64,000 nt of DNA from an uncultured Gammaproteobacteria bacterium (lineage in GTDB: Bacteria; Patescibacteriota; Microgenomatia; Woykebacterales; RBG-16-39-9b). Under the pieces are notes generated by a model that did no database searches, had not been told where the DNA came from, and saw only the letters and a program-made list of their open reading frames with translations. The stretch lies in assembly GCA_965231125.1 (NCBI GenBank), contig OZ246414.1, positions 512,137 to 576,136 on the forward strand, in the 5' to 3' direction. Each line of letters opens with the position of its first letter. Positions within the stretch are counted from its first letter, which is position 1. Shown here in pieces: positions 1 through 64,000 of this stretch. Position numbers and translations under genes: made by a program.

Positions 1-747
1 GCAGCGATAGTGCTCAAAGAAATTGCCGGATTTGACCTAAAAGATTCAAATTGTATTGATAGGCAGGTTCCGGATTATCCGACACTTCTAGATGGACAAA
101 TAAAGGGATTGAAAGTCGGTGTACCTAAAGAGTTTTTTGGTCACGGTGTAGACGCAAAAGTTGCCGAGACGGTTAAAGCCGCTATTAAAAAATTGGAAGA
201 TTCGGGAACGGAGATTGTTGAAATTAGCTTACCGAGAAGTACGGATGCGGTTGCCGTTTACTACTTGATAGTCCCCTCCGAGGTTTCGGCAAATATGGCT
301 CGTTATGACGGGATCCGTTACGGATTTGGAAGAGATAAATTTGGGGAGGAAGTAAAAAGAAGAATAATGCTGGGAACTTACGCTTTATCTTCTGGTTATT
401 ACGACGCCTACTATTTGAAAGCCGCAAAAGTCCGCACTCTTATTATCGAAGAGTTTAAAAAAGCTTTTGAAAAGGTGGATGTAATTGTAGGCCCAACCTC
501 CCCAACTACAGCATTTGGTATTGGGGAAAAAGCAGACGACCCTTTGCAAATGTATTTGGCGGACGTTTTAACTTGCCCTCAAGATTTAGCGGGGGTACCG
601 GCCATCTCAGTACCTTGCGGTTTTGTCGAGGAATTGCCGGTTGGGCTTCAAATTACCGGTAAGCATTGGGATGAGGCGACAATTTTGAAAGTTGCTCACG
701 CTTACGAACAAGCAACAGACTGGCGCAAGCAAAAACCACAAATCTGA
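1..747 (+). CDS. gatA: Glutamyl-tRNA(Gln) amidotransferase subunit A, C-terminal part (5' end outside window)
   Basis: Frame open from base 1. Amidase-signature C-terminus ([11 protein letters not shown]...[22 protein letters not shown]). Followed by gatB. Confidence 0.85.
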
Positions 748-1151
748 TGGGAATCTTAGATTTTTTTAGCGGAAAACCGAAATACAAGACTCTGCAAGAG
801 GCTTATTTGAGTGGTCTTGATAGAAATTTGGTAACTGAACGGTGGGAAGATTTGGAGGGAAAATTAAGCTCAAAATCCCCGGCGGCAGCTCGAGAGGCGG
901 TTTTGGAGGCGGACAAAGCTTTGGGTTACGCCCTGGAAAAAATTTATCCGGGAGGCGAAAATACAGGGGAGCGTCTAAAAGCCGCCAAGAAAAAATTCTC
1001 GGGGAAATACGACGATTACGACGCTCTTTGGTACGCTCACAAAATCCGCAACGAAATGGTTCACAACGTTAATTTTGAATTACCTACTACGCAAGCAAAA
1101 GATATATTGGAAAAATTTAAGAGAGGCTTAGAGATTTTAGGAGCGTTATGA
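747..1151 (+). CDS. Hypothetical 134-aa protein with HEPN/DUF86-like R-x4-H motif (RNEMVHN) near C-terminus
   Basis: ATG overlaps the gatA stop (TGATG) and its stop overlaps the gatB ATG (ATGA). No other recognisable domain. Rx4H spacing matches the HEPN nuclease signature. Confidence 0.5.
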   Translation: MGILDFFSGKPKYKTLQEAYLSGLDRNLVTERWEDLEGKLSSKSPAAAREAVLEADKALGYALEKIYPGGENTGERLKAAKKKFSGKYDDYDALWYAHKIRNEMVHNVNFELPTTQAKDILEKFKRGLEILGAL

Positions 1152-2617
1152 GGGAGTACGAAACAACAATTGGTTTGGAAGTGCATGTTCAACTAAAAAC
1201 AAAGTCCAAAATGTTCTGTACAGGTATTGCCGAATATTTCGGAGAAGAGCCAAACTCACACACTTGTCCCGTTTGCCTCGGGCTTCCGGGGGCTCTCCCC
1301 GTAATAAATCAAAAGGCAATAGAATCTGCAATCAAGGTTGGTTTGGCCTTAAATTGCCAAGTAAATAAAGAAACAAAATTTGATAGGAAAAATTATTTTT
1401 ACCCGGATTTACCTAAAGGTTATCAGATTTCTCAGTACGATTTACCAGTCTCGAGGCAGGGTCACATATTGGTCGAGGGGAAAAAAATCAGAATCAACCG
1501 GGCTCATATGGAAGAAGATACCGGAAAGTTAATCCACACAAAAGTGGCTGGGAAAATGGTCAGTTTAATAGATTTTAATCGCTCGGGAGTCCCTTTGCTG
1601 GAAATTGTCTCAGAGCCGGATATTTCTTCTCCGGAAGGGGCCCGCAGTTACGCCAAGAAGCTGCACCAAACCATGCGTTACTTGGAAGTGGCCGATGTTG
1701 ATATGGAAAAAGCCGGCATGAGATTTGATGCCAACGTTTCTCTTCGAGCCAAGGGGGATAAGGAGCTGGGAACTAAAGTTGAAATAAAAAATATAAACTC
1801 ATTTAGATTTTTAGCTAAGGCTCTGGAGTTTGAAATCGTCCGCCAAGCGAAGAAATTGGACGCCGGAGAAAAAATTATTCAGGAGACTCGCGGTTGGGTG
1901 GAAGGCAAAGGTGAGACAGTCTCCCAACGAACAAAAGAGACCTCCCCAGACTACCGGTATTTTCCAGAACCAGACCTTCCGCCCCTCTCTATAAGCGCGG
2001 AACTGGTTGATAATCTAAAAAAACAAATGCCGGAACTTCCGGACGAAAAGTTAGAACGTTTTCAGAAGGATTACGCTTTAGGGGCTTATGATAGTCGTTT
2101 GTTGACCGAAGACAAAAATCTTGCCGATTGGTATGAAGAGGCAGTTTTGGACTATACCAGATTGGGACAAAATAAAAAGGAGCCTACCAATATCGATTTC
2201 CAAAAAACAAAAAAAGTTGCTAACTGGGTTTTGGGGGAATTGGCCAGGCTTTTAAATGATAAAGGGCAAAGTATAAAAGAGGCAAAAATAGAACCCGCCG
2301 CACTTGTGCAGTTACTTCTCTTAGTAGACGGCGAAAAGATTACCCGAGAGACAGCCAAACAAGTGTTTGCTAAGATGTTTCAAGAAGGAAAACTGCCTGC
2401 TAAAATAATAGAGGAGGAGGCCTTAGGACAGATGACGGAAGAAGAATTGGAAGGGGTAGTAGTTAGCGTAATAGAGGAAAATGAAAAGGCATCTACCGAC
2501 TACAAAGCCGGTAAAAAAGAATCGTTAAAATTTTTGGTTGGACAGGCGATGAAAAAAACTAAGGGCAAGGGGGGTCCGCAAATTATAACTAGGGTTCTCC
2601 AAGAAAAACTTTTATGA
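1148..2617 (+). CDS. gatB: Aspartyl/glutamyl-tRNA amidotransferase subunit B
   Basis: N-terminus MREYETTIGLEVHVQLKT...CPVCLGLPGALP and C-terminal YqeY-like tail. Length 489 aa. Confidence 0.9.
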   Translation: MREYETTIGLEVHVQLKTKSKMFCTGIAEYFGEEPNSHTCPVCLGLPGALPVINQKAIESAIKVGLALNCQVNKETKFDRKNYFYPDLPKGYQISQYDLPVSRQGHILVEGKKIRINRAHMEEDTGKLIHTKVAGKMVSLIDFNRSGVPLLEIVSEPDISSPEGARSYAKKLHQTMRYLEVADVDMEKAGMRFDANVSLRAKGDKELGTKVEIKNINSFRFLAKALEFEIVRQAKKLDAGEKIIQETRGWVEGKGETVSQRTKETSPDYRYFPEPDLPPLSISAELVDNLKKQMPELPDEKLERFQKDYALGAYDSRLLTEDKNLADWYEEAVLDYTRLGQNKKEPTNIDFQKTKKVANWVLGELARLLNDKGQSIKEAKIEPAALVQLLLLVDGEKITRETAKQVFAKMFQEGKLPAKIIEEEALGQMTEEELEGVVVSVIEENEKASTDYKAGKKESLKFLVGQAMKKTKGKGGPQIITRVLQEKLL

Positions 2618-4416
2618 ATGCCGAAGTAGGCACAGAAGTAAAATACGATTTAATCACAACTGCCGACGGTCTCGTAAAAATAATTGATGATTTGGAAAAA
2701 TCGCCCATTATTGGTTTGGACACTGAAGGTACGAAATTTGATCCGTTCACCGCGAAATTACTACTTTTACAAATATCTACGAAAAATAATATTTACGTTA
2801 TCGATAATGGTAAAGTAGATATCTCCCCAATAAAACACATTTTGGAGTCGGAAAGACCACTAAAAATCGCTCAAAACGCCAAGTTTGACTATTCGTTGTT
2901 AAAAGCCCAGGCGGGAGTAAAGCTAGGGGCGGTTTTTGATACTATGCTTGCCGAAAGAATTCTGACGATGGGGGTCTCTCGGGAAATATCTCTAAAGACG
3001 ATTGCGGAGAAATACCTAGGTGTAAAAATGGATAAGACAATCCGGGAAACTTTTACAGATCCTAGGAATAATACCGGCCAGGTAAACTTCACCAAAGAAC
3101 AGCTTGATTATGCGGCCCGTGACGTTTCAGTTCTTATTCCAATTTTCGAGAAACAGTTCAAAAAACTTCAAGAGGAAGGGTTAATCGAAGTAGCAAAGCT
3201 AGAATTTTTAGTTGTACCGGTTGTTTCAGAAATGGAACTAAGGGGATCGTTAATTGACCAAGTAAAGTGGCGAAAATATATAGCCGAGTTGCGGGAGAAG
3301 AGAGATATAATTAACAAAGAAATACAAGACGATTTGCGCCATTTAAGCCCTTACTCTCAAACAGATCTTTTTGGTAATGAGGTTGATACAATAAATCTCG
3401 ACTCGCCTTTACAACTTCTCACCGCTTTTAAAAAAATGGGGGTTGAGTTGCCCAATACCGCCGAAGCCACTTTACATAAATCCGCTCACCCCTTAGCAAA
3501 AAAACTTTTAGAGTACCGAGCTTACGAGAAAATGATCACTTCTTTTGGGGAGTCTATCCTTGAGAAAATTCACCCTATCACGGGCAGACTACACCCAGAT
3601 TTCATCCAGCTTGGGGCGGATACAGGTAGGTTTGCCTGCAATAATCCAAACTTACAACAAATACCGGCCGACTCCGGTTTCCGGAGTTGTTTTATCGCGA
3701 CTCCTGGTTACAAACTTATAACAGCTGATTATTCTCAAATTGAACTTAGAATAATGGCGGAAGTCAGCGGAGATCCGGCTTTTCTAGAAGCATTCCAAGA
3801 AGATACGGATTTGCACACTTTAACAGCGAGCCAAATGTTTCGAATGCCAATTGAGAAAGTTAATAAAGATAAAAGATTCCAAGCAAAATCAATTAATTTT
3901 GGCTTGATGTATGGTAGAGGGCCAGCTTCTTTAGCCAATCAAATCGGTCTTTCAGTCGAGGAATCGAGAAAGTTACTGGAAGTTTATTTTGCAAAATATA
4001 AAAAAGTAAAGCAGTGGCTAGATAATGTTGGTCGCCAATCAGTTCGCCAAGGGTACATCCGTACATTGAGCGGAAGGAAAAGAATGTTTAATTTACCGGA
4101 TAAAACTGATATGGATTACGAAAAATTGATTGGAGCAGTGGAGAGACAAGGGAAAAATACGCCTATACAAGGCACGAGCGCCGACATTACAAAGTACGCT
4201 TTGGTTTTTATAGAGCGGGAAATTAAAAGTAGGGGGCTGGACGCTTACTTAATTCACACTGTCCACGATGAAATTGTAACCGAGGCCGCCGAAGATACCG
4301 TAGAGGAAGTTGCCAGTTTAGTTGAGGAGCAAATGATTAAAGCGGGCGAAAAACTTTTGAAAAAAGTTCCGGTGAAAGTAGACATTCATATTTCAGAGTG
4401 TTGGGAAAAGGGTTAG
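2614..4416 (+). CDS. polA: DNA polymerase I, Klenow-like (3'-5' exonuclease + polymerase domains; no 5'-3' nuclease domain)
   Basis: Exo motifs GLDTEGT, NAKFDYSLL and YAARDVSVL. Polymerase motifs DYSQIELRIMAEVSGD, KSINFGLMYG and HTVHDEIV. Only 600 aa. Confidence 0.9.
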   Translation: MNAEVGTEVKYDLITTADGLVKIIDDLEKSPIIGLDTEGTKFDPFTAKLLLLQISTKNNIYVIDNGKVDISPIKHILESERPLKIAQNAKFDYSLLKAQAGVKLGAVFDTMLAERILTMGVSREISLKTIAEKYLGVKMDKTIRETFTDPRNNTGQVNFTKEQLDYAARDVSVLIPIFEKQFKKLQEEGLIEVAKLEFLVVPVVSEMELRGSLIDQVKWRKYIAELREKRDIINKEIQDDLRHLSPYSQTDLFGNEVDTINLDSPLQLLTAFKKMGVELPNTAEATLHKSAHPLAKKLLEYRAYEKMITSFGESILEKIHPITGRLHPDFIQLGADTGRFACNNPNLQQIPADSGFRSCFIATPGYKLITADYSQIELRIMAEVSGDPAFLEAFQEDTDLHTLTASQMFRMPIEKVNKDKRFQAKSINFGLMYGRGPASLANQIGLSVEESRKLLEVYFAKYKKVKQWLDNVGRQSVRQGYIRTLSGRKRMFNLPDKTDMDYEKLIGAVERQGKNTPIQGTSADITKYALVFIEREIKSRGLDAYLIHTVHDEIVTEAAEDTVEEVASLVEEQMIKAGEKLLKKVPVKVDIHISECWEKG

Positions 4417-4476
4417 GGAGTCTGGTAGAGGTTTATGATAATTGACCTTAAGTTAGCCTCATAGTATACTTATTGT

Positions 4477-5403
4477 ATGGGCCTACTGCTCGCGAGATGG
4501 ATTTATCCACACTTTCATAATGATCACCATCCTTTTGCAATTCGCCACCAAGCTCTTTTTGGGTTTGTAATTATACTCTCTTTAGTTCAGGTTGTTACTA
4601 ACGCAGTAAGTGGCAATCCCAAAATATTAGGCTACGCAACTAATATATCTTCCGAGGTAATTGTTAATTTAACAAACAACGAAAGGGTGAAGGAAAATGC
4701 CCCCGCGTTGCAGGAAAGTACGCTTCTAGATAGGGCTGCCGCCCTTAAAGCGCAGAACATGTTTGCTAAAGATTATTGGGCCCACTTTGCACCAGATGGC
4801 ACCTCGCCTTGGTATTTTTTCGATAAAGTCGATTATAAATATTCCTGGGCTGGGGAAAATCTCGCTCGGGATTTTCAGACTTCTTCTGGAGTTGTTGCCG
4901 GTTGGATGGCTTCCACCGAAGGGCACCGAGAAAATATTTTAAATCCCAACTTTACTCAGATTGGTGTCGCTGTAGAAAACGGCACGCTTCTGGGGAGTCA
5001 AACTACCCTAGTGGTTCAACTTTTTGGCAGACCAGTAAGTTATTTAGCGTCCGCACCAACCAATACACAGTCGGCTAAGAGTACCTCTGTTAATGATAAT
5101 TTGGTTTTACCGACAGGTAAAGCAAGCCACACTACTATTGGCAAGGAAAAGGCGGTTATCACCTCCTCAGGTTTAAGTGTCGGTTCGGGCTTGAATCTTG
5201 CCGAGTTGGTAAGAAATATGAGCCTTAGCCAAAAAACAAGTTTCTCCCTACTTTTTGTTTTAGGATCACTTTTTGCCCTGGATTCAGTGGCAATTTTTCG
5301 TAAAGAACACACTCGGTCTAACAGCCATTCCGGAATGCACGCAGTAGTAATCTTGGTACTGATGGTAACTCTAATGGCGCAAAGCTTAGGAGTAATTTTA
5401 TGA
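4477..5403 (+). CDS. CAP/SCP (PR-1-like) domain protein with N- and C-terminal TM segments
   Basis: Core YWAHFAPDG...SWAGENLARDF...GHRENILNPNFTQIGVAV is typical of the CAP superfamily. Hydrophobic segments at both ends. Confidence 0.6.
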   Translation: MGLLLARWIYPHFHNDHHPFAIRHQALFGFVIILSLVQVVTNAVSGNPKILGYATNISSEVIVNLTNNERVKENAPALQESTLLDRAAALKAQNMFAKDYWAHFAPDGTSPWYFFDKVDYKYSWAGENLARDFQTSSGVVAGWMASTEGHRENILNPNFTQIGVAVENGTLLGSQTTLVVQLFGRPVSYLASAPTNTQSAKSTSVNDNLVLPTGKASHTTIGKEKAVITSSGLSVGSGLNLAELVRNMSLSQKTSFSLLFVLGSLFALDSVAIFRKEHTRSNSHSGMHAVVILVLMVTLMAQSLGVIL

Positions 5404-5654
5404 AAAAATATCACCTTTCCCATGCATTGCAGTACGCTGTCTTGGCCGTAGTCTTTTTAGTTTCAATACCGACTCTGTTTGTTGTTAGGCAGGAAGGAAC
5501 GCGGATTTTTCTTATTTTTGCCCTGAGTCTGTTCTACTTGGTAGTTGGTATTTGGCATCATCTCGAAGAAAAAAATTTAACGGCCACAACCCTCTTGGAG
5601 TATTTAGCCGTCAGCTTAATAATCTTTGTTGTTCTTTTTTCTGTTTTTCGCTGA
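5400..5654 (+). CDS. Small membrane protein (2 TM), hypothetical
   Basis: ATGA overlap with the upstream CAP gene stop. Two clear hydrophobic helices. No homology recognised. Confidence 0.35.
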
Positions 5655-5704
5655 CAGGTAGTTATTTGACATACAAGAGCCCAAAGTATAAAATAGTTTG
5701 GTTT

Positions 5705-6013
5705 ATGGAAGAGCGTAAAGAAGAAATAAAATTAGAGCCTGGAGACACCGCTCGCATCAGCGTTAGAGTTAAAGAAGCCGGCAAAGAAAGAATTCAAGTT
5801 TTTGAAGGCGCGGTTATATCCGTTCGCGGTAGTGGTGAATCTAAAACTTTTACAGTCAGGAAAATTGGTGCGGCTGGCGTGGGAATAGAGCGAATTTGGC
5901 CCGCCGGCAGTCCAAGTATTCAAAAGATTGAGATAAGAAAAAAATCTCCGGCACGGCGCGCAAAACTGTATTTTCTTCGTTCCCGTAAAGGTAAAGCCGC
6001 TTTGGGTATATGA
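5705..6013 (+). CDS. rplS: 50S ribosomal protein L19
   Basis: [46 protein letters not shown] is the L19 signature. The ORF-track start at 5552 is probably too far upstream; the internal ATG at 5705 fits L19 length. Confidence 0.85.
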
Positions 6014-6630
6014 GGCGTGTTGCCGCCCACTTTCAATACGAAAAAGAGCTTTGGAAAAAGGGAGTAGAGTTTGTCGCTGGTGTCGATGAAGTTGGTCGTG
6101 GTTCCTGGGCCGGGCCAGTTGTGGCAGCCGCCGTTGTCTTCCCCAAAAACATAAACTTCGCAGAAGAACTTTACGATTCAAAGTTGGTTTTACCAAGACA
6201 CCGCGAAAGGCTATCAAGGTTGATTCACCAGTATGCTTTGGCGATCGGTTTGGGAGTGGTTGAAGTGCCGGTGATAAACAAACTCGGTATTGGTAAAGCC
6301 ACCCAGAGGGCATTTCGGAAGGCAATTTTTCAACTCACGAGCGTTCCCAGCTGGATTCTAATTGACGCTTTTTATATAAAACACCTCAAAAAGGACAACC
6401 AGCTGCCAATTAAAAAAGGAGACACAATAGCGGCCTCTATCGCTGCTGCCTCAATAGTCGCCAAAGTTTATCGGGACTCCCTGATGAGAAAGTTGGGAAG
6501 ACTCTACCCAGAATACGGGTTTGGTGTTAACAAAGGCTACGGAACAGCCTTTCACCAAGAGGCTATCAGAAAATACAAGCTTTGCAAAGCTCACAGGCTC
6601 TCCTTTAATTTAAGTTATCTAACCCAATGA
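6010..6630 (+). CDS. rnhB: Ribonuclease HII
   Basis: [22 protein letters not shown] catalytic motif. ATGA overlap with rplS. Confidence 0.85.
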
Positions 6631-6986
6631 CAAAAACTTCCTTAGGTAAAAAAGGTGAAGAAATTGCTGAAAAATTTTTAATTGATCGGGGCTTCAAAAT
6701 ACTTGAAAAAAATTTCCGAGCCCGTTTTGGGGAGATAGATATAATTGCAAACTACAAAGATACTTTGGTTCTTGTCGAAGTCAAGACAAGACATTCTGCA
6801 AATTTTGGTTTACCCGAAGAAGCAGTAACATATCGGAAAATAAAAACGATTGCTAAAGTTGGGGAATACTACCGCGCTTTCAAGGAAAATCTGCCTGATT
6901 CGGAAAGAATTGATGTGGTGGCGGTTGATTTTGACGAAGACGGAAAATTAAAAAGGGTTGAGTTAATTGAAAACGTTACCGGCTAA
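6627..6986 (+). CDS. yraN: YraN/UPF0102 family endonuclease
   Basis: GEEIAEKFLIDRGFKILEKNFRARFGEIDIIA...LVLVEVKTR matches the YraN pattern. Overlaps the rnhB stop. Confidence 0.75.
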   Translation: MTKTSLGKKGEEIAEKFLIDRGFKILEKNFRARFGEIDIIANYKDTLVLVEVKTRHSANFGLPEEAVTYRKIKTIAKVGEYYRAFKENLPDSERIDVVAVDFDEDGKLKRVELIENVTG

Positions 6987-7456
6987 TTATGATTCGAGTT
7001 TTCAATACTAGTTTCTTGGTCGACCTCATATGTCGTATCCGTACGAGAATTTGAGTGCAAATTGACCTCAAATTTTCCGTCACCACTCATTGGTAAAGTA
7101 ATACTTAAATTCCCATCTTTTAGTTCTTTCTTAAAATCTATTGGGGGTTGTGGTTCGGGCGTTATGTTCACTGATGCATCTGATCCTTCCTCTGAAGATT
7201 TTATTGAAATACTAATTCTTGACGTGCCGGCTGGGTCTGGTGTTTTTGGGGTTTCAGGTGTTTGAGGTGTACTAGGGGTTGCTTGGTTGGGTGGTTGTGG
7301 ATTGCTCGATTCATCTGTATTTGGGGTGGTAGTATTCTCGGCTAAAGATTGATTTGACTGGAAAAAAGCTAGGGCTCCGACAAGTGCTACCCCGAGTATA
7401 ACTGCTCTATATTTAAATACTCTGGAAAAGACTATCAACCTCATTAAAAAGACCAT
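6983..7456 (-). CDS. Membrane-anchored secreted protein with Pro/Thr-rich linker, hypothetical
   Basis: N-terminal hydrophobic anchor, then a PNTDESSNPQPPNQATPSTPQTPETPKTPDP stalk and a small C-terminal domain. Confidence 0.45.
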   Translation of the reverse strand: MVFLMRLIVFSRVFKYRAVILGVALVGALAFFQSNQSLAENTTTPNTDESSNPQPPNQATPSTPQTPETPKTPDPAGTSRISISIKSSEEGSDASVNITPEPQPPIDFKKELKDGNLSITLPMSGDGKFEVNLHSNSRTDTTYEVDQETSIENSNHN

Positions 7457-7559
7457 ATCACTGCGGCGGTAAAAGTGTCAAGAGGTAAAATTGGCTACTG
7501 TCTAAATTCAAACTACAAGCAATATTTACAAGCCAAACCCCCTCTGCTATACTCGCCGC

Positions 7560-8201
7560 ATGGATGCAAGTGAGCAGCAGGTAAATCAACCGGCCAGTCT
7601 TGGCCGAAAAACAAAGACCCCGGTTGCGGCCTTAGTCGCCTTACTCGTTTTGGTACTTGTGGCCTTTGCTTGGTGGTTTATGTTTCGGGGCGCAAGACAG
7701 GCAAAAGCACCGACTAGTAACTATATGAATCCGACTGCCACTTCCTCCGCAAGTAACTCGGTGACACCAGGCGGAACCAGTAAAACGTATCCGGTGAAAG
7801 TGTATTTTTCAAAACACCCGGATTCGGATAGCGATCCAACCAAAGTCTTCGCTGTGAGCCGAACATCGACGGATGCCGGTGTCGCAAAATTTTCCCTTAG
7901 CGAGCTTATTGCTGGGCCAACGGCAGCCGAAAAAACCCAAGGTTATTACACCCAGCTAACTGTTTCGGGTAGTAGTAGCTGTGCTGGAGACAGTTTTACG
8001 ATATCAATTGTTTCTGGAAAAGCGACCGTAAAATTCTGTAAAGAAACTTCTCTTGGTGGGGAGCTGGATAGTGCTCGTCTTCAGGCGGAAATTGAGACTA
8101 CTATTCAACAATTCTCAACTATCACAAAAGTGGTCGTTCTAAATAAAAACGGGGACTGTATGTTTGATTTATCCGGAATGAATATGTGTCTTTCTAACTA
8201 G
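7560..8201 (+). CDS. Membrane-anchored GerMN-like domain protein (hypothetical)
   Basis: N-terminal TM. Region KVYFSKHPDSD..FAVSRTS..AKFSLSELIAGPTAAEKTQGYYTQL resembles GerMN/LpqB-type domains. Confidence 0.4.
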   Translation: MDASEQQVNQPASLGRKTKTPVAALVALLVLVLVAFAWWFMFRGARQAKAPTSNYMNPTATSSASNSVTPGGTSKTYPVKVYFSKHPDSDSDPTKVFAVSRTSTDAGVAKFSLSELIAGPTAAEKTQGYYTQLTVSGSSSCAGDSFTISIVSGKATVKFCKETSLGGELDSARLQAEIETTIQQFSTITKVVVLNKNGDCMFDLSGMNMCLSN

Positions 8202-8622
8202 AACCTTGGGTTTTATTTTCCTTTACCGCTTTGCCATTATTAATTTCGTAGCCAGCATCTTTAGCTAAGGCTTCCACAACTTCTTTTATATAAGCAATTT
8301 CTTTTTCTGCTTTTACATCGGTCTCATAATCAAGTTCGGCTCGTTGCTCCTCTCTTTCCGCCTGTCGGTTTTGGCTTATCATAACGAATGTAGACAAAAA
8401 TATTGCTTCCAGCGAAACGATTAAAGTAAGAAGACCAAACGGGTAGGGATCAAATCTATGAAGCACCGCAATTAAACCAATGTTAACTAACACCCAAAGG
8501 GCGAACCAAATAGTATGGACGTAGACAAAACGCATACTGCCAACAAAACTTGTGATCGCATCGGATATGTTATCTTCCAGAGCCCTTTTCTTTTCCAGCT
8601 CGTCGTTGAGATTTTTTGCCAT
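8194..8622 (-). CDS. DUF1003-like membrane protein (two TM + C-terminal coiled coil)
   Basis: FVGSMRFVYVHTIWFALWVLVNIGL...DPYPFGLLTLIVSLEAIFLSTFVMISQNRQAEREEQRAEL matches the DUF1003 architecture. Internal Met used as start; ORF-track start is 8685. Confidence 0.5.
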   Translation of the reverse strand: MAKNLNDELEKKRALEDNISDAITSFVGSMRFVYVHTIWFALWVLVNIGLIAVLHRFDPYPFGLLTLIVSLEAIFLSTFVMISQNRQAEREEQRAELDYETDVKAEKEIAYIKEVVEALAKDAGYEINNGKAVKENKTQGSS

Positions 8623-8687
8623 ATTTAACTCAAAAAAAAAATTATACCACTGTTGTGCCCTAAAATGAAAATATGTAATATACACAC

Positions 8688-9413
8688 ATGAAGTTTTTGG
8701 TTTTTCAACACGCTCCCCACGAACATACAGGATTAATTAAAAAATTTGCGGACTCTCGCGGGGTCAGTTTAGATACTGTCGAACTTTGGAAACCGTACAG
8801 GATTCCGACAATCGAAAATTATGACGCCCTTATAATAATGGGCGGGCCGATGGGAGTTTATGAGGGGAAAGACACCTTTCCTTCGAAAGAAGACGAGTTA
8901 AAAACTATAAAAAAGGCCGTCGGAAAAATTCCCATTCTTGGTTTTTGCTTGGGAAGCCAACTTTTGGCAGCGGCGTTAGGGGCGGAAGTTTATCCTAATA
9001 TCCAAAAGGGTAAAAAGATTAAAGAGATAGGTTATTACGAAGTAAATTTAACAGGGCAAGGACTCCAAGATAGATTGTTCAAGGGATTCTCCTCGCCGCT
9101 CTCGGTTTTGCAGTGGCACGGTGATATTTTTGAACTGCCGTCTGGCGTAACTTTATTGGCAACCGGAGAGGTTTGCCCAAACCAAGCCTTTTGTTACAAG
9201 AACGCTTATGGGCTTTTGTTTCATTTCGAATTTACTCCGGAGATGATAGCTAAGCAAATTGAAGTTGATAAAGAATGGATTCACGCTGATTTTGAGTTGG
9301 ATGAAAGCGAATTGCTAAGAAAAGCCACAGAAAACGCGGTTCTAATGGAGCGAGAGTGCCAAAAACTTTTTGACAACTTTCTTTCAATTGTAGAAACACC
9401 GCAAAAGCCTTAA
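8688..9413 (+). CDS. Class I glutamine amidotransferase-like protein
   Basis: ILGFCLGSQLLAAALGAEV nucleophile-elbow motif. GATase1 fold size. Confidence 0.7.
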   Translation: MKFLVFQHAPHEHTGLIKKFADSRGVSLDTVELWKPYRIPTIENYDALIIMGGPMGVYEGKDTFPSKEDELKTIKKAVGKIPILGFCLGSQLLAAALGAEVYPNIQKGKKIKEIGYYEVNLTGQGLQDRLFKGFSSPLSVLQWHGDIFELPSGVTLLATGEVCPNQAFCYKNAYGLLFHFEFTPEMIAKQIEVDKEWIHADFELDESELLRKATENAVLMERECQKLFDNFLSIVETPQKP

Positions 9414-9510
9414 AACTAATTTCTTGCAAATAAGAAACCCATAACCTATAATCTCCTTCAGCCTAAAGAATCACAAAACTAAATCCAACAAAGGAATGGA
9501 GGGATCAGCC

Positions 9511-10125
9511 GTGAAACTTACCGATGTAATATACGGTTTTCACCCGGTCATACGTTTGATGACCGCTCGGGTATCTGAGGAGGAGCTTTACACTGAGCAG
9601 CTAGCGAAGATGAGTGACGATGCTGTACGAGGCCATCTTAATCCAGATGTGCAGCGAGTTCTCTTTCTTCTTTACCATGCGGCGGTGACTGAAGACACAC
9701 TTTTGTACTTAATCACTCGTAACGCCCGTGTTTTTGATGTAGGCAGTTGGGAGTTTAGGCTCTGCCTACCCAGGCCTTATCGAAGCGGTGTGGTTCTAAC
9801 CGGTATTAGCGACACTGAGGCACTACGGATTGGTGCAAGTCTAAGTTTCTCACAATTGGAGAATTACCGATCCGCGGTATTTCAGAAAGGTTTATGGATT
9901 GCCCAAAACTTTTCTGAAGAAGTGCTTGATGAGCGGGTGGACACTCAGTGGGAGGAAGAGGTAGCCGCACGGTTCCATTCAGATGCTGTTCGCGACTCGG
10001 TGCTTGCTTTTTGGAGAGGTAAGAACGGCTTGTTCCTGCTTTTTCATGGCCTTGTCCACCAGCAGCAACACTTTGGAGAGGTGATATCACTGCTGGGTAG
10101 AGCTGGTCTAGCACCCAGGATTTAG
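9511..10125 (+). CDS. DinB/YfiT-like (DinB_2 superfamily) metal-dependent protein, hypothetical; GC-rich gene
   Basis: Spaced His residues and C-terminal LFHGLVHQQQHFGEV resemble the DinB_2 HxxHHxGQ region. GC about 55% versus about 40% in neighbours. Likely GTG start after a GGAGGG SD; ORF-track ATG at 9496. Confidence 0.4.
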   Translation: MKLTDVIYGFHPVIRLMTARVSEEELYTEQLAKMSDDAVRGHLNPDVQRVLFLLYHAAVTEDTLLYLITRNARVFDVGSWEFRLCLPRPYRSGVVLTGISDTEALRIGASLSFSQLENYRSAVFQKGLWIAQNFSEEVLDERVDTQWEEEVAARFHSDAVRDSVLAFWRGKNGLFLLFHGLVHQQQHFGEVISLLGRAGLAPRI

Positions 10126-10139
10126 CTGACCCACAAATT

Positions 10140-10167
10140 GGCTCCTAGACCAAACAGTTTAGGAGCC
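10140..10167 (+). terminator. Hairpin GGCTCCTAG-N10-TTAGGAGCC downstream of the DinB-like gene
   Basis: 9-bp perfect stem. No strong U-tract. Confidence 0.3.
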
Positions 10168-10210
10168 AAGAATCCTTGTTTAAAAATAAATAAAAGCTAT
10201 AATAGTTCGC

Positions 10211-11092
10211 ATGAAAGACATCGAGTCGAAGATAAATAATTTGATTAAATCTACCAACCGAACTTGGGGTGTTTATGCAGAGGATATAGACACAGGTAAA
10301 AAGTTTGTACTCAACGAAAACAGAGTTTTTGAAACAGCAAGTACTATAAAGCTTTTCATTCTATTTGCGTTGTTTCAGAAAGTAAAGCTAGAAAAAGTTA
10401 ACTTAAAGACGCTTGTTAATGTCAAAAAAGAACATATCGGCGTGGTCGGTAGAAGTAGCGGTATCTTGCAGTATTTTAAACATTCGCATCCCTTGTCTTT
10501 ATACAATATTGCCCTGCTCATGATAATCATGAGTGATAATCCGGCAACTAATGTTTTGATAGATTATTTGGGTAAGGACTACATTAACGATTATATTTCC
10601 AAAGACTTGCAGTTAGAAAAAACTAAGCTTTTGACAGGCAAAGTAGATTTTCCAAAAAATTTTAGAGTTGAAAACACAAAAATGGGCACGACAACTCCTT
10701 ATGAAATTGCAACAACGCTAAAGAAATTAGAAGAAAACAAACTATTTGATAAAAAGACTTCAAAAAAAATAATCGAGATTCTTTCAAATCAGTTCTTTTC
10801 TAATGATATTCCGAGATACTTACCTACATGGATAAATGTAGGGATTAAAAGGTACAAAATAAGGAAGATCGCTAATAAAACCGGCTCAATTACCTACGAA
10901 GATGATAATTACTTCACGACAAGAAGCGATGCAGCTCTAATATACACTAAAAATAATCGCCGCTTTGTAATAGTTATCTATCATGAGGGGCCGAGCGATT
11001 ATAACCACTTATACACACCAGACAATAAGTACAGAATAATCGGAAGCAGAATTAGTAAAGCTTTATTCGACTATTTTTTTAAGAACGCTTAG
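10211..11092 (+). CDS. Class A beta-lactamase-like serine hydrolase (SxxK, SDN, KTG motifs)
   Basis: ASTIKLFI (SxxK), MSDNPATN (SDN) and ANKTGS (KTG), with spacing typical of class A beta-lactamases/PBP-like proteins. Very low GC (~33%). Confidence 0.65.
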   Translation: MKDIESKINNLIKSTNRTWGVYAEDIDTGKKFVLNENRVFETASTIKLFILFALFQKVKLEKVNLKTLVNVKKEHIGVVGRSSGILQYFKHSHPLSLYNIALLMIIMSDNPATNVLIDYLGKDYINDYISKDLQLEKTKLLTGKVDFPKNFRVENTKMGTTTPYEIATTLKKLEENKLFDKKTSKKIIEILSNQFFSNDIPRYLPTWINVGIKRYKIRKIANKTGSITYEDDNYFTTRSDAALIYTKNNRRFVIVIYHEGPSDYNHLYTPDNKYRIIGSRISKALFDYFFKNA

Positions 11093-11093
11093 A

Positions 11094-11516
11094 TTAACTT
11101 GCTGGCCAGGGGAAAGGCATCATATCATCTAGAGCAATTTCCTTAGTCTCGCCGTGTTGATTTGCCAAGATAATTAGCATTGGAATTTTTGAACGTAGAT
11201 AGCTTTCCCAAAGAAGTTGTTTACACATGTGGCAAGGCGCGGTAAATTCGCCTTTCCTAACAGGTTCATTGCTGGTTATGGCGATGGCTACTATCCCACT
11301 TTCGCCGTGGGCGGCGGCGTGCGACAAGGCGGCTTGTTCTGCGTGCAGTGTTAAAGAAGCAGTATCTGAACCATAATTACTAGCGGAGTAGATATTGCCT
11401 TTTTTAGTTAATACGGCGGCGGAATAAACCAACGGGTTATCTTTCGGATAAACGTTCTTAAGCGCCTTTTTAGCCTCACTAACAAGTTTTTCTTTTTGTA
11501 CCTTTGTTATTTTCAT
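11094..11516 (-). CDS. cdd: Cytidine deaminase
   Basis: HAEQAALSHAAAHGE and PCHMCKQLL zinc-binding motifs. Confidence 0.8.
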   Translation of the reverse strand: MKITKVQKEKLVSEAKKALKNVYPKDNPLVYSAAVLTKKGNIYSASNYGSDTASLTLHAEQAALSHAAAHGESGIVAIAITSNEPVRKGEFTAPCHMCKQLLWESYLRSKIPMLIILANQHGETKEIALDDMMPFPWPAS

Positions 11517-11597
11517 ATTTTGAATTCTACTTTTTTACGTAGTTAAAAAGCAAGAATGTTCACTTATTGTGGAGATTCTTATACATAAAATGCTAGA

Positions 11598-12236
11598 ATG
11601 TTAGCGATGGAAAAAGCCAGTTCAAAAGTACAACTTCCCATAAACAAAGCGCATCGTGTTATTTCCCCACGTATTGCTTACATAGTCACGAGTGTTGACA
11701 AACAGGGCAAAGTTAACGCCGCCTCTTTTTCAAACATAACTTCTGTTTCAACTGAACCAGAAAGATTGGTGCTAGCGGTTTATAAAGACTGGGATACATT
11801 AAAAAATATCCGCGGGACAAAAGAATTTGTTGTGAACGTTCCACCGAAAGAACTAATAGAACAGGTTTGGATTTGTGGGGATAAATATGCTGGTAATCCT
11901 ATACCTCGAGGAGTTAATGAGTTAGAGGTAGCTGATCTAACACAAATTCCATCTGAAAAAATTGCACCTCCTCGTATTGCTGAGTGCAATATGCATTTAG
12001 AGTGCAAGATGGTTTGGATAAAAAATGTCGGTAATCATTATTTGATTTTGGCAGATATAGTATCCGCTTCATCAACATCGGGAAGTTTCGACGAGGATTT
12101 CATTCAAAATATAAATCAAACCGCACCGCTGATGGAAATTTCGAGCGGTTTTTTCACTTATCCTGAGCAAGCCATTGAAGTAGATAGAGAAAAAGCTAAA
12201 AACAAAGTAGCAGAAAAATTAAAGAAAAATGAATAG
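11598..12236 (+). CDS. Flavin reductase-like (FMN-binding split-barrel) domain protein
   Basis: VISPRIAYIVTSVDKQGKVNAASFS...LVLAV pattern of the flavin reductase-like domain. Confidence 0.55.
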   Translation: MLAMEKASSKVQLPINKAHRVISPRIAYIVTSVDKQGKVNAASFSNITSVSTEPERLVLAVYKDWDTLKNIRGTKEFVVNVPPKELIEQVWICGDKYAGNPIPRGVNELEVADLTQIPSEKIAPPRIAECNMHLECKMVWIKNVGNHYLILADIVSASSTSGSFDEDFIQNINQTAPLMEISSGFFTYPEQAIEVDREKAKNKVAEKLKKNE

Positions 12237-12648
12237 TGATTGCCCTTTTTGCGATTTTAAGGAAGACAGGATTTTAAAAGAAGGCGAACATGCCTACGTT
12301 ATCTTTAGTAACCCAAGATTAATGCCAGGGCATCTTCTTGTGATATCTAAGCGACATGTTCAAAAGCTTTTGCAACTGTCAGAAGAAGAGCGAAAAGAAA
12401 TTATGGATTTTGTTATCGAGTTTGAAGAAAAGATTTTAGATAAGCTTGCGTTAGGATGTGATATTCGTCAAAATTACAAACCTTACGTTAAAAACAGCCA
12501 AACCCATGTGAGTCATTTTCACTTTCACTTGAATCCAAGAAATTTTGAAGACGAGCTTTACGAGAAGGCGGACATCTACCGAAAACCTCTTTATAGAAAG
12601 TTGCCCGACGAAGAAAGAGAAAGACTTTTTAATTTTCTTAAGGACTAG
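12229..12648 (+). CDS. HIT family hydrolase
   Basis: Histidine triad HVSHFHFHL. GHLLVISKRHV region. Confidence 0.75.
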   Translation: MNSDCPFCDFKEDRILKEGEHAYVIFSNPRLMPGHLLVISKRHVQKLLQLSEEERKEIMDFVIEFEEKILDKLALGCDIRQNYKPYVKNSQTHVSHFHFHLNPRNFEDELYEKADIYRKPLYRKLPDEERERLFNFLKD

Positions 12649-12655
12649 GGTTTAA

Positions 12656-13135
12656 ATGGAAAAATCTCGAAACATAAAATCCACGGTTTCTGTTTTCATT
12701 CAAAAAGACGGAAAATGGTTGATGCTGCGCCGAGCCAAAGATAAAAAATATTTGCCGGGAATTATTAATGGGCCAGGCGGGAAAATTGAAAGAGGCGAGG
12801 GCATTTTAGAAGCCGCCAGACGCGAGCTTATGGAAGAGACTGGTACTGCTGCCAAGAACTTAAAGTTGAAGGCAGCCGGAGTTGGCGGGTTTATTGACGA
12901 TGAAGATGAATATCATTTTAAGGTTGTAGTTGGGGATTGGGAGGTTGGTAATCCAAAGACAACTGATGGCCAGCTGCTTTGGCTAACTCCAGAGGAAGTT
13001 CTAGCCGAGAAAGACACTCTAGCTGAGCTACTACACGTTTTTAAGAAATTTGTCGATCCGGACCAGCCAGTTTTTACCTATAAATCTCTTTATACCCACC
13101 CGAATAACTTAGTTGAGATTGTTGTTGAGGAATAA
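12656..13135 (+). CDS. NUDIX hydrolase
   Basis: Nudix box GPGGKIERGEGILEAARRELMEETG. Confidence 0.75.
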   Translation: MEKSRNIKSTVSVFIQKDGKWLMLRRAKDKKYLPGIINGPGGKIERGEGILEAARRELMEETGTAAKNLKLKAAGVGGFIDDEDEYHFKVVVGDWEVGNPKTTDGQLLWLTPEEVLAEKDTLAELLHVFKKFVDPDQPVFTYKSLYTHPNNLVEIVVEE

Positions 13136-13819
13136 TTAATTGTTAATGTTTTTAATCCCAATTTCGGGAAAGATGATTTTGTTGTCAAAAGTGAGAATGA
13201 ATTCAATTACTTTGGCCACTTCGTTTGGAGTTAGAGAATTCTCCATGGATTTTTTAAAGCCGGCTTTTTCGAAAAGCTTAGTGTTTATCATGCCAGGGTA
13301 GATGCCAGTTACGCCAATGCCGTATTTTGCTAGTTCCGGTTGCAAAGCTTTTGTAAACCCAGTAACGGCCCATTTAGAAGCGGTGTAGACCGACCGCTGG
13401 ACTCTTGCGTAAAACCCGGCTTGGCTAATAATGTTGATTATTAACCCAGATTTGCGCTTTTTCATCACCGGAATAGTAGCTTTTGTTAATAAAATAGTAC
13501 CAGTAGTGTTTACTTCGACGGCTCTTTCTACTTCTTCGGGAGAATTTTCTTCAAGCTCTCCTTGAATCCAGAGCCCAGCGTTATTAATCAGACAATCAAT
13601 TCTCTTGTATTTTTCGACAATTCTTTCGATTGCGCCTTCTACATCTTCCCATTTGGAAACACCGCAGACTTCAAAATCTACACCTAGTCCCATTGCCGCC
13701 TTTTCCACTTTTTCTTTGGTAGGGGAGAGGATAATAACTTTGTGGGATTTTGAAAGAGTGCGGGCGATTTCTTTACCCAAACCGTCACTCCCACCAGATA
13801 TAACGACAACTTTTTCCAT
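13136..13819 (-). CDS. Short-chain dehydrogenase/reductase (SDR) family oxidoreductase
   Basis: VVISGGSDGLGKEIA (TGxxxGxG-like) and YTASKWAV (YxxxK). Confidence 0.8.
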   Translation of the reverse strand: MEKVVVISGGSDGLGKEIARTLSKSHKVIILSPTKEKVEKAAMGLGVDFEVCGVSKWEDVEGAIERIVEKYKRIDCLINNAGLWIQGELEENSPEEVERAVEVNTTGTILLTKATIPVMKKRKSGLIINIISQAGFYARVQRSVYTASKWAVTGFTKALQPELAKYGIGVTGIYPGMINTKLFEKAGFKKSMENSLTPNEVAKVIEFILTFDNKIIFPEIGIKNINN

Positions 13820-14031
13820 AGGGCAATTATAGCAAATTAACTCAATAAAATTTTGTAGCTTACACCAAAAATGCTAGGAGGGAAACTTAAAATTAGATAA
13901 CTTAGATTCCTGACTTTAATTTGCACTACTTATGCTATAGAATATAGGTAGCATTTAAATTTATTGTTGACTAGCATTTACAATAATGCAGGTGATAGAA
14001 TAAAAGCAGCCCTAAAAATTCTAAACTGTCC

Positions 14032-16878
14032 ATGTCTCAGTCAACAAGTTTTTTAGATTCTGTTAAAAAACCTCTTACAAAATTTAGTAAATCTAGTTTT
14101 CTACGCTCTCGGAGAATCTGGGCCCTTGTAGGCTTAATAGGTTTAATTATAGTTTTTTGGGCGTTGCCAACTTATGCTGCTGCCGCACCTGGGCAAATTG
14201 GTTATCCAATAAAACGTGCTGAAGAAGCAGTTGTAGTCGCTTTGGCACCAACAAGTGGTTTACGTGATAGCCTAAAACTAGATTTTGCGGTTCGTAGGGT
14301 CCGAGAAGCAGCCTATATAGCTAACCAAGCAGATCAAGCCGGAACGGAATCGACTATCGGTTATCTACTTAACCACGGTCTAGCTAACTACGTTTATGCT
14401 GCTACTAACTCTAGTCAAGATGAGGCGAAAACGGCTGCTACAATTAATGACCTACTCCTACAATTCGAATCAACCTACAAAAATAATACCGAACAATTAG
14501 ACCAAACTGTTGATCAAGATAAAAAGATTTCTCAAACAGATGCTGAGAAATTTAGAAAAAATACTGTTGATATTTACACCAGATTAGAACTTCTGCGCTT
14601 GCAGGCACCAAGCGCAGCGCAACTGTCTGTACTCACGAGTATTGATACTATCCAACAAAACTTGGCTGTCGTAAATGATTTGTTGGGTAAAGCGCCAATT
14701 TCCGTTAGTGATGTTTCGCAGCTTACTAAACTTGTTCCAGCTGGACTTCTTTCTAAAACTGACGTGGATAGTCTACTAAACAAAGTCAGCAGTAATCGAG
14801 AGTTCCACACCAAACTTAAAGATTTAGTTAATACAGGTAAACTACCCTCAGATATACTATATAGTCTCGACCAAGATGTTATTAAGCAGGTAAATCCATC
14901 ACAAGCCAACGTTTTTGAAGCAGTATCCGAATTTGAGCAAATGGAGCGTATCAGCGCAGTGATTCAAGCTAGCCGACCAACTGCTGCCCAACAGCAGGAT
15001 ATCCAAAATTATTTAGCCACTTACAAGCCGGGTCGGCAAATACCAAAAAATGATAGCAAACGATTTGTAGTACCGATTGTCTATGGTATGACACTCGCCG
15101 GCCAACTACAAACAGATATTTCTAGCCTTGATAATGTTCACCTTAATAGTGATGACCAAGCACTTTTCGACAAATGGAAGGGTAGCTTAACCGCCAACCA
15201 ACAAAATCTTAGTCAGCTTTACCAACAATTAATGACCGGTGCGTCTCTTCAGCCGGAGTTGCACACTCGAGCTCTAATACGTATGCAGTCTGAACTGGTT
15301 GACGGCGAAAAAGAGGACGTGACTCATTTGGTACTACCACCCGGATGGAATGCCGATCAACTCGGTCCCTTAAGCAACCAAATGGCAGTCGAGATTGCCG
15401 AGGCGAGATTTATCCAATCTAGTCCAAAAGAGCAAGAATCACAAATTACTCTTACTCAGAAAGAATTGCAGAAGAGCCTGGAAACCGTCAAAGAATCTCA
15501 GAGCAAGACCTTAACTACTTTGAAAACTCGTATTAACAATTTTTCAGGTACGCCAGAAGAACTTACTAAGCTAAAAGAAAGCTTTACTCTCTTAACTGCC
15601 GACCAAACCAATACCCTCACTACCTTGAAGTCTCAAATCGATGGGTTAGGCACGGCCCATTTACAACTAACTGGTTCCATAGAAACTGTTGCTAAAGAGC
15701 AGCTTATCGCTTTAACCGAACTAGAACTAAGAGCAGCTAGTAATGCCACACAACTGACAACGTCTGTAAAAACTGATCTTTCAGCTAAACTAGTTAAGCT
15801 TGAGCAAACCAATCAGCAGTTGGTCAATGCTTTTCAAACTAAAATTGATAGTCTAGACACTACCCAAACCGATTTGCAAACACAATTAACCAACTCTATT
15901 GAAACGATTCAAAACAATCAAACAGACATCGAGACACGTTTGCAAGCTCAGATTGATTCAGGTTTAGCAGCTGCTGGGCAACTGCAGACTACTCTGAGTA
16001 GTGTACAAACTAGTATTACTGGGCAAGCCAGTCAACTCTCAACCCTCGGGACTAGTACTACTGCGCTAACTACACTTGTCAATCAAGTCAAAACTACTTC
16101 GACAGAGCAATCCACGCAGCTACAGAGTCAAATTGATGGTTTAAAAATTGAACAACAGAGTGTCCGAGACTCGATTGAAACTTTGAGAACCCAACAGACA
16201 GCTGAACTGAACCAATTAACAGGACAGTTAACAACTCTGAATGCTCTACAAACCGAAACCCAAGTAACTCTTGAAACACTTGCTACGCAACAAACGAACC
16301 TCGCCTCTGATATAATCAATCTATCAAATAACTTTACACAAGTGCAATCGCTTCTGTATGATGTCGAGGAATCCCAAACTGCGGTTCAAGCTGATATTAC
16401 GAACCAACAGTCAGAGCTTACTAGTTTAAGCACGCAAACCCAAGCAGCTTTGAGCGACTTGAGCGGGCAACTCTCTCAATTTACTTCCCAGCTTGGCAGT
16501 TTGACTGCAACGGCGACAACTTTATCCCAGGTAGTAACGAGCATAGAACAAGCCAGCAGCGCAACCCAGAGCGAACTCGACACCTTAATAGCCAACCCAC
16601 CTTGGTCGATCATACCGGAAGGTACTTACGTTACTGCCTCCCAGTTCGATACTTTAAAAACTGAAATTGATAGTCAATTTGCCCAAAAATCAGCCGAGCT
16701 CGATCAAGAATTTCAGGCATATCAGCAGCTGCTCCACGCCGAGGTGCAGCAGCTCGGTCAAACAACTAGCAGCCAAAATACTACTTTGCAGCAAGAAGTT
16801 AACGAACTACGTCAACAATTGGAAACTTTGCAAACCCAGGTCGAACAATTGACTCCGCCAACTACTCCTGGTTTATAA
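14032..16878 (+). CDS. Large (948 aa) membrane-anchored coiled-coil/low-complexity surface protein, hypothetical
   Basis: N-terminal TM (residues ~27-49). Then ~900 aa rich in Q/T/S/L with heptad-like repeats (QLTTSVKTDLSAKLVKLEQTNQQLVNAFQTKIDSLDTTQTDLQTQL...). Confidence 0.6.
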   Translation: MSQSTSFLDSVKKPLTKFSKSSFLRSRRIWALVGLIGLIIVFWALPTYAAAAPGQIGYPIKRAEEAVVVALAPTSGLRDSLKLDFAVRRVREAAYIANQADQAGTESTIGYLLNHGLANYVYAATNSSQDEAKTAATINDLLLQFESTYKNNTEQLDQTVDQDKKISQTDAEKFRKNTVDIYTRLELLRLQAPSAAQLSVLTSIDTIQQNLAVVNDLLGKAPISVSDVSQLTKLVPAGLLSKTDVDSLLNKVSSNREFHTKLKDLVNTGKLPSDILYSLDQDVIKQVNPSQANVFEAVSEFEQMERISAVIQASRPTAAQQQDIQNYLATYKPGRQIPKNDSKRFVVPIVYGMTLAGQLQTDISSLDNVHLNSDDQALFDKWKGSLTANQQNLSQLYQQLMTGASLQPELHTRALIRMQSELVDGEKEDVTHLVLPPGWNADQLGPLSNQMAVEIAEARFIQSSPKEQESQITLTQKELQKSLETVKESQSKTLTTLKTRINNFSGTPEELTKLKESFTLLTADQTNTLTTLKSQIDGLGTAHLQLTGSIETVAKEQLIALTELELRAASNATQLTTSVKTDLSAKLVKLEQTNQQLVNAFQTKIDSLDTTQTDLQTQLTNSIETIQNNQTDIETRLQAQIDSGLAAAGQLQTTLSSVQTSITGQASQLSTLGTSTTALTTLVNQVKTTSTEQSTQLQSQIDGLKIEQQSVRDSIETLRTQQTAELNQLTGQLTTLNALQTETQVTLETLATQQTNLASDIINLSNNFTQVQSLLYDVEESQTAVQADITNQQSELTSLSTQTQAALSDLSGQLSQFTSQLGSLTATATTLSQVVTSIEQASSATQSELDTLIANPPWSIIPEGTYVTASQFDTLKTEIDSQFAQKSAELDQEFQAYQQLLHAEVQQLGQTTSSQNTTLQQEVNELRQQLETLQTQVEQLTPPTTPGL

Positions 16879-16970
16879 ACCCTATGGGTTTGCGCTTAAA
16901 AATCTAATGATCGCTAGCGCGCCTTGCGTCCTTCGGACTAATGCTCGCTCTGAAATAGAAAGAAGGTAAA

Positions 16971-17117
16971 ATGAGAATCTTGGAATTTATAGCAGCAGTA
17001 TTAGTAGTTTTATGGTTAGTTGGTTTTATTCTCCATATTGCCGGAAACTTAATCCATTTTCTACTAATAGCAGCAATTATTGTTTTAGCATTTAGATTTT
17101 TTAAGAAAATTTTCTAG
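16971..17117 (+). CDS. lmo0937-family small membrane protein (48 aa)
   Basis: MRILEFIAAVLVVLWLVGFILHIAGNLIHFLLIAAIIVLAFRFFKKIF. Not in the ORF track (<60 aa). Preceded by AGAAGG SD 7 nt upstream. Pattern LW-L-GF--HI-G-LIH-LL matches the lmo0937 family. Confidence 0.55.
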   Translation: MRILEFIAAVLVVLWLVGFILHIAGNLIHFLLIAAIIVLAFRFFKKIF

Positions 17118-17408
17118 ATTCAATTGAACCAAGTCTAGAGCAACAAAAAGTCCTTCTTAGTTCGATTTTTCCCTCCAGAATTGCTTGGAACTACCCGGGC
17201 ATTTCGAGCTACGATATTGTGCCGTTGTATCAATCAATTATTACATTTACAACTCCTGGTGTCCACTTTGGTGACCCTAGCAACTCTGCAATTAAACACC
17301 TTAGTACAGGTTCTACAACAATGGCGAAGTCTAAACCTTCTTCAACCACTTGAAGCTAACAATAAGTTTAGTGGTAACTACCTAAGTTGATTAGAATCTT
17401 AGTAAAAC

Positions 17409-18356
17409 TCATTTACTGAACAGTATTAACAATAGATACGATGCGAAAACAACCAATAATATTAGCCCAAAATACTGAGGAACTCTCTTACCTTTATAAG
17501 TATAAATTAGAAAACAGAAAATTAGGCTAAAAACTGCAAAAAAGAACAAAGGGATGAGGTTAGTTATTCCTTTAGCATTAAAAATACCCAAGATACCACC
17601 ACCGATAAGAATATTGTAGATATTGCTACCCAAGATATTTCCAACCGCCAGTTTATCTTCTTTTTTCAAAAGACTAGTTACTGTAATAACGAGCTCTGGT
17701 AGAGATGTACTTATAGAGACTGCAACCAACCCAATCAAAAATGGAGACACGCCAAGCAGGTAGGCTAGTTTTACTCCAGAATCTACCAATAACTTACTAC
17801 CAAGAAGAAGGGAGGATAGTGACAAAGCTAAAAGGAGAACCGCCAGCAGTAGGTTTCTATGGTCTTTACCAAGTTCATTTAGCACTTTCTTATCCTCGTC
17901 CAACGCACCTTGCTCACCTTGCCTGATTTGCCACACTATAGCTGCTATACCTAGGGAAAGAAGTAACAGTCCTGTTACAACTTGAAGCCCCATCAGAAGT
18001 AAAATGAAAAAGAATAAAGTGCTTAGCAAGAGGTAAAAAAGCATATTCTTTTGAGTTTTTAATGTTCCGATATAGATACTGCGAAAAGTCAAGGCTAAAC
18101 CAAAAATCAAACCAATGTTTGCAATGTTAGAACCAACAATATCTCCTAGAGAAAGTTCGGTTGTGTGATTAAGACCACTTTGCAGGGCAACAGAAATTTC
18201 GGGCAGCGAAGTCCCAATCGCTACAACTGTAAAACCAATTACTAAAGGAGAGATACGAATCTTTCCTGCTAGTATCAGGGCATTTCTAACAAGCCCCCTG
18301 CTTCCTAAGAGCAGAAACAACAATCCTGTAAGAAAGAGCAGAATATTTGGGAGCAT
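17409..18356 (-). CDS. Ca2+/cation antiporter (CaCA family, YrbG-like Na+/Ca2+ exchanger)
   Basis: Two alpha-repeats: GTSLPEISV...GDIVGSNIANIGLIFG and STSLPELVITV...GNILGSNIYNILIGGG. Confidence 0.75.
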   Translation of the reverse strand: MLPNILLFLTGLLFLLLGSRGLVRNALILAGKIRISPLVIGFTVVAIGTSLPEISVALQSGLNHTTELSLGDIVGSNIANIGLIFGLALTFRSIYIGTLKTQKNMLFYLLLSTLFFFILLLMGLQVVTGLLLLSLGIAAIVWQIRQGEQGALDEDKKVLNELGKDHRNLLLAVLLLALSLSSLLLGSKLLVDSGVKLAYLLGVSPFLIGLVAVSISTSLPELVITVTSLLKKEDKLAVGNILGSNIYNILIGGGILGIFNAKGITNLIPLFFFAVFSLIFCFLIYTYKGKRVPQYFGLILLVVFASYLLLILFSK

Positions 18357-18405
18357 AGCTTTATTTTACCCCACTCTGAAAGAGAAAACAGTCTATAATG
18401 AAAGT

Positions 18406-18573
18406 ATGAAGTTAAAACACATCTGGTTGATTTTAGCCGCCTATGGAGTTTGGTTCGCAATTTTGTCTGGTTTAGAGCAAGCCTCCACTGGAAAATATTG
18501 GAAGTTTGCTTTGAGTTTGGTATTGGGGGTTGTAACCTACTGGATTATTGAACGAAGGTTAAAAGAAAAGTGA
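18406..18573 (+). CDS. Small 2-TM membrane protein (55 aa), hypothetical
   Basis: Open frame MKLKHIWLILAAYGVWFAILSGLEQASTGKYWKFALSLVLGVVTYWIIERRLKEK. Below the ORF-track size cutoff. Weak support. Confidence 0.25.
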   Translation: MKLKHIWLILAAYGVWFAILSGLEQASTGKYWKFALSLVLGVVTYWIIERRLKEK

Positions 18574-19070
18574 CTAAATAAACTGCTACAACAACTAAAA
18601 TGGTGACCCACGTAAGTTCCTGTTCAGATTCAAGGACTTCGTGACTTAATTTAAGTTATCTGGATTATACGAATTGCAACCTCTATTAAACAAGTATTCT
18701 TATCTCTAAATAATGTAGACACTGATATTATCCTATAATTTACTTTGAAGGCTATTTTTGATATAATCCTTTCTAGTCTGCCTAAGTAAAATATGTTATT
18801 TGGGTTAGATACATTCCTTACAGTTGCCTTTTTATATTGTTCTTCCCCTGCTCTCGCATTTATCGATTTTGTGAATTTTAATAGTTGCACAGAACTATAT
18901 TGTTTATGATTGGAGTAAACATTCTTGGTTCCAATATATTTGTTATATTCGGAGCCCATTTTAATAGCTTGGCAGCAAAGATACTGACGTCAGTAGCTGT
19001 TTTCCTGGCTATTTTAGTAATAAGCAGTTTTATCATCACCCGTCTCATCAAGCTTTTCGTTAAGTAACTT

Positions 19071-20369
19071 ATGAATACTACTCTCCCAATACTAACGGTG
19101 CTTGTGGTGACTTTAGGTTTAATTAATCTTTTTCGCTTGTCATTAATGTTGATTGGGTCTGATATCTATAACCTCAGAGTAAAAAGTAAACGTAACAAAC
19201 CTAACGACTACTTACCAAAAATAAGTGTAATAATCCCAGCTTACAATGAGCAGGAGAGTGTAGCTAAGTGTCTTACTTCTGTTTTTGAGGCTGACTATAA
19301 CCAGGAAAAATTGGAAGTAATCGTGGTTTGTGATGGATCAACCGATAAAACGCTTCAAGTGGTCGAGAGTTTTAGAAAGCAGTTTAATTTAAGCAATCTT
19401 AAAGTTGTGACCCAACCAAACTTAGGAAAAGCCCACGCTCTCAATAATGGAATGAAAAATCACGCAACAGGAGAACTCGTTATGTGCTTAGATGCCGATT
19501 CTTTCTTGGAAAAGACAGCGTTTCAAAAGGTTATCAAGTACTTTCAAGACGAAAAGGTAATGGCAGTAGCCGCAAATGTCAAAATAGCTGGAGCCAAAGG
19601 GCTATTGAACTTAATTCAACAGTTTGAATATTTAATTTGTTACCAAATGAAGCGGGCACAGTCCCAATACAATATTGAGTATATTATTGGCGGAATTGGT
19701 TCTGCCTTTAGAAAGAGCTATTTGGAGAAGGTTGGTTACTACGATGCTAACACAGTTACAGAGGATATTGATTTGACAATGAAAATTTTACGGGAAGGTA
19801 ATAAAAAAGTTAAAGTTACCTACGCTTCAGATGTTGTTTGTTACACGCAAGCCTGTGTAAGTATAAGGGATCTGATTAAGCAAAGATCAAGGTGGAAGTG
19901 GGGTAGGTATCAAACTTTCTTAAAGAATAAAGAAATGTTTTTTTCCTCTGACGAAAATTTCACTAAAGGGTTGTCCTGGTTCTATCTGCCTTTTGCTCTT
20001 TGGAACGACCTAACCTTCGTTTTTGAACCAATTATATTGGTCTTTATTGCGACTATTTCAATTATCTTTCGTGACCCACTGATTCTTTTATCCTCACTAG
20101 TGGTAATGACATTTTACTTAATAATGAACATCTTGGCAGAGGATACGGTTTCACTACCAAGTAAGATCAAAATGATTTTGATCTCACCCCTGATATATTT
20201 TCTTTTCTTTGTTCTAAGTTACGTGGAGTATGTTGCCTTGGTCAGCTCCCTCATCAAATTACCTACTTTAAGAAACAGTCTTTCAAACAACTTCAACAAA
20301 TGGGTTTCGCCTAAAAGAGTTGTGGCTATTTTAGCCGAACTAAGTATAAAAAGAAACAGTACAATTTGA
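19071..20369 (+). CDS. Family 2 glycosyltransferase, processive synthase type (D,D,D,QxxRW)
   Basis: VIIPAYNEQESV, VVCDGSTDKT, CLDADS and QRSRWKWG motifs, plus multi-TM N- and C-terminal regions as in cellulose/chitin/PNAG-type synthases. Confidence 0.8.
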   Translation: MNTTLPILTVLVVTLGLINLFRLSLMLIGSDIYNLRVKSKRNKPNDYLPKISVIIPAYNEQESVAKCLTSVFEADYNQEKLEVIVVCDGSTDKTLQVVESFRKQFNLSNLKVVTQPNLGKAHALNNGMKNHATGELVMCLDADSFLEKTAFQKVIKYFQDEKVMAVAANVKIAGAKGLLNLIQQFEYLICYQMKRAQSQYNIEYIIGGIGSAFRKSYLEKVGYYDANTVTEDIDLTMKILREGNKKVKVTYASDVVCYTQACVSIRDLIKQRSRWKWGRYQTFLKNKEMFFSSDENFTKGLSWFYLPFALWNDLTFVFEPIILVFIATISIIFRDPLILLSSLVVMTFYLIMNILAEDTVSLPSKIKMILISPLIYFLFFVLSYVEYVALVSSLIKLPTLRNSLSNNFNKWVSPKRVVAILAELSIKRNSTI

Positions 20370-20467
20370 GAGATAGAATCGTAGTTATCTGACTTACTAA
20401 CGGTACAAAGATAAGATGCAACTAAACCTTGTCTTTCAGAATTCTCTGCTATATAATTTAATCAACA

Positions 20468-21052
20468 ATGGTAAAAACTGCCAAACCAATCCTTTTCTCG
20501 GCCATTCTACTAATATCTGTATTTGTCTTTGCTTCCCTAGTCCTCGCAATTAACCCACAAGCAGCAAACTCTCAAGCCCAAAATGTCGCAACCCGCTCGG
20601 CAATAGGTAAAGAAAAATTGGCAGCGGCAAAATTAATTGTTTGTCAAAAAATGGAAGCTGCAATCCAAAAACGCTCAACTAAAATGGCAGATAGGTCAGC
20701 GAATATGGAAAAGGTTTTTGACTCAATTGCCGCTAGAGTTGAAGTTTACTACACAAATACGCTCTTACCAAAGGGCAAGACAGTCACCAATTACGACTCG
20801 CTAGTTGCTGATATTGCAACAAAAAAGGCAGCTGTTGCAACTGAAATTACCAGTGCCCAAACAGATTCTTCAAGTTTCAGTTGTAGTACAGCAGATCCAA
20901 AAGGCCAAATGACAGTATTCCGAGAAGATATGCAAGCAGTTATTAAATCCTTGAAGGAATACCGTACTTCAATTAAAAACTTAATTGTAGCAGTCCGTTC
21001 CGTAACTGGAGCAGAAAATTCTGCCACCAAAAGTAGTGGGGTAAACCAATAA
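20468..21052 (+). CDS. Secreted/membrane-anchored hypothetical protein (194 aa)
   Basis: N-terminal hydrophobic segment. Coiled, Ala/Lys-rich body. Downstream of the GT2 gene. Confidence 0.4.
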   Translation: MVKTAKPILFSAILLISVFVFASLVLAINPQAANSQAQNVATRSAIGKEKLAAAKLIVCQKMEAAIQKRSTKMADRSANMEKVFDSIAARVEVYYTNTLLPKGKTVTNYDSLVADIATKKAAVATEITSAQTDSSSFSCSTADPKGQMTVFREDMQAVIKSLKEYRTSIKNLIVAVRSVTGAENSATKSSGVNQ

Positions 21053-21336
21053 TGGATACAAATACGACACCAACAACTCCAGCGATGGGGCCAAAAAAAG
21101 ATAACAAAGTCGCCTATCTTGTGATTGGTATTGTAGTGGTACTGATTGCTATAGCAGCAATCTGGTACGCTTCGGTAACTAGACAACCTACATCTCAACC
21201 GCCAACAACCCAGGTAGATAACAGCATCAAAAATGATTCAGATTTAACCTCGGTTGAAAAGAGCCTTGATTCATCAGACATTGACGGTCTAGGGTCTGAA
21301 TTAGACCAAAACGATACTGACGCCTCTCAGTTTTAA
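21052..21336 (+). CDS. Small single-TM protein with acidic C-terminal tail, hypothetical
   Basis: ATGG overlap with the previous stop. TM AYLVIGIVVVLIAIAAIWYA, then a D/S-rich tail. Confidence 0.35.
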   Translation: MDTNTTPTTPAMGPKKDNKVAYLVIGIVVVLIAIAAIWYASVTRQPTSQPPTTQVDNSIKNDSDLTSVEKSLDSSDIDGLGSELDQNDTDASQF

Positions 21337-21440
21337 CTTCAAACAAGACGCGATTTAAGGAACCTCTGGCCTCATGAACTCCTTTAATTTCACCATAGAA
21401 AAACTCGACCGTTTTCTCCTACTCAGTTATAATTTGTTTA

Positions 21441-22514
21441 ATGTCTAGTCTAAAAAAGAAGAACGTACTTTTAACTGGGTACTTACCGCTAATTTTTGTA
21501 GCATTTTTCCTTTTATTTCCCACAACAGCATTTGCACACGAGCAGTATGTTTTGACAAAACATCAACTTGGCAGTGGATTTGCTGACAAAAGCACAAACG
21601 TTCTAAAGGCTTTAGAAACCCCTGGGAACTTGATAATAGCTCTATTTGTAGGAATCGGAATTTTGAGCGTAGTAGCTTTTTATTTTTTCTTCCAATACTC
21701 AAAACTTGGAAAATTACTTAACCAGAAACTGTATAAACTCGAAAATATTGGGCATTTCTTGATACGAATTTCACTTGCCGTTTCCTTGCTTGCCTCCGCC
21801 TACTTCCACGCCTTCTTAGGTCCAGAGCTTCCAGTTACTAGCATATTTTTAGGTAACTTGCTCATACCAATAATGTATGCCTTAGGATTTTTACTGCTTT
21901 TTGGACTTTTCACCAGAATTACTTCTTTGCTTGGTATTTTAATCCTTGTTGTGGCAACCTTTGTTTATCGGGACTATATGATTACTTATTTTAATTACTA
22001 TGGAGAATACTTAGCTTTAATAATTTTTGGGTCTTATTTTTTATCAATAGACAACAAACTTTTCGGTATCTCAAAATTTATTAGAAAATACAAAGATCTG
22101 GAAATTCTTATTCTCAGAGTAACTTACGGATTATCAGTTATGTACCCTGCTATCACCATCAAACTTTTGCATCCGGCAATAATTGTCGAAATTTATAACC
22201 AGTATCATTTAGATAGGGTTTGGTGGCTTTTCCCGCAAGATGCTTTACTTACTTCGCTGGGAACTGGTTTGGCACAAATCTTGGTTGGAGTGTTTATAAT
22301 TATTGGATTTGAAACACGTCTTGCTGCTTTTGTAACTTTTCTTTTATATTTTGGCTCCGTGGTTTATTTCCAAGAGGCAGTTTGGCCTCATGTAGTTCTG
22401 TTGGCGCTGGCGTTTTACTTTGTTATCAACAATGGAGGGAAATTCACGATTGATAATATAATTGAAAATCGCCTTTTTAATAAGATGAACAAAAAAGAGG
22501 AAAAAGCTCTTTAG
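21441..22514 (+). CDS. Polytopic membrane protein (~9-10 TM) with cleavable-looking signal peptide, hypothetical
   Basis: Signal-like N-terminus (...FPTTAFAHEQ), then many hydrophobic helices. No family recognised. Confidence 0.45.
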   Translation: MSSLKKKNVLLTGYLPLIFVAFFLLFPTTAFAHEQYVLTKHQLGSGFADKSTNVLKALETPGNLIIALFVGIGILSVVAFYFFFQYSKLGKLLNQKLYKLENIGHFLIRISLAVSLLASAYFHAFLGPELPVTSIFLGNLLIPIMYALGFLLLFGLFTRITSLLGILILVVATFVYRDYMITYFNYYGEYLALIIFGSYFLSIDNKLFGISKFIRKYKDLEILILRVTYGLSVMYPAITIKLLHPAIIVEIYNQYHLDRVWWLFPQDALLTSLGTGLAQILVGVFIIIGFETRLAAFVTFLLYFGSVVYFQEAVWPHVVLLALAFYFVINNGGKFTIDNIIENRLFNKMNKKEEKAL

Positions 22515-22855
22515 TAAGGCAATACTTTAGAGAAGATAAAATCTTTAACCAACACCTTTCAACGTGTCCTTACTAACCACCTACATGTAGAGTCCGTCGT
22601 AAAACGTCTAATAAATTACAGTGCTCTAAAAATTCACTAATCCTCAGTGAGACGATATTGCCTCAGATGGAACCAGTTTTTCTTCAAATTTGTGACAGTT
22701 GGAACAAAGCTCCTCGTGAAATCTACACTCGTATCCTTGATGAGCGAAAACCCCGTATTTTGGATGATAAACTAGATCTCCTTTTTTAAAACGACGAACT
22801 TCTTTTTTTGAAAGCATAGATTTGACTGTTCTTAAATCTAACCAAAATGACCTCT

Positions 22856-23542
22856 TTAATTTAGTGAAGACGCTACCGGCAACACGTCGGCAAAAACGAA
22901 GTTATCTCTGGTAACAATTTCTCCAACCTCAATAGAAAGAGGGTGAGAAAACATCGGGCCAGCGTAAACGAACGTGTGAAACTCACCATTTTCTCCGCAG
23001 GCATCGGCTCCTTTCGGCAAGTCGCTTAAAAAGTCTTGATCCCAATCCCTGCCAGCGAAATTTTCTGTCAAGACCCTGGGATCAACGCAGGTCACCACTG
23101 CCCGCAAACCACCATCAAGCATTTCGGTAGCGAGGGCACCTGTCGGTTTACCCCACAGAGGAAAAATTAGTTCCAAGCCAGTACCAGCCATTTTCTTTTC
23201 CCGGTAGCGACGGATATCCTCAAGGAAAAGGTCACCAAAGGCAACGGTTGTAATTCCAGCTTTCTTGGCCTTCTCCAAAGCACTACTTATCGCTTTTTCG
23301 TACTGTTCATTAGTACAAAGGTTCGGTATGGGCACAGACCAGAGTTTTAGGCCGGCTGCCGTTGCTTGAGCTTCTAGCAACTCTCGACGTACCGAATGCA
23401 TAGCAACCCGATCAAATTCCTCGTTTATGGTCGTCAGGAGTCCCACCACCTCAAGACCGGGTTCCTTTCTAAGAGTTGCTAGGCTCCAGGCGCTATCTTT
23501 ACCACTCGACCAAGATAAAAGAACACGTCGTGGGGATTTCAT
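22856..23542 (-). CDS. PP-loop ATP pyrophosphatase, MJ0570/Dph6-like (DUF71) family
   Basis: N-terminal LLSWSSGKDSAWSL PP-loop (SGGKDS-type). 4-nt overlap with the upstream PBP-fold gene. Confidence 0.65.
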   Translation of the reverse strand: MKSPRRVLLSWSSGKDSAWSLATLRKEPGLEVVGLLTTINEEFDRVAMHSVRRELLEAQATAAGLKLWSVPIPNLCTNEQYEKAISSALEKAKKAGITTVAFGDLFLEDIRRYREKKMAGTGLELIFPLWGKPTGALATEMLDGGLRAVVTCVDPRVLTENFAGRDWDQDFLSDLPKGADACGENGEFHTFVYAGPMFSHPLSIEVGEIVTRDNFVFADVLPVASSLN

Positions 23543-24468
23543 AAAGGTAGTGAAACTTTCTCAGGCAATTTTAGAGCTTCAGTTTGATTAGGAGAACCAA
23601 AGACTTCTGGATGGAGAATTTTAGCTAAGATTTCTAGACCTTTATCAATAACACGCGGGCCAGATTGGTTAAAGAAGCTGGGCCCATCTACTATCCAAAC
23701 TTGACCCGTCTGAACTGCTGTGAGAGTATCCCAACCCTGAAATTTTAAACTTCTAATCTCGGCCTTTGTTTTCTCTACGGGAAACCCACAAGGCATCATG
23801 ATAATAATCTCCGGATTTTTGTCGAGTAAAGCCTCCCAAGGAACTTTCCTGGAAGGCCTGCCGGCAATTCCCAAAACTTCTTCTCCGCCAGCCACATCAA
23901 CCATTTCCGGTACCCAGTGACCAGAGGCAAAAAGAGGATCAAGCCACTCCAGACAAAAAACGCGTGGCTTTTCCAAGTGAGAGGTTTGAGATCTGAAATC
24001 CTCAACTTTGGTTCTCAATTTTTCGACTAATTTTTGAGCCTCTACCTTACGTTCCAAAGTTTTCCCAACCCTTAAAATGTCTTCAAGAATTTCCTTAAGG
24101 TTAGTCGGGTTGAGTACTATCAACTCCGGCTTGTTGGGTAGATCGCGAATGACTACGTTAACATCCTCTGGTGTGATTGCACAAACATCACAAAGCATTT
24201 GGGTGATCAAATGAGTTGGTGCCAAGGAGGTTAGTAGTTTTTTATCTAAGGAGTAAAGGCTTGCGTGCTCATGCATCTTTTTTTCAACGTGAGCGTCAAT
24301 TACCCTACTACTAGCGCTACTGTAATCAATATCAGTCGAACTTACACGAGGCTTGATCAAAACTTCTTTGGGATAGATACATTCGTGGGAAACGCCAACT
24401 AATTCCTTAGTTAAACCTAAAGAGCAAACGATTTCTGTCGCTGTTGGCAGAGTGGAAACAATCTTCAT
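23539..24468 (-). CDS. BtuF/FhuD-type (class 8) periplasmic-binding-protein-fold protein; no signal peptide evident
   Basis: Begins KIVSTLPTATEIVCSLGL...LVGVSHEC and continues ...PELIVLNP..., the characteristic start and blocks of cobalamin/siderophore SBPs. Start overlaps the upstream membrane-protein gene by 4 nt. Confidence 0.55.
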   Translation of the reverse strand: MKIVSTLPTATEIVCSLGLTKELVGVSHECIYPKEVLIKPRVSSTDIDYSSASSRVIDAHVEKKMHEHASLYSLDKKLLTSLAPTHLITQMLCDVCAITPEDVNVVIRDLPNKPELIVLNPTNLKEILEDILRVGKTLERKVEAQKLVEKLRTKVEDFRSQTSHLEKPRVFCLEWLDPLFASGHWVPEMVDVAGGEEVLGIAGRPSRKVPWEALLDKNPEIIIMMPCGFPVEKTKAEIRSLKFQGWDTLTAVQTGQVWIVDGPSFFNQSGPRVIDKGLEILAKILHPEVFGSPNQTEALKLPEKVSLPL

Positions 24469-25049
24469 GTAGTTAGAGCTAGGTTTCTATTCTTAGCTAG
24501 CCGTAAAACTAACTCATACGCACCAAAAAAACCTCCGGTGTAGAAGAGGTCGCCAAACAAAGTTCCTTGGAAGAAAGGAATGCCGGCAACATAACTTTCC
24601 CAAAGACCAAACAGGCCTCGGTCGTAGCTGCCAGCAAGCCACACTCCAGCGTTGGTGATTAAAAAGAATTGGACTGAACAAAATAGCGAGGCCGCAATAA
24701 CATTATTTATTGATTTATGCGAACGTAACCAAAGACCAATTAGTCCCGAAATTAAGAAGCTACCATAAACATAGATAATTCCACTGTAAAGGGCCGCTTG
24801 GGGTGGGTAAATGTGACTGAAGTCAATAAACTTTGATCCGAAAGGATGTATGTAAAGAAGTAAGTAGTCAGAGATTAAGAGAGTGGCCAGCGGGAGAACT
24901 AGCGAATAGCGCTTACTTAGATAAGTGCCTCCGAAAAGCCCCATGGCTGTAATCGGTGCAAAATTTGGTATATGAGGAACTAAACGTAATACTACCGCTG
25001 CGAGAACAAAGATAAGTGGGCCGGTGAGTTTTTCTAAAGTTTTTTGCAT
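24465..25049 (-). CDS. Small polytopic membrane protein (194 aa, ~6 TM); candidate ECF-S-component/BtuM-like vitamin transporter
   Basis: Size and topology fit solitary S-components. Translationally coupled into the operon with the PBP-fold gene. Family assignment is inference only. Confidence 0.35.
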   Translation of the reverse strand: MQKTLEKLTGPLIFVLAAVVLRLVPHIPNFAPITAMGLFGGTYLSKRYSLVLPLATLLISDYLLLYIHPFGSKFIDFSHIYPPQAALYSGIIYVYGSFLISGLIGLWLRSHKSINNVIAASLFCSVQFFLITNAGVWLAGSYDRGLFGLWESYVAGIPFFQGTLFGDLFYTGGFFGAYELVLRLAKNRNLALTT

Positions 25050-25057
25050 TTTCCTCC

Positions 25058-26314
25058 TTACCCTACAGTATTTTTTTCAAGTCGACTAGCTACTAATCGC
25101 AAAACTAAACCAGCTTCCAGAGCGATCAAACTAGCCAGCAAAAAATAGTTAATTTTAATTGGTTCGTTTTTATAATCAAGAGTTGGAACTAAAGAATCCA
25201 AACTAGGCGCAATTCCAGTATCTGGTAAAATACTTGCTGCTAAAACTTGACCTTGTTTATTGTTGTTTTGGCTAGTATTAATGCTTTGATTTTGGTTGTC
25301 CTGATTGTTTTGATTCTGGTCTTGATTATTCTGGTCATTACTATTTTGGTTGTCTCCTGGATTTGTAGAGGGTTGCGTGAAAGTTCCAGTAAATTCTCCA
25401 ACCGGAAAAGCCTTTTGTGCAAAAGCATTCAGCGCGTAACCGCTAGTGAAAGTATCCGCTCCAAATCCGGCCTGATATTGCACCCCGCCGCTGGTATCTT
25501 GCAAGCTAACCAAAAAGTTAAGACCGTCTTCCACTTCGCTATCATTGCCTAATACTGCTTGAACTACCCAAGCCGTTGAAGCACCGTCAGTTCCAAAACC
25601 GCTCTGGTACTCCCAACCGCCATTGGTTTGCTGCAAACCCAAGAGGTAGGCAGTACCGGTGTCAATCGCGTCGTCCAGCCCAGTGTTGGAAAAACCCTTG
25701 TCCTGAGCAGCTTTCAATGCTTCAACAGCTACGGCCGTGTCATTAGTATCACTGGCCCCGCTAACTTGAAAGCTCCAACCGTGATCGGCGTTTTGATTGG
25801 CGATCAGAAAATTAACACTGTCGGAAATAATGGTTTGGTTGGCACTCGGTCCGGCAGAAATTAAGGAGAGAATTCCAAAAATATCGTCATTCAAGAGGGT
25901 TGTCGAGCCAATTTGATTGCTGGAAGCGAAGCTTTGCACTTTGGCAACATAATTTCGACCGCCGAAAGTAAACGGGTTTTCGCCGGCAGCAGTAACGGCC
26001 AACAAATCCCTCTCCCAACCGGTAGTTGCAGTATCGATCGGTGGGTTGTTTTTCAGGAAATCGACTAGCGACACACCGCCGTTTTGCACGGTGTGTGGGT
26101 CAATTCCCACGGCCGCTAAACCCATCACCGTCCAACTAGTTTCCCCACCAAAACCGGTTATTTTACCGGTAGCGTCTTGATTAGCCTGCAAATAGGCAAC
26201 CAAGGAACTAATGTTGCTGCTATAATCGGGCACTGCCGCCAAAGCAGAAACAGGCGCTAGTAAAGTGGCAGAAAGCAGGGTTGTAAACAAGGCAGCTTTT
26301 CTTAAAGTAGACAT
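25058..26314 (-). CDS. Sortase-anchored (LPDTG) surface protein with prenyltransferase/squalene-cyclase-like alpha/alpha-barrel repeats; transcobalamin alpha-domain-like
   Basis: Signal peptide. Repeats GFGGETSWTVMGLAAVG, NGGWEYQSGFGTDGASTAWVVQAVLG and SGGVQYQAGFGAD are typical of Prenyltrans repeats. N/Q-rich stalk (NQDQNQNNQDNQNQ). LPDTG, then TM and KN tail. Confidence 0.6.
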   Translation of the reverse strand: MSTLRKAALFTTLLSATLLAPVSALAAVPDYSSNISSLVAYLQANQDATGKITGFGGETSWTVMGLAAVGIDPHTVQNGGVSLVDFLKNNPPIDTATTGWERDLLAVTAAGENPFTFGGRNYVAKVQSFASSNQIGSTTLLNDDIFGILSLISAGPSANQTIISDSVNFLIANQNADHGWSFQVSGASDTNDTAVAVEALKAAQDKGFSNTGLDDAIDTGTAYLLGLQQTNGGWEYQSGFGTDGASTAWVVQAVLGNDSEVEDGLNFLVSLQDTSGGVQYQAGFGADTFTSGYALNAFAQKAFPVGEFTGTFTQPSTNPGDNQNSNDQNNQDQNQNNQDNQNQSINTSQNNNKQGQVLAASILPDTGIAPSLDSLVPTLDYKNEPIKINYFLLASLIALEAGLVLRLVASRLEKNTVG

Positions 26315-26327
26315 AATTTTACCTCCT

Positions 26328-26948
26328 TTATGTCGTTTTCCAAGTAATAATATTGTCTGGGCTCAAAGTATCCAAGGAAACACCCTTACCTTTCCCTGGT
26401 ACATCTTTCCCATCTTTATCTTTCACGGTATAAGTCCAGCACTCACAGTTGTGCCCATGGAGCTCGGTGATGTAGTAACTATTCAAGGGCGCACCGTACC
26501 AGCGGGCAACGAGCGAAAATTTATTCTCACTACTAGCCTTAACTAAGACATCATAAACCGTCATCCCAGCCGACCAGCTAACTTGATAAGGGTAATTGCC
26601 CGACCCAGTGTTGATGTTGAGAGTAACTGTTTGTTCAACTGGAGCCGGTGCGGTTGGAGTGGGATTTGAATTAGCCGAATTTTTATTGGAAGTTTGTTTT
26701 TGAGTTGTTTGGTAGGTAGTAGTTCCCTGAACTTGGTTTTTGGTAGTGGGTGGAGTAATAGTTTGTTGGTCGGCAGTGCTAGTCTCCTGAGTTTTGTTGC
26801 TAGTTGTAACTGTACTGCCTTGCGGTTTTGGTTCAGCCTTTTTCTCACTACCCAAAAACTTCGGTGTCGCAATTACCAAACCAATTACTAAAAGGGTTGG
26901 AATTAAGATTAAGTTTTTCTGCACAATGTTTTTTACTTTAGAAAACAT
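26328..26948 (-). CDS. Membrane-anchored DUF4430-like (intrinsic-factor/transcobalamin beta-domain-like) protein
   Basis: N-terminal TM. T/Q-rich stalk. C-terminal ~95 aa TVTLNINTG..GMTVYDVLVKAS...GAPLNSYYITEL..CWTYTVKDKDG..VSLDTLSPDNIITWKT fits the DUF4430 pattern (G.tv.d.L...W.y.vNg......L.dGD.I.W). Second Met used as start (GAGAAGG SD); ORF-track start is 26972. Confidence 0.5.
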   Translation of the reverse strand: MFSKVKNIVQKNLILIPTLLVIGLVIATPKFLGSEKKAEPKPQGSTVTTSNKTQETSTADQQTITPPTTKNQVQGTTTYQTTQKQTSNKNSANSNPTPTAPAPVEQTVTLNINTGSGNYPYQVSWSAGMTVYDVLVKASSENKFSLVARWYGAPLNSYYITELHGHNCECWTYTVKDKDGKDVPGKGKGVSLDTLSPDNIITWKTT

Positions 26949-26989
26949 AAAAGCCTTCTCTACTCGAGGCAAAGGAGGCTATCAAAAAA

Positions 26990-27145
26990 CCTTCTCGAGC
27001 TACAAGAAGGTTTAAAAGATTGATATGACAATCCTTGCTCGAGGAACTTACAAAGGCTTGGGTTCTGGGTTTACAGTAGCGGCACTCCCCTGGAATTGCA
27101 CCAGGATTCACTTAAACACCTTTGCTCTAAATTGTTAAAGTACTA
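26990..27145 (-). ncRNA. Cobalamin-riboswitch-like 5' leader (partial core) with intrinsic terminator
   Basis: Minus-strand RNA GUGAAUCCUGGUGCAAUUCCAGGGGAGUGCCGCUACUGUAAAC aligns block-for-block with the btuB-type core GGGAAUCCAGUGCGAAUCUGGAGCUGACGCGCAGCGGUAAGG. Followed by hairpin AAACCUUCU-N9-AGAAGGUUU plus UUUUUU. A canonical B12 box was not found. Confidence 0.4.
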
Positions 27146-27147
27146 CG

Positions 27148-27176
27148 ATTTTAATCGTGTATATCAAAACTGTCAA
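27148..27176 (-). promoter_or_regulatory. Sigma70-like promoter (TTGACA-17-TAAAAT) for the minus-strand B12-like operon
   Basis: On the minus strand: TTGACAgttttgatatacacgatTAAAAT, about 200 nt upstream of the DUF4430-like gene ATG. Confidence 0.45.
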
Positions 27177-27303
27177 TACCCTTTTATGTAAACTAATAGT
27201 AGAATTACCAATATCGCTCTTCTTGACACTGATAGTTTGTTGGACGGTTTGAGGAACCTCTACCTTTCTTGACCTCAACTACAATCCGTTTATAATTTAG
27301 TTA

Positions 27304-28092
27304 ATGTCGCTTTCTATTTTTAAAAAATTGGCTGCTAAGGACATAATTCTAGCCACTCTGCTAATACTTCTAATTCCCAGTGCGTTATTCGTAGGTTGGG
27401 AAAAAGTAATTCTTCAAACAGTTATTTGTGCCTTTGTAACCATCTCTTTGGATCTTGGAATAAACTTTCTAAAAAAGACTAAATATTTCTTTCCAAAGGC
27501 TGGGTTAATCACTGGGCTGATAGTAGCCCTGGTACTCCCTATCGGCGTGAATCCATTGATCGCCGCTTTTGCTGCTCTGGTGGCAATTTTTAGCAAGCAA
27601 TTTATAAAGATAGGCCGTAATCATATTTTTAATCCCGCTACCTTTGGGTTGGTGGTTGCTGCTGTCTTGTTTAAAATTCCCCTTGGTTGGTGGGGGGACA
27701 ATCTAATCTGGCTAACGATCCCTTTGGGAATGCTAGCAGTGCTGCGAGCAAGAAAAGAGCTACAAGTAATCGGTTTTGTCGCCACCTACGTTTTGATTGA
27801 GTATCTGTTCATCAAGCTCTATATTCCAAACGACATCACTGCTTTGAAGACAGCCTTTGAGACCAATTCCTGGTTCTTTGCTCTTTTCATGGTGCCAGAG
27901 CCGATGACTTCTCTGCTTCCGTATCGACTCAGCCCTATTTTCGGTTTTATTGCAGCCTCTGCTGGGATTAATTTATCTTTAATTAAATTTACTCCCATTT
28001 CAAACAACTCGCTTTTACTTGGGCTTTTGGTTGCCAATGCTGTTGCTTTTATTTACCTTTTTCTTCAACGCAGAGAAGCTAAAGGACACTAA
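27304..28092 (+). CDS. RnfD/NqrB-family-like polytopic membrane protein (orphan, 262 aa)
   Basis: GRNHIFNPATFGLVVAAVLF matches the (G)RxxFNPA(l) signature of NQR2/RnfD/RnfE proteins. Multiple TM helices. Shorter than canonical RnfD. Confidence 0.4.
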   Translation: MSLSIFKKLAAKDIILATLLILLIPSALFVGWEKVILQTVICAFVTISLDLGINFLKKTKYFFPKAGLITGLIVALVLPIGVNPLIAAFAALVAIFSKQFIKIGRNHIFNPATFGLVVAAVLFKIPLGWWGDNLIWLTIPLGMLAVLRARKELQVIGFVATYVLIEYLFIKLYIPNDITALKTAFETNSWFFALFMVPEPMTSLLPYRLSPIFGFIAASAGINLSLIKFTPISNNSLLLGLLVANAVAFIYLFLQRREAKGH

Positions 28093-28744
28093 TGGTTCCG
28101 GTTATCGAAGGCCTTGTATGATCGTGCCAACCCCAGTTGCCTTTATTGTCAAACCTAAATGACCAACTACTTCCAGGACTAATCCCTCCAGAATCAAACC
28201 CAGGGTAGTCGGTATGTATAGGATGAGGATTACTCGCCGGCCAGCGAGTTTGGCTATCGTTATTCACCCACTTGATCGTATCCCCGCTATTGATGGTTAG
28301 GTTTAAGGCGGAATAAACCGCACCACTACTAATGGTCACGGTTACTGTTTTAGGAGAAGTCGAAGGTGGTGGGCTCGAAGGTGGAGGTGTGGTTGGGGGT
28401 TGGCTGGTGGGAGGAGTGCTGGTTGGTGACTCTTCGTTGTTGGTGCTGTCGGGGCTTGTAGAAGTTGAATTAGTAGAATCTTTTTTAGCCTCGCCACCTT
28501 CCTCTAAAGGCGGTGTGTTTTTATCTATTTTATTTATTTTTTCTTTTAATTGGAAAATTTCCTTGTTTTGTTGCCGAGAGGAATTCTCCGACTTTAGTTT
28601 CAGAGTGTAGTTTGCGACAGTAGCGGCTAAGAGAATAAAAACAACAAATATTAGAAGAGATATTTTGTAAGAAATTTTTCTAAACAAAAAAGCCATTAGC
28701 TCTATTTTAGAATGCTTATAGAAAGTCCGCAACCAAAAGTTCAA
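28079..28744 (-). CDS. Membrane-anchored cupredoxin-like domain protein with Pro/Ser/Thr-rich linker
   Basis: N-terminal TM. TPPTSQPPTTPPPSSPPPSTSPKT stalk. C-terminal ~95 aa TVTISSGAVYSALNLTINSGDTIKWVNND...HPHPIHTD...WGWHDHTRPSITGTISV, cupredoxin-like, no Cys ligand. Confidence 0.45.
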   Translation of the reverse strand: MNFWLRTFYKHSKIELMAFLFRKISYKISLLIFVVFILLAATVANYTLKLKSENSSRQQNKEIFQLKEKINKIDKNTPPLEEGGEAKKDSTNSTSTSPDSTNNEESPTSTPPTSQPPTTPPPSSPPPSTSPKTVTVTISSGAVYSALNLTINSGDTIKWVNNDSQTRWPASNPHPIHTDYPGFDSGGISPGSSWSFRFDNKGNWGWHDHTRPSITGTISVL

Positions 28745-28912
28745 ATTGAAAATAATCGTTTTTCAGCGGTTCGAATCCCGACTCCTCTCTTAGGCACAAG
28801 TTTTTACAAAAAAGAAGACTTTTACGGTTCGAATTCAGAGAAGAAAAATCTAGCTTTTTGCAAGCCAGTTAAAGCTATTTGAGGGAAGACGGTCACCATA
28901 GGGTGCCCGTAT

Positions 28913-28989
28913 TGGTGACCCCGGGGGGATTCGAACCCCCGATCTTCGGGATGAAAACCCGATATCCTAGACCACTAGACGACGGGGCC
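28913..28989 (-). tRNA. tRNA-Glu (anticodon UUC), CCA encoded
   Basis: GGCCCCGUCGUCUAGUGGUCUAGGAUAUCGGGUUUUCAUCCCGAAGAUCGGGGGUUCGAAUCCCCCCGGGGUCACCA. Cloverleaf with 7-bp acceptor, anticodon loop UUUUCAU and GGTTCGAAUCC T-loop. Confidence 0.85.
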
Positions 28990-29094
28990 AAACAAACTAA
29001 GAATTAATGAACTGAAATATTTTAACACAAACTATTCTTAGCCTCAAGTTTAAACGCTGCTCTTCTACCATTTAGATGCTAAAATTCAATTAAC

Positions 29095-29619
29095 ATGGAT
29101 ATTTCGATTAGACCTGCGAAGGCGAGTGATATAAAAGACTACACGGATTTACTTCAACGCACTTACGAGGCTTCGTATGTCAACGAAAAACTTGGTTTAA
29201 CTAAAGATTGTTTTTCAAAAGAAGTTTTCGCCACCAAAAATTCTCAAGACTATTTAAAAGGCAATCTGGTTGTAAACGACAAGCAAAAAACTTGGCTTGC
29301 TTTTCTAGGCTCAAAATTAATCGGATCAGTTACTATTGAGGATCAAGGTAAAGAGTGCGAGCTACGGGGTTTTTACGTCGCGGTAGAGCATCAAGGCACG
29401 GGAATTGGCAGGAAGCTTTGGAAAAAGGCTCTCGCTTTTGCGGCTGGCAAAAACGTTGGTCTTAATCTCTACGCCCACAACCAAAAATCTATCGAGATGT
29501 ACAAAAAGTGGGAATTTCAAATAGATCGCGAAAAAGGAGAGTTTTACCGCCACTGGCCAGAATGGCCCGAGGGACTTCGCGCCAAATGCCTCTACATGCG
29601 TCTTGAGAATTCTAAATAA
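29095..29619 (+). CDS. GNAT family N-acetyltransferase
   Basis: Acetyl-CoA binding motif HQGTGIGRKLWKKAL. Confidence 0.75.
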   Translation: MDISIRPAKASDIKDYTDLLQRTYEASYVNEKLGLTKDCFSKEVFATKNSQDYLKGNLVVNDKQKTWLAFLGSKLIGSVTIEDQGKECELRGFYVAVEHQGTGIGRKLWKKALAFAAGKNVGLNLYAHNQKSIEMYKKWEFQIDREKGEFYRHWPEWPEGLRAKCLYMRLENSK

Positions 29620-29728
29620 TATTTTCTAACTTTGCAAAATTATAGGTCTTTACATCAATTCTTTTGCAGGGTATAATACGCCCTGGCTTGGAGAAAGATC
29701 GACGAATAGAAAGGATTGGAGGGATCAA

Positions 29729-30295
29729 ATGAAGTACGCAGTTTGGTTGGTGGTTCTTGTCTTGGCTCTCACAACTCTCGCTTGTTCAGTTAAGAACAAG
29801 AGTGGCAGTAGCGGAGAGGGAAAGTTGGATATAAACCTTTTGAACACGGACGTTGTATCCGACATCAATCCGCTTGACCAATCGGTTCAATACAAGACGG
29901 ATCTGATTATCGAGATTGGGAACCCAACCGACAACCCAATCAAGTACGATGAGGTCCAAGTCTTTTTTGAAAGCAACGCTCGGTTGATAACTGGCACGAG
30001 GTGCGCAGACAATGACCAAGGGGTGTACTGCATGTTTTGGTACGGAAATGAACCTATGCCAGAATATGGCAATCCCATTTCACCGGTGTTACTGACAGGC
30101 CATATAGCTACTCGCTATTCAATAAGCTCTGGAACTGGATTCGTCTTGGATGACGGCTCACCCAAGCTCATTGTTGTGTCGGTAATGGTCGGAGGGAAGG
30201 AAATTGCAAGCTCTACTTTCGATGACCAAGGAAACAAGGTAGACGCTCAAGCAAAAAGGGTAGCCGCAAAGCTGCCCTTTTTACATTTCTGTTAG
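29729..30295 (+). CDS. Putative lipoprotein, hypothetical (188 aa)
   Basis: Signal peptide ending LTTLAC (lipobox-like Cys). Leader carries the same AAAGGAWTGGAGGGATCA motif as the DinB-like gene. Confidence 0.4.
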   Translation: MKYAVWLVVLVLALTTLACSVKNKSGSSGEGKLDINLLNTDVVSDINPLDQSVQYKTDLIIEIGNPTDNPIKYDEVQVFFESNARLITGTRCADNDQGVYCMFWYGNEPMPEYGNPISPVLLTGHIATRYSISSGTGFVLDDGSPKLIVVSVMVGGKEIASSTFDDQGNKVDAQAKRVAAKLPFLHFC

Positions 30296-30802
30296 CCAAT
30301 TCAAAACTTCTTTTTCGTAGCCAATTACAGTCCAATGAGTGTCTTTCTTGAACACGATTGTATCTTTAATCTGTGAAATAGGTACCCAGCGAAGTTCTTC
30401 CACTTCCTCTTTGTCAAAATTTATCTTTGAAACCTCAGCGTCCCAGTGTAATTTATAGATTGATTGAAATTCTTTATGACGAGTATCCTTGTAAATTTTA
30501 AATAACACGAAGTCCGACTCCTTTACTTTTAGACCCAGCTCCTCCTTTACCTCACGAGTTGCAACTTTGATATAATCCTGACCAGGTCTTGGATGTCCAC
30601 CAAAAAATGGCTCCCAAAGACCCGGATTGGAATCCTTCTTTAACGACCGACGTTGACAAAGAATTTCATCATTTGAGTTTATTACCCAAACATGAGAGTT
30701 TCTATGCCAAAGACCTTTAGAATGAACTTCATCACGGGGTTTTGCACCAACCGGTTTATTGGTTTCATCAACAACAGTTATTAGTTCTTTCTTGTCGATC
30801 AT
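30281..30802 (-). CDS. NUDIX hydrolase
   Basis: Nudix box GGHPRPGQDYIKVATREVKEELGL. Confidence 0.75.
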   Translation of the reverse strand: MIDKKELITVVDETNKPVGAKPRDEVHSKGLWHRNSHVWVINSNDEILCQRRSLKKDSNPGLWEPFFGGHPRPGQDYIKVATREVKEELGLKVKESDFVLFKIYKDTRHKEFQSIYKLHWDAEVSKINFDKEEVEELRWVPISQIKDTIVFKKDTHWTVIGYEKEVLNWLTEM

Positions 30803-30841
30803 AAGATTATTTTACTCCAGCCGCAACTTTTTTGGTATAAT

Positions 30842-31303
30842 GTGCCTCTGACGAAAAAGAAAACAAAAATTCAAAGAATTGCGATTTGTTCCAGCGCCAG
30901 TTTTTACGCTAAGGTTCTGGAAGTTGAAAAGGATCTTAAAAAATTAGGGTTCAAAGTTTCGGTGCCACTCACTTCGAAAGTGATGGAGAAAACCGGTAAC
31001 TTTAACGTCGCTACATACCGCACCTGGCTCAAGGATGAAAGGGATTTCACTCGAAAAGCGTTTCTAATGAAAAACCATTTCAACAAAATTGTTCGCAGCG
31101 ACGCTGTCTTAATAGTCAATTTGATAAAGAACGGAATAGACGGTTACATCGGCGGCAATGGCTTAATGGAAATGGGGATTGCGTTTTGGCTTGGGAAACC
31201 AGTCTTTGTTCTAAGCAGAGTGTCAAAAGAACACCCTCTTTACGAAGAAATATTAGGTGTTCGACCAGTTTTTATCGATGAGGATTTGACGAAGATCAAA
31301 TAA
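30842..31303 (+). CDS. Nucleoside 2-deoxyribosyltransferase-like protein
   Basis: IAICSSASF (Rossmann beta1) and GGNGLMEMGIAFWLGKPVFVL resemble the NDT family catalytic-Glu motif (..AFEIGYA.A.GKPV). Confidence 0.4.
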   Translation: MPLTKKKTKIQRIAICSSASFYAKVLEVEKDLKKLGFKVSVPLTSKVMEKTGNFNVATYRTWLKDERDFTRKAFLMKNHFNKIVRSDAVLIVNLIKNGIDGYIGGNGLMEMGIAFWLGKPVFVLSRVSKEHPLYEEILGVRPVFIDEDLTKIK

Positions 31304-31308
31304 AAGTT

Positions 31309-31731
31309 TTAAATTTTGGGAGTGTTCTTTGGATAATGGCGCCTTCTTACCCGAAGGCGAGCGAGCGACTTTTGTAAAGCAGCTGCTATGGCGGCGTATT
31401 CTTCTGATGAAAGTTTTCCTCTGTTGCGAAGTGCCTCTTCGGCCCGTCTGCGAGCCTCCTCGGCTTCTTTTTCGGAGATTTCCGCTACTTCTTCCGCCAA
31501 GTCGGTTAGGACCGACACTTGGGTTCCATTTATCTGCGCAAATCCGTAACCGACGGCAAGATTTGTTTCTTTGCCTTCTTTTTTGACAATTAACTCTCCA
31601 GGTTGAATTTGAGTCACTAACGAAGTGTGCCCCGGCAAGATAGTTATCTCCCCGTCAGCAGTCGGTAGGGTCACTTCGCCCACTTCACCGTCATAAGTTT
31701 TTCTTTCTGGAGTTGCAATGGTTAGGTTCAC
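31309..31731 (-). CDS. atpC: F0F1 ATP synthase subunit epsilon
   Basis: MNLTIATPERKTYDGEVGEVTLPTADGEITILPGHTSLV. Position after atpD. Confidence 0.85.
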   Translation of the reverse strand: MNLTIATPERKTYDGEVGEVTLPTADGEITILPGHTSLVTQIQPGELIVKKEGKETNLAVGYGFAQINGTQVSVLTDLAEEVAEISEKEAEEARRRAEEALRNRGKLSSEEYAAIAAALQKSLARLRVRRRHYPKNTPKI

Positions 31732-31788
31732 TTTTTAACTTCTTCGATGGGCCCTTTCATGTGACCCGCTTCGCGTGACGTATGCTCG

Positions 31789-34019
<2,231 letters not shown>

Positions 34020-35522
34020 TTACTGCGCTACTTTAAAGCCTTTCTTAAACTCTTCAATAGCTTCTCCTAACTCTTTTTCTAAAGACTGTGGTAAAAGCTT
34101 TTCTTTCGCAAGAGTATCCAATATTTTTCCGCGGCGAGCGCTTATAAAATCAAGAAATTTAGTTTCAAACTGCGCAATTTTTTCAAGTGGAATATCGTCT
34201 AAGTAACCTTTGGTAGTCGCCCAAATTATTACAATTTGTTTTGCCACCGGTACCGGAGCATATTGCGGTTGTTTAAGAATTTCGACGAGGCGGGCGCCTT
34301 TTTCCAACTTTTTTTGAGTGGCTTCATCCAAATCCGAGCCGAACTGCGCAAAAGCGGCTAATTCTCGATATTGAGCAAGGTCCAATCTTAAGGACCCAGC
34401 AATCTGTTTCATGGCTTTTATTTGGGCGGCACCACCAACCCGCGAGACCGAAAGCCCGACATTTACCGCCGGCCGCGTGCCGGCGTAAAAAAGATCTCCT
34501 TCTAGGTAAATTTGCCCATCCGTAATAGAGATAACATTTGTGGGGATATAAGCGGAAACATCGGCCGCCTGAGTTTCAATAATCGGCAAAGCAGTAAGCG
34601 ATCCGCCACCATAATCCTTGTTTAATTTGGCGGCCCGTTCCAAAAGGCGACTATGGAGGTAAAAAACGTCTCCCGGGTATGCTTCCCGACCGGAAGGCCG
34701 GCGCAGTAGCAGTGAAAGTTGACGATACGCCCAGGCGTGTTTTGTAAGATCGTCGTAAATAACTAAAGCGTCTTTTCCAGAATCCATAAAATATTCTCCG
34801 ATAGCACAGCCGGCGTAGGGCGCAATATACTGCATTGTGGCTGAGTCAACCGCTGCCGCCGAGACGACAATCGTATGCTTCAGAGCGTCATGTTTGTCGA
34901 GGGTGTCGACAATTTGGGCGATTTTTGAAGTTTTTTGACCTATTGCGACGTAGATACAAATCACACCAGAATCCTTTTGATTGATTATTGTATCAATTGT
35001 AATAGCCGTTTTGCCAAGACCGCGATCGCCAATAATTAGTTCCCTTTGACCTCGACCAATAGGGATCATACTGTCGATCGCTTTTAAGCCTGTTTGTAAA
35101 GGAGTGTTGACGCTTTCCCGGGTTATAACTCCAGGAGCAATTTTTTCAATGGGGTAAGATTTGGTAGTCTTAATTGGACCTTTACCGTCAATTGGAGCGC
35201 CCAGGGCGTTGACAACTCGACCTACCAAAGACTCACCAACCGGGACCTGTAATATCTGGCCGGTTGTAGCTACCTCGTCGCCTTCTTTAAGGGAAGTGTA
35301 ATCACCAAAAATTACGATTCCAACACTTGCCTCTTCAAGGTTTAGAGCGAGCCCTTTCAAATTGTTTGGCAATTCCACCAGTTCGTTATAGGCGACATCC
35401 GAAAGCCCTTCTGCTTTGGCAACGCCGTCTCCGAGTTCGGTGATCACGCCCACGTTTTTCTTCTGGGTTTTTGTTTGCAAACCCTCAATTTCTTTTTTTA
35501 ATTCCTCGACGATGTTAGTCAT
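34020..35522 (-). CDS. atpA: F0F1 ATP synthase subunit alpha
   Basis: [11 protein letters not shown]-loop. 500 aa. Confidence 0.95.
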
Positions 35523-35913
35523 AGTTTACTTTTTTAAGAGACTCTAAAGTTTGGGATACTGAATAGTCCCAAATATTATCGCTTAACTGGATTTTAACGC
35601 CAGCAAGTAGCGATCTATTTTTGCTGAAAGTAAAGTTTAATTTTTTACCAAATCTTGCTTCGAAATTTTTTTTAATCTTTTCCAAGTAGCCTGCCCCAAG
35701 ATTTTCAGCGCTTTCTACTACCAAGGTATTACTTTTGTAAAAATTGGAAACTGCATCCGCCAAAGCCAGTAAAATTTTGATTGCTCCTTTTGGGTATTCC
35801 TTTTTTACCTGTCTTACCCAGGCGAAAAGCTTAGTTTCGTTGATACCTTCCTTAGACAAACTTACTTGAAGAATTTCTTTTGCAATTTTTAAATCTTTTT
35901 TTGAATATTTCAT
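35515..35913 (-). CDS. atpH: F0F1 ATP synthase subunit delta (OSCP), short form
   Basis: Operon position between atpF and atpA. OSCP-like C-terminal region. 132 aa. Confidence 0.7.
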
Positions 35914-36407
35914 TACTTTAATTCTTTCATTGACTTTTTAATCATCTCTTCATTATCTTTACTCGTAAGAGCCTTGCCCAGCACCATTTTTGTTGTTTCC
36001 GCAACAAGGCTTGCCATTTCTGATTTTACTTCAGAAACCATTTTTTGCTTTTCAAGTAAGACGTCAGCCTTTGCCTTAATGAAGGTTTCTTCCACTCTTC
36101 TGCCTGCTTGCTCTTGCATTTGCTCTTCTAATTTTTTGGCTGCTTCTTTAGCTTCTTCAATAATCTTGGTTGCTTGAGATTCAGCCGAGCCAATTATTTC
36201 TTCTTGGCGCATTTGCGTTTCCGCGAGTTTTTTTTCTATTTCTTCCGCTCGCTTGACACTTGTTTCTATCTTGGTTTTTCTTTCTTCCAATATCTTTAAA
36301 ATTGGTTTGTAGAAAAATTTTTTCAACAGTAGTACCAGGATAGTAAAGTTTACTACCTGAGCTAAAAGTAATATTGGATTAATTCCAAAATCTTTAAGAA
36401 ATCCCAT
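35913..36407 (-). CDS. atpF: F0F1 ATP synthase subunit b
   Basis: N-terminal TM followed by a long charged coiled coil. Operon position. Confidence 0.8.
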   Translation of the reverse strand: MGFLKDFGINPILLLAQVVNFTILVLLLKKFFYKPILKILEERKTKIETSVKRAEEIEKKLAETQMRQEEIIGSAESQATKIIEEAKEAAKKLEEQMQEQAGRRVEETFIKAKADVLLEKQKMVSEVKSEMASLVAETTKMVLGKALTSKDNEEMIKKSMKELK

Positions 36408-36426
36408 ATTTCCTAAACAACCAAAT

Positions 36427-37362
<936 letters not shown>

Positions 37363-37385
<23 letters not shown>

Positions 37386-37749
37386 TAATTACTTCATTAA
37401 TATTATCAAAACCGAGGGTTAAAGTCTTTATACCAACACGGGGGTACTTGTCTTCCAGGAGCTTTTTTGCCTGCTTTAGGTTGTGGCTATGTCTTTCGGT
37501 TGAGTTATCAGATCCGTACGCACCACAATCTTCGTGATCAAAAATGTATATTTCTTTTGGGTTGTGAAGCTTTATTGAGGCTTCTACCCCCTGGGTAATA
37601 TTTTCTACGTTTAAAGAAGCTCCTGGAATAGTAATTAGATCGTAGGCATCTTTCAAACCACGATCTATCAAATAGTCTCTAGTTCTAGTTATAAATCGAA
37701 AGTCAATACAAGAAATTACTAGAGCCTTACATTCGTTTGGATCAGACAT
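37363..37749 (-). CDS. Small (128 aa) beta-carbonic-anhydrase-like protein (CxDxR ... HxxC motifs), hypothetical
   Basis: SCIDFRF and DHEDCGAYG resemble the two zinc-ligand motifs of beta-CAs. Too short for a canonical beta-CA. Overlaps the atpB start by 23 nt. Confidence 0.3.
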
Positions 37750-37847
37750 AACGCAGTATCATACCAGGCAGGAGCAAGATTATCAAGTGGTTTTGAGTAG
37801 GTTGAAAACTTTTAAAGCGACCTTTATGATTAAACGAGAGACTTTTT

Positions 37848-39395
37848 ATGATAAATCCTTTAAGGCCGGTACTTTTAGTTATTTTAGATGGTTGGGGAGT
37901 AGCCGCCGCTAGCCAAGGTAACTCAATAACAAGGGCAAGAAAACCAAATCTGGACGCCTATTTTGCTTCTTTCCCAAACACTGTGCTTGAGGCAGCCGGG
38001 GAAGCGGTCGGATTGCCTCCCGGAGAAGCCGGCAACTCCGAAGTTGGTCACACCAACCTTGGTGCCGGCAGAATTGTTTACCAAGATTTACCTAGAATTA
38101 ATATGGCCATAGCCGACGGATCTTTCTTGACGAATCCGGTTTTTCTAGAAGCTTTTGCGCACGCCAGGGGAGTAGGCTCGGCCGTCCACTTGATGGGCTT
38201 AGTCGGGTCCGGAGGTGTGCATTCAAGTATCGAACACCTCTACGCTCTTCTTTGGCTCGCTAAAAAGCAGAATTTGGAAAAAGTTTATCTCCATTTGTTT
38301 ACGGACGGTAGAGATTCACCACCTTACTCGTCTACTCAACTCTTCGCGGAACTAGAATCTAAGCTAGATGAACTAGGAGTCGGAAAAATAGCGACAATCT
38401 CCGGACGCTATTTCGCTATGGATCGAGATCAAAGATGGGAAAGAACGCAGAAAGCTTACGACGCAATGGTGAAAGGAGTTGGTGCCCGTGCTGAAAGTGC
38501 TCTGCAGGCGATTGAAATTTCCTACCAGCGAAAAATTACGGATGAGTTTATTGAACCGACTGTAATTTCTTCGACGGGTGAGGTAACCACTATAAAAGAC
38601 AATGATTCCGTAATATTCTTTAATTTCCGACCAGATAGAGCTAGGCAGTTAACCAAATCTTTTGTTTTAGATCAGTTCCAGGGTTTTCCAAGAGAAAGAA
38701 AGCTAGAAAATCTTTATTTTGTTTCGATAACTTTGTTTGAGAAAGGTTTGCCGACCCACGTAGCCTTTCCGGCTCCTCAGATTGACTATCCTTTGGCATC
38801 AGTGGTTTCTTCGAAGAACTTAAGGCAACTCCATATCGGAGAAACGGAAAAGTATGCCCACATCACTTATTTTTTTAATGCTGGTTTGGAGGCAGCCTAC
38901 CCAGGGGAGGATCGAATTCACATCCCTTCACCGAGGGTGGCAACTTACGATACAAAGCCGGAGATGTCGTCAAATGAGATCACCGAGCAAGTTTCGGAAA
39001 GATTGAAAGTCGGACAATACGATTTCTACGTTATAAATTTTGCCAGCGCTGATATGGTGGCTCATACAGGTTCTTTAGATGCGACCATAAAGGCAGTTGA
39101 GATTTTGGACGGCTGTGTCGGAAAAGTTGTGGGGGAGGCTATGGCCTTGGGTGGGGCCACCGTCTTAGTTGGCGATCATGGAAACGCGGAGCAGATGATT
39201 AACCCATCTACGGGCGAGCCGGATACGGAGCACACTGCAAATTCGGTGCCGTTTCTAGCAGTTGCCGGCTCCCTTAAAGATTTTCCAAATCCAAAATTGC
39301 AATCCGGAGTTTTAGCTGATGTTGCGCCAACAATCCTTACCCTTATGGGCATTGTGCCTCCAGAAGTGATGACCGGTCGCAATCTTTTAGTTTAG
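37848..39395 (+). CDS. gpmI: 2,3-bisphosphoglycerate-independent phosphoglycerate mutase
   Basis: VLLVILDGWG ... GHTNLGAGR ... DGRD ... binuclear-metal phosphatase-type motifs. 515 aa. Confidence 0.9.
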   Translation: MINPLRPVLLVILDGWGVAAASQGNSITRARKPNLDAYFASFPNTVLEAAGEAVGLPPGEAGNSEVGHTNLGAGRIVYQDLPRINMAIADGSFLTNPVFLEAFAHARGVGSAVHLMGLVGSGGVHSSIEHLYALLWLAKKQNLEKVYLHLFTDGRDSPPYSSTQLFAELESKLDELGVGKIATISGRYFAMDRDQRWERTQKAYDAMVKGVGARAESALQAIEISYQRKITDEFIEPTVISSTGEVTTIKDNDSVIFFNFRPDRARQLTKSFVLDQFQGFPRERKLENLYFVSITLFEKGLPTHVAFPAPQIDYPLASVVSSKNLRQLHIGETEKYAHITYFFNAGLEAAYPGEDRIHIPSPRVATYDTKPEMSSNEITEQVSERLKVGQYDFYVINFASADMVAHTGSLDATIKAVEILDGCVGKVVGEAMALGGATVLVGDHGNAEQMINPSTGEPDTEHTANSVPFLAVAGSLKDFPNPKLQSGVLADVAPTILTLMGIVPPEVMTGRNLLV

Positions 39396-40061
39396 CACAA
39401 GAGTAATTTCGCCTTTTAAGTTTTTGGTGGTAAGATTTTTTACGATATCTTTTACCTTGCCTCTAATGAATTCCTCATTAATCTTAGTCATTTCTCTGCC
39501 GACAGCTAAATCTCTCTCGGGAAAAATGGAAGAGAGTTCTTCTAGAGTTTTCTGGATTCTGAAGGGAGATTCAAAGAAAATTACGCTAGTGTTTACTTGA
39601 TCTAAAAGAACGGCTATTTTTTCGTAGAACTTTTTTCTTTTACCTTCCTTTTTCGGAGTATAGCCAACAAAAGCAAACGAATCTGGCGGCAGGCCTGAGG
39701 ATACTAGAGCGGTGAGTACCGAACTGGCACCAGGTATTGAGACAACCTTAACGCCTTCCTGAATACTTGCGCGAATTAATTTGAATCCAGGGTCTGAAAC
39801 GATGGGCGTGCCGGCGTCGGAAACTAGAGCCATACTTTCTCCGTTTTTTAGCCGGTTAATTATCTGCGTCTGCCTAAAATTTTCATTATGCTCGTGAAAA
39901 CTTAAAAGAGGTTTTTTAATTGAATAGTGCGCAAGTAAAAGACCGGTTCTTCTTGTGTCTTCGGCCAAAATTAAGTCAACACTTTTTAAAGTCGCAAGAG
40001 CCCTCAAAGTTATATCCTGCAGGTTGCCAATTGGTGTTGCCACAATATAAAGGGTCCCCAT
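39387..40061 (-). CDS. rsmI: 16S rRNA (cytidine1402-2'-O)-methyltransferase, tetrapyrrole-methylase fold
   Basis: MGTLYIVATPIGNLQDITLRALATLKSVDLILAEDTRRTGLLL. Confidence 0.85.
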   Translation of the reverse strand: MGTLYIVATPIGNLQDITLRALATLKSVDLILAEDTRRTGLLLAHYSIKKPLLSFHEHNENFRQTQIINRLKNGESMALVSDAGTPIVSDPGFKLIRASIQEGVKVVSIPGASSVLTALVSSGLPPDSFAFVGYTPKKEGKRKKFYEKIAVLLDQVNTSVIFFESPFRIQKTLEELSSIFPERDLAVGREMTKINEEFIRGKVKDIVKNLTTKNLKGEITLVLN

Positions 40062-40113
40062 AGATTTAGTATTATACTAGATTTATTACTTTAGAATTTG
40101 TTAGATTAATAAA

Positions 40114-40749
40114 GTGGTGTATTCTTTTGCTGCAAGCATAAGCTCGTCAATTACCAATCTAATTTCTACTTTAGGTTACTTTGGAGTTTTTATTGCAATG
40201 GCGCTCGAGTCTGCTTGTATTCCGATTCCTTCGGAAGTAATTATGCCATTTGCCGGTTTTCTAGTGACAGGCGGAAAATTTAACTTCTGGTTGGTTGTTT
40301 TGGTAGGGGCACTTGGAAATTTGATCGGTTCGTTGTCGATGTACGGGCTCGGGTTTTGGGGCGGGGAGGTAGTAATTCGAAAGTTAATCAGAGTTTGGGG
40401 TAAGTTTATCTTAATTTCCGAAAAGGATTTTGCCCTGTCAAAATCCTGGTTAGTCCGTTTTGGACTGCCGGTGGTGGCGCTGTCTCGGGTTTTACCGGTG
40501 GTGAGAACTTTTATTTCGCTACCAGCCGGAGTGGCAAAAATAGACCTTACTCTATTTACGGCTTTAACTTTCGGTGGGTCCTTAATTTGGTCCGCCTTCC
40601 TCACTTATATAGGCGTCTTGCTTGGGGAAAACTGGCAGAACATTGAGCCGGCCTTTCGAAAATTTGATATCTTTATTGTTTTAGGAGCTATAATTTTAGC
40701 GGGCCTATTTTTTTACCACAAATCAAAAGAGATTGTTAGAGCGCGCTGA
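40114..40749 (+). CDS. dedA: DedA family (SNARE-associated) membrane protein
   Basis: LPVVRTFISLPAG motif and typical topology. Confidence 0.75.
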   Translation: MVYSFAASISSSITNLISTLGYFGVFIAMALESACIPIPSEVIMPFAGFLVTGGKFNFWLVVLVGALGNLIGSLSMYGLGFWGGEVVIRKLIRVWGKFILISEKDFALSKSWLVRFGLPVVALSRVLPVVRTFISLPAGVAKIDLTLFTALTFGGSLIWSAFLTYIGVLLGENWQNIEPAFRKFDIFIVLGAIILAGLFFYHKSKEIVRAR

Positions 40750-42020
40750 TGTTAAAGAAATTAAAATCAATTTTAAAAATTTTTGGCCCTGGGTTTATTA
40801 CCGGCGCGTCGGATGATGATCCTTCAGGGATAGCAACTTACTCCCAAACTGGCGCTGCCTTTGGCTACAACCAACTTTGGACAGCTCTATTTTCCTACCC
40901 TTTCATGACCGTAGTTCAAGAAATGTGCGGTCGTATTGGTTTAGTTACTGGTAAAGGGCTGGCGGGAGTTATTCGCCATCATTACCCCAAAAAGTTTTTG
41001 TGGTTCTCCGTTTTGCTTTTATTTCTTGCCAATACAATTAATATTGGTGCCGATCTTGGGGCAATGGCAGCTAGCGCCCAGATGATTTTCGGTGTGCCTT
41101 TTATTTTTTGGCTACTAGGAATAACCGCTCTTACCCTAGGTTTAGAGATCTTCCTCTCGTACAATATTTACGCTAAAGTTCTTAAATGGCTTACGTTTTC
41201 ACTTTTTGCGTATATCTTAGTTGTCTTTTTCGTTAAGCAAGACTGGGTCAATATCGCCCGTTCGACACTTTTGCCAAGCATACAGTGGTCCCAAATTTAT
41301 TTGTTGAATATAGTTGCTATTTTAGGGACAACTATTTCGCCATATTTATATTTTTGGCAGGCAGACGAAGAAGTTGAAGAAGAAGTTGCCGAACATAAAA
41401 TCCGCTCTTTTGGGGCCGGCATTCCCAGAATACGCCGGAAAGATATTACTGATATGAGGATCGACACAGCAGTCGGCATGGGTTTTTCGAACTTGGTAAT
41501 GTTTTTTATAATCGCCACGACCGCATCGACCCTCCATGTCCACGGGATTTTTGATATCAACACTCCGCAACAGGCAGCCGAGGCTCTTAAACCTTTTGCA
41601 GGAAATCTTGCTTATCTTCTTTTTGCCACTGGAATTATCGGAACTGGGCTACTGGCCGTGCCGGTTTTGGCCGGTTCCGTCTCGTACGCAATTTCCGAGT
41701 CTTTTGGCTGGCGAGCCGGCCTTTACCAAAAGCTAAAAAAGGCCCACGGTTTTTACGGGGCGATAATTGTCGCCACTTTAATTGGTTTGTTAATAAATTT
41801 TATTGGTATCAGCCCGATAAAAGCTCTTTACTACGCGTCGATCCTTAATGGCCTTTTGGCTCCACCTCTTTTAGTAATGATTATGCTCATTAGCAACAAC
41901 CGAGATATTATGGGTGGCCGGACCAACGGTAAGCTGAGCAACTACTTAGGCTGGATAATAACGGCGGTAATGAGTGTTTGCGCTCTTGTCTTAATTATCC
42001 AATTTTTATTTTTCTCTTAG
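40749..42020 (+). CDS. mntH: NRAMP-family divalent metal (Mn2+/Fe2+) transporter
   Basis: GPGFITGASDDDPSGIATYSQTGAAFGY consensus. 11-12 TM. Confidence 0.85.
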   Translation: MLKKLKSILKIFGPGFITGASDDDPSGIATYSQTGAAFGYNQLWTALFSYPFMTVVQEMCGRIGLVTGKGLAGVIRHHYPKKFLWFSVLLLFLANTINIGADLGAMAASAQMIFGVPFIFWLLGITALTLGLEIFLSYNIYAKVLKWLTFSLFAYILVVFFVKQDWVNIARSTLLPSIQWSQIYLLNIVAILGTTISPYLYFWQADEEVEEEVAEHKIRSFGAGIPRIRRKDITDMRIDTAVGMGFSNLVMFFIIATTASTLHVHGIFDINTPQQAAEALKPFAGNLAYLLFATGIIGTGLLAVPVLAGSVSYAISESFGWRAGLYQKLKKAHGFYGAIIVATLIGLLINFIGISPIKALYYASILNGLLAPPLLVMIMLISNNRDIMGGRTNGKLSNYLGWIITAVMSVCALVLIIQFLFFS

Positions 42021-42634
42021 TGGAATTTGCGAATAACGCCAACTACTTTCCCTCTTATCTGAACATTACGTGAGAGGATTGGGTTCATGGTGGAATTTGC
42101 TGGCTCAAGGCGAACATGATCTGTCTCTTGATAAAATCTTTTTAAAGTCGCAAATGAGCCGTTCAAAAGGGCCACGACAATATCACCGTTATTCGCAGTT
42201 TGCGATTCTTCAATAATGACAAAATCGCCATCCAAAATAGCTGCTTCTACCATTGAATTTCCCTTTACTTGCAGTACGAAACACCGTTTATCTCCAATCA
42301 TGTCTGGTGGCACCATCAAAGAAGCAGTGTGGTCTTCAATCGCTTCAATTGGCGAGCCGGCGGCAATGCGACCGACTAAAGGAAGCTCAACGGCGGAAGA
42401 TACCCAGCCCATTGCTTTTTGATCAATCACTTCGATTCCGCGGCGAGTGCCATCCGTTTTCTTTAGAACTCCTTTTTCCATAAGATTGGAGATGTGTTCG
42501 TGAACTGTTGCTGGGGAACGCAGCCCCAAACCATCACAGATTTCAGCCAGTGTGGGAGCGTAACCATGTTTTTGCATGAATTGAGAAACAAATTGCAGGA
42601 GATCTCTTTGTCTTTTGTAAATTACGGGAGCCAT
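42017..42634 (-). CDS. lexA: LexA repressor (wHTH + S24 peptidase)
   Basis: N-terminal HTH (GYAPTLAEICDGLGLRSPATVHEH). C-terminal GNSMVEAAILDGDFVII with Ser/Lys dyad. Confidence 0.85.
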   Translation of the reverse strand: MAPVIYKRQRDLLQFVSQFMQKHGYAPTLAEICDGLGLRSPATVHEHISNLMEKGVLKKTDGTRRGIEVIDQKAMGWVSSAVELPLVGRIAAGSPIEAIEDHTASLMVPPDMIGDKRCFVLQVKGNSMVEAAILDGDFVIIEESQTANNGDIVVALLNGSFATLKRFYQETDHVRLEPANSTMNPILSRNVQIRGKVVGVIRKFH

Positions 42635-43144
42635 ATTTTAGAGTTTAGAATTGAGAATTCAGAATTAAAAATTCCAGTGATTGTGAATTCATAATTCGTT
42701 TAATTTCTGGTTATATTATCGTTCCTTTTTCGGAGAAGTGTCAATAGAGTCTAAGTGGATAGAAAGAAATCAAAAGTAATCAGGTGGTAAAAATTGACTT
42801 CGAAGGGTATAATCTTAGTTGGTACTGGGTTGGGGAATGATGTGCATATCGTTTCTCGTATCCATTAACTTGGAAATGCAGTACCCTGGCCGCTGCGCAA
42901 TCGAACGCCGATCGCCCGCAGCGGACTAGATTTTTACTTGGGCAACTGCCCAATTAGTTTAGGTGTTCGCTTGCGTTACTGATTTCCTTTCCTCCCCCAG
43001 GAGATGAAGCCAAAGTCGCAAGCTAGACCACCACCTGGCCGCAGTCGAGATGAGTGTCTCATCGTCCTCGTTTCGTCTGCGGTCTTCTCTTTTCCAACCC
43101 ACAGTATTTCAATAAAGTTTATTTTGGTTTAGAATATCTATTCC

Positions 43145-45253
43145 ATGGAAAAATTCGAACTTGTAAGTCCATTTAAACCTACTGGTGATCAACCGGAAGC
43201 AATCGACAAACTTGTTGAGGGGTTGAAAAAGGGTTTTAAAAGTCAAGTTTTGCTGGGGGCCACGGGCACAGGCAAAACTTTCACGATGGCCAATGTCATC
43301 GCGAAGGTAAACAAACCGACTTTAATTTTAGCCCACAATAAAACCTTAGCTGCGCAGCTAGCGTCCGAGTTCCGAGAATTTTTCCCCAAAAATTCCGTCG
43401 AATATTTTGTTAGTTATTACGATTATTACCAGCCGGAAAGCTATGTGCCTCAAATTGATCTTTATATTGAAAAGGACGCCGATATCAACGAGGAGATTGA
43501 CCGGCTGCGGCTCGCCGCAACCAAATCCTTAATGACCCGCAAGGACGTGATTATTGTGGCTTCGGTTTCTTGCATCTACAATATTGGTTCCCCAGAATCC
43601 TACAGACAGAGTGTAATAACTTTGTTTAAGGACCAGAGAATAGGAATTAAAGAAATACTGCGAAGGCTTCTTGACTTACAATACGAGCGAAATGATTTGG
43701 ATCTGCAAAGAGGAAACTTTCGGGTAAAAGGGGACGTTTTGGAAGTTTATCCGGCTTACGAGCAAACGGTTATAAGGGTACGTTTTCTGGGTGATTCTAT
43801 CGAAAAGATAGAGAAGCTATCACCAACCAGTTTGGATAGTGAAGGTGCTCTTGAAGAAATTTCCATTTTTCCGGCCAGACACTACGTTATGCCGCAGCAA
43901 AATATCGAAGAACCCATTTCCCAAATCAAAAATGATCTCCGAGATCGGTTGGAACTACTAAAAAAGGAAGGCAAGGATGTTGAAGCGAAAAGGCTCTCCC
44001 AGAGAACTAATTTCGACGTTGAACAGTTTGAGCAGCTTGGCTATGTAAAAGGAATTGAAAATTACTCCCGCTATTTTGACGGCCGACAGGCTGGTGAACC
44101 ACCATACACATTACTGGACTACTTTCCAGCTTTAGCTGGAAAGCAAGGTTCTGATGACCGAGATGTAAAATATTCATCTACATCTAGGGCGTCAGGTCCT
44201 TTTCTTCCAAAGGATTTTTTGCTTTTCGTTGATGAATCTCACATGAGTCTTCCGCAGATTCGGGGAATGTGGCACGGGGAACGCGCACGAAAAAATATTT
44301 TGATAGACAATGGTTTTCGGCTTCCCAGCGCCATGGATAATCGGCCCTTAACTTTTGACGAGTTTTCACGAAAAATACACCAAGTAATTTATACTTCGGC
44401 GACACCAGACACATACGAACTTTCGATTGCAGATCAAGTAGTGCAACAAATTATCCGCCCAACTGGTATTGTGGATCCCCAAGTGGAAGTGCGACCTACA
44501 AAAGGACAGATTCCTGATTTGATCACTGAAATTCAGAAAAGAGTCAAAAAAGGACAGCGAGTTTTGGTTACGACTCTAACAAAAAACATGGCCGAAGATT
44601 TATCAGAATATTTAGGCGAACGGGAAATAAAAGTAATGTACATTCATTTTCAAGTCGATACTTTGGAAAGGATAAATATTTTGCGGGATTTGCGGCTTGG
44701 GAAATACGATGTCTTAGTGGGGATTAATCTTTTGCGTGAAGGTTTAGATCTTCCGGAAGTCTCGCTAGTCGCCATTTTGGACGCGGATAAAGAAGGGTTC
44801 CTACGCAGTAAAACGAGTTTGGTTCAAACAACGGGCCGGGCCGCCCGTCACGTTGAAGGCAGAGTAATAATGTACGCGGATAACGTGACCGGTTCGATAA
44901 AAGGAGCAATTGAAGAGACAAACCGCAGGCGGAGCGTTCAGGAACAATATAATAAGGAGCACGGTATTACTCCAGAAACAATTCAGAAGGCAATCCACGA
45001 TATTGGCGAGCGCCTCGCCGAGATAGCTCCCGAAGCCACCACCGTGGCCGAAATTGATTTTACTAAAGTTCCTAAAAAAGAAGTTAAAAGATTGACTCGC
45101 GATTTGGAACAAGAAATGAAACTTGCGGCCGAAGAACTGGATTTTGAAAAAGCAGCTATAATCCGCGACCAACTATTTGATCTAAAAAACCAAACCCTAG
45201 AAATTCCCAAAACAGTTACAGTAAAAGAAGCAAAGAAAATTTCACTGAATTAG
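43145..45253 (+). CDS. uvrB: Excinuclease ABC subunit B
   Basis: GATGTGKTF Walker A. Helicase motifs. C-terminal UVR motif [18 protein letters not shown]. Confidence 0.95.
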
Positions 45254-45283
45254 AAAACCGGCCAGCCAATCTGACAAAAGAAA

Positions 45284-45340
45284 AACCCAGGGCTACCACA
45301 CTCAAATCAAATTGAGATGCGGTAATAACCCTGGGTTTAC
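45284..45340 (+). terminator. Stem-loop AACCCAGGG-N36-CCCTGGGTT followed by T-run, downstream of uvrB
   Basis: 9-bp perfect stem with an unusually long loop containing a nested small hairpin, then TTTAC. Confidence 0.35.
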
Positions 45341-45397
45341 GCTTTCGTTGCGCTGCTCGCTCAGTTATTAATCAGTAGAGCTGAGACTACTTTTCGC

Positions 45398-45619
45398 CTA
45401 TGGAGTTGGTACGACCGGTGCTACTGTGATCGGCTCAGCATTCAGCGATAGGGGCTGGTCAGCGGTGAAGAACTTGACTCCTCTGATCTTGATCAGCGCG
45501 TTCGTTGCCGAGTCGAAGAAGAACCACTCGTCGCAACCCGCCGCTGCGCCACCGCCACCATAGTAGATACCGTCGAGTGAGGGAGCGGTGATCACCGCAT
45601 TACCGTGATCATGCTGCAC
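45398..45619 (-). pseudogene. Gly-rich fragment, possibly C-terminal part of the same disrupted gene
   Basis: IYYGGGGAAAGC Gly-rich tract like TPM-domain C-termini. Frame differs from the preceding fragment. Confidence 0.25.
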
Positions 45620-45953
45620 CTCTTGAGTTGAGGATAGAAAGTCGCAGGAGTTGACCGGCAGAGTCTTTCGCCACGTAGTAGCCGATGACGTTCCCCGTGT
45701 CCGCCAAGATGTAGACGTACCACGGGTGGTTCAGCAAGTCCTCCCGCTGAGTGAACTCGACCAGGGCTCTACGCAGCGGAAAGTTGACTGAATTGGGCGC
45801 GGGTGCGACCTTTTCCGCTTGCGCGAACACATTGGCCCTTTGGTTGACCGCCGCTTGTCGTTGCTGCTCGATCTTTGAGTCTCCACATGATGCCGCCGTG
45901 CCCACAAGCAGGAGCAGCAGTCCCGCTCCGAGAACAATTCCTAGCTTCCGCAT
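45609..45953 (-). pseudogene. Lipoprotein-signal fragment, possibly N-terminal part of a disrupted TPM-domain-like gene (LemA partner)
   Basis: LVGTAASC lipobox-like. Overlaps the lemA end (13 nt) and the next ORF (11 nt) in different frames. High GC. Confidence 0.3.
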
Positions 45954-46378
45954 GATGTCTGTTCCCCTTTCTTGTGCTGCGTCGTGTCCAATTGGTACGG
46001 CAGGTTCGAATCCCTGAATTGCCCGATCGTATAATCCTTGCGTGCGTCGGCATTGTACTGAGCTATAGCACGCTGTCTGTCAGCCACGATGCCCGCAATG
46101 TTGGTCAGAACGCGGTTGTAGTCACGGGTGCCCTGGGTTAGAGCCGAAAGCTCATCAGATTGGGCATCGAGCGATGCTTCGTCCGCTTGAATTGCTGCAC
46201 ACAGATCGAAGAAGTGATTGTATGCCGGGATGCGGAAGTCCGCGCTTTGGATACGAATGTGCGCCTCACCGCGACCGACGATGTTCGCTGTTGCCACCCT
46301 CAACGCGAAGTTGAGGCCGGCGAACGCCCATGTCAGAACGAAAGCGAAGAGCAGGATACCAACGATCCAGCCCGCCAA
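45941..46378 (-). CDS. LemA family protein (C-terminally short), in high-GC island
   Basis: N-terminal TM, then NFALRVATANIVGRGEAH...RAIAQYNADARKDYTIGQF matching the LemA core. GC3-rich codons unlike the rest of the window. Confidence 0.55.
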   Translation of the reverse strand: MAGWIVGILLFAFVLTWAFAGLNFALRVATANIVGRGEAHIRIQSADFRIPAYNHFFDLCAAIQADEASLDAQSDELSALTQGTRDYNRVLTNIAGIVADRQRAIAQYNADARKDYTIGQFRDSNLPYQLDTTQHKKGEQTSCGS

Positions 46379-47275
46379 GGCCCCGACGTTGATAGTGCGT
46401 GGTAGTTATTAGCTAGGAAAAATTTTTTTATTGTGCTATTAAGTAAAACAAAAAAATTATTAACTGATATAGCAAGTAATACATTACCACATGTCCCGCA
46501 AATCTTCTGTAAGCCCAACTACAAAGTGGGTCCAGGAAGACAAATTCAGCAAACTAGTCTATTTTAAAAATGAGGGGAAAAAGAAAGCTCTCGTGAAGGT
46601 TCGCGAGAGCTAGTTGTCTAGAGGGCTGGCTGAGTATAAATCCCGAAGGGTAATTGCTCCACATGCGGGTAGTAGTGCCAGCCCCATTATTTACATCACG
46701 CTCTCTCCAGACTAGTCAATCAACAACTTTAAGCTGAGCAGAACTAGTCGAACTAAAGTGACTAGGGAGCATTCTGCCCAGGCAGTGTTAGGACGCTGCT
46801 CCAACGTTGGTGAGTTCTGGTGCCGGCTTCAGTACCCAAGCTTACGGGTTACCCTAAATCCGGTGGCACGGAAACAAGGCTACCGTTACCTTTTGAGCGC
46901 TAAAGTCGGCCCGTTAGCGCAATGCGTTATACACCACTACTGGTATTAACACACCACGCGGCTAGATTCTATCTCCGTCCTTTTTGATTGTCAACAAGGG
47001 CTTTTCAGCCTTGGAAATTTCTTGCCGGTCGAAAAACGTCCTGGTGGCAGGGTGGGATTGGCGTTTTTTTTACTCGACCGGCAATTTTGGAAGGAGCGCG
47101 CGGCACTCCTTGCCTTGGTTTTCCTGTGCGCAGGCCGGATGGGCTAAGGAGGTACCGGGGCCCAACACACATTTGAAAACCACGGCGGGGATTATAGTAT
47201 ACCCTATAACATATGTCAAGACCCTCTAACTCGTCTTGTAAAAACTTGCAAAAGGGAGTAAAATCTTACGATCTT

Positions 47276-50134
47276 ATGGACGATAAAATCATTATCCGAG
47301 GTGCCCGGGAACATAATTTGAAAAACGTTGATGTCGAAATTCCGAAGAATAAATTGGTTGTTATCACTGGAATTTCCGGATCAGGTAAATCTTCCTTAGC
47401 TTTTGACACTATTTACGCCGAAGGGCAACGTCGCTACGTTGAATCTCTTTCCGCCTACGCCAGACAATTTTTGGGTTTAATGGAAAAGCCAGATGTAGAC
47501 CAGATTGAAGGTCTCTCTCCTGCAATTTCAATCGACCAAAAATCCGCACCTCGCAACCCACGTTCGACAGTGGGAACAATCACCGAAATTTACGATTATA
47601 TGAGGCTTTTGTGGGCAAGAGTCGGCCGGCCTCATTGCCCGGTCGACGGTAAAGAAATAAAAGCCCAAACACCGCAAGAGATTGTGGATCAAATCATTAG
47701 TTTGGCGAACAAAAGGGCCAAAGGCGACAAAAGAAACGAAGGGATGGTTTTGATTTTGGCGCCAGTAGTAAAAGGTCGTAAGGGTATTTATGATGAGGTT
47801 TTTCAGGATCTGAAGAAAAAAGGGTACGTCCGAGTTCGGGTCGATGGTAAAGTTTTTGAAATAGATGAAACTCCCGCCCTTGGTCGCTATAAAATTCACG
47901 ATATCGATGTAGTGGTGGATCGGCTGACTGGGCAGGTCGATAAACAAAGATTAACCGAGTCGGTGGAGGTGGCCTTGAGACTTTCCGACGGCGTAGCTCT
48001 CGCCTCGATGAACGGAAAAGACACTTTATTTTCGGAAAAATTATCCTGTCCACAGCACAGCCTCTCCTTGCCGGAATTAGAACCAAGAACGTTTTCTTTT
48101 AACTCTCCTTATGGCGCGTGCCCAGCCTGCAGCGGTATCGGGTCAAAATTGACAGTCGACCCTGATTTAGTAGTTCCGAATAAAAATCTATCTATCTCTG
48201 AGGGGGCGATACTGCCCTGGAGCAGACTCCTCGGCTCCGATAACTGGTCTAGTAGAAGGTTAGAGGCTTTGGCAGGACATTTCAAAATATCTTTAAGTGC
48301 ACCCATCAACTCTCTTCCAAAGAAAATTTTGGATACCATTATTTACGGTTCCGAAGATGAAGTTTTTGAAGTTTCGGGTAGGAACCGGTTTGGGCGCTAT
48401 ATTAGTTTTCACACTAGCTTTGAGGGGGTAGTTCCGGAAATGTTGCGGCGCTACAAGGAAACGGAAAGTGAATGGACAAAGCGCGAGATTGAAAAATACA
48501 TGAGGGAAGAAATTTGCGAAATCTGTCGGGGAAGTAGGCTAAAGAAAGAAACCCTTTTCATCACAATTGCCGATAAGTCAATCAGTGAGGTTACAAGTTT
48601 CTCGATCAATAAATCGAACGAATGGTTCGGCAACTTAGAGCTAGATGAAAAAGAAAAGCAGATTGCAAAGCAAATACTGAAAGAAATAAAGGCTAGGTTG
48701 AGATTTTTACTTGATGTGGGTTTGAGTTACCTAACTTTAGACAGGACGAGCGTTACTTTAGCCGGTGGCGAAGCCCAAAGGATACGACTTGCTTCCCAAA
48801 TTGGTTCTGGTCTTTCGGGAGTTTTGTACGTTCTGGACGAGCCTTCAATTGGGCTGCACCAAAGAGACAACATAAAACTTATCGATACTTTAAAAAATCT
48901 GCGTGATTTGGGCAACACTGTTATTGTTGTAGAACACGATCGAGAGACGATTGAAGAAGCTGATTGGGTTTTAGACACTGGTCCGGGTGCGGGTGAACAC
49001 GGCGGTGAAGTTATTGCGCAGGGCACACCTGCAGATATAATTGCGAGTAAAAATTCGATCACCGGGCAGTTTTTGGCCGGGAAAAGAACAATTCTCGGGG
49101 AATACCGCAAAGGGGAACGTAAAATCGGAAAGAAAATTACAGTTGTTGACGCCGCAGAACATAATCTTAAAAAAATAACAGTAGAGTTTCCTTTAGGTAG
49201 CTTTATTTGTGTAACCGGGGTTTCGGGAAGTGGAAAATCTACTTTAGTTGAAGATATTTTAAGAAAATCTTTAGCGCAGAAAATTTATCGTTCGAAAGAA
49301 AAAGCGGGCTCCCACAAGGAAATTTTGGGGGTGGAATTCATTGATAAGATAGTCAATATCGATCAGTCCCCAATCGGGCGGACGCCGCGCAGTAATCCCG
49401 CAACTTATACCGGTGCTTTTTCCCACATCCGAGACCTTTTTGCGAAGACGCCCGACGCTAAGGTGCGTGGCTATAGGGCGGGTAGGTTTTCATTTAATGT
49501 TAAGGGGGGCCGGTGTGAAAATTGTGAAGGCGACGGAGTGATCAAAATTGAAATGCAGTTTTTGCCTGATGTTTACGTAACTTGTGAGACTTGTCAAGGT
49601 AAAAGATACAATCGAGAAGCCTTGGAAATAAATTATAAGGGTAAGAACATTTCGGACATTTTGACCATGACGGTTGAGGAGGCGCTTGAATTTTTCCAAA
49701 ATGTTCCCTTAATCAAAAATAAACTTCAAACTCTGAAGGACGTCGGTCTATCCTACATTCGTCTTGGTCAGGCGGCCACAACTCTTTCCGGTGGAGAAGC
49801 CCAAAGAATTAAACTGGCCACTGAGCTGTCAAAACGAAGTACGGGCAAAACTTTTTATATTTTAGATGAACCAACCACTGGTCTGCACTTTGCCGACATT
49901 GAAAACTTACTTTTCGTTTTACACCGCCTCGTAGATTTAGGTAACACTGTAGTGGTAATCGAGCACAATTTAGATCTAGTTAAAACAGCCGATTGGATTA
50001 TCGATTTGGGACCGGAAGGCGGAGACGCTGGTGGACAAATTGTCGCCCAAGGATCTCCACGGCAAGTCTCGGAAAACAAAAAATCCTACACCGGGCAGTA
50101 TTTGAAGGAAACCTTGAAAACTTCAATTGCATAG
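47276..50134 (+). CDS. uvrA: Excinuclease ABC subunit A
   Basis: [44 protein letters not shown] aligns with UvrA N-termini. Two ABC modules and Zn fingers. ORF-track start 47213 is probably too far upstream. Confidence 0.9.
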
Positions 50135-50164
50135 CAGCCTTCTCTATGGTAAATTTAGGATTCT

Positions 50165-50548
50165 ATGGAAGACTCTGAAAAGGTAAAGGTTTTGATAGTT
50201 GAAGATGAGCCGGAATTTTTAGAGTTGTATCGTCTCAAACTTACACTGGACGGTTACGATGTCATAGCCGCGAAATCCGGGAAAGAGGCGTTAGATAAGG
50301 CTTCTTCAAGGCAGCCACAACTTATTCTCCTAGACATTAAGATGCCGGAAATGGACGGTTTTGAGGTCCTAAAAAAACTTCGTTCTGAACCTGGTACCAA
50401 AAACACACCAGTGGTAATTCTTTCTAATTTTGATGAGCAGGAAATGATTGAAAAAGGTTTGTCTTTGGGTGCCAACGAATATTTGCTAAAATTTCAGTTT
50501 ACCCCGGAGGAAATTTCATCAAGAATAAAGAATTGGGTTGAACACTAA
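50165..50548 (+). CDS. Stand-alone response regulator receiver (CheY-like) protein
   Basis: KVLIVEDEPEF..LDIKMPEMDGFEVLKKLR..PVVILS.. with Asp pocket and phospho-acceptor D. Confidence 0.8.
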   Translation: MEDSEKVKVLIVEDEPEFLELYRLKLTLDGYDVIAAKSGKEALDKASSRQPQLILLDIKMPEMDGFEVLKKLRSEPGTKNTPVVILSNFDEQEMIEKGLSLGANEYLLKFQFTPEEISSRIKNWVEH

Positions 50549-50575
50549 TGGGAGTTTGAATATAATAGCGCTTAC

Positions 50576-52441
50576 ATGTCATTTCGTTTCCGGTTGTTCC
50601 TCACACTATTATTAGTTCTCTTTATTGCCGTTTACTTTACTGGAAGAACGCTTGCCTCTGCATTTTCCGTCTCCTACAATGTAAAAGTTGCTTTCAAGAA
50701 CAACAGATCAGCCCACTTTACTCAAGAAATTAGCTTAAAAAATTTAACTGCCGATCTTTACCCAACCGAATATAGTTTAAATATTGGGTCCAGCAACGTT
50801 AGAAGTGTCTCCGGGTCAGACTCTCTTGGGCCAATAACGGTTACAAGCAAAAAGTATAAAGGCTCCACAGTGCTCACCGCCCGTTTGACTGACAAAGTGG
50901 TTGGGACGGGTAAGGTAACTAGCTTTACATTGAGATACACCATTACAAATTTAGCGCAAAAGCAAGGTAGAATGTGGAACATTTTAGTTCCGGGGATAAA
51001 CACTTCCGAGAAGCTCTCTTCATTCAAGCTAAGAATCTCTGTTCCAAGGGCTTACGGTGGGATTTACTCAGTTTACCCGCACCCAAAAAGTGCCAAAAAA
51101 CAAGGAAGTTTAAATACCTACTTCTTTGACAAAAAAAGCACACCAGCCGAAACGATTGTGGCTGAATTTGGCAATTATCAAGTAGTAAAGTTTTTCTTTA
51201 GATATAAATTAAAAAACTCAGAGATTTTTGGCAAAGACGAAAAAGTTTTAATTCCCCGCGATGCTGATTTTCAAGAAATATATTTAGGCGAGATATCCCC
51301 CCAACCAGTAAAAATTGAGACGGATGAGGATGGTAACTATTTCGCTGATTACCACCTCAAAGGTGGTGAAGAGGAAAATGTGGTTGTCCGTGGTTTTGCG
51401 AAAATACACAAAAACTTTAGTCCAAAAATAGCAAACCTCGACGTAAATAAATATTTAGGAAGTTCAAGCTCATGGAACGTTAATTCCGACTTAATAATTA
51501 AAAAAGCAAGTGAGCTGTCTAACATTCACGAAATCTACAAATTTGTAGTTGAAAACCTCACCTTTAACCAAAAATCGACGGATAATTTATTAAATAAACG
51601 TGAAGGCGCCCAGGCCGCTCTGAATAGTTCTGGTAAAGCCCTCACTAGTGATTTTGTGGACCTTTTTATTAGCCTGCTTCGTGCCAAGGGAATTGCGGCA
51701 AAACAGGCAGTGGGGTTTGCTTTTGGTGATGGTACAAATCTTACACCGACTCTGGTAAACGAGGCGGCCGGGAGTAAAATTCTTCACTCTTGGGTCGAAT
51801 ATTTTGATACTTCTCAAGGAAAGTGGCTTCAGGTGGATCCGACTTGGGGTTCAACTAGACAAGTCAACTATATCGATCAATTTGATGCCAATCACTTTAC
51901 CCTCTTCGAGCGAGCTTTTTCTAGCGGAGATCCAAAAATACCAGACATATTGACCAACGAAGGGTCTTTAGGAGATTTCGAAGTCCATCCGGTAGATTCG
52001 AAATTCGGCTTTTCGGCAAATCCCAGCGTCGAAATAGCGCTAAGTAAGGTAATTGGTGGGTTCCCCACGACTTGTAAGGTAATAATAAACAATAGTTCTG
52101 GAAAATCACTACTCTCGGCAAAGATCGTTTTAAACACCAACTCTCTGAAGGTGATTGGCGATGGGCAAAAAGATTTAGGTACAATTTTGCCTTACAGTCA
52201 ATACGAAGTCGATTTTAAAGTAAGGAGTAATTATGTGGTTGATAAGGGAACAGGATCCGTAGAGGCCACTCTTTACGGATACGATCAAGGAAAAGTCAAA
52301 ACGTTTACCCAATCGAAAAACGTTGAGATTGCGTCCTTTTTTAGTTTTAATCGTCCTCAAATTGTGCTGGTAGGGCTGTTAATACTTACACTGGCCGGTT
52401 TTTCATTTCCTTTTTACCGCCGGTTCCGAAAGGCTAAATAA
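50576..52441 (+). CDS. Membrane-anchored transglutaminase-like superfamily protein (Cys position replaced by Thr)
   Basis: N-terminal and C-terminal TM. Core ...GKALTSDFVDLFISLLRAKGIAAKQAVGF...HSWVEYFDTSQGKWLQVDPTWG is TGase-like with His/Asp present but no nucleophile Cys. Confidence 0.55.
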   Translation: MSFRFRLFLTLLLVLFIAVYFTGRTLASAFSVSYNVKVAFKNNRSAHFTQEISLKNLTADLYPTEYSLNIGSSNVRSVSGSDSLGPITVTSKKYKGSTVLTARLTDKVVGTGKVTSFTLRYTITNLAQKQGRMWNILVPGINTSEKLSSFKLRISVPRAYGGIYSVYPHPKSAKKQGSLNTYFFDKKSTPAETIVAEFGNYQVVKFFFRYKLKNSEIFGKDEKVLIPRDADFQEIYLGEISPQPVKIETDEDGNYFADYHLKGGEEENVVVRGFAKIHKNFSPKIANLDVNKYLGSSSSWNVNSDLIIKKASELSNIHEIYKFVVENLTFNQKSTDNLLNKREGAQAALNSSGKALTSDFVDLFISLLRAKGIAAKQAVGFAFGDGTNLTPTLVNEAAGSKILHSWVEYFDTSQGKWLQVDPTWGSTRQVNYIDQFDANHFTLFERAFSSGDPKIPDILTNEGSLGDFEVHPVDSKFGFSANPSVEIALSKVIGGFPTTCKVIINNSSGKSLLSAKIVLNTNSLKVIGDGQKDLGTILPYSQYEVDFKVRSNYVVDKGTGSVEATLYGYDQGKVKTFTQSKNVEIASFFSFNRPQIVLVGLLILTLAGFSFPFYRRFRKAK

Positions 52442-53688
52442 TGATTTCCGGCTTAGATAAGGCTCCAACCGCCCCGGGAGTTTATGTTCTTAAAAATAGC
52501 GAGAATGAAATTTTATACGTCGGCAAGGCGGTAAATTTAAAAAATAGATTAAAAAATTATGCAGCAAAGTCGCTAGACCCCCGTATAAACCAACTCATAG
52601 ATCAAGTAGACACGTTCGACACGTATGAGGTTACGTCGGAAATTGAGGCTCTAATACTTGAAGCAAATTTAATAAAAAAATACAAACCTGCCTTTAACGT
52701 TCAACTTAAAGACGACAAAGACTACCTTTACATCATTCTAACTGACGGCAAATTTCCCAAGGTTTTACCAGCCAGAAAAAAAAGATTACCGGAAGCTAAA
52801 ATTTATTTTGGACCGTACCCCTCTGCCAGCTCCGTGAGATCAACGTTAAGGACACTGCGTAAAATTTTTCCTTATAGCAACTGTGAGCCAAACCAAGGCA
52901 AAGCTTGTCTTTATTATCATCTTGGTCTTTGCCCTGGTGTTTGTATTGGGGCGATTAGCGAAGAAGCCTACAAAAAAAATATTAGAAGCATAGTTTTATT
53001 CCTAGAGGGAAAGAAACAAATAGTGCTAACTACTTTAAAAAAGGAAATGGACACTCTCTCCGCTCAACTAAAGTTTGAGGAAGCCGCCCAAGTGCATGAC
53101 CGGCTAAAGAGTTTAGTGTATATCATTCAAAAAATAGGTGACATTGATAAGTTCGCGGAAGACCCACAATTTATCCTCTCTTATAGGAAAGAAGAGCTTA
53201 AAGATTTACAGAAAGTTTTGAATCTTAAGGGACTGCCGAGAAGAATTGAGGGTTATGATATTTCAAATATTCAGGGCGAATACGCTGTCGGATCCATGGT
53301 GGTTTTCACAAATGCGGTTTCTGATAAAGCGCAATACCGCCGTTTCAAAATAAAAACCGTTAAAGGTATATCTGACACGGCGATGATGAAAGAAGTCCTG
53401 TGGCGGCGTTTTAACAATAGTTGGCCAGCCCCAGATTTGATCTTAGTGGACGGTGGTAAAGGGCAGTTGAGCGCGGCTTTACAGGCCTTAAGCGAGGCAA
53501 AACTCAGTTTACCAGCGGCGGGTTTGGCCAAAAGATTTGAGTGGATCTACGTACCTGCCCAACCGACACCAATTAAGCTGCCGCAAGGCTCAAAAGCACT
53601 TCATTTAATTCAGCGCTTGCGGGACGAAGCCCATCGGTTTGCTATTACCTACCACCGGAAACTGCGGGAAAGAAGCGTTTTGACGTAG
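52441..53688 (+). CDS. uvrC: Excinuclease ABC subunit C, short form (GIY-YIG + UVR + RNase-H-like endonuclease domain; no C-terminal HhH)
   Basis: GVYVLKNSENEILYVGKAVNLKNRLKNY (GIY-YIG). LKFEEAAQVHDRLKSL (UVR). LVDGGKGQL endonuclease motif. 415 aa. Confidence 0.8.
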   Translation: MISGLDKAPTAPGVYVLKNSENEILYVGKAVNLKNRLKNYAAKSLDPRINQLIDQVDTFDTYEVTSEIEALILEANLIKKYKPAFNVQLKDDKDYLYIILTDGKFPKVLPARKKRLPEAKIYFGPYPSASSVRSTLRTLRKIFPYSNCEPNQGKACLYYHLGLCPGVCIGAISEEAYKKNIRSIVLFLEGKKQIVLTTLKKEMDTLSAQLKFEEAAQVHDRLKSLVYIIQKIGDIDKFAEDPQFILSYRKEELKDLQKVLNLKGLPRRIEGYDISNIQGEYAVGSMVVFTNAVSDKAQYRRFKIKTVKGISDTAMMKEVLWRRFNNSWPAPDLILVDGGKGQLSAALQALSEAKLSLPAAGLAKRFEWIYVPAQPTPIKLPQGSKALHLIQRLRDEAHRFAITYHRKLRERSVLT

Positions 53689-53709
53689 AAACCGAAGAAT
53701 GCTAATCTG

Positions 53710-54114
53710 ATGGTAGTGAAAAAACTTGCCAAATCTGCAGTCGTGTCCTTTGCTTCGTTTCTAATCGTTGCCTATTACTATCCAGGATTTAGGTTTGAAA
53801 GGCCCCAAGTACTGGTTGTCTCCGCTGCCTTTTTCGCCGTTCTTACCTTGATAGTAAAACCAATCTTAAAAATATTTTCCCTGCCTCTAAATTTGTTTAC
53901 CTTCGGGCTTTTTAGTTTTTTTAGCGGGGCAATTGTTATTTATCTTGATACTGTGCTGGTGCAGGGTTTTGCCGTGGTTGGTTACGCCTTTCAAGGCTTC
54001 CAAATTAGCGGTTTTACATTACCAGCCGCCGAGCTTACGCCAATTTTCTCCGCTGTGGTCGCTTCCGTTTTAATTAGTTGGCTAAACACCGCTCTTCGCT
54101 GGCTATTTCACTAA
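53710..54114 (+). CDS. Phage_holin_4_2/YvlD-like 4-TM membrane protein
   Basis: PGFRFERPQVLVVSAAFFAVLTLIVKPILKIFSLPLNLFTFGLFSFF...GF pattern typical of the YvlD/DUF360 family. Confidence 0.5.
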   Translation: MVVKKLAKSAVVSFASFLIVAYYYPGFRFERPQVLVVSAAFFAVLTLIVKPILKIFSLPLNLFTFGLFSFFSGAIVIYLDTVLVQGFAVVGYAFQGFQISGFTLPAAELTPIFSAVVASVLISWLNTALRWLFH

Positions 54115-54124
54115 TTTACACTTT

Positions 54125-54361
54125 GTGGTAAAATCTTTTCCCGTGATACGAAATGTTTTGCTTGTTTTAACAATTGTGGACGCTATCGCTTTAGCTAGCG
54201 TAATCTTGTTTCAAAGAAAAGGTGCTGGTGTTGGCTCTGTTTTTGGTGGTGGTTCTGAATCTTACCGAAGCTTGCGGGGTGCTGAAAAATTCCTTCACTA
54301 CGCAACCATAGTTTTAGCCTTTTTATTCGCTGCTTTATCCTTCACATTGCTGGTTATCTAG
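54125..54361 (+). CDS. secG: Preprotein translocase subunit SecG
   Basis: Two TM with the QRKGAGVGSVFGGGSE loop, the SecG signature. Confidence 0.7.
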   Translation: MVKSFPVIRNVLLVLTIVDAIALASVILFQRKGAGVGSVFGGGSESYRSLRGAEKFLHYATIVLAFLFAALSFTLLVI

Positions 54362-54364
54362 TCA

Positions 54365-56032
54365 ATGATTAAGAATCTAAGATTCTATTACCGTCTCATC
54401 GCGCTTCTAATTACTAAGAAATTTCGTCAAATAATAATTTGGGCAGGAGTTGCTTTGCTTGCGGTACTTGTGCTTAAACTTTTAATCTTTAGATTCTTAC
54501 CTGGATTTATTAACAAAATTTCATATCAAGTTGCCAGGCCACATTACTACGAAGGTATTGTCGGAACTATTAAGACTCTAAATCCAGTGTACGAGAAAAC
54601 CCAGGCCGAAAAGGAAGTTGATTCTTTAATATTCAGAGGACTGACAAAATTGGATGCAGACGGAAACGTAACTGCCGATCTTGCTCAAAGCTTTACACGC
54701 ACATCAAAAACTTCCTACGTATTTAACCTACGAAAGGACCAATATTGGCAGGATGGGCAAAAAATAACCGCCGCTGATGTAATTTATACAATTGGACTGA
54801 CGCAGAGAGGCTCGCCAGAATCACCTTACGCCGAGAACTTTAAAGATGTGCGGGTAAAAAAAATCGATGACTACACTGTCGAGTTTGATTTAAAGGAGCC
54901 TTTTGCGCCCTTTATTTTTAACACGACTTTAGGAATAATGCCTAAACATATACCCTTGTCTCATTATCGACCAGTCGGAAGCGGCGATTTTAGAGTGACT
55001 AAAGAAGTAGCCAATTTATTTACTTTAGAGTCTTCCTACGCAGTTTTTACCTTTAAAACCTATAAAACAGAGAGTGATGCAATTTTGGCTCTGAAGATGG
55101 GGGAGATCGATGCCTTAGGGGGCCTGAGTTTTTTTGACCTAAGGGGTTTGCAGTCTTGGCCTAACTTAAATATTTACGCTGCCGACTTGCGCGGTAGACA
55201 AGTAGTTCTTTTTTTCAATACGAAGAAGGACTTTTTGAAGAATAAGGACTTTAGGCAAGATTTGAGTGGAGTTACTCCACGAAAATTTGTCGCTAAGGTC
55301 CTACCCGAGTATAAGTTCAAATTTAGTGAAAATTCACTACCGCTTGGAAGCTCGGCAAAAACAAAATTTAAAAACCCCTTTACTTACAACCCTAAAAAGG
55401 CGAGGGCCGATTTCAAAACGTTAGGTTGGTCAAAGAAGGACGGTTTCCTGGAAAAAAACGGAAAAAAACTTTCGCTTAACCTGACTGCGGGTGACGATCC
55501 AGAGCTTGCCCAAGTTGCTAAGACGATCGCAAGTTCCTGGAAAGCTTTAGGTATCAACGTTCAAATACTAACCAAAAGCCAGATGGATCTTAAAGACAGT
55601 GTAATCCCCGATAGAGATTTTGAGGCTTTATTGACAGTTCAGGAGCTGAGCCTCGATCCAGATCAGTACAGTCTTTGGCACAGCTCACAAACAAACGGCT
55701 CAAATATTACAGGTCTTTCAGATCCGGCAATAGATAAAACTTTGGAAGATGGCCGGAGAACTTTCGGTACAAAGGAGAGAAAAGCAAAATACGAAATTTT
55801 TAATCGACTTTTGGCTGACGAGGCGCCAGCAGTTTTTCTCTATTATCCAAAATATTTTTGGATTGTGAATAAGAGAATCCAAGGGATAAATTTGACAAGT
55901 TTGATTGATACAGCGGATAGATTTAGAAACATTAAGGATTGGAAAATTCGACCCCAAGGATTTTCTAAGTTAGTGGCGTCTTTGTCCTTAGTCATCTACC
56001 ACCACCGCTGGAAGCTTCTTAATACAGATTAG
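54365..56032 (+). CDS. ABC transporter substrate-binding protein, family 5 (oligopeptide/nickel type), membrane-anchored
   Basis: N-terminal TM. SBP_bac_5-like blocks (FRGLTKLDADGNVTADLAQSF..., WQDGQKITAADVIYT). 555 aa. Confidence 0.7.
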   Translation: MIKNLRFYYRLIALLITKKFRQIIIWAGVALLAVLVLKLLIFRFLPGFINKISYQVARPHYYEGIVGTIKTLNPVYEKTQAEKEVDSLIFRGLTKLDADGNVTADLAQSFTRTSKTSYVFNLRKDQYWQDGQKITAADVIYTIGLTQRGSPESPYAENFKDVRVKKIDDYTVEFDLKEPFAPFIFNTTLGIMPKHIPLSHYRPVGSGDFRVTKEVANLFTLESSYAVFTFKTYKTESDAILALKMGEIDALGGLSFFDLRGLQSWPNLNIYAADLRGRQVVLFFNTKKDFLKNKDFRQDLSGVTPRKFVAKVLPEYKFKFSENSLPLGSSAKTKFKNPFTYNPKKARADFKTLGWSKKDGFLEKNGKKLSLNLTAGDDPELAQVAKTIASSWKALGINVQILTKSQMDLKDSVIPDRDFEALLTVQELSLDPDQYSLWHSSQTNGSNITGLSDPAIDKTLEDGRRTFGTKERKAKYEIFNRLLADEAPAVFLYYPKYFWIVNKRIQGINLTSLIDTADRFRNIKDWKIRPQGFSKLVASLSLVIYHHRWKLLNTD

Positions 56033-56161
56033 AAAATAAGACTGACGCCCATAGCCTGACGGCAGGCGGGCGACGTTTTCTCGCCCCGACCTTCGGCTCG
56101 AAAATAAAAGAAGAGCCCCAAGTCTGTTTCCAGAAAGGGGCTCGTGTATTTGGTTTTTTCG

Positions 56162-56575
56162 TTATACGTTAGGTAACTCCGGCAGGTCTCCAATGAGAAT
56201 GTTATTGGTACGATAGTCCAACCACCATTGCTTTCCCTTTTGGGATTCGCAAGTGCCATCCGGGCCAACCCAATTCAAAACCATAATTGCGTCCCGAAAA
56301 TGCTTCATGTGAATCCAGTGGCGGACTTGTTCGTTAAGGACTTTTCTGAACTCTGGACCTAACATCCTTGCCCACTCAACCAGTATCTCCCATAGATCCA
56401 GGGGGTTTAGGTTGTCGAAATAATACTGGTGACTTAAAGCAGCTGAAACGGCTTTATATGGAGCGTCCAAGAAACTCAATATCCATTTTGGGGTTTCCCA
56501 AGTGCTACCGGCTTCCTCCGCACGTTTCTTAGCCTCTTCTATCTCTCGCTCGATCGCTTGCTTATCCATCTCCAC
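56162..56575 (-). CDS. Hypothetical protein (137 aa)
   Basis: Clean ORF, no recognisable domain. Upstream of and divergent from the excisionase-like triplet. Confidence 0.4.
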   Translation of the reverse strand: MEMDKQAIEREIEEAKKRAEEAGSTWETPKWILSFLDAPYKAVSAALSHQYYFDNLNPLDLWEILVEWARMLGPEFRKVLNEQVRHWIHMKHFRDAIMVLNWVGPDGTCESQKGKQWWLDYRTNNILIGDLPELPNV

Positions 56576-56800
56576 CTCCCTAAGGAATATTGATCTGTCT
56601 TCGGTTTTGTGGGGATTATATCAGAAATATATTTGAGAGTCAAGACTATGGGGCTTGCGGGGAGCAAAAAGAAGCTTAGTCAGACTTACCAAAAAGTTGC
56701 GTTTTGCATTTGCACTTATATTAATGTACTATAAGTGAAACTGAAATCGGTGTTCAGCTAGGAGAGACAAAATAATCAAAGGAAAGAAAGGGGAACAACC

Positions 56801-57034
56801 TTGGAAGAGCAGTCTTCTATTTTTGACGATTGGTTTGATCTTATAGAAGCGGCTAAAGAGCTGACTATTCACCCACAATCATTGCGGAGGTTGATTAAGG
56901 AAAAGAAAATCGGGGCAACACTCTTTGCCGGTAAGTACTTAATCAATAAAGAGACGCTGTCTCGATTCAAGGCGACCTACGATCCAAGGCCGGGTCGAAA
57001 GCCTCTTAGAAGAGTAGGGGGAAGCGGTGGCTAA
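56801..57034 (+). CDS. Excisionase-family (MerR-like) HTH DNA-binding protein, paralog 1
   Basis: TTG start after GGAAAGAAAGGGG. ELTIHPQSLRRLIKEKKIGATLFAGKYLINKETLSRFK + basic tail RPGRKPLRR. Confidence 0.55.
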   Translation: MEEQSSIFDDWFDLIEAAKELTIHPQSLRRLIKEKKIGATLFAGKYLINKETLSRFKATYDPRPGRKPLRRVGGSGG

Positions 57035-57269
57035 AAACAACTCTGACAAACTGCCGCCAGAGTTTGATGACTGGTTGGGTCTTGCTGAAGTCGCTCGGGA
57101 GCTAAAGATTCACCCAATAACAGCGAGAAGGCTAATTAAGGGGGGTAAGATTCCGGGTGCGGTTCTTTTTGCGGGCAAGTACCTAATTCACCGGAACACC
57201 TTAACCGAGTTCAAGGAAAAAGGTTATAACCCAAAACCCGGGCACAAACCGACTAGGAGGTTGTTATGA
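57027..57269 (+). CDS. Excisionase-family HTH DNA-binding protein, paralog 2
   Basis: GTG start. ELKIHPITARRLIKGGKIPGAVLFAGKYLIHRNTLTEFK + basic tail. 49% identical in core to paralog 1. Confidence 0.55.
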   Translation: MAKNNSDKLPPEFDDWLGLAEVARELKIHPITARRLIKGGKIPGAVLFAGKYLIHRNTLTEFKEKGYNPKPGHKPTRRLL

Positions 57270-57541
57270 CCCATTCGATTATTGAAGTCATCGCCCCGCC
57301 TGGCTACCTGCGCACTTTTGAAGTTGCAAATCGTTTTGGTGTAACCTCAGGTACAGTATGCCGGTGGGTTAGGGATCAGAGGCTTCGAGGTAGGATCTTT
57401 CATGGTGTATACCTAGTCGAGGAAACCTCGTTCAAGGAATTTCTCAACAAAGGTTACACCAAACGTGGTAGACGAAAACCGTGGAGTTGGGTGGAAAACG
57501 CGCTCAAAGAAATTTTTCCAGAAGGGCTTGACTTTTTATAG
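57266..57541 (+). CDS. Excisionase-family HTH DNA-binding protein, paralog 3 (more diverged)
   Basis: AGGAGG SD. RFGVTSGTVCRWVRDQRLRGRIFHGVYLVEETSFKEF + basic tail. Confidence 0.5.
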   Translation: MTHSIIEVIAPPGYLRTFEVANRFGVTSGTVCRWVRDQRLRGRIFHGVYLVEETSFKEFLNKGYTKRGRRKPWSWVENALKEIFPEGLDFL

Positions 57542-57655
57542 GTCGAGCCCTTTAATTTATTTGGAATTTTAATGACACCTCATCGAAATACAAATTTAGT
57601 TGGTTACTTTGAAATTTAGGTTCACTTTTGGTATAATCACTTTGAACATCAATGT

Positions 57656-57731
57656 GCCCCAGTAGCTCAGCGGATAGAGCAGGACGGTTCTAACGTCAAG
57701 GTCGGGGGTTCGAATCCCTCCTGGGGTACCA
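57656..57731 (+). tRNA. tRNA-Arg (anticodon UCU)
   Basis: GCCCCAGUAGCUCAGCGGAUAGAGCAGGACGGUUCUAACGUCAAGGUCGGGGGUUCGAAUCCCUCCUGGGGUACCA. Cloverleaf with anticodon loop GUUCUAA. Confidence 0.85.
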
Positions 57732-57737
57732 TTTTGT

Positions 57738-57813
57738 GGGCCAGTAGCTCAATTGGCAGAGCAATTGCCTCTTAAGCAATCGGTTGAAGGTTCGAGTCCT
57801 TCCTGGCTCACCA
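57738..57813 (+). tRNA. tRNA-Lys (anticodon CUU)
   Basis: GGGCCAGUAGCUCAAUUGGCAGAGCAAUUGCCUCUUAAGCAAUCGGUUGAAGGUUCGAGUCCUUCCUGGCUCACCA. Perfect anticodon stem, loop CUCUUAA. Confidence 0.85.
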
Positions 57814-57819
57814 AGAATT
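57803..57819 (+). repeat. 17-nt direct repeat copy 1 (tRNA-Lys 3' end + 6 nt): CTGGCTCACCAAGAATT
   Basis: Exact match to copy 2 at 58245-58261. Confidence 0.8.
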
Positions 57820-57891
57820 TGTATTTCTTGGCAAAAAAAGACACCTATTTCAAGGTCGCATTAGTTTTATTCAAACAATAAACTAATGGCT

Positions 57892-58032
57892 TTAGCCTCC
57901 TATTTTAAACATCTTTGTTCCACAAACTGGGCAAGTACCTTTCAAGGCTTTTCTACCATTTTTCATGGTAACTTGCTCAGGATTTGTAACTTCTCTTTTC
58001 TGTTTACACTTTACACAATATGCTTCTGACAT
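57892..58032 (-). CDS. Small zinc-ribbon protein (46 aa; CxxC...CxxC)
   Basis: MSEAYCVKCKQKREVTNPEQVTMKNGRKALKGTCPVCGTKMFKIGG. Strong SD GGAGGTG 9 nt upstream. Lies between the two direct repeats. Not in the ORF track. Confidence 0.45.
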   Translation of the reverse strand: MSEAYCVKCKQKREVTNPEQVTMKNGRKALKGTCPVCGTKMFKIGG

Positions 58033-58244
58033 ATTTTTACTAGCACCTCCTTCCAAATTTAGTTTTTTGTTACTTATTCTATTATCTTCAATCTTTGTTC
58101 CTGTGTCAAACCTAAGTTATATTGTAAGTACCCAGTCACCTCAAAGTCAAATACGCTACTTCCTTGTAAACTAATTCGGGATACTGTATTTTTTTAAACT
58201 GAATCGACAAAATTAGATACAAATTCATTCGAATAACGTACTCT

Positions 58245-58261
58245 CTGGCTCACCAAGAATT
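58245..58261 (+). repeat. 17-nt direct repeat copy 2: CTGGCTCACCAAGAATT (att-like duplicate of tRNA-Lys 3' end)
   Basis: Exact 17/17 identity with the tRNA-Lys 3' terminus. Chance expectation is negligible. Confidence 0.8.
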
Positions 58262-58284
58262 ACTCCATGGTATAATTCCTCTCA

Positions 58285-58821
58285 ATGAAAAAACATTTCC
58301 GAAACATTGTTATTTGTGGGGATATTGGTACTGGTACCACCACGCTTGGTAAAGGTTTAGCCGTCAAACTTGGTTGGAAATTTTTATCTATCGGGGATAT
58401 TTTCCGATCCTACCACAAAGAACATAATATTCCTCTTTGGGACAAGGCGGCCATACCAGAGGCGCTTGAAAGGGAAGTAGACGCAAGCTTCATGGATAGA
58501 GTGACCAACGAAAAACACATCATTTTTGATGGGCACTACCTAGCCTGGCTAGCCCGGAATTTAGACGATGTTTACCGTATCCTTTTAATTTGTGATAAAG
58601 AAGTGGCAACGAAGAGAATTTTGAAACGCCAGCACACTCATAAAGAAACTTTAAAGGAAATTGAAGAAAGAAGAAAGCAACTTCGGGAGAAATTTAAAAA
58701 AATTTATTCAAAAGCAAATTACGAAAACCCGAAGCTTTTCCACCTTGTTCTCAATACAACCGATTCGACCCCCGAAGAAACTTTGAAAGCAGTGTTAGCT
58801 GCATTTAAAAAGAGTTGGTAG
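58285..58821 (+). CDS. Cytidylate kinase-like protein, archaeal/short type, with non-canonical Walker A (GDIGTGTTT, no Lys)
   Basis: NIVICGDIGTGTTTLGKGLAVKLGWKFLSIGDIFR...ILLICDKEVATKRILKR...IYSKANYENPKLFHLVLNTTDSTPEE collinear with ~180-aa Cmk family 2 proteins. Confidence 0.55.
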   Translation: MKKHFRNIVICGDIGTGTTTLGKGLAVKLGWKFLSIGDIFRSYHKEHNIPLWDKAAIPEALEREVDASFMDRVTNEKHIIFDGHYLAWLARNLDDVYRILLICDKEVATKRILKRQHTHKETLKEIEERRKQLREKFKKIYSKANYENPKLFHLVLNTTDSTPEETLKAVLAAFKKSW

Positions 58822-58850
58822 AGGTTGCACGCTACCAACTCTTCTCGAAG

Positions 58851-58997
58851 TTAAAAGTACAAAGTAAGTCCAGTAAAGAGAGCAGTGGCGACGCATATCA
58901 AAAACAGTACCCAAAATGCAACCGCCCAAGCGTTACCAGAGTTACATTCGTCCCAATCCCTATAAATATCAGGGCCTACGTCGTCAAGAAATGCCAT
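58851..58997 (-). CDS. Small membrane protein (48 aa), hypothetical
   Basis: MAFLDDVGPDIYRDWDECNSGNAWAVAFWVLFLICVATALFTGLTLYF. SD GGAGGTGAG 5-11 nt upstream. Not in the ORF track. Confidence 0.3.
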   Translation of the reverse strand: MAFLDDVGPDIYRDWDECNSGNAWAVAFWVLFLICVATALFTGLTLYF

Positions 58998-59127
58998 CTC
59001 TCACCTCCTAGTTTTGGATCCTTAGAAAAACGGAACCCGGACCGTTGGTGTCTTTTTAGATAATGAAGACAGTTGCAAACCGACGAGTTTGCAACGGGCG
59101 TAGTTATCGCAAGGATACTGCCTATCA

Positions 59128-59208
59128 CTTCAAAAAAGGAACGAGTAGCAGCGCGACTATATTAATCACTTTTATCATCGGGTTTATTGGATTTTCGAGA
59201 TCTTCGAA
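59128..59208 (-). pseudogene. Duplicated, synonymous-diverged 3' coding fragment of hppA (encodes ...[22 protein letters not shown])
   Basis: Compare the true hppA C-terminus ...[21 protein letters not shown]. About 75% nt identity with amino acids conserved. Bounded upstream by an in-frame TAG. Confidence 0.5.
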
Positions 59209-59330
59209 CTACCGTTCTCTGGCTCGAAAAGTCCTGCGTTCGAGCAATAACTAACGTTATTGTTCTCGAACTATGCAGGCCCAGCAGTGTCCTTTAGTAC
59301 CGATTTTATCGGGACGCAAAGACACAGCAA

Positions 59331-61346
59331 TTATCTTAAGAATGGTACGAGTAAAAGTGCTACTATATTTATCACCTTAATCATAGGGTTTATTGCCGGA
59401 CCAGCTGTGTCTTTATACGGATCTCCAACCGTGTCTCCGGTAACAGCCGCCTTGTGGGCTTCGGAGCCTTTTCCACCAAGATTACCTTCTTCGATATATT
59501 TTTTAGCATTATCCCACGCAGCTCCACCCGTAGTCATTGAGATTGCAACGAAAAGTCCAGTGACGATTGTACCGACTAGAAGACCACCCAGGGCCTCTGG
59601 TCCAAGCAGTTTGCCGACGAGTATGGGGGCAACTATGGGTATAAGAGCCGGAATTATCATTTCTCTTTGAGCAGCGGCCGTTACAATTGCCACCGCGCGA
59701 GCGTAATCTGGTTTTGTCTTACCTTCCATGATTCCTTTCATTTCCCTAAATTGACGTCGAACTTCGTTCACCACTGCCCCGGCTGCTTTACCCACCGCTT
59801 CCATTGCCAGAGCACCAAAAAGATAAGGAAGGGCCCCACCAATAAACAATCCCACAATCACTTTTGGATCGTCCAGTTTAAAAGCAATGTTTTTACCAAG
59901 GCTGTTAAGTTCTTGGGAATAGGCGGAAAAAAGCACCAAAGCGGCCAGAGCCGCACTAGCAATAGCGTAGCCTTTGGTTACTGCTTTGGTGGTGTTACCA
60001 ACTGCGTCTAGAGCGTCAGTTATCTTTCGAACTTTATCTGGTAGATTGCTCATCTCGGCAATTCCACCGGCATTGTCGGTAATGGGCCCAAAGGCGTCAA
60101 TGGCCACGATAATTCCCGTCATCGAAAGCATACTCATGGCGGCAATTGCGATTCCGTATAAGCCGGCAATGTTAAAAGCGACAAGAATCGCCCCCGCAAT
60201 TAGAATGATGGGGGCAAAAGTCGCTTTCATGGAGACAGAAAGACCGGCGATTATATTTGTAGCGTGGCCAGTTTCCGAGGCCAGCGCAATATTTTTCACC
60301 GAAGAAAACTGTTTCGAAGTATAAAATTCGGTAATAACTACCATTCCAATAGTTACAACTAAACCAATTAAGCTGGTCCAAAAAAGTTTGGTGTCGGCAG
60401 GGAAAAAATTCTTGGTTACAAAGTAAAAACCTACAGCGGCTAAGACGCCAGAAACAATCAAGCCTAAGTATAGAGCTCCCATTATACTTTTCCCGATTAG
60501 TCTAACAAAAAAAGTACCAATTACCGAGCCGACAATCGAAACCGCACCCAAAGCAAGCGGGAAGATAACCGCATTACTATTTCCTGGAAAGATTAAACTT
60601 CCCAGAAGCATCGCTGCAATTGCGGTAACTGCGTAAGTTTCGAAAAGATCGGCGGCCATACCAGCATCGTCACCAACATTATCCCCAACATTGTCAGCAA
60701 TAACTGCTGGGTTTCGGGGATCATCTTCCGGTATCCCAACTTCGATCTTGCCGACCAAATCGGCGCCAACATCGGCCCCTTTTGTGAAAATCCCCCCGCC
60801 AAGACGAGCGAAAACCGAAATAAGACTGCCACCAAATCCAAGACCAACTAAAGCTTTTATATCGCCAGTTAGGTAGTAAAATCCAGAAACCGAAAGTAGG
60901 GCCAAACCAACCACAAAGAGACCGGTTACGGCCCCTCCCTTAAAGGCGATATTTAGAGCCTGAGAAAGCCCACTTTTGGCAGCTTCAGCAGTGCGGACAT
61001 TTGCCCTAACGGCAACGTTCATTCCGATATAACCTGCTAGGGCTGAGGCGGCTGCTCCAACGCCAAAACCGACTGCCGTGGTCCCCTGACCAAGTAGAAG
61101 CCAAATTAAAAGAAAGATTATGGCTCCCACAACGGCGACAACCGAGTATTGTCGAGCCAAGTATGAAGAGGCCCCTTCTTGAATTGCGGCAGCAATCTCC
61201 AGCATTTTGCTTTCGCCCTTAGGCGCTCGTAGAACAACACCAATTAAGGCTGTTGCGTAGACAATAGCCAAAGCGCCACTGCCCATTATCCAGTAAAGTG
61301 TCTGGTTCATACTGGGTAATTTACAATAAAGATGGCAGTTTGGCAA
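59331..61346 (-). CDS. hppA: Membrane-bound H+/Na+-translocating pyrophosphatase
   Basis: [28 protein letters not shown] and [14 protein letters not shown] motifs. 671 aa, ~15 TM. Confidence 0.9.
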
Positions 61347-61528
61347 GGGGGGCCAAGCAAGCCTAAAGTAGTGGCTAATACACCAAAATGGGTTGACAAA
61401 ATGTAAATTTTAGTAGTAGACTGATAGTAAAGTCCATGCTGCCTCCGCGATATCTAAGATGTCTTTTTACCTAGGGGAATTTATTACTAGCTTAAATAAG
61501 GATATCAACTTCGAAAGGGGGTGAAAAA

Positions 61529-62197
61529 ATGACACTACAGGACTATATAAATCTTTCCCAGAACTCAATTAATTCCTTCTTTTCTGGTTTAGGCGGTGCC
61601 ATCACCAACATTGTATTTGCAACTATCGCTTTGATTGTTGGTGTTGTGATTGGATATATTCTAAAAAGAATTGTAGTGGAAGTACTTTCCGCCATAAATT
61701 TTGAAAAGACGGTTAGTAGTCTACCGATGTATCAGATGGTAGTTAAATCTCATGAAAGTGTGGATTTAACAACCTTTCTTGGTGAGTTGGTACGATGGAT
61801 AGCCATACTGGTCTTCTTAGTACCAGCTGTTTCTTCATTACAAGTAGCCGGAGCCGGATCCGTGGTCCCCAACGTTTTAGGTTATTTACCTAGCGTAATT
61901 TTGGCATCCCTCTACCTGCTTATTGGGTTTGTAGTTGCTTGGTTTGTCCACCGAGTGATCGAAGTGGTGGCCGTAATTGTCGGGTATAACCCGGCTCGTG
62001 TAATTGGGAATGTCTCCTTTATCGCAATCGTGGTTTTTGTATCTCTACAAGCTCTTGCCGTACTACAAGTACCGTCAGACTTGGTTAGAATTATCGTAAT
62101 TGCTTCAATAGCAGCGAGCGCCTTGGCAGTAGGTCTTGGTGGTAGAGATCAAGCAGCGGATTTGCTAAAGAGGTTCATGGACAAGGGGAATAAATAA
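61529..62197 (+). CDS. Membrane protein with repeated 'conserved TM helix' (MscS-N-terminal-like) motifs, paralog A
   Basis: Repeats LGELVRWIAILVFLVPAVSSL, LLIGFVVAWFVHRVI etc. Good SD AAAGGGGGTG. Confidence 0.5.
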   Translation: MTLQDYINLSQNSINSFFSGLGGAITNIVFATIALIVGVVIGYILKRIVVEVLSAINFEKTVSSLPMYQMVVKSHESVDLTTFLGELVRWIAILVFLVPAVSSLQVAGAGSVVPNVLGYLPSVILASLYLLIGFVVAWFVHRVIEVVAVIVGYNPARVIGNVSFIAIVVFVSLQALAVLQVPSDLVRIIVIASIAASALAVGLGGRDQAADLLKRFMDKGNK

Positions 62198-62228
62198 CGT
62201 CCTCCGATTGACACTAGTTGAAACAAAG

Positions 62229-62260
62229 CACAGACACTCTATATAATTGGAGTGTCTGTG
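62229..62260 (+). terminator. Perfect palindrome CACAGACACTC-N9-GGAGTGTCTGTG between the two paralogous membrane-protein genes (terminator and/or operator)
   Basis: 11-12 bp stem with loop TATATAATT. Followed by TGTATAATTT (TATAAT -10-like) and the SD of the next gene. Confidence 0.35.
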
Positions 62261-62289
62261 TGTATAATTTAGAAAAGGAGGTGACAGAG

Positions 62290-62976
62290 TTGTTAAGTAG
62301 CATATCAGATGCGTCTTTAGCGGCGTTAAACGATTCTTTAGTAAATACCGCCAAGATTCTCCCAAATTTAATTGCGGCAATAGTAATATTTATAATCGGT
62401 GTGGTTATTGCAGTTGTCGTCCGAAATGCTTTGGTCAGAATTCTGCAATTAATTGGCTTTGAGGATCTGCTTTCTCGGACTGTTATTCCAGAGGCTCTTA
62501 AGAGTGTTGGTCAAGGTGTAACGACCAGCAGTTTAATTGGGGAACTGGTTCGTTGGTTTATCATTTTGGTCTTTCTAATTCCAGCAGTCGACCGTCTCGG
62601 CCTCGGGGCAGTTAATCAAGTGCTAACCCAAATTCTTCTCTACATACCAAACGTAGTGGTGGCCGTAATCATAATTGCGGTTGGAGCGGTCTTTGCGAAA
62701 ATAGCTCGTGATTTAGTGACCGCAACTGCGGCTGGTTTAGGAACCCAAGCAGCCGGGGTAGTTGGCCAAATAGCCCGCTGGGCCATTATAATTTTTTCGG
62801 CTCTTGCTGCCTTGAATCAACTTGGTGTTGCCACCGATCTCATAAAAATACTCTTTACGGGCTTGGTGGCTATGCTGGCGATTGCTGGGGGGCTCGCTTT
62901 TGGTCTTGGCGGCAAAGAGACAGCTGAAGAGTTCCTTAGAAAATTAAGAGATGACCTTTTTCAGGAACACGGTTAA
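62290..62976 (+). CDS. Membrane protein with repeated 'conserved TM helix' motifs, paralog B
   Basis: LIGELVRWFIILVFLIPAVDRL and VAVIIIAVGAVFAKIARDLV. TTG start 8 nt after AAGGAGG; ORF-track start is 62218. Confidence 0.5.
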   Translation: MLSSISDASLAALNDSLVNTAKILPNLIAAIVIFIIGVVIAVVVRNALVRILQLIGFEDLLSRTVIPEALKSVGQGVTTSSLIGELVRWFIILVFLIPAVDRLGLGAVNQVLTQILLYIPNVVVAVIIIAVGAVFAKIARDLVTATAAGLGTQAAGVVGQIARWAIIIFSALAALNQLGVATDLIKILFTGLVAMLAIAGGLAFGLGGKETAEEFLRKLRDDLFQEHG

Positions 62977-63025
62977 AGCGCCTTGTAAATACCCATAAAG
63001 ATTGGTAGAATTTCCTTTGTCTGCC

Positions 63026-64000
63026 ATGAAATTTATTCTCAATCTTACCCAGGTAGATAAAGAAGATATTGATGTTGCGGGAGCCAAAGCCGTCTCTTTA
63101 GGGGAGTCGCTTAAAATTGGTTTGAAAATACCCCAAGGCTTTGTCATCACTTCCGAAGCATTTAGGAATTTTATTTCACAGAATAATCTTGCCGAAAGTG
63201 TCAAGGCTCTTGCCGCGGAGCTTGCTACAGGGAGCGCAAGTATGCGGCAAGAAGTTTTTGAAAATCTAAGAAAAATAATTCTCTCCCAAGACTTCAGTAC
63301 CGAGCTTGCCACCGAAATAAAAAAATCCGTGGAAAAAATTTCAGCTAAAGACACTCTGCTTTTAGTAAGCTCTTCCCCAAACAAAAGAACCTCATCAGAA
63401 AGTTTTGGTGATACTGTAGTTGTAAATAACGAAAAAGAAATTGCCTCGGCGATTAAGAAGTATTGGGTAGATTATTTTAAGGAGCCCGCGGATCCATTAG
63501 GTTTAGGCGGTGGGGTTTTGATTCAGGAGGTAATCGAGCCAGATCTCTCCGGAGTAATTTTCACTGAAGATCCAGAGGTAAAGCTGCCCGGGAGAATTAT
63601 TATCAAAGCTCTCTGGGGGGAAATGAATAAAAAATTACTTGACGGCTCGGCCGATTACTACGAAATAACCAAACAAAATTTTGTGATTGTAGAAAACAAA
63701 ATCACAGATCAGAAGGAGCAAATTGTGTCGGTAAAAGGTGCTGAGAAAAAAATACCTTTAGCTAAAGCGTACGAAGGCCGGCAAAAACTTTCCGACGAGG
63801 AAGTATTGGAACTAGCAAAAATCGGCAAAAGAATTGAAGATGCTTATTTATATCCCCAAAAAATTAAATGGGTTAAATCTGACGGAAAGTTTTTTATCCT
63901 CGGAAATGAAACGCTAGATACAACCAAAACCGAACTTAATTCGCCGTCCGAACATTTCAAAATTAAATTACCCGTACTGGCACGGGGAACACCTGTCTTT
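63026..64000 (+). CDS. PEP-utilizing enzyme (pyruvate,water dikinase/PPDK-type) N-terminal ATP-grasp domain; 3' end beyond window
   Basis: Frame open from ATG 63026 to window end (325 codons). DIDVAGAKAVSLGESLKIGLKIPQGFVITSEAFRNF matches the PPDK_N/PpsA nucleotide-binding domain. Absent from the ORF track because no stop is reached. Confidence 0.6.
   Translation, partial: MKFILNLTQVDKEDIDVAGAKAVSLGESLKIGLKIPQGFVITSEAFRNFISQNNLAESVKALAAELATGSASMRQEVFENLRKIILSQDFSTELATEIKKSVEKISAKDTLLLVSSSPNKRTSSESFGDTVVVNNEKEIASAIKKYWVDYFKEPADPLGLGGGVLIQEVIEPDLSGVIFTEDPEVKLPGRIIIKALWGEMNKKLLDGSADYYEITKQNFVIVENKITDQKEQIVSVKGAEKKIPLAKAYEGRQKLSDEEVLELAKIGKRIEDAYLYPQKIKWVKSDGKFFILGNETLDTTKTELNSPSEHFKIKLPVLARGTPVF

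Follow-up and report, generated by a model that had tools for sequence, protein, structure and literature searches.

A cobalamin-riboswitch-controlled operon in Candidatus Woykebacteria, probably for corrinoid scavenging, with DUF6580 as a candidate B12 transporter

B12 scavenging has been predicted for bacterial surface proteins that join a toroid to an SLBB (DUF4430) domain (Burroughs, Balaji, Iyer, and Aravind 2007; PMC1796856). They are secreted or wall-anchored, occur in hosts without B12 synthesis, and often have a second SLBB protein in the same operon (PMC1796856). Lactobacillus sakei has an ECF transporter together with a separate transcobalamin alpha-like protein, Lsa1840, and a beta-like protein, Lsa1839 (bioRxiv 10.1101/864751). 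In proteobacteria, the S-component-type protein BtuM is a solitary B12 transporter (Rempel et al. 2018; PMC6072759; PDB 8ovv), and ECF-CbrT is a cobalamin transporter of the ECF kind (Santos et al. 2018; PMC5997447; PDB 6fnp). Within the Dph6/MJ0570 PP-loop family, genes of the DUF71-B12 subgroup usually lie next to B12 transporter genes; the published hypothesis gives the subgroup a CbiZ-like role feeding CbiB, which presupposes a pathway for remodelling cobamides (de Crecy-Lagard et al. 2012; PMC3541065).

The operon described here lies in a window of 64,000 nucleotides from Candidatus Woykebacteria (Patescibacteria/CPR). Gene A begins either at a TTG (26328-26972, 214 aa) or at an ATG (26328-26948, 206 aa). 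The ATG form is database protein P0001; its start codon at 26948 is preceded, at a distance of 6 nt, by a GAGAAGG ribosome-binding site. Downstream on the same minus strand are gene B (25058-26314, 418 aa), gene C (24465-25049, 194 aa), gene D (23539-24468, 309 aa), and gene E (22856-23542, 228 aa). The A/B and B/C gaps are 13 nt and 8 nt, and C/D and D/E each overlap by 4 nt. The five tightly packed genes listed in an earlier, sequence-only reading were therefore all confirmed as ORFs where it had placed them. That reading had also proposed a dedicated operon for corrinoid capture and import, a proposal strengthened by a riboswitch, adjacency to class II ribonucleotide reductase (RNR), toroid+DUF4430 fusions, and the BtuM-like fold of protein C. 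We infer that the operon probably serves corrinoid scavenging under cobalamin riboswitch control.

Three elements that the sequence-only reading had passed over occupy the leader (26973-27180): a promoter-like site, a terminator, and between them a cobalamin riboswitch aptamer. The promoter-like site, TTGACA-17-TAAAAT (27148..27176, minus strand), matches at 11 of 12 positions and is the best sigma-70-type site within 22400-27400; the aptamer follows this putative promoter after about 20 nt. The aptamer (27047..27127, minus strand) was assigned to the short AdoCbl-II type (RF01689) from Rfam and covariation. A 501-nt Rfam search matched RF01689 at 27051-27124 with 29.1 bits (E 8.9e-5), which falls below the Rfam cut-off of 36.5 bits, and the aptamer was absent from the whole-window scan output. 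Riboswitches above the cut-off were found at the equivalent position in related loci L004, L027, L031, and L033, the L048 element passes too, and an element is also present upstream of gene A in L001-L003. The aptamer stems covary across 59 distinct sequences, with 96.4% of alignment cells paired and a covariation of 0.60, compared to 0.14 for shuffled and at most 0.105 for slid controls. A custom riboswitch model gave 61 matches in 1.08 Mb, of which 58 share the strand of DUF6580 and about 30 are no more than 160 nt upstream of a DUF4430 gene. Co-occurrence with cobalamin riboswitches, which a genomic-context survey had been suggested to reveal, was found in the operon's own leader and in related loci.

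After the aptamer comes a conserved UUCCUCGAGCAAGG box (27033..27046, minus strand), which reads CUUCGAGCAAAGG in each of the four Woykebacteria leaders; in L002 it corresponds to the 3' hairpin in Rfam RF01482. An intrinsic terminator (26984..27013, minus strand), with an 11-bp stem AAACCUUCUUG/CGAGAAGGUUU and then a U tract, is present in the MFE fold and is kept in L001-L003. As the sequence shows, CUCGAGC complements this terminator's 3' arm, and the box is probably a kissing-loop or anti-terminator element.

Gene A encodes an N-terminal membrane anchor or signal, a T/Q/P-rich stalk, and a C-terminal domain predicted to be a divergent DUF4430. Family profile checks gave matches for B (SQHop_cyclase_C, 5e-8), D (Peripla_BP_2, 1e-17), and E (Diphthami_syn_2, 9e-27), but protein A had no match to Pfam DUF4430 even at E<=10. 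The DUF4430 domain claimed earlier for A was recovered only through relatives. The sister protein P0010, 43% identical to A over its full length, scores 35.9 bits against a DUF4430 cut-off of 23.8. An exhaustive HMMER search of 1.84 billion proteins with the A-family profile returned 91 matches, and 80 of the 88 scanned are DUF4430. The top PDB profile match of A is the transcobalamin-2 beta domain, at an E of 1.1, and hhalign against fused toroid+DUF4430 proteins aligned only 16 residues. By way of its relatives, the assignment of A to DUF4430 (SLBB, transcobalamin beta-domain type) holds.

Direct reading of protein B bore out its signal peptide (...SALA/AVP), N/Q-rich stalk, and LPDTG motif, and the C-terminus continues with a TM helix and a basic tail. 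The AF2 toroid (residues 31-310) has a pLDDT of about 97. More distant B homologues, P0163-P0178, are natural fusions of an N-terminal toroid to a C-terminal DUF4430. A and B are thus supported as a split transcobalamin-like pair that would bind corrinoid.

Protein C matches DUF6580 (1e-48) and has an ECF S-component fold, with BtuM as the best solved-structure match. When the DUF6580 profile was compared with the PDB, the sole sequence-profile match was CbrT (E 0.041). Among 80 DUF6580 loci in other genomes, a DUF4430 gene is present in 53, NrdJ in 28, and the PduO adenosyltransferase in 18; none has an ABC ATPase ORF within 7 kb of DUF6580. The A-B-C(-D) operon lies directly downstream of NrdR and class II (B12-dependent) RNR in L001-L003, L015, and L033. 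In diderms, namely Ignavibacteria and Bacteroidota, DUF6580 also follows BtuB-like receptors. In four Ignavibacteria genomes, such operons are preceded by RF00174 riboswitches of 88-103 bits, and L055 has the order riboswitch-TonB receptor-DUF6580-MetH. Since no ABC or ECF genes are linked to it, C is probably a solitary carrier like BtuM, which makes DUF6580 a candidate corrinoid transporter.

Protein D adopts the class-8 binding-protein fold; in the PDB, Vibrio BtuF matches it best (2.7e-12). It scores 34 bits against NCBIfam BtuF, far under the cut-off of 234. As the sequence-only reading had it, D lacks a signal peptide: the reading frame has no room for a longer N-terminus, and in the alignment with Vibrio BtuF, residue 2 of D stands opposite residue 22. 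Among D-family loci, 68 of 79 leave at most 20 codons upstream. D is Cys-rich with conserved HEC and CxxC motifs, and its family is widespread, Cys-rich, and cytoplasmic. Protein E, with the motifs SSGKDS and GENGEFHT, was rightly called an MJ0570/Dph6-like PP-loop ATPase. E-like genes occur with DUF6580 in cobalamin-riboswitch operons in L052, L057, and L127.

The way in which C is energized is where another reading carries most weight. DUF6580 could be the S-component of a shared group II EcfAA'T module encoded elsewhere, with the parts and the substrate unchanged, and uptake would therefore be driven by ATP hydrolysis. The fold of C and its one PDB sequence-level relative, CbrT, agree with this. 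Genes for group II S-components are typically unlinked to their module, and most organisms with ECF transporters are monoderm-like, as Patescibacteria are. The absence of ABC ATPase ORFs from all 80 loci argues against it. So does alignment A4, in which helix 1 of DUF6580 has no conserved AxxxA, the motif that mediates EcfT contact. The position behind BtuB-like receptors in diderms is, moreover, the niche that BtuM occupies without an ECF module (PMC6072759). We regard a shared module as possible but unlikely. It is doubtful that only A, B, and C form the uptake system, with D and E recently joined passengers that play no part in the handling of imported B12. D and E are accessory to the operon, and both are missing from most A-B-C or DUF6580 loci (each is present in 2 of 80). 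E is missing from the sister Woykebacteria operons, and D is missing from some of them too (L002), and most D-family genes are in unrelated-looking neighbourhoods without C, E, or a riboswitch. However, the 4-nt overlaps at C/D and D/E imply translational coupling, and all three families are found together again in distant lineages. The order is TonB receptor-E-D-C in L052 and TonB receptor-C-E-D in L127, both preceded by RF00174 riboswitches, and C-D-E in L106. In L120, D lies directly behind a riboswitch and beside CobQ (riboswitch-D-CobQ), alongside a classical exported BtuF, and B12 transporters are known to have DUF71-B12 genes nearby.

The ligand and the activity of B were also considered. 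The split secreted pair and ECF transporter of L. sakei (Lsa1836-1840) are experimentally tied to heme uptake (bioRxiv 10.1101/864751), and a toroid fold does not by itself point to any one ligand. Import of heme or another tetrapyrrole by the surface pair and transporter is nevertheless very unlikely here: cobalamin riboswitches lie directly upstream in this operon and in dozens of related loci, the system adjoins B12-dependent NrdJ, MetH, and the PduO adenosyltransferase, and E belongs to the B12-linked DUF71 subgroup. Even less credible is a catalytic role for B, as a terpene cyclase or prenyltransferase working on envelope lipids in an operon unrelated to ligand capture, although class II terpene cyclases are its best sequence and structure matches. 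The Sec signal peptide, stalk, and LPDTG tail put B outside the cell; the general-acid Asp of the DxDD motif is Asn in B (SDTNDTA) and is unconserved in the fused homologues. The fusion of B homologues to DUF4430 and the riboswitch control of the operon also speak against an enzyme.

For corrinoid scavenging, the following model is proposed. When B12 is scarce, the aptamer would be empty and the CUCGAGC box would pair with the 3' arm of the terminator, allowing read-through; with B12 bound, the terminator would form. A, with its stalked DUF4430/SLBB domain tethered to the membrane, and B, a secreted stalked toroid held by its LPDTG/TM tail, would clamp corrinoid between them at the cell surface, just as transcobalamin and intrinsic factor do with their two domains. 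They would hand it to the six-helix C, which would carry it across the membrane. In the cytoplasm, D, BtuF-like and with conserved His/Cys motifs, may bind the imported corrinoid, so that import would be directional, and present it to E, the predicted DUF71-B12 PP-loop ATP pyrophosphatase. E may modify or repair the corrinoid, possibly by ATP-dependent (re)amidation or remodelling. We take a cobamide remodelling pathway to be unlikely in a 0.9-Mb CPR genome. Adenosylation and use of the cofactor by NrdJ would come last; the known B12 consumer of the host is the class II RNR encoded elsewhere in its genome.

The toroid+SLBB fusion of the predicted scavengers (PMC1796856) is the one found in homologues of B, but those systems have CbiO/CbiQ-type ECF genes, whereas this CPR host has separate A and B polypeptides, an A too divergent for the Pfam model, and DUF6580. 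Like L. sakei Lsa1836-1840, the operon sets a split alpha/beta pair beside an S-component-type membrane protein; the L. sakei system has EcfAA'T genes and a heme assignment, whereas this operon lacks ATPase genes, lies behind a cobalamin riboswitch, and has a cytoplasmic BtuF-like protein and a DUF71-B12 enzyme as further members. In humans, transcobalamin, intrinsic factor, and haptocorrin each consist of one polypeptide; the operon's proteins show no significant sequence similarity to them (E 1.1), and the toroid of B resembles terpene cyclases more than transcobalamin and falls outside Pfam Cobalamin_bind. C belongs to a different Pfam family from BtuM and has no detectable sequence similarity to it. 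The essential cobalt-ligating Cys80 of BtuM has no conserved counterpart in DUF6580, alignment A4 containing no conserved Cys, and C is found in a monoderm CPR host paired with surface DUF4430 binders. CbrT shares a helix-1/loop-1 motif (RL.PH.PNFAPIT in DUF6580, RIFKIIDIPNVQPVT in CbrT) but belongs to PF12822 and has a dedicated ECF module. D shares the class-8 fold of BtuF from the BtuCDF ABC importer, but has no signal peptide or BtuCD partner and carries HEC and CxxC. E shares with the DUF71-B12 subgroup its signature, ENGEFH, and its B12 transport gene neighbours (PMC3541065). The split pair and the PP-loop ATPase, the latter first seen as foreign to B12 uptake, are already tied to B12 in the literature or have precedents there (PMC1796856; bioRxiv 10.1101/864751; PMC3541065). 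What is new is DUF6580 as a B12 transporter candidate with a candidate cytoplasmic BtuF-like partner, so that this operon from a tiny CPR genome points to a candidate new B12 transporter family and not to a wholly new kind of system.

Five co-directional ORFs (genes A to E) occupy positions 22856-26972 on the minus strand of the window, and together they very probably form a corrinoid capture and import system controlled by a B12 riboswitch. The sequence-only reading had proposed corrinoid import; this is now backed by a cobalamin riboswitch, relatives linked to NrdJ (the class II, B12-dependent ribonucleotide reductase, RNR), fusions of toroid and DUF4430 domains, and an S-component fold for protein C. 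Gene A (26328-26972 from a TTG start, 214 aa) can also begin at an ATG at 26948 (206 aa); GAGAAGG precedes this ATG, and the shorter form matches database protein P0001 exactly. Gene B (25058-26314, 418 aa) encodes a toroid of the squalene-cyclase/prenyltransferase type. According to Pfam and NCBIfam, which also gave the call for B, gene C (24465-25049, 194 aa) belongs to DUF6580 (1e-48), gene D (23539-24468, 309 aa) to Peripla_BP_2 (1e-17), and gene E (22856-23542, 228 aa) to Diphthami_syn_2 (9e-27). Going from A to E, the first two pairs of neighbors are separated by 13 and 8 nt, and the last two pairs overlap by 4 nt each. Since the gene downstream of E is convergent, the operon ends with E. 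These results bear out the five minus-strand genes, the toroid, the PBP-fold protein lacking a signal peptide, and the Dph6-like PP-loop ATPase that had been called from the sequence.

The surroundings of the operon were also inspected. A 57-codon ORF (22643-22816, minus strand) lies 40 nt past the stop codon of E. Its product, MLSKKEVRRFKKGDLVYHPKYGVFAHQGYECRFHEELCSNCHKFEEKLVPSEAISSH, contains a Cys/His knuckle, and tblastn found no counterpart in any related locus. Divergent from the operon, at 27304-28092 on the plus strand, is a gene whose 262-aa product is a membrane protein that weakly matches RnfD/NQR2; this gene has a strong promoter-like site of its own (TTGACC-16-TATAAT, 27269-27296). 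Beyond it are genes for a secreted protein that is rich in P, S, and T and has a faintly plastocyanin-like C-terminus (28079-28744, minus strand) and for a tRNA (28916-28989, minus strand). None of these last three genes shows a link to the operon.

The 5′ leader of the operon (GGUG...GUGAAUCCUGGUGCAAUUCCAGGGGAGUGCCGCUACUGUAAACCCAGAACC) contains an AdoCbl-II aptamer (RF01689) at 27051-27124, detected by a local Rfam scan with 29.1 bits (E 8.9e-5). Because this score is below the Rfam gathering threshold of 36.5 bits, the aptamer is missing from the gathering-mode scan of the whole window. Its positional counterparts in related loci exceed the cut-off (L004, 39.3 bits; L033, 38.4; L031, 39.1; L027, 40.4; also L048), and three sister Woykebacteria contigs carry the equivalent element just upstream of gene A with 33.6-47.6 bits. 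The core GUGCCGCUACUGUAA is kept, with stems CCUGG/CCAGG, GUCUG/CAGAC, or GGCCG/CGGCC. The structure that RNAalifold returned for five aptamers did not agree with the Rfam architecture because MAFFT had misaligned the P1 stem, and the covariance model was built from the three reliable hairpins only. Applied to 1.08 Mb of related loci, this model, made from five copies, found 61 matches, of which 58 are on the operon strand and approximately 30 lie within 160 nt of the start of a DUF4430 gene. In 59 distinct sequences, pairing holds in 96.4% of cells, double changes occur in 8 of 11 pairs, and covariation is 0.60 compared to 0.14 for shuffles and at most 0.105 for slid controls, in an alignment that was fitted to the model and thus favors the structure. 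With respect to the Cobalamin clan (CL00101), the window copy lies under the gathering score and has a covarying core in the 5′ leader of B12-related genes. The survey for cobalamin riboswitches suggested earlier therefore found them both upstream of the operon and across related loci, the window copy being sub-threshold. From comparison with its relatives, which show it to be real, the leader element is a predicted cobalamin riboswitch.

Upstream of the aptamer lies the region's best promoter-like site (TTGACA-17-TAAAAT, 27176-27148, minus strand), and downstream of it lies a terminator-like hairpin of 11 bp followed by a U tract (27013-26984, minus strand). The CUCGAGCAAGG box is conserved downstream of the aptamer. 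Since the CUCGAGC box is complementary to the 3′ arm of the terminator (GCUCGAG), this pairing suggests an anti-terminator that would be sequestered when ligand binds. In the window (26950-26982, minus strand) and in the leaders of the three sister contigs, a second hairpin past the terminator pairs a CCUCCU-type stretch with the ribosome-binding site, which is AGGAGG in L002 and L003 and GAGAAGG in the window. The pairing suggests that translation is controlled as well.

In protein A, a T/Q/P-rich linker connects an N-terminal hydrophobic anchor to a C-terminal domain of approximately 100 residues. The DUF4430 call for this domain held only in part: the Pfam model (PF14478) did not match protein A or the isolated domain even at E≤10, but the family as a whole supports the assignment. 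P0010, the sister of A (43% identity, E 1e-29), scored 35.9 bits against DUF4430, above the cut-off of 23.8. An exhaustive hmmsearch of 1.84 billion representatives with an A-family profile retrieved 91 proteins, and PF14478 was found in 80 of the 88 that were scanned. A W.Y.V...G.S...GD.I.W motif is common to A and DUF4430 members, and the top PDB profile match of A was the transcobalamin-2 beta domain (E 1.1). Comparison of the A family with fused toroid-DUF4430 proteins by hhalign aligned the last 16 residues only (0.8% probability), and the placement of A rests on the exhaustive HMMER search in place of this weak result. The sister's score, the profile matches, and the transcobalamin-2 match together identify A as a divergent DUF4430/SLBB protein. 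Its relatives were found in Candidatus Woykebacteria (Patescibacteria) only.

Protein B has a Sec signal (…SALA/AVP), a toroid at residues 31-310 that was modeled with a pLDDT of approximately 97, and a disordered N/Q-rich stalk. An LPDTG/LPNTG motif is kept in all four Woykebacteria homologs, along with a C-terminal TM helix (390-414) and a basic RLEK tail. At 24 residues, the spacer is unusually long; the window contains no ORF with a TLxTC sortase motif. More distant homologs (34-43% identity) are single proteins with an N-terminal toroid and a C-terminal DUF4430 domain, the same domain order as transcobalamin. The central Asp of the DxDD motif is the general acid in cyclases, and protein B, which reads SDTNDTA in place of DxDDTA, has lost it. 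An active terpene cyclase was rejected in view of this loss, export of the protein, and the homologs fused to DUF4430. We consider A and B to be probable partners because the homologs of B are toroid-DUF4430 fusions, the cyclase acid is lost, and there are published precedents: bacterial surface proteins with a toroid and SLBB domain were predicted in 2007 to scavenge B12 (PMC1796856), and a split alpha/beta pair has been described in L. sakei (bioRxiv 10.1101/864751). The natural fusions also lend indirect support to a toroid/beta pair that would enclose one corrinoid. A different natural fusion, P0182 (660 aa, on a 1.25-Mb contig), joins a B-type alpha/alpha toroid to a BtuF-like Peripla_BP_2 domain and is apparently an alternative coupling of the toroid to a corrinoid binding protein.

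Protein D is closest to Vibrio BtuF (2.7e-12). BtuF is an exported class-8 protein that docks on BtuCD, whereas D has no signal peptide and the operon has no BtuCD genes. Residue 2 of D pairs with residue 22 of BtuF, and the ORF cannot be extended upstream. D matches the fold family, but it scored 34 bits against the NCBIfam BtuF equivalog, for which the cut-off is 234. Its family is large, with at least 598 metagenome matches. Among the best matches, the family begins at residue 1-2 in 80 of 80, and no more than 20 upstream codons are present in 68 of 79. The family carries HEC and CxxC motifs, the CxxC lying outside the search pattern and occurring in all 80 of the best matches. Most D genes are in other contexts, with three B12-linked exceptions: C-D-E in L106, RF00174-TonB receptor-C-E-D in L127 (RF00174 being the classical cobalamin riboswitch), and RF00174-D-CobQ in L120, where a second riboswitch precedes a separate, exported BtuF. 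In this last metagenome contig (5562-11843), both cobalamin riboswitches are strong, the first preceding the cytoplasmic D-type protein and CobQ/CbiP, and the second preceding a TonB receptor and the classical BtuF. To judge from these sequences, L120 shows two types of BtuF-like protein coexisting in apparently different roles. Given the missing signal peptide and this coexistence, D was rejected as an ordinary substrate-binding protein. Instead, D may be a cytoplasmic corrinoid acceptor, and its large, Cys-conserved family is flagged as a possible bacterial intracellular B12 chaperone.

Protein E contains …WSSGKDSAW… and …ACGENGEFHTF…, and SSGKDS with GENGEFHT is the signature of the DUF71-B12 subgroup. 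In this subgroup, ENGEF/YH replaces the EGGE/DxE of Dph6 and the PP-loop is SGGKDS (PMC3541065); PF0828, a solved Dph6-type protein, has GEGGEFET at the site aligned to GENGEFHT of E. The clustering with B12 transport and salvage genes also fits, as E-type genes are found near B12 transport genes in the window operon and behind RF00174 in L052, L057, and L127. A PP-loop ATPase had been thought foreign to B12 uptake and a sign of a novel downstream step. The first claim fails, since 75 of 102 DUF71-B12 members adjoin B12 transporter genes (PMC3541065). The second thus becomes a known association. A CbiZ-like function has been proposed for the subgroup (PMC3541065), and we suggest that E may be an ATP-dependent enzyme that modifies or repairs corrinoids. 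Its presence in a genome where the published remodeling role seems unlikely would narrow the possible activity.

Protein C scored 166.1 bits against PF20221 (DUF6580; gathering score 27), and its model (pLDDT 91.3) has the six-helix architecture of an ECF S-component, consistent with the 6-TM protein seen earlier. Searching PDB sequences with the DUF6580 profile matched only CbrT (E 0.041), through a shared motif in helix 1 and loop 1; CbrT belongs to PF12822 in contrast to C. No sequence match to BtuM was obtained from C in PDB searches. In the BtuM family, Cys80 in loop 3 is essential and ligates cobalt (PMC6072759), whereas DUF6580 has no conserved equivalent, with no Cys at any position of its alignment that is invariant or nearly so. 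The invariant residues include R22, H26, N29, P32, and D167. A genome scan found DUF6580 relatives in at least 557 species, including many Patescibacteria lineages, Chloroflexota, Ignavibacteria, Bacteroidota, and some archaea. The best 80 loci contained a DUF4430 gene in 53 cases, NrdJ in 28, NrdR in 27, a PduO-type adenosyltransferase in 18, and a B-type toroid in 17, and none had an ABC ATPase ORF within 7 kb. In Ignavibacteria, DUF6580 operons are headed by RF00174 riboswitches (88-103 bits), which are followed by TonB receptor-E-D-DUF6580 (L052), E-TonB receptor-DUF6580 (L057), or TonB receptor-DUF6580-MetH (L055). BtuM was originally identified by evidence of the same kind. Riboswitch regulation, gene neighbors, and fold all point to DUF6580 as a candidate B12 transporter family.

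The genomic setting indicates where the B12 would be used. Proteins A, B, and C are encoded on one 915,171-bp NCBI contig, and no NrdJ or PduO gene occurs within the window. In five related loci (L001, L002, L003, L015, and L033), A-B-C(-DUF4342)(-D) immediately follows NrdR and a class II RNR with Ribonuc_red_lgN/lgC and TSCPD domains. The window's genome has a second, smaller system outside the window, NrdR-NrdJ-riboswitch-DUF4430-DUF6580-DUF4342 (L004 5332-6836; L005), with a riboswitch of 39.3 bits, a DUF4430 protein of 150 aa, and a DUF6580 protein (P0045) 60% identical to C. Since this system occupies the site where relatives hold the A-B-C operon, the five-gene operon looks like a relocated or extra copy. 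In L004 (2400-5306), the class II RNR was called as one ORF of 212 aa and another of 658 aa, with an HNH endonuclease gene after them, but in L005 as a single 867-aa ORF. A frameshift, a mobile element, or a difference between the assemblies may account for this. The DUF4342 gene (approximately 80 aa) follows DUF6580 in L001 (9513-9755), L004 (6597-6836), L015 (7554-7832), and L027 (7577-7846) and is absent from the window operon. Many Candidate Phyla Radiation (CPR) loci have another AdoCbl-II riboswitch just past the PduO adenosyltransferase gene (L035 and L054, both over the Rfam cut-off; also L017, L021, L037, L053, L056, and L064). It precedes a conserved cytoplasmic protein of 361-375 aa with a C-terminal CxxC...CxxC knuckle and no Pfam match (riboswitch and protein at 8157-8234 and 8306-9391 in L035, and 8031-8107 and 8104-9231 in L054; 43% identity). 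This protein represents a putative B12-regulated family.

The route of B12 across the cytoplasmic membrane is unknown in most B12-dependent prokaryotes (PMC6072759). One tentative possibility, which we regard as rather unlikely, is that DUF6580, the cytoplasmic Cys-rich D, and E constitute an ABC-independent pathway for B12 import and processing, common to diderm Ignavibacteria and the CPR. Its carrier, resembling an S-component, would operate without any ECF module, and direction would be set by capture on the cytoplasmic binding protein, with cobalt ligated via His or Cys. Salvaged corrinoids would then be repaired or modified by the PP-loop enzyme at the expense of ATP, for instance through renewed amidation of side chains that had lost their amide groups; this would have a parallel in L120, where D is paired with CobQ.

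The capture and import system as a whole would explain how ultra-small CPR bacteria supply class II RNR with its cofactor, making their DNA synthesis dependent on B12 from the community. In the literature library searched, we found no paper on DUF6580, nor on CPR bacteria with cobalamin, RNR, and riboswitch. Compared to known systems, the surface module and the link of DUF71 to B12 are precedented, and D and E are accessory. The new elements are a DUF6580 protein with a predicted S-component fold as a candidate carrier without linked ECF genes, its signal-less, Cys-rich BtuF-like partner, and the setting in CPR bacteria, where the system would supply class II RNR.

Follow-up and report, generated by a model that had tools for sequence, protein, structure and literature searches.

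On the minus strand of the window, the 64,000-nucleotide stretch of DNA analysed here, a five-gene operon is preceded by a leader built of several structured elements (Table 1). Read 5' to 3', the leader contains a promoter, an A/U-rich start, a 74-nt core, the P13 hairpin, a spacer hairpin, a terminator and an SD hairpin, followed by the ATG of gene 1. This start codon (26948-46) is located 200 nt 3' of the -10 element, and the SD, GAGAAGG, occupies 26960-54. The first-pass annotation had described a TTGACA-17-TAAAAT promoter and a leader of about 200 nt, and both were found at the locus. The promoter pattern, as TTGACA-N17/18-TAnnnT, is kept 5' of the aptamer in the clade relatives. The conserved segment ACUUUAACAAUUU probably supplies the first bases of the transcript. 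In most relatives having CAAAGG in P1, ACUUUAAnAAUUU is conserved 6-7 nt past the -10, and this conservation persists even with an extra hairpin between ACUUUAAnAAUUU and P1.

Table 1. Features of the operon and its leader, in window coordinates
Feature	Position	Strand	Remarks
Sigma-70-type promoter	27148..27176	-	TTGACA 27176-71, 17-nt spacer, TAAAAT 27153-48; promoter scan 11/12 matches
A/U-rich segment ACUUUAACAAUUU	27129..27141	-	conserved in relatives
Class-II cobalamin aptamer	27051..27124	-	RF01689 full-model alignment; clade model R1
P1 CAAAGG/CCUUUG	27124-19 / 27056-51	-	encloses aptamer
Bulge UGU	27118-16	-	aptamer part
P3	27115-11 / 27061-57	-	U.G, U-A, A.A, A.C, G-C
J3/4 UGAAU	27110-06	-	aptamer part
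P4	27105-01 / 27093-89	-	loop L4 = UGCAAUU, 7 nt
P5	27086-85 / 27079-78	-	loop L5 UGCCG 27084-80
P6	27076-74 / 27067-65	-	3 bp, short
J6/3 AAC	27064-62	-	aptamer part
P13 hairpin UCCU-CGAGCA-AGGA	27032..27045	-	L13 = 27041-36, complementary to L5
Alternative hairpin AAGGAUUG / CAAUCUUU	27015..27035	-	-6.4 kcal/mol; part of platform MFE
Intrinsic terminator AAACCUUCUUG - UAGCU - CGAGAAGGUUU + U run	26984..27013	-	hairpin -13.4 kcal/mol
SD-sequestering hairpin GCCUCCUUUGC - CUCGA - GUAGAGAAGGC	26953..26979	-	in leader MFE; SD GAGAAGG 26960-54
Gene 1, membrane-anchored, low-complexity linker, transcobalamin-beta-like C-terminal domain (DUF4430)	26328..26948	-	homologue, predicted structure
Gene 2, alpha/alpha-toroid, squalene-cyclase/prenyltransferase-like repeats	25058..26314	-	PF13243
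Gene 3, DUF6580 membrane protein	24465..25049	-	PF20221, 166 bits; operon-conserved in all relatives
Gene 4, BtuF/IsdE-like periplasmic binding protein	23539..24468	-	PF01497; weak BtuF and IsdE NCBIfam matches
Gene 5, Dph6-like ATP pyrophosphatase	22856..23542	-	PF01902; 4-nt overlap with gene 4

Gene 1 gave no Pfam match; its homologue P0010 carries PF14478 (DUF4430), and the C-terminal domain of transcobalamins is DUF4430 (PMC4350170). The structure model of gene 1 has a pLDDT of 63-82 across most of the C-terminal domain, and a fold search with it returned transcobalamin (beta domain) as all of the top 14 PDB matches, at probabilities of 0.85-1.0. With this moderate model confidence, the domain appears to resemble the transcobalamin beta domain. 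PDB sequence searches with genes 1-3 found no B12-binding protein, and the link between gene 1 and transcobalamin comes from the fold search. At the C-terminus of the gene 2 translation, LPDTG precedes a hydrophobic tail, in a pattern resembling a sortase signal. The protein of gene 3 is a candidate component of a corrinoid transporter. Among the papers searched, nothing was found on DUF6580, nor on 'cobalamin riboswitch' in Patescibacteria.

Homologues of gene 1 are 38-52% identical to it, and two of them are named Candidatus Woykebacteria. The operon of the relatives comprises gene 1, the toroid protein and the DUF6580 protein, with a Peripla_BP_2 protein in addition at loci L001 and L003; gene 5 is absent from the relatives' operons. 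At the loci with enough upstream DNA (L001-L005), the operon is located directly 3' of a class II-type ribonucleotide reductase, itself preceded by nrdR at L001-L003. In other CPR genomes, the same type of riboswitch lies 5' of PduO-type adenosyltransferases, NrdD and DUF4430 proteins, and at L010 a fusion of toroid and DUF4430 is found 3' of it. No B12-dependent enzyme was seen among the ten largest ORFs of the window. The operon is supported as one for corrinoid capture and uptake, and the B12 theme has this support independently of the RNA. The earlier placement of the leader before a B12-related operon agrees with the BtuF-like, DUF6580 and transcobalamin-like proteins encoded there; placement before B12 genes is shared with corrinoid riboswitches. 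The riboswitch in turn gives a B12 role to a poorly characterised CPR operon of DUF4430-like, apparently sortase-anchored toroid, DUF6580 and BtuF-like proteins.

A search of the leader with the cobalamin models of Rfam had been proposed in the first-pass annotation. At gathering thresholds, Rfam returned three tRNAs only from the whole window and no cobalamin model reached its gathering score, whereas RF01689 gave a significant E-value under permissive E-value reporting. This model (AdoCbl-II, formerly AdoCbl-variant; clan CL00101) matched 27124-27051 with 29.1 bits, where the gathering score is 36.5, and its positions 1-81 were all aligned. The E-value was 6.4e-5 when the leader was searched alone and 0.011 when the entire window was run against all 4,227 families. 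The score is low because the inner 5-bp helix of the model is unmatched in the window; every other element is matched, from the outer helix and the GUGNAAUUC-type hairpin to both 3-bp hairpins and the strands of the junction. In the terms of RF01689, P1 is present, and so are P4 with its 7-nt loop, the short P5 and P6, J3/4 and J6/3 (27110-27062), while the P3 helix is not formed as in the model. Because its score is below the Rfam gathering value and P3, one of the defining helices, carries mismatches, the window copy is described as a variant of the class-II cobalamin riboswitch by descent and not as a clean member.

The RF01689 class, of which env8HyCbl is an example, and the window leader are alike in P1, the 5' bulge, P3, the four-way junction and the short P4, P5 and P6. 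They also share the lack of a peripheral P6 extension, a downstream P13 to supply the predicted kissing-loop partner, and B12 genes downstream. L4 in the window is of the 7-nt type of RF01689, and L5 is UGCCG against aCCU in the RF01689 model consensus. The published L5 consensus of corrinoid riboswitches is UCCCG (PMC10327014).

The first-pass annotation had taken the core for a partial or truncated relative of btuB, quoting a 41-nt RNA, GUGAAUCCUGGUGCAAUUCCAGGGGAGUGCCGCUACUGUAA, which is indeed present on the minus strand at 27111-27071. The btuB 40-mer placed beside it is genuine: it matches >5,200 E. coli genomes exactly, at a feature that carries the annotation 'riboswitch'. The quoted stretch had been assigned to P2/P3; the alignments with Rfam and with the clade place it instead across J3/4, P4/L4, P5/L5 and, in P6, the 5' arm plus the loop, in the helix numbering of PMC10327014 and PMC5028336. 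With RF01689 positions 1-81 aligned, in a class without the P6 extension, the idea of a truncated core had to be given up: the aptamer is complete and of the RF01689 AdoCbl-II type. E. coli btuB (RF00174 type) has a P6 extension and a larger aptamer; in common with the window it has the core motifs found in J3/4, P4, P5 and the beginning of P6. It carries a canonical B12 box and regulates translation by means of an RBS hairpin (PMC10327014). Unlike btuB, the window has a P6 of only 3 bp and, as had been noted before, no B12 box: AGYCMGGAGACCKGCC has no match with <=3 mismatches anywhere in the 64 kb. This absence fits the short class-II architecture, which is without the P6 extension.

MFE folding of the whole leader did not recover the aptamer, giving instead a misfold in which P1 is paired to part of P5/P6; the secondary structure is accordingly based on comparative data and not on folding. 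Homologous operon leaders of Woykebacteria share the aptamer, P13, the terminator and the SD hairpin with the window. Across the aligned leaders of relatives the core GUGCCGCnACnGU is invariant, while the hairpin stem has compensatory changes (CCUGG/CCAGG, GGCCG/CGGCC, GUCUG/CAGAC). With RF01689, the orthologous Woykebacteria leaders L001 and L003 reach 34.8 and 33.6 bits, just under 36.5, and so are likewise missed by the Rfam gathering threshold. The main value of the present leader lies in annotation, as a real cobalamin riboswitch below that threshold. The leader L002 reaches 47.6 bits with RF01482 (gathering score 50), in an alignment that takes in the 3' hairpin of that model. In L001 and L002, both sister leaders, the P1/P3 region is a continuous helix without the bulge. 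In a scan with one genome per species, the invariant core was found in at least 120 loci of many phyla, most of them with a yCGAGCAr hairpin following. Among 18 tested loci of the same architecture, 12 have a copy passing the RF01689 gathering score with 37-50 bits, and the architecture is therefore that of an established Rfam class.

A metagenome scan with the P5-P6 sequence of the clade yielded 33 loci, which with the window and the prior loci make 30 distinct sequences. The P1/P3/P4/P5/P6 structure was tested on a set of 24 relatives that excluded the window. It was found that 92.8% of cells are paired, compared with 79.8% in shuffles, and that the covariation score is 0.365, compared with 0.135 in shuffles (0/500 reach 0.365) and <=0.104 in slid registers. 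All cells of P4 are paired (100%), and four of its five pairs are compensatory. P3 is 97.9% paired and two of four pairs are compensatory, one alternating between C-G and U-A and the other between U-A and G-C, while both of the junction-proximal G-C pairs stay unchanged in 24/24. In P1, 4/6 pairs are changed on both sides across the clade, and CAAAGG/CCUUUG is kept in the Woykebacteria-type subgroup. P5 and P6 were fixed by the search pattern, unable to vary and hence uninformative. These alignments show, on the part of the sequence, an aptamer whose homologues form a clade of 30 or more sequences, with P1, P3 and P4 backed by compensatory changes.

The covariance model R1, built from the 24 relatives without the window, gave the window copy 76 bits (E about 1e-22) as its sole match in 64 kb, a score that is partly circular as the pattern region is included. 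The window copy retains 35/36 clade-invariant columns although the nearest orthologous proteins are only ~50% identical, an argument for long-lasting purifying selection on the aptamer. By sequence, the resemblance to a cobalamin aptamer is beyond chance. An ordinary attenuator or terminator that has no metabolite-sensing aptamer and looks like one by accident is hardly conceivable: the RF01689 score below gathering and a whole-leader folding z-score of only -2.0 would suit it, but the full-length RF01689 E-value is significant, the clade model E is 1e-22, the helices change in a compensatory manner in relatives, and the synteny with B12 genes extends across CPR lineages. The first reading of the leader as a cobalamin-family riboswitch is upheld by the E-values of both RF01689 and the clade model. 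By descent, the leader is a cobalamin riboswitch before the five-gene B12-uptake operon of a candidate-phyla-radiation bacterium.

The P3 lesion, and not the missing B12 box, is the real oddity of this leader. P3 of the window copy is UUAAG opposite CCAAG, with two adjacent mismatches, A27113.A27059 and A27112.C27060. At the first position relatives have U-A or G-C (one C-G); the second replaces a G-C invariant in 24/24 relatives, and the junction-closing G27111-C27061 is kept. The P3 of other clade members is CGGG/CCCG, CUGG/CCAG, UUGG/CCAA or CUUGG/CCAAG, and among ~30 distinct clade sequences P3 is broken only in the window copy. Under R1, this copy scores 16-26 bits below the other P1-CAAAGG members. 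The nearest-neighbour energy model gave no stable P3 in the window copy, and the consensus fold of P1, P4, P5 and P6 alone has -12.8 to -14.3 kcal/mol, compared with -16.5 for the misfold. Re-pairing as an 'extended P1' (U.G, a bulged G and two U-A) in place of P3 was considered and dropped, as it brought no gain (-12.0 vs -12.8 kcal/mol). The same allele occurs in two other assemblies, namely a JGI metagenome contig with one SNP elsewhere and an identical Logan assembly, and because of this recurrence it is not an assembly error.

The two adjacent mismatches may weaken the switch. In the most severe case, the lesion would abolish or strongly cut binding, the kissing loop would lose its stabilisation, the antiterminator would form and the uptake operon would be close to constitutive, as in a decaying or derepressed riboswitch. 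This reading draws on the uniqueness of the broken P3 among ~30 sequences, the loss of a pair invariant in 24/24, the R1 deficit, the uncompetitive consensus fold, a second weakening change in the SD hairpin (C26975.A26957) and the fixation of the allele in three assemblies. It is considered unlikely, since 35/36 invariant columns are intact despite deep divergence, as are L13, P13, the promoter and the terminator, the P3 pair G27111-C27061 and the distal U-A and U.G pairs remain possible, and the bulge-free continuous helix of L001 and L002 demonstrates that another layout of the P1/P3 region is tolerated. A window switch that still responds to ligand is the more plausible outcome, and is held with moderate confidence. 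A stronger proposal, offered tentatively and rather doubtful, is that the aptamer is fully ligand-responsive although P3 is a mismatched internal loop, the junction being effectively closed by P1. If true, the invariant P3 G-C would be dispensable and the functional core of class-II cobalamin riboswitches would be smaller. A related possibility is that the lesion retuned the affinity or the corrinoid selectivity in an obligate B12 scavenger. The private P3 lesion offers a small natural experiment on the extent of junction that a class-II aptamer requires, and the known understanding of how class-II riboswitches work is left unchanged by this leader.

Downstream of the aptamer, the P13 hairpin is weak when taken alone (4 bp, -2.9 kcal/mol). 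Its stem covaries (CCU/AGG vs CUU/AAG), the CGAGCA hairpin is almost invariant in the aligned leaders, and the P13 of L002 aligns to the 3' hairpin of RF01482. The first-pass annotation did not include this hairpin, whose loop complements both L5 and the terminator. Between L5 and L13 the predicted pairs are U27084-A27036, G27083-C27037, C27082-G27038, C27081-G27040 and G27080-C27041, with A27039 bulged, and it is proposed from this complementarity that the two loops may pair as a kissing loop. Five pairs with one bulged A agree with the L5-L13 pairing of corrinoid riboswitches, which has at least one unpaired nucleotide; unpaired nucleotides inside kissing loops are the rule (PMC5028336).

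Of 121 loci with L5 UGCCG, 66 have CGAGCA downstream and 14 have it upstream; if only occurrences in hairpins of 3 bp or more are counted, the numbers are 55 downstream and 3 upstream. No enrichment of CGAGGA was seen among these 121 loci. L5 UCCCG goes with L13 CGAGGA in locus L167 and in the RF01482 consensus, a small sample, and this is the change expected for L5-L13 pairing. A scan of viral contigs for L5 UCCCG turned up no more than about four real riboswitches, a number insufficient for testing kissing-loop covariation statistically.

The terminator had been described as a 9-bp hairpin with U6, followed by the SD. The hairpin, the U6 run (26989-84) and the SD are all present, and the stem, CCUUCUUG/CGAGAAGG at 27010-27003 / 26997-90, was corrected to 8 bp including one U.G, extendable by AAA/UUU. 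The element thus has the G+C hairpin and U run of an intrinsic terminator and varies little among relatives, and its suggested part as an OFF switch is supported as the likely one. A simple terminator scanner did not list a hairpin at 27013-26984, possibly because the AAA/UUU extension of the stem uses up the U run. In alignment A1, whose 9 leaders comprise 5 distinct sequences, the terminator segment AGCUCGAGAAGGUUUUUUG does not vary.

A candidate antiterminator is formed by CUCGAGC (27043-37, in P13/L13) and its complement GCUCGAG (27000-26994, in the terminator loop and 3' arm). Together with the alternative hairpin it amounts to -15.0 to -15.6 kcal/mol and is the MFE once the transcript reaches the end of GCUCGAG. 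For the complete platform, the terminator state has -19.8 to -21.4 kcal/mol vs -15.0 for the antiterminator; the terminator is thermodynamically favoured, so switching would have to be kinetic. The alternative hairpin uses the P13 3' arm and therefore excludes P13; an equivalent exists in L004, and the spacers are different in other relatives. The CUCGAGC:GCUCGAG alternative is found in 8/8 distinct leaders having this terminator, with spacers that differ in length and sequence. As the L13 and terminator motifs are invariant, the clade provides consistency for the antiterminator and the kissing loop, and not proof by covariation.

In corrinoid riboswitches, the ligand stabilises the L5-L13 kissing loop and P13 is kept closed, whereas in the unbound state part of P13 antiterminates (PMC10327014). 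The metE riboswitch of Priestia megaterium is alike in this logic: L5-L13 holds P13, a part of the unbound P13 antiterminates, and P13 is intrinsically weak. It is transcriptional, its L5 fits UCCCG, and its predicted kissing loop consists of five contiguous pairs (PMC10327014). Unlike P. megaterium metE, the window candidate pairs the P13 5' arm and loop with the terminator loop and 3' arm. An antiterminator in the metE style, CAAGGA:UUCUUG from the P13 3' arm and the terminator 5' arm, reaches only -1.9 kcal/mol and is poorly conserved; it was rejected and CUCGAGC:GCUCGAG is preferred.

Taken together, the leader is probably a short class-II cobalamin (corrinoid) riboswitch of RF01689 that represses the five-gene corrinoid-capture/uptake operon through a predicted OFF switch, a reading held with good confidence. 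By analogy with the systems above, a ligand bound in the four-way junction would stabilise the kissing loop between L5 (UGCCG) and L13 (CGAGCA, A27039 bulged). The kissing loop would hold the weak 4-bp P13 closed, leaving the terminator at 27013-26984 free to form, and transcription would stop. Any mRNA that is read through would keep its SD inside the second hairpin. When ligand is absent, P13 would open and its 3' arm would fold into the hairpin at 27035-27015, and CUCGAGC (27043-37) would pair with GCUCGAG (27000-26994) once the latter has been transcribed, blocking the 3' arm of the terminator and allowing read-through. The chain of events leading from bound ligand to termination is an inference from these related riboswitches.

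In env8HyCbl the RBS lies inside L13 and control is translational (PMC5028336). Unlike env8HyCbl, the window has CGAGCA as L13, and its predicted output is the terminator with a separate SD hairpin. In relatives, the SD hairpin shows compensatory CCUCC/GGAGG vs CCUUC/GAAGG, with an almost invariant anti-SD strand, CCUyCUUUGC; it is fully paired there, whereas the window hairpin has one mismatch, C26975.A26957.

The hairpins of the platform could also be read as those of protein-dependent attenuation of the PyrR type, and a sub-threshold match of RF00515 at 27059-26945 points that way (26.7 bits vs a gathering score of 54, E=0.095). With a score at half of the threshold and an operon without pyrimidine genes, this very improbable reading was rejected. 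The RF00515 alignment merely threads three pyrimidine/purine hairpins, which recur together with the aptamer and are accounted for by the riboswitch platform.

The first two genes of the window operon encode a DUF4430-like protein (gene 1) and an alpha/alpha toroid (gene 2), and their products together resemble a transcobalamin-like binder of the cell surface divided between two proteins. In the gene 1 product, a low-complexity linker in which S, T, P and Q abound accompanies an N-terminal transmembrane helix and a beta-domain with a DUF4430-like fold; the gene 2 toroid carries an LPDTG sortase motif at its C-terminus. In L010, a locus from a Komeilibacteria genome, a single protein fuses a toroid with DUF4430; its gene is the first ORF after the riboswitch-core match, on the downstream side of a riboswitch of the same type as that in the window. 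In a literature search, bacterial DUF4430 was almost absent and DUF6580, the domain of gene 3, was absent.

The final gene of the operon encodes a Dph6-like ATP pyrophosphatase (PF01902) and is coupled in translation to the BtuF-like gene, which it overlaps by 4 nt; it is missing from the relatives' operons. In the Woykebacteria relatives, the gene directly upstream of the riboswitch operon encodes a ribonucleotide reductase of class II type (PF00317, PF02867, PF12637) and is preceded by nrdR in L001-L003. The window operon instead adjoins a divergent RnfD-like gene, and no B12-dependent enzyme is encoded by the ten largest ORFs in the window.

Coordinates of the features discussed
Feature	Locus	Position	Strand	Score (bits)
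Genes 1 and 2	window	26948-25058	-	
Dph6-like gene	window	22856-23542	-	
RnfD-like gene	window	27304-28092	+	
ACUUUAAnAAUUU	window	27129-27141	-	
Class II-type ribonucleotide reductase	L001	2374-5385		
Class II-type ribonucleotide reductase	L002	2223-5317		
Class II-type ribonucleotide reductase	L003	2481-5592		
Class II-type ribonucleotide reductase	L004	150-2699		
Riboswitch-core match	L010	3033-3059	-	
L4-insertion site	L004	2767-2810		
L4-insertion site	L149	about 1124-1165		
L4-insertion site	L159	about 9530-9573		
First AdoCbl-II aptamer	L112	2239-2311		47.2
Second AdoCbl-II aptamer	L112	2378-2470		45.3

Across the aptamer clade, ACUUUAAnAAUUU is kept 6-7 nt 3' of the -10 box, even in members with an extra hairpin between it and the outer helix P1, and is probably the initial transcribed sequence. 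The P4 loop (L4), usually a conserved 7-nt loop, holds an insertion of about 29-32 nt in three clade members, and each insert is capable of forming its own hairpin. In L112, a genome contig, two AdoCbl-II aptamers stand in tandem in one leader.

The same clade has a second platform type (L134, L136, L141, L146, L152, L157, L161), in which a U run comes directly after the terminator hairpin CCAACC-AACUUUGC-GGUUGG. The stem of this hairpin covaries, while its loop is always ACUUUGC, which is complementary to GCAAAG in L13 and the 3' arm of P13. This potential pairing mirrors the proposed antiterminator mechanism of the window leader.

Separately, in Levyibacteriota and other Patescibacteria, cobalamin riboswitches were seen directly 5' of genes for a family of uncharacterised proteins of about 350-370 aa; in L023, L059 and L074 such a gene is the first ORF downstream of the aptamer. 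The L023 and L059 proteins had no match in a Pfam scan; the family carries an SPPGQ motif and a zinc-ribbon-like C-terminal CxxC...CxxC end.

Follow-up and report, generated by a model that had tools for sequence, protein, structure and literature searches.

Elements of the CIME type have kept attL and attR while losing their integration and transfer genes (PMC5704250, citing Pavlovic et al. 2004); the concept, with that of tandem accretion, comes from work on ICESt1-related islands of Streptococcus thermophilus. The tandem islands described in Dehalococcoides (PMC3146451) sit at ssrA (tmRNA), as against tRNA-Lys here. In the window, by which we mean the whole 64-kb stretch of DNA analysed in this work, a tRNA-Arg/tRNA-Lys pair is followed by a small gene and then by a second copy of the tRNA-Lys 3' end. 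We propose that this arrangement probably represents a CIME-like mini-element that has decayed, or else an att scar, and that recombination has also made use of it as a site. Candidatus Woykebacteria MAGs are the closest other organisms, and these are distant, with a best homologue of the neighbouring kinase that is 63% identical. The comparison covers four roughly equidistant lineages: that of the window, L040 (the same as L020 and L026; GCA_040876345), L034 (the same as L028-L033) and L051 (the same as L017; GCA_022574495).

The repeat described in preliminary work on this DNA, 17 nt long and direct, with one copy at the tRNA-Lys 3' end, proved exact. A search of the 64-kb window for the 17-mer, CTGGCTCACCAAGAATT, gave exactly two places, and allowing two mismatches added no others; none of 100 shuffled sequences contained a match to it (0/100), its chance expectation being zero. 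The copies lie 442 bp apart from start to start, with 425 bp between them, and no direct repeat within 2 kb is longer in any part of the window; when the flanks are included, 21 of 24 bases are identical. Two outcomes had been named as speaking against integration, a 17-mer present at many loci and an arrangement that is the same everywhere. We found CTGGCTCACCAAGAATT not to be at many loci, and the arrangement differs between relatives. Within the species itself, (near-)identical contigs from two samples (SRR6155504 and JGI 3300010391) carry the same locus arrangement. The tRNA-Lys(CTT) gene is identical in L034, L019, L045 and L049, and Rfam reports nothing above threshold in the window besides tRNA-Arg and tRNA-Lys. 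The features of the locus are collected in Table 1.

Table 1. Features in and around the repeat-bounded segment, numbered from the first nucleotide of the window.
Feature	Position	Strand	Basis or remark
~1.5-kb insertion relative to L017, L034 and L049, between the SBP_bac_5 gene and tRNA-Arg	56162..57541		
GAAATACAAATTT, third copy of the terminal motif, upstream of the tRNA promoter	57585..57597	+	inverted relative to the tRNA-Lys flank
Promoter-like site for tRNA-Arg (TTGAAA, 17 nt, TG-TATAAT)	57609-57637		
tRNA-Arg(TCT), first of the pair	57656..57731	+	ARAGORN; Rfam tRNA 59.9 bits
tRNA-Lys(CTT), proposed integration target	57738..57813	+	ARAGORN; Rfam tRNA 71.6 bits
Repeat copy 1 (attL-like core): last 11 nt of tRNA-Lys including CCA, plus AGAATT	57803..57819	+	
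Perfect palindrome CCAAGAA-TTTGTAT-TTCTTGG, overlapping the CCA end	57811..57831		sequence
Left terminal 10-mer GAATTTGTAT, inside the palindrome	57815-57824		
Likely intrinsic terminator of DUF5679 (hairpin, then T7)	57833..57859	-	read by eye from the sequence; not listed by the terminator scan
DUF5679 zinc-ribbon gene, 46 aa	57892..58032	-	Pfam E = 1.5e-20
Promoter-like site of DUF5679 (TTGACA, 17 nt, GATAAT)	58081..58109	-	conserved in relatives
Conserved arm AATTAGATACAAATTCATTCGAATAACGTA, 30 nt, directly before copy 2	58211..58240	+	
Right terminal 10-mer ATACAAATTC, inside the arm	58217-58226		inverse of the left 10-mer
T-loop-like TCGAATAACGT, inside the arm	58229-58239		
Repeat copy 2 (attR-like core), also left breakpoint of the invertible 9-kb block	58245..58261	+	
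Extended -10 of the kinase gene, TGGTATAAT	58268-58276		starts 6 nt past copy 2
Cytidylate-kinase-like gene (Cytidylate_kin2/AAA_18), first gene of the rearranged block	58285..58821	+	Pfam

The arm that precedes copy 2 has the form ACAAATTC...TCGAATAACGT, followed after 5 nt by the acceptor/CCA core, and it resembles the T-loop and acceptor strand of a tRNA with an AACGT insertion. The string TCGA(A/G)TAACGT occurs four times across all the loci that were fetched, in three lineages, and in all four cases (4/4) it has ACAAATTC before it and a tRNA-Lys-type acceptor/CCA core 5 nt downstream. These four sites are window copy 2, the L034 junction, an L034 fragment and an internal site in L051. At the equivalent position in L034, and again in L051, the arm is ~90% identical and stands before a degenerate core; the L051 arm, which reads AATTAGATACGAATTTGTTCGAATAACGTAagcgTTGGCTCACCA, lies between unrelated PRK and PIN genes, far from DUF5679. 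The genes beside the arm differ between the window, L034 and L051. As judged from its sequence, the arm fits the element-side end of an attR, as would be left by the attP of a tRNA-targeting element.

The exact 10-mer GAATTTGTAT has only two copies in 64 kb, one at either end of the segment and in opposite orientations. The perfect palindrome at the tRNA end, within which the left copy lies, is a candidate recombinase-binding site. A motif similar to GAAATACAAATTT is also present upstream of tRNA-Arg in L048.

Between the repeat copies, the sole convincing gene is the one for the DUF5679 protein, which bears out the small Zn-ribbon gene claimed for this interval. The 425-bp segment that holds it is bounded by the perfect repeats, the arm and the inverted termini. 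DUF5679 is convergent with tRNA-Lys(CTT) in all four lineages (window, L040, L034 and L051), from which it follows that the gene is no recent arrival here and that the segment is old or ancestral. The exact identity of the two cores (17/17) would be surprising in a site of the age to which comparison with L034 points. An empty site, in which tRNA-Lys(CTT) would be followed directly by the kinase gene, had been proposed as a thing to look for in related genomes; none was found for the 425-bp segment among the related loci compared. In L051, no att site separates DUF5679 from the kinase gene, to which it is directly adjacent.

The coding sequence of DUF5679 is unusually uniform. The protein is 100% identical in amino acids among the window, L040 and L034, at a nucleotide identity of 96-96.5%, and the codons for identical residues differ in 12-14% of cases, as against 55-69% in six neighbouring genes; the L051 copy also shows reduced synonymous divergence (26-32%). 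Such low synonymous divergence is compatible with a recent exchange of the segment. It is also possible that constraint accounts for part of the signal, and the family is extremely conserved, with 72-91% identity even in distant phyla. The non-coding similarity of the segment was considered as evidence of horizontal transfer and dropped after a control: hppA-MS1 intergenic DNA also aligns between lineages, at ~80%, to much the same degree as the non-coding parts of the segment, and this similarity is therefore no evidence of mobility. The idea that DUF5679 is functionally linked to tRNA genes in general was likewise rejected. The gene lies by a tRNA cluster in one Woykebacteria outgroup, and it does not do so in the outgroup locus L061 or in the other DUF5679 lineages checked, L053 (Chloroflexota by its NCBI name) and L058.

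In three related lineages the 3' end of tRNA-Lys(CTT) is the exact position of an insertion that lacks an integrase; the insertions differ from one another and measure 1.0, 1.2 and ~5.5 kb. The 1.2-kb islet of L040 starts exactly after CCA and holds an Aminoglyc_resit-family gene followed by the remnant CACCAtGAATTTGTATTTCTTGG. The 1.0-kb islet of L034 holds ORFs of 140 aa and 76 aa, then GTCCTTCCCGTCTCACCA-CGAATTT, in which GTCCTTCCCGTCTCACCA agrees with the tRNA end in 16 of 18 positions. In L051 the islet reaches ~5.5 kb and falls into two segments split by an internal arm and TTGGCTCACCA, the first with a 305-aa ORF and inositol monophosphatase, HAD and PRK genes, the second with a PIN/antitoxin pair and a 72-aa ORF. 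In both L034 and L051, an internal core fragment stands between two segments. The window is the only one of the four lineages in which tRNA-Lys(CTT) and DUF5679 are directly adjacent, reading CACCA-AGAATTTGTATTTCTTGG and then the terminator, and because this adjacency is intact, the L040, L034 and L051 islets have their unoccupied junction in the window. The cargo proteins of the islets are mutually unrelated by BLASTP. Cargo shared between the islets and the window's HTH/137-aa insertion was also sought and discounted, the only BLASTP similarity being that among the three HTH paralogues.

Copy 2 also coincides with a rearrangement breakpoint. In the window, copy 2 is followed by a block that runs from the kinase gene to a 168-aa gene and then by tRNA-Lys(TTT) on the opposite strand, which lies just outside the window (L001 18023-18098) and whose 3' end reads CTGGCCGCTCACCA-GAATTTT. 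In L034, tRNA-Lys(TTT) stands directly before the kinase gene, and the block ends at a 169-aa gene followed by the arm and a degenerate core. This 9-kb block is inverted in L034 relative to the window, with breakpoints at the copy-2 site and at the 3' end of tRNA-Lys(TTT), which have CTCACCA in common. The two block orders are as expected from one crossover between two inverted cores, and we propose that a crossover of copy 2 with the inverted tRNA-Lys(TTT) 3' end, through the common CTCACCA, would have produced the inversion in L034.

The wider neighbourhood has a more complex history. In outgroups L049, L019 and L015, tRNA-Lys(CTT) adjoins Lon with nothing between, and in other Woykebacteria (L036, L038 and L043) the kinase-hppA block is kept beside plsY; taken together, these arrangements indicate that the whole neighbourhood has been reshuffled in this subclade. 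No recognisable core was found at the breakpoints of the L040 inversion of the tRNA/DUF5679 unit, and neither this inversion nor the flipped tRNA-Lys(TTT) reduces to core-core events. A full event-by-event rearrangement history of the window, L040, L034 and L051 was attempted and given up, the 9-kb window-L034 inversion being the only step that resolves cleanly into one core-core event.

The locus had been described as lacking an integrase, and this holds for the whole window: a Pfam scan of its 48 ORFs gave no recombinase-family match (integrase, resolvase or transposase), 8 of these 48 ORFs, including one of 948 aa, having no Pfam match of any kind at the thresholds used. None appears in the precomputed Pfam lists of related loci either, and the islets encode none. 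Among viral contigs the 17-mer had seven matches, none of them in a tRNA or att context, a chance-like outcome, and there were no matches to the tRNA 3' 25-mer, a DUF5679 44-mer or two arm patterns. The single genome and metagenome scans, made with exact patterns, yielded no integrase-bearing copy. An autonomous relative with the same arm (ICE, IME or prophage) was found in none of the exact-pattern viral, genome and metagenome scans. A transposon or MITE was considered and rejected: the right inverted 10-mer is set back from copy 2 by 18 nt, toward the interior of the segment, the duplicated 17 nt are tRNA sequence and there is no transposase.

Read from upstream, the gene order is SBP_bac_5 (forward), a 137-aa ORF (reverse), three HTH_17 genes (forward) and the tRNA-Arg and tRNA-Lys genes (both forward), continuing with DUF5679 (reverse), copy 2, the kinase gene (forward), a 48-aa ORF (reverse), hppA 3' fragments and hppA (reverse). 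The ~1.5-kb insertion upstream of the tRNA pair consists of the 137-aa ORF (-) and the three HTH_17 excisionase-like genes (+). The earlier characterization of these three small genes as excisionase-like carries over in part, as they score above the Pfam cutoff for HTH_17 and just under the cutoff of TIGR01764, the excisionase-family domain. The insertion may be mobile-element debris, independently of any link to the att site. Two further observations had been made downstream. The cmk-like gene does belong to the kinase family, but its lysine-less P-loop is not peculiar to the window, being common to the kinase homologues of related loci (L020 and L048); the displaced hppA 3' end is present but is a separate phenomenon, the same duplication occurring in another genome.

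Several other origins for copy 2 have to be weighed. Rearrangement with no mobile element involved would make it a tRNA-Lys 3' fragment left by inversions or translocations, through homologous or microhomology recombination between two tRNA-Lys genes, and would make the islets hot-spot indels. Such an origin explains the hot spot, and it draws on the facts that the region is rearranged in every lineage compared, that the tRNA pair and the kinase-to-PPDK block switch orientation, that tRNA-Lys(CTT) adjoins Lon in the three outgroups and that one inversion, that of L040, is without a recognisable core at its breakpoints. It leaves unexplained, however, a conserved 30-nt arm at four junctions with different neighbours, the inverted terminal 10-mers and three independent insertions that start exactly after CCA, and 7-17 nt of identity is short for RecA-dependent exchange. 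We consider rearrangement by itself unlikely, although by no means negligible. Tandem duplication of tRNA-Lys with decay of the second gene to its 3' end only would supply the T-loop-like TTCGAAT that lies in the arm upstream of the acceptor/CCA sequence. Against it stand the duplication of a further 6 nt past CCA, the lack of D-arm or anticodon-arm similarity upstream, where ARAGORN and Rfam report nothing, and the recurrence of an arm with the same AACGT insertion at other junctions in other genomes; a degraded second tRNA-Lys is thus highly improbable.

The missing recombinase could also be explained by an element of the IMEX kind that relies on a chromosomal Xer-type enzyme of the host and uses the CCAAGAA-TTTGTAT-TTCTTGG palindrome as its site, in which case the 17-nt identity would end where one arm of the palindrome meets its central region. 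Every islet is without a recombinase, as this would require, and the perfect 7-7-7 palindrome at copy 1 has a central TGTAT that we take to resemble the central region of dif. A dif-like site, though, consists of two 11-bp arms around a 6-bp centre, and the window's candidate is only a 7-7-7 palindrome; no dif-like 28-mer was identified, the GC skew shows no switch at the position of the repeat, the right half of the palindrome is absent from copy 2, and the 30-nt arm is like a tRNA 3' half, as in the attP that a tRNA-targeting integrase typically uses. Host-driven movement of this kind is very unlikely in our view. To the ideas that the repeat arose by chance or that it serves the kinase gene as a cis-regulatory element we give next to no credence: copy 2 does end 6 nt ahead of the extended -10 of that gene, but no matches are expected by chance and no such sequence lies upstream of the kinase homologues in L034, L040, L043 and L051, so that the comparisons largely refute both.

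The data support copy 2 as an att-type site rather than a chance or regulatory repeat. The original suggestion of a scar of site-specific integration stands in this respect, through the arm, the relatives' islets and the inversion breakpoint, and does not extend to an empty site for the 425-bp segment. We propose that copy 2 together with its 30-nt arm would be the attR-type junction of a small integrative element and copy 1, the 3' end of tRNA-Lys(CTT), the matching attL. The element would belong to a family that inserts at the tRNA-Lys(CTT) 3' end in Woykebacteria-like Patescibacteria, and its attachment site would be like the 3' portion of tRNA-Lys, with the T-loop-like TCGAATAACGT, 5 nt, the acceptor strand and CCA. 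What remains would be 425 bp that hold DUF5679 with its own promoter and terminator between the inverted GAATTTGTAT 10-mers. Because no recombinase is left, it would be a decayed CIME-like remnant, movable only with a recombinase supplied in trans. That recombinase is most likely a tyrosine integrase, our default, a type favoured by the tRNA 3'-end target with 11-18 nt of identity. We infer the direction and order of the events, as we do the status of DUF5679 as cargo or captured gene.

It is conceivable, although distinctly unlikely, that a live trans-acting site-specific system in Woykebacteria-like Patescibacteria works on the ~45-bp tRNA-Lys-like arm plus core, swapping very small integrase-less cassettes at tRNA-Lys(CTT), among them a one-gene DUF5679 cassette passed between lineages, and inverting multi-kilobase blocks between the two tRNA-Lys genes. 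Were this true, ultra-small genomes would contain a cassette platform with no linked integrase. To our knowledge, little has been described of the mobile elements and recombination hot spots of candidate-phyla-radiation bacteria. This locus provides a defined att-like site, made up of the arm and the tRNA-Lys core, a natural set of junctions with and without an insert, and a core-bounded block inversion, features that would allow a recombinase search in complete genomes and a mobility test of tiny integrase-less islets.

Set beside the described systems, the window segment is like a CIME in being flanked by attL- and attR-like sites that repeat the 3' end of the target and in having no integration or transfer genes, and the tandem segments of L034 and L051, with internal att fragments and cargo that is unrelated from islet to islet, are like CIME accretion. 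It differs in being far smaller, at 425 bp with one gene, in that its mobilization is putative, and in its setting, a Patescibacteria lineage; we know of no conjugative elements described there, and the scans brought up no ICE, IME or prophage that shares the arm and could be its parent. With IMEX elements, which depend on host XerCD, the locus has in common small integrated elements without a recombinase of their own and repeated flanking sites, but IMEX uses dif at the replication terminus, whereas the site here is a tRNA end with no dif-like structure or skew switch. The ssrA islands of Dehalococcoides are reportedly similar in that pieces of the target's 3' end recur and delimit one small island after another in a streamlined genome, and are said to differ in being associated with identifiable integrases. 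Compared with tRNA-targeting tyrosine-integrase islands and prophages (P4-like, lambda-like attP), no integrase lies beside attL or attR in any locus examined. Like them, the locus has a tRNA 3'-end target and 11-18 nt repeats that include CCA; as in a P4- or lambda-type attP, the element-side arm has a tRNA-like stretch; and, as with such elements, secondary use of a similar tRNA (Lys-TTT) would account for the inversion. The feature is of a familiar, ordinary kind, a probable tRNA-linked att scar, and it is its host lineage and very small size that are unusual.

The 46-aa zinc ribbon encoded by the DUF5679 gene, which lies between both copies of the 17-nt direct repeat, is 100% identical in three lineages, represented by the window and by two related Woykebacteria-like loci (L040, from GCA_040876345, and L034). 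The gene itself is 96-96.5% identical at the DNA level, compared with just 61-74% for other genes of these lineages. Family members retain 72-91% identity even in DPANN archaea, Chloroflexota and Armatimonadota. Codon-level constraint could account for this high identity, as could repeated transfer.

Coordinates of the features discussed, counted along the window or the named locus
Feature	Locus	Coordinates	Strand
DUF5679 gene	window	57892-58032	
DUF5679 gene	L040	8330-8470	
DUF5679 gene	L034	10944-11084	
1.5-kb insertion	window	56162-57541	
948-aa ORF	window	14032-16878	
Insert between tRNA-Arg and tRNA-Lys	L048 (SDBV01000984)	1180-7472	
tRNA-Arg(TCT) region, three parts	L015	3193-3215, 3261-3336, 3368-3389	
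Displaced hppA 3' end, region	window	59041-59318	minus
hppA 3'-end piece, KDTAGPA	window	59277-59297	minus
hppA 3'-end piece, 20 residues	window	59128-59190	minus
Additional piece, KDTNGP	window	59041-59058	minus
KDTAGPA, element and INPM	L036	10690-10790	

Upstream of tRNA-Arg, the window carries a 1.5-kb insertion bordered on its other side by an SBP_bac_5 gene; the corresponding position spans only ~100 bp in two related lineages (L017 and L034) and in the outgroup locus L049. The insertion comprises three tandem HTH_17 paralogues, two of which share 61% identity, and a 137-aa ORF to which no family was assigned. Elsewhere in the window, a Pfam scan of a 948-aa ORF returned no match at E <= 1e-5.

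The tRNA-Arg/tRNA-Lys pair is itself interrupted in a relative (L048), where 6.3 kb separates the two genes. Judged by eye from translations, without a Pfam scan, this insert includes GTP cyclohydrolase II-like and FMN reductase-like ORFs along with small ORFs; no recombinase-like ORF was seen among the same translations. This locus also holds two copies of the Cytidylate_kin2-type kinase gene, one of which appears to be fused to an N-terminal extension. The assembly GCA_040903525 breaks exactly at the tRNA pair, with one contig ending after the small tRNA-Lys insertion, beside DUF5679, and a second beginning with the tRNAs, just ahead of the kinase gene. Structural heterogeneity within the population is one possible cause of such a break; a mere assembly problem is another. 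L015, an outgroup locus belonging to a Saccharimonadales MAG, seems to have a split canonical tRNA-Arg(TCT): a complete tRNA-Arg(TCT) gene of differing sequence sits between its 5' and 3' fragments, as if the resident tRNA had been replaced by a foreign one.

A displaced 3' end of hppA is found in two pieces downstream of the intact hppA stop, with an additional piece nearby. Between the two pieces lies an element of ~85 nt that folds as two hairpins (z = -3.8). In L036, a distant Woykebacteria genome, KDTAGPA, the element and INPM follow that genome's own intact hppA in the same order; the match is 88% across 91 nt and includes one compensatory pair, located in hairpin 2. A possible reading is a small element with the 3' end of hppA as its target, which it would restore.
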